DNA of 5,462 nt from assembly GCA_016748015.1 (NCBI GenBank), contig JAAOMT010000399.1, positions 1 through 5,462 on the forward strand, in the 5' to 3' direction. The notes under the pieces are model-generated. The model worked only from the letters and a program-made list of their open reading frames with translations, was not told the DNA's origin and made no database searches. How positions within the stretch are numbered: position 1 is the first letter of the stretch; every line of letters starts with the position of its first letter. This DNA is from Geosiphon pyriformis uo1. Lineage: Eukaryota > Fungi > Glomeromycota. Positions 1 to 5,462 of this stretch are shown here, one piece after another. The position numbers and the translations under genes are program-made.

Positions 1-2280
1 AGTTTGTTGGCAACATTCCTCTTCCATTCATAAGAAGACCACGGCCAACTTTTCGTTGAACACCAGTAACACCTTCCATCATCTAGTGTGCCGCAAGGAG
101 TTTGTTGACAACATTCCTCTTCCATTCATAAGAAGACCACAGCCAACTTTTCGTTGAACACCAGATAGACCTTCCATCCTCTGGTGTGCCGCAAGAAGTT
201 TGTTGGCAACATTCCTCTTCTATTCATAAGAAGACCACGGCCAACTTTTCGTTGAACACCAGTTAGACCTTCCATCCTCTGGTGTGCCGCAAGGGGTTTG
301 TTGGCAACATTCCTCTTCCATTAATAAGAAGACCACAGCCAAATTTTCGTTGAACACCAGATAGACCTTCCATCCTCTGGTGTGCCGCAAGGAGTTTGTT
401 GACAACATTCCTCTTCCATTCATAAGAAGACCACAGCCAACTTTTCGTTGAACACCAGTAACACCTTCCATCATCTAGTGTGCCGCAAGAAGTTTGTTGG
501 CAACATTCCTCTTCTATTCATAAGAAGACCACGGCCAAATTTTTGTTGAACACCAGATAGACCTTCCATCCTCTGGTGTGCCGCAAGGAGGTTGTTGGCA
601 ACATTCCTCTTCCATATATATAAGAAGACCACAGCCAACTTTTCGTTGAACACCAGATACACCTTCCATCCTCTGGTGTGCCGCAAGGAGTTTGTTGACA
701 AGATTCCCCTTCTATTCATAAGAAGACCACGGCCAACTTTTCGTTGAACACCAGATAGACCTTCCATCCTCTGGTGTGCCGCAAAAGGTTTGTTGGCAAC
801 ATTCCTCTTCTATTCATAAGAAGACCACGGCCAACTTTTCGTTGAACACCAGTTAGACCTTCCATCATCTGGTGTGCCGCAAGGGGTTTGTTGGCAACAT
901 TCCTCTTCCATTAATAAGAAGACCACGGTCAACTTTTCGTTGAACACCAGATAGGCCTTCCATCATCTGATGAGGCGCAAGGGGTTTTTTTGCGACATTC
1001 CCCTTCTAATCATAAGAAGACCACGGCCACTTTTTTCGTTGAACACCTGATAGACCTTCGGTCATCTGGTGTGCCGCGAGGGGTTTGTTGGCAACAATTC
1101 TCTTTTATCAGTAAGATGACCACGGCGAACTTTTCGTTGAACACCTGACAGACCTTCGGTCATCTGGTGTGCCGCGAGGGGTTTGTTGACAAAATTCTTC
1201 TCCTATTCATAAGAAGACCACGGCCAACTTTTCGTTGAACACCAGTAACACCTTCCATCCTCTGGTGTGCCGCAAGAGGTTTGTTGGCAACATTCCTCTT
1301 CCATTCATAAGAAGACCACGGCCAACTTTTCGTTGAATACCAGATAAACTTTCCATCCTCTGGTGTGCCGCAAGGAGTTTGTTGGCAACATTCCTCTCCT
1401 ATTCATAAGAAAACCACGGCCAACCTTTCGTTGAACACCAGATAGACCTTCCATCCTCTGGTGTGCCGCAAGGAGTTTGTTGGCAACATTCCTCTTCCAT
1501 TCATAAGAAGACCACAGCCAACTTTTCGTTGAACACCAGTAACACCTTCCATCATCTAGTGTGCCGCAAGGAGTTTGTTGACAACATTCATCTTCCATTC
1601 ATAAGAAGACCACAGCCAACTTTTCGTTGAACATTAGATAGACCTTCCATCCTCTGGTGTGCCGCAAGAAGTTTGTTGGCAACATTCCTCTTCTATTTAT
1701 AAGAAGACCACGGCCAACTTTTCGTTGAACACCAGATAGACCTTCCATTCTCTGGTGTGCCGCAAGGAGGTTGTTGGCAACATTCCCCTTCTATTCATAA
1801 GAAGACCACAGCCAACTTTTCGTTGAACACCAGATAGACTTTCCATCATCTGGTGTGCTGCAAGAAGTTTGTTGGCAACATTCCTCTTCTATTCATAAGA
1901 AGACCACGGCCACCATTTTGTTGAACACCAGATAGACCTTCGGTCATCTGATGTGCCCTAAGGGGTTTGTTTGCGACATTCCCCTTCTATTCATAAGAAG
2001 ACCACGGCCAACTTTTTTCGTTGAACACCAGATAGACCTTCCATCATCTGATGTGCCGCAAGGGGTTTGTTTGCGACATTCCCTTCTATTCATAAGAAGA
2101 CTACGGCCAGCTTTTTTCGTTGAACACCTGATAGACCTTCGGTCATCTAGCGTGCCGCAAGGGGTTTGTTGGCAAGAACCCTCTTCTATCCGTAAGAAGA
2201 CCACGGCTAACTTTTCGTTGAAAATCTGACAGACCTTCGGTCATCTGGTGTGCTGCAAGGGTTTGTTGGCAGCAATTCTT
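1..2280. repeat. Tandem (satellite-like) array of ~23 copies of a 98-bp monomer, truncated by the left window edge
   Basis: The anchor GTTGAA recurs at 55, 153, 251, 349, 447, 545, 645, 743, 841, 939, 1038, 1136, 1234, 1332, 1430, 1528, 1626, 1724, 1822, 1920, 2020, 2119 and 2217 (period 98, occasionally 99-100). Consensus: GTTGAACACCAGATAGACCTTCCATCCTCTGGTGTGCCGCAAGGAGTTTGTTGGCAACATTCCTCTTCTATTCATAAGAAGACCACGGCCAACTTTTC (46/98 GC). The last unit is partial and ends near 2280. Confidence 0.98.
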
Positions 2281-2928
2281 TTTGGAGATGCAGCAGCTAT
2301 TTGTTTTCCCCATAGAATAAAACTATGACTCGCCTTTAGTTTTCTCAGCATTTCGTTTTTACATTCTTTTTCTTTCGCGTTATTTATCTCGCTAAGCGCC
2401 TTGAGAATAAAAATATTTGAAAAAATACGGCTTGTAAATTTATGATACGGGTAAAGCCTGAAGTCGCGTAAAGAAGGAATTTTGAGAATCAGTCAAAAGA
2501 CGTCAGATAATATAGCAAAAAGTAAACACAATACGCATCTATGTGCACATTCTTGTCTTTTTTTTAATGTTTACAGGTATATATATGATATCACATATTT
2601 TAATAAAAATTTAATAATTCAATACATATGAATTTATTAATTCAAGTATTGAAAAAAATTAATAAAACAAAATAAGTTAACTTTATTTGAAAATAAGTGT
2701 TAATAATAATACTATGATAAATTTATTAATTAATATGTTAAAAATAACAGAATATTTTATAAAAATTATTTTATTAAATTTTGCATAAAATATTTAAAAA
2801 TTTACCATTTCTTTTATTTTGCATATGTTAATAGATTAATATATGTTCTACAAGTGTAATTCAACCACCAACTTTTTTAATATTATGAATAACATTAAAC
2901 AACTTAATAAATTATTTTATGTTCTATA
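2115..2928 (+). repeat. Left arm of a long inverted repeat (visible paired portion, 814 bp)
   Basis: Reverse complement of 4649-5462. Paired coordinates sum to 7577 at both ends (GTTCTATA ending 2928 / TATAGAAC starting 4649; C2118 / G5459), so there is no net indel. No mismatches found by eye. Confidence 0.97.
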
Positions 2929-4648
2929 GGATTTACTACATATAACATGTAATTAACCATTTAAGTACTTTAGATCAAACACAAAAAAGAATCTTTGTGC
3001 TTTCATTTTCTTAATACAGCTATTCAAATAACTGTCTTTAACAATAAACTCACTTATTTAATTTTTTATAGCTTTTATATTAGCTTTAATTTCTGTTTTT
3101 TGGTGTTTTTTAAAACCACCAAATTAGTAAAATCTAACTTAATAACTAAATTATTATTATTATTATTATTATACAATAAAATAGCACTAAGCTTCTCCTT
3201 AAATCTAAAGAACCTTTTAAACATAATAATTATTTTACTAAGATCCTTAATTTATGTTTTTACTAATAAGATATAAGAATCTGGTTTACAATAAAAACTT
3301 TTAACAGCCAAAAAAAAGCAACCAATACAATTAAGAAACCAATAGACTTAAATATAAATTTTATAAAACGAAATAATTTTTGCAATAAAGTTTTTAGATA
3401 AATCAATTTAGAATTTACAGCAATTTTAAGAAATAAAGCCATTTAATACAAAAAACAATAATCTCAAGATTTTAAAACAATATAAAAAACTTAATATCAG
3501 ATTTTGGTAAATTAATAAAGACAGTTTTATAGTTAAAAATCAAATAATTTAAACTTTAATACTTATATTAATGTTTATATTTAAAAGTTTTTATTAAATA
3601 TAACTCTTTCTAAAAATACTAACTTTAACAATTATAATAATAAAAACATTTTTAGATTTAAAAGTAACAATAGCAAATTTATGACAATAATTAAATTTAG
3701 AATATCAAAAAATGAAACAAGTTTAATTATCAATCTAAATAATTAGCTTTTTAATTTTAAAAAAAACATAGGCAAAAAAATTTAACCAATTTAGTTTTAA
3801 AAGTATCATAAAAAACAATTATATTTTTTAATTTAAAGAAAAAAATCAAGATATTATTTTTCAAAACTAATTGGTAAGCAAAAATTGTTTTAAAAGTTTA
3901 AAAAAATCAAAAATAAACAATAATATATTGTTATAAACTATTAAATTTTAAGTTATATTAAAAATATATCAAAAATTTTAAGAATATATTTAATATTATT
4001 AGTAAAATATTGAAAAAAACATTACAAAAAATTATAAGAGCAGAAACAAAAACAAATTCAAATATAATAATTAATTTTGCAATTTTGAAAATAGCAAAAA
4101 AAAGATTTAGTAAATATAATTTTGATAGTAGTATTTAAAAAAACTTAAAATGTAAATTTTATATAAAAAAGTTTAATATTGTGCTTTATAACCAATTTTA
4201 TTTTAATAAAATCATATATAAAACTTATTATACAGTTTTAATATAAATCATTTTAATTTTTACAATAGTATTAAATACAATCAAATATTAATCCAAATAA
4301 AATTTGGCAAATATATTATCATTGAAACAAAAAAAATTTAAGTATTATAATTAGTGCTATTATAATAAGATTAATAAAGATACTAAAGAAATTAAAATCC
4401 CTCAAAATTTTATTTTTACAAAAAAAAAGACAAATCTCAAATCAAAAAAAAATCAAAAACAATAAAAAAATTATTGTTTTTATATTTTAAAATAGCTGGT
4501 ATTAAATTTTTGAAAAAAAAGAATTGTTTTTTTGCTGTCTTGGTTTTTCTAGTACTTAAGTTGTTAATTACAGGTTATATGTAGTAAATCCTATATTTAA
4601 TGTATAATAATTAAGCTATATGAAAATCGTTGGTAATTAAATAACACT
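2929..4648. other. AT-rich central spacer/core (1720 bp) between the inverted arms, apparently non-coding
   Basis: GC was about 8-23% in the 60-bp lines counted. It has many A-tracts on the + strand and only one short low-complexity ORF in the six-frame track. Confidence 0.85.
3151..3171 (+). repeat. (TTA)7 microsatellite
   Basis: TTATTATTATTATTATTATTA read directly from the sequence. It accounts for the poly-Leu run in ORF 2995-3276. Confidence 0.9.
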
Positions 4649-5462
4649 TATAGAACATAAAATAATTTATTAAGTTGTTTAATGTTATTCATAATATTAA
4701 AAAAGTTGGTGGTTGAATTACACTTGTAGAACATATATTAATCTATTAACATATGCAAAATAAAAGAAATGGTAAATTTTTAAATATTTTATGCAAAATT
4801 TAATAAAATAATTTTTATAAAATATTCTGTTATTTTTAACATATTAATTAATAAATTTATCATAGTATTATTATTAACACTTATTTTCAAATAAAGTTAA
4901 CTTATTTTGTTTTATTAATTTTTTTCAATACTTGAATTAATAAATTCATATGTATTGAATTATTAAATTTTTATTAAAATATGTGATATCATATATATAC
5001 CTGTAAACATTAAAAAAAAGACAAGAATGTGCACATAGATGCGTATTGTGTTTACTTTTTGCTATATTATCTGACGTCTTTTGACTGATTCTCAAAATTC
5101 CTTCTTTACGCGACTTCAGGCTTTACCCGTATCATAAATTTACAAGCCGTATTTTTTCAAATATTTTTATTCTCAAGGCGCTTAGCGAGATAAATAACGC
5201 GAAAGAAAAAGAATGTAAAAACGAAATGCTGAGAAAACTAAAGGCGAGTCATAGTTTTATTCTATGGGGAAAACAAATAGCTGCTGCATCTCCAAAAAGA
5301 ATTGCTGCCAACAAACCCTTGCAGCACACCAGATGACCGAAGGTCTGTCAGATTTTCAACGAAAAGTTAGCCGTGGTCTTCTTACGGATAGAAGAGGGTT
5401 CTTGCCAACAAACCCCTTGCGGCACGCTAGATGACCGAAGGTCTATCAGGTGTTCAACGAAA
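4649..5462 (-). repeat. Right arm of the long inverted repeat, truncated by the right window edge
   Basis: Reverse complement of 2115-2928. It includes the AT-rich inner part, the unique 33% GC part and the first monomers of the inverted array. Confidence 0.97.
5297..5462 (-). repeat. Start of the inverted copy of the 98-bp array (about 1.7 monomers visible)
   Basis: Mirror of 2115-2280, carrying the same diagnostic variants (e.g. GACCGAAGGTC = reverse complement of GACCTTCGGTC; GATTTTCAAC = reverse complement of GTTGAAAATC). Confidence 0.95.

What the first reader, a model, noticed from the sequence alone, without database searches (positions are those of the whole stretch)
1..5462. Giant symmetric element: AT-rich core enclosed by identical inverted arms that run into inverted 98-bp arrays
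Seen: at least 814 bp of apparently perfect inverted identity around a 1720-bp AT-rich core. Composition steps from 47% GC (array) to 33% GC (2281-2580) to roughly 10-20% GC, and this is mirrored on the right. Established: a central core between inverted repeats is the layout of Schizosaccharomyces pombe (cnt/imr/otr), Komagataella phaffii and Candida tropicalis centromeres. It also occurs in foldback transposons (FB, TU) and at the centres of palindromic replicons such as Physarum or Tetrahymena rDNA. Inference: this is a structural chromosome element (centromere, replication-origin centre or foldback element) built on a monomer I do not recognise.
Basis: partly seen in the sequence, partly recalled or inferred. 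Interest (0 to 1): 0.8.

Follow-up and report, generated by a model that had tools for sequence, protein, structure and literature searches.

The report
26-kb non-coding palindrome in fungal chromosome
The window is the centre of a real, roughly 26-kb mirror-image duplication of gene-free, repeat-derived DNA in a fungal chromosome; it is a known kind of rearrangement, and nothing yet shows that it is a centromere, a transposon or a separate replicon.

Summary
A 98-bp satellite fills 1-2271. Arms 2115-2928 and 4649-5462 are perfect inverted copies (814 bp) around a 1,720-bp core of 16% GC.

The window is a whole 5.5-kb contig, C312, of a 128-Mb assembly. Earlier scan notes name the organism Geosiphon pyriformis, and published assembly statistics match.

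An independent k-mer assembly of the reads (same sample) supports both arm/core junctions. The arm has about twice the core's depth, and no other continuation appears.

The structure is larger than the window. Contigs C531 and C352 end in the same 9.4-kb sequence, and their last 276 bp equal the window's first 276 bp. Beyond that shared end their sequences are unrelated. This implies arms of about 12.1 kb around a 1.47-kb spacer.

Both arm edges are diverged while the interior is identical as assembled. This suggests an old inverted duplication homogenised by gene conversion.

The 98-bp monomer is the internal array of a dispersed non-coding element found at 15 or more other loci. None of these has an inverted partner within 10 kb. 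The spacer is a copy of a common AT-rich repeat.

The foldback-transposon and palindromic-replicon readings fail their tests. The centromere reading is untested. Unchecked scan notes report other inverted repeats in this genome, on other DNA. Interest is moderate to low.

The parts
1..2271 (+). 98-bp satellite array, 23.1 monomers, GC 45.8%. It is part of a reconstructed array of about 3.5 kb (about 35.8 monomers) with a weak 15-monomer higher-order period.
   Evidence: Tandem Repeats Finder. Positions 1-392 match 1474-1864 at 96%. Monomer identity by lag is 92.4% at lag 15 against about 88.5% at other lags.
1..276 (+). Exact 276-bp overlap with the last 276 bp of contigs C531 and C352. This links both contigs to the left end of this contig.
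   Evidence: Suffix-prefix test. It is the longest exact match between the two arrays, the next being 188 bp, and it is terminal on both contigs. The ends of C531 and C352 are identical.
2115..2928 (+). Left perfect arm, 814 nt. It holds 1.6 satellite monomers, the flank B, and an AT-rich stretch that includes the outer part of repeat segment T.
   Evidence: Depth of the arm contig is 192.8 against 75-101 for the core.
2272..2560 (+). Flank B, GC 34%. In this genome it is found only in this structure (two inverted copies). It has one old paralogue in C575 with the order upstream part, about 4 monomers, B.
   Evidence: Own-genome search. L023 is colinear with the reconstructed arm.
2929..3030 (+). 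Left inner, diverged part of the inverted repeat (inner part of segment T). It carries a 57-bp deletion at 2928/2929 relative to the right arm and to the paralogues.
   Evidence: Gapped alignment. Four-way alignment A1 with C595 and C625. Identity is 37/40, then about 68%.
3031..4496 (+). Single-copy spacer, 1,466 bp, GC 15%. It is the body of a dispersed AT-rich repeat family (F) and includes (TTA)7 at 3151-3171. No gene was found.
   Evidence: Colinear with C595 (window 2910-3696, 82%) and C625 (window 3005-4352, 69%). More than 40 further copies match at about 70%. Read-derived contigs have depth 75-101. No Rfam, tRNA or Pfam match.
4497..4591 (-). Right inner, diverged part of the inverted repeat (inverted copy of the inner part of T).
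   Evidence: It shares derived bases with the left copy against the paralogues (A1).
4592..4648 (-). 57-bp segment present in the right arm and in paralogues C595 and C625 but deleted from the left arm. TATA stands at both ends of the deletion.
4649..5462 (-). Right perfect arm, 814 nt, cut by the contig end. Its last 168 nt (5295-5462) are 1.7 inverted satellite monomers.
   Evidence: One unbranched read-derived contig covers 4649-5458 at depth 192.8, and the contig 4151-4678 bridges the junction.

Best explanation
The window is the centre of one large chromosomal palindrome, an inverted segmental duplication of about 26 kb.

Layout: flank P (C531), then an arm of about 12.1 kb, then a 1.47-kb AT-rich spacer, then the inverted arm, then flank Q (C352, reversed). 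Each arm holds about 6 kb of AT-rich DNA, the upstream part of a dispersed non-coding element, that element's 98-bp array expanded to about 36 monomers, its downstream flank B, and the start (segment T) of an AT-rich repeat F. The spacer is the body of that F copy.

Shown:
- both arm/spacer junctions;
- the 2:1 depth of arm to spacer;
- the two-copy status of the arm parts;
- the two different outer flanks;
- the diverged edges.

Inferred origin: a fold-back or template-switch event inside F copied everything to the left of it in reverse, leaving the loop as a single-copy spacer.

Inferred maintenance: arm-to-arm gene conversion has kept the interior identical or nearly so, while the short edges escaped and diverged. 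The 57-bp deletion would act as a barrier on the inner side.

Inferred consequence: recombination between the arms should also flip the spacer.

I see no evidence of a dedicated function. It most likely persists as a neutral structural feature of repeat-rich, gene-poor DNA.
For: - Perfect 814-nt arms and a 1,720-nt core.
- Read-derived contigs of run X1: contig 2899-3139 (depth 101) and contig 4151-4678 (depth 75) each bridge one junction by 30 nt. The arm contig 4649-5458 has depth 193, and the core contig 3184-4167 has depth 81. The contig 4151-4678 runs unbranched through 4648/4649, so no alternative continuation is seen.
- The spacer is colinear with paralogues C595 and C625, so the join across the (TTA)7 tract is natural.
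- C531 and C352 share 9,436 identical bp up to their ends, preceded by 44 bp at 40/44. Beyond that they are unrelated. This segment occurs exactly twice in the genome.
- The last 276 bp of both contigs equal window 1-276. This is the longest exact match between the arrays. No other locus has this array subtype: these are 91-95% identical to the window's array, all others 85% or less.
- The left and right inner copies share derived bases against the paralogues, and the paralogues lack any inverted terminal copy. The inner repeat is therefore a true old duplication, not a pair of transposon terminal repeats.
- The spacer size fits fold-back inverted duplications, which have spacers of 766-70,466 bp with a median of 3.4 kb (PMC3907307).
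- No ORF with a Pfam match, no tRNA and no Rfam family.
Against: - All read evidence comes from the same sample as the assembly and consists of k=31 contigs, not spanning long reads.
- The arm between window 277 and 2114 is represented only once, so the 12-kb arm is a graph-style inference. The array may be collapsed or mis-sized.
- 100% identity may be forced by assembly collapse.
- I have no genome-wide depth baseline, so 2:1 is a ratio, not a copy number.
- The diverged edges could also come from error-prone synthesis near the junctions of a recent replicative rearrangement (known in humans, from my own knowledge) rather than from long-term conversion.
- The inner junction is too blurred to show microhomology.
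- Absence of function is not demonstrated.
Confidence: 0.62

Rival explanations
1. It is an inverted-repeat regional centromere, as in S. pombe, K. phaffii and C. tropicalis. The AT-rich spacer would carry the kinetochore, and the identical arms and satellite would form the pericentric frame.
For: The layout matches: a 15% GC core between identical inverted arms, satellite further out, and no genes, tRNAs or ORFs with family matches. K. phaffii centromeres are a 2-kb inverted repeat around a 1-kb core and are unrelated in sequence between chromosomes, so uniqueness of the arms is no objection (PMC5010909). Centromeres of Glomeromycotina are unidentified: R. irregularis Hi-C maps show no centromere hotspots (10.1101/2021.08.12.456011).
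Against: There is no positive evidence beyond the layout. The 98-bp or 96-bp arrays at 15 or more other loci sit in ordinary dispersed elements without an inverted partner within 10 kb. The core is a copy of a common AT-rich repeat whose composition is typical of local intergenic DNA. Earlier scan notes list many other identical-arm inverted repeats in this genome, some enclosing genes (unchecked), so the layout is not distinctive here.
Confidence: 0.07
2. It is an assembly or library artefact. A chimeric fold-back molecule, or a graph mis-traversal, would have created the inverted right arm, while the true genome has only array, flank and AT-rich DNA.
For: The contig is only 5.5 kb. Perfect identity runs exactly to the contig end, and the arm may be one graph edge used twice. 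A natural short imperfect inverted repeat lies just inside the junction and could seed template switching.
Against: Both junctions have similar depth (101 and 75), the arm has about twice that (193), and the core-right contig does not branch at 4648. Two distinct unique flanks, P and Q, each lead into the same 9.4-kb arm sequence. A single-flank chimera does not predict this. The diverged inner copies share derived states.
Confidence: 0.1
3. It is a foldback-type transposon, like FB or TU elements, with very long terminal inverted repeats that contain tandem subrepeats.
For: Long inverted arms containing tandem repeats surround a non-repeated middle.
Against: Flank B and the 8-kb outer arm occur only in this structure. 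The bases outside the two outer ends are not a direct repeat. The arrays are internal, about 8 kb from the arm tips. No transposase is present. Other arrays of the family are not in inverted pairs.
Confidence: 0.04
4. It is the centre of an extrachromosomal palindromic replicon, like the Tetrahymena or Physarum rDNA molecules.
For: It has a palindromic centre with a non-palindromic middle.
Against: The arms end after about 12 kb in two different unique sequences that belong to contigs of 464 kb and 332 kb. No rRNA or other Rfam family is present. No telomere repeats occur in any fetched locus. The core depth (75-101) is not raised above that of the neighbouring unique contigs in this stretch, though I have no genome-wide baseline.
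Confidence: 0.02

Closest known systems
Fold-back inverted duplications with a single-copy spacer (human inv-dup rearrangements, PMC3907307; short-inverted-repeat-primed palindromes in Tetrahymena, yeast and mammalian cells, from my own knowledge)
   Same: Two inverted copies are separated by a kilobase-scale single-copy spacer: 1.47 kb here, against 766-70,466 bp with a median of 3.4 kb in the human cases. The junction lies in interspersed repeats. The far end of the duplication is joined to unrelated sequence.
   Different: Here the structure appears to be fixed in a fungal genome and looks old, since its edges are diverged. No terminal deletion or dicentric history can be seen, and the junction microhomology cannot be read.
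Large genomic palindromes kept identical by arm-to-arm gene conversion (primate X and Y ampliconic palindromes; from my own knowledge)
   Same: The arms are kilobases to tens of kilobases long, nearly identical, and surround a unique spacer. Identity is far higher than the apparent age of the duplication would allow.
   Different: Those palindromes carry testis-expressed genes that are thought to be under selection. This one has no detectable gene and is built from satellite and decayed repeats.
Inverted-repeat centromeres of K. phaffii (PMC5010909), C. tropicalis (PMC7292649) and S. pombe
   Same: An AT-rich core lies between identical inverted repeats. Repeats lie further out, as with S. pombe otr. 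Recombination in the arms would be expected to flip the core, as seen in K. phaffii.
   Different: There are no CenH3 or kinetochore data, no evidence for one such structure per chromosome, the arms are about 12 kb rather than 2-6 kb, and the satellite is not confined to such structures.
Foldback (FB) transposons of Drosophila and TU elements of sea urchins (from my own knowledge)
   Same: Long inverted arms that contain tandem repeats.
   Different: It is single-copy, has no target-site duplication, and the tandem repeats are not at the termini.

Membership tests
Fold-back inverted duplication / large genomic palindrome | Two inverted copies flanking a single-copy spacer | tested here: met
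   Arms are 814 nt perfect in the window. Arm depth is 193 against 75-101 for the spacer, and both junctions are bridged.
Fold-back inverted duplication / large genomic palindrome | Arms end in two different unique flanks (chromosomal context) | tested here: met
   C531 and C352 share 9,480 bp and then diverge completely. A 276-bp exact overlap links both to this contig. The link runs through the array and is inferred, not spanned by a read.
Fold-back inverted duplication / large genomic palindrome | Inverted (micro)homology at the junction between spacer and inverted copy | tested here: inconclusive
   Homology fades gradually at about 3030 and 4497, so no base-pair junction can be defined.
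Fold-back inverted duplication / large genomic palindrome | Interior more identical than edges (sign of arm-to-arm conversion) | tested here: met
   The outer edge is 40/44. The inner edge has a 57-bp indel, then 37/40, then about 68%. The interior is identical as assembled. Caveat: assembly collapse could hide sparse differences.
Inverted-repeat regional centromere (S. pombe, K. phaffii, C. tropicalis type) | CenH3 or kinetochore occupancy of the core | not testable with these tools
   No ChIP or Hi-C data are available here.
Inverted-repeat regional centromere (S. pombe, K. phaffii, C. tropicalis type) | One such structure per chromosome | tested here: inconclusive
   The other satellite loci checked have no inverted partner within 10 kb, but centromere inverted repeats need not share sequence (PMC5010909). 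I could not run a whole-genome census of inverted repeats.
Inverted-repeat regional centromere (S. pombe, K. phaffii, C. tropicalis type) | AT-rich, gene-free core between identical inverted repeats | tested here: met
   The spacer has GC 15% and no Pfam, tRNA or Rfam match.
Foldback (FB/TU) transposon | Multiple dispersed copies sharing the arm termini | tested here: not met
   Flank B and the outer 8 kb of the arm occur only in this structure.
Foldback (FB/TU) transposon | Target-site duplication outside the two ends | tested here: not met
   The bases just outside the two outer boundaries are not a direct repeat. The edges are eroded, so an old duplication could have been lost.
Foldback (FB/TU) transposon | Tandem subrepeats reaching the element's termini | tested here: not met
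   The array starts about 8 kb inside the outer arm boundary.
Palindromic extrachromosomal replicon (Tetrahymena or Physarum rDNA type) | Symmetry continues to telomere-capped molecule ends | tested here: not met
   Symmetry stops after about 12 kb at unrelated flanks in contigs of 464 kb and 332 kb. No TTAGGG runs were found.
Palindromic extrachromosomal replicon (Tetrahymena or Physarum rDNA type) | High copy number relative to the nuclear genome | tested here: inconclusive
   Only the within-stretch depth ratio is available. There is no genome baseline.
Palindromic extrachromosomal replicon (Tetrahymena or Physarum rDNA type) | Carries rRNA genes | tested here: not met
   No Rfam match at E up to 1.

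The most novel reading that the evidence does not exclude
This palindrome, possibly together with other inverted repeats around AT-rich cores in this genome, is an inverted-repeat regional centromere. It would be the first sequence-level centromere candidate in Glomeromycotina, a group in which Hi-C has shown no centromere signal.
Probability: 0.07. Interest if true: 0.8.

Novelty: new member of a known kind. Interest (0 to 1): 0.33.

Why it matters
- It turns an odd 5.5-kb orphan contig into a concrete scaffold join: C531, then C312, then C352 reversed, about 800 kb in all.
- It documents a palindrome with arms of about 12 kb in a mycorrhiza-type fungus, with a pattern that suggests ongoing arm-to-arm gene conversion.
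- If earlier scan notes are right that such identical-arm inverted repeats are common in this genome, then fold-back duplication followed by conversion may be a general force shaping it. It would also be a recurrent cause of assembly breaks.
- It gives a defined locus at which the open question of Glomeromycotina centromeres could be tested. The present evidence for that reading is layout only.

Tried and rejected
- Rfam over the whole window at E up to 1 gave nothing, so the monomer is not a known RNA gene.
- tRNA scans of the window and of the arm loci gave none, so there are no S. pombe-like imr tRNAs.
- Pfam on the six longest window ORFs and on two ORFs in flank P gave nothing. My impression that a flank-P ORF looks like a Tc1/mariner transposase is therefore unconfirmed.
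- A TTAGGG search in 17 satellite loci gave none, so the arrays are not shown to be subtelomeric.
- I tested whether the inner imperfect repeat is a pair of transposon terminal inverted repeats. It is not: paralogues C595 and C625 have the segment at one end only.
- I compared flanks P and Q with each other and with all fetched loci. They are unrelated.
By luck, one search found the outer boundary only 3 bp outside the piece I already held.
- The paper describing the genome (Curr Biol 2021) is not in the library. I therefore could not learn the sequencing technology or whether the DNA was amplified.
- Runs X2 and X3 of the same sample hold none of the stretch. Their type is unknown, so I draw nothing from this.
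No spliced model was needed.


Full report
**What the window is.** The 5,462 bases are the whole of contig C312 in a 128.3-Mb assembly of 792 contigs. Earlier notes of this scan name the organism Geosiphon pyriformis. I did not verify that by sequence. The published figures for that assembly (129 Mb, 795 scaffolds, 29.25% GC) fit (PMC9453076).

**Checking the observation.**
- Tandem Repeats Finder reports one array at 1-2271, period 98, 23.1 copies, 88% matches.
- My ungapped comparison shows perfect complementarity for 2115-2928 against 4649-5462. The repeat tool's figure of 821 nt includes seven imperfect positions.
- GC is 45.8% in the array, 34.3% at 2272-2560, 13.6% at 2561-2928 and 16.2% in the core.
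- The right arm runs into the contig end. Only 1.7 inverted monomers (5295-5462) are visible on that side.

**Is the inverted repeat real?**
- One public run, X1, from the same sample as the assembly, holds 98% of the sampled words of 2100-5462.
- Its independently built k-mer contigs include three pieces that matter. One covers 2899-3139 at depth 101. One covers 4151-4678 at depth 75. One covers 4649-5458 at depth 193.
- The first two each reach 30 nt into an arm, and both stop at mirror-image positions. This is the picture expected of a collapsed arm node with two exits, the two ends of the core.
- The arm has about twice the core's depth. The core contig 3184-4167 has depth 81.
- The contig 4151-4678 does not branch at 4648/4649, so the reads show no other continuation. 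A low-frequency chimera would not give this pattern.
- The read-derived contigs shown do not bridge the (TTA)7 tract at 3151-3171. Paralogous copies on C595 (window 2910-3696, 82%) and C625 (window 3005-4352, 69%) are colinear across it, so that join is natural.
- Limits: the evidence comes from the same sample, from contigs rather than reads, and without a genome-wide depth baseline. A graph assembler could also render arms of 99% identity or better as identical.

**The inner edge.**
- Gapped alignment shows that the repeat goes on inside the perfect arms.
- The right side has 57 bp (4592-4648) that the left lacks, with TATA at both ends of the gap.
- Then come 40 bp at 37/40 (2929-2968 against 4552-4591), then about 68% identity fading out near 3030 and 4497.
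- In a four-way alignment, paralogues C595 and C625 have the 57 bp, so the left arm suffered a deletion (A1).
- In the 40-bp stretch the two window copies share bases that differ from both paralogues. They are therefore copies of each other, not two independent insertions.
- The paralogues carry this segment at one end only and have no terminal inverted repeats. The core is therefore not a transposon with inverted ends.
- The unpaired spacer is 3031-4496: 1,466 bp, 15% GC.

**The structure is larger than the window.**
- The array subtype of this window occurs elsewhere only at the ends of contigs C531 (464 kb) and C352 (332 kb). Those arrays are 91-95% identical to the window's, against 85% or less for all other loci.
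- Those two contig ends are identical to each other over 9,436 bp, up to the last base. Just outside that lie 44 bp at 40/44, and beyond that the contigs are unrelated.
- The shared segment occurs exactly twice in the genome.
- The last 276 bp of both contigs are exactly the first 276 bp of this window. This is the longest exact match between the arrays, the next being 188 bp, and it is terminal on both sides. That is the signature of neighbouring pieces in an assembly graph.
- The arm parts are present twice, the spacer once, and two different outer flanks exist. The simplest solution is therefore flank P, arm, spacer, inverted arm, flank Q.
- The arms come to about 12.1 kb (9,204 + 2,928 bases) and the whole to about 26 kb. 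The reconstructed array is 3,509 bp, about 35.8 monomers, with a weak 15-monomer period.
- This step is inference: no single contig or read spans it, and the array could be collapsed.

**What the parts are.**
- The monomer is not specific to this locus. Related arrays lie at 15 or more other loci. They have a 96-bp unit, often as a 193-bp dimer.
- In at least 13 of these loci the array sits inside a conserved, multi-kilobase, non-coding dispersed element. Its flanks are shared on both sides at 85-96% identity, and it also carries 141-bp and 24/54-bp arrays.
- None of these loci has an inverted array within 10 kb, and none has telomere repeats. Many lie near contig ends.
- Flank B (2272-2560) is otherwise unique. 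It has one old paralogue on C575 with the order upstream part, about four monomers, B. B therefore belongs to a diverged copy of the same kind of element.
- The spacer belongs to an AT-rich family with more than 40 copies at about 70% identity.
- The window and arms contain no Rfam family, no tRNA and no ORF with a Pfam match.

**Most likely mechanism.**
- Two inverted copies, a kilobase-scale single-copy spacer, a junction in interspersed repeats, and a far end joined to unrelated DNA make up the anatomy of a fold-back or template-switch inverted duplication.
- In 21 sequenced human cases the spacer was 766-70,466 bp with a median of 3.4 kb. Some junctions lay in inverted LINE or Alu pairs (PMC3907307).
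- Here both edges are diverged: the outer at 40/44, the inner with an indel, then 37/40, then about 68%. More than 10 kb of interior is identical as assembled.
- A single recent event would leave the edges as clean as the interior. I therefore infer an older duplication whose interior is kept uniform by arm-to-arm gene conversion. The short edge pieces, cut off by the 57-bp heterology on the inner side, would drift.
- An alternative, from my own knowledge, is error-prone synthesis close to the junctions of a recent replicative rearrangement.
- Recombination between the arms should also invert the spacer, as reported for K. phaffii centromere cores (PMC5010909). Short contigs cannot show this.

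- Foldback transposon: not supported. The arm sequences exist only here, there is no target-site duplication, the arrays lie 8 kb inside the tips, and there is no transposase.
- Palindromic replicon: not supported. The symmetry stops at two unique flanks inside large contigs, there is no rRNA, and the depth ratio is a plain 2:1.
- Centromere: open. The layout fits the K. phaffii and S. pombe type. Uniqueness of the arms is no objection, because K. phaffii centromeres are unrelated to each other (PMC5010909). Glomeromycotina centromeres are unknown: R. irregularis Hi-C shows no centromere hotspots (10.1101/2021.08.12.456011).
- Layout is the only evidence for the centromere reading. The core is an ordinary copy of a common repeat. 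Unchecked scan notes list many other identical-arm inverted repeats in this genome, some around genes. I put this reading at about 7%.

**Verdict.** The feature is a real, large, non-coding chromosomal palindrome, a new member of a known kind. Interest is moderate to low unless the centromere reading is confirmed.

Noticed in passing
window 1-276; L027 (C531:455000-464371) and L028 (C352:323000-332432): Contigs C531 and C352 end in the same 9,436 bp, and both overlap the start of C312 by 276 exact bases. This suggests a scaffold join of C531, C312 and reversed C352, about 800 kb in all.
   Followed up: yes
L029 (C560:264000-273999) 2760-6171; also L030-L043: A dispersed non-coding element of more than 6 kb carries several tandem arrays: 141 bp, 24/54 bp CT-rich, and 96 bp as a 193-bp dimer. 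It occurs at 13 or more loci with flanks 85-96% identical, many within a few kb of contig ends. I did not determine its class, and found no LTRs, terminal inverted repeats or ORFs within 10 kb.
   Followed up: partly
L031 (C555:54500-64499) about 5430-6170: A run of N (a scaffold gap) lies inside the satellite array. It produces spurious long ORFs in several frames.
   Followed up: partly
window 3370-4520; L004-L010: An AT-rich dispersed repeat family (here called F) has more than 40 copies at about 70% identity across many large contigs. It has no ORF and no terminal inverted repeats, and its class is unknown.
   Followed up: partly
L044 (C531:453439-457638) 557-709 and 791-1108, minus strand: Two short ORFs in flank P look to me like fragments of a Tc1/mariner-type transposase (a W..VVW.DES..F-like motif). 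Pfam gave no match at E up to 0.01, so this is unconfirmed.
   Followed up: partly
L023 (C575:824046-827068) 726-1667: An old paralogue (65-72% identity) has the arrangement upstream part, about 4 satellite monomers, flank B. It may show the state of the array-bearing element before the array expanded.
   Followed up: partly
window 2100-5462: Runs X2 and X3 from the same sample hold essentially none of this stretch. Their library type is not on record, so I cannot say whether this means the locus is not expressed or the runs are of other material.
   Followed up: no
window 4618-4673 and 4694-4749 (mirror 2828-2883): Two copies, 80% identical, of a roughly 56-bp unit lie 76 bp apart in the terminal segment of the AT-rich repeat. 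One copy straddles the boundary between the perfect and imperfect parts of the arm.
   Followed up: partly
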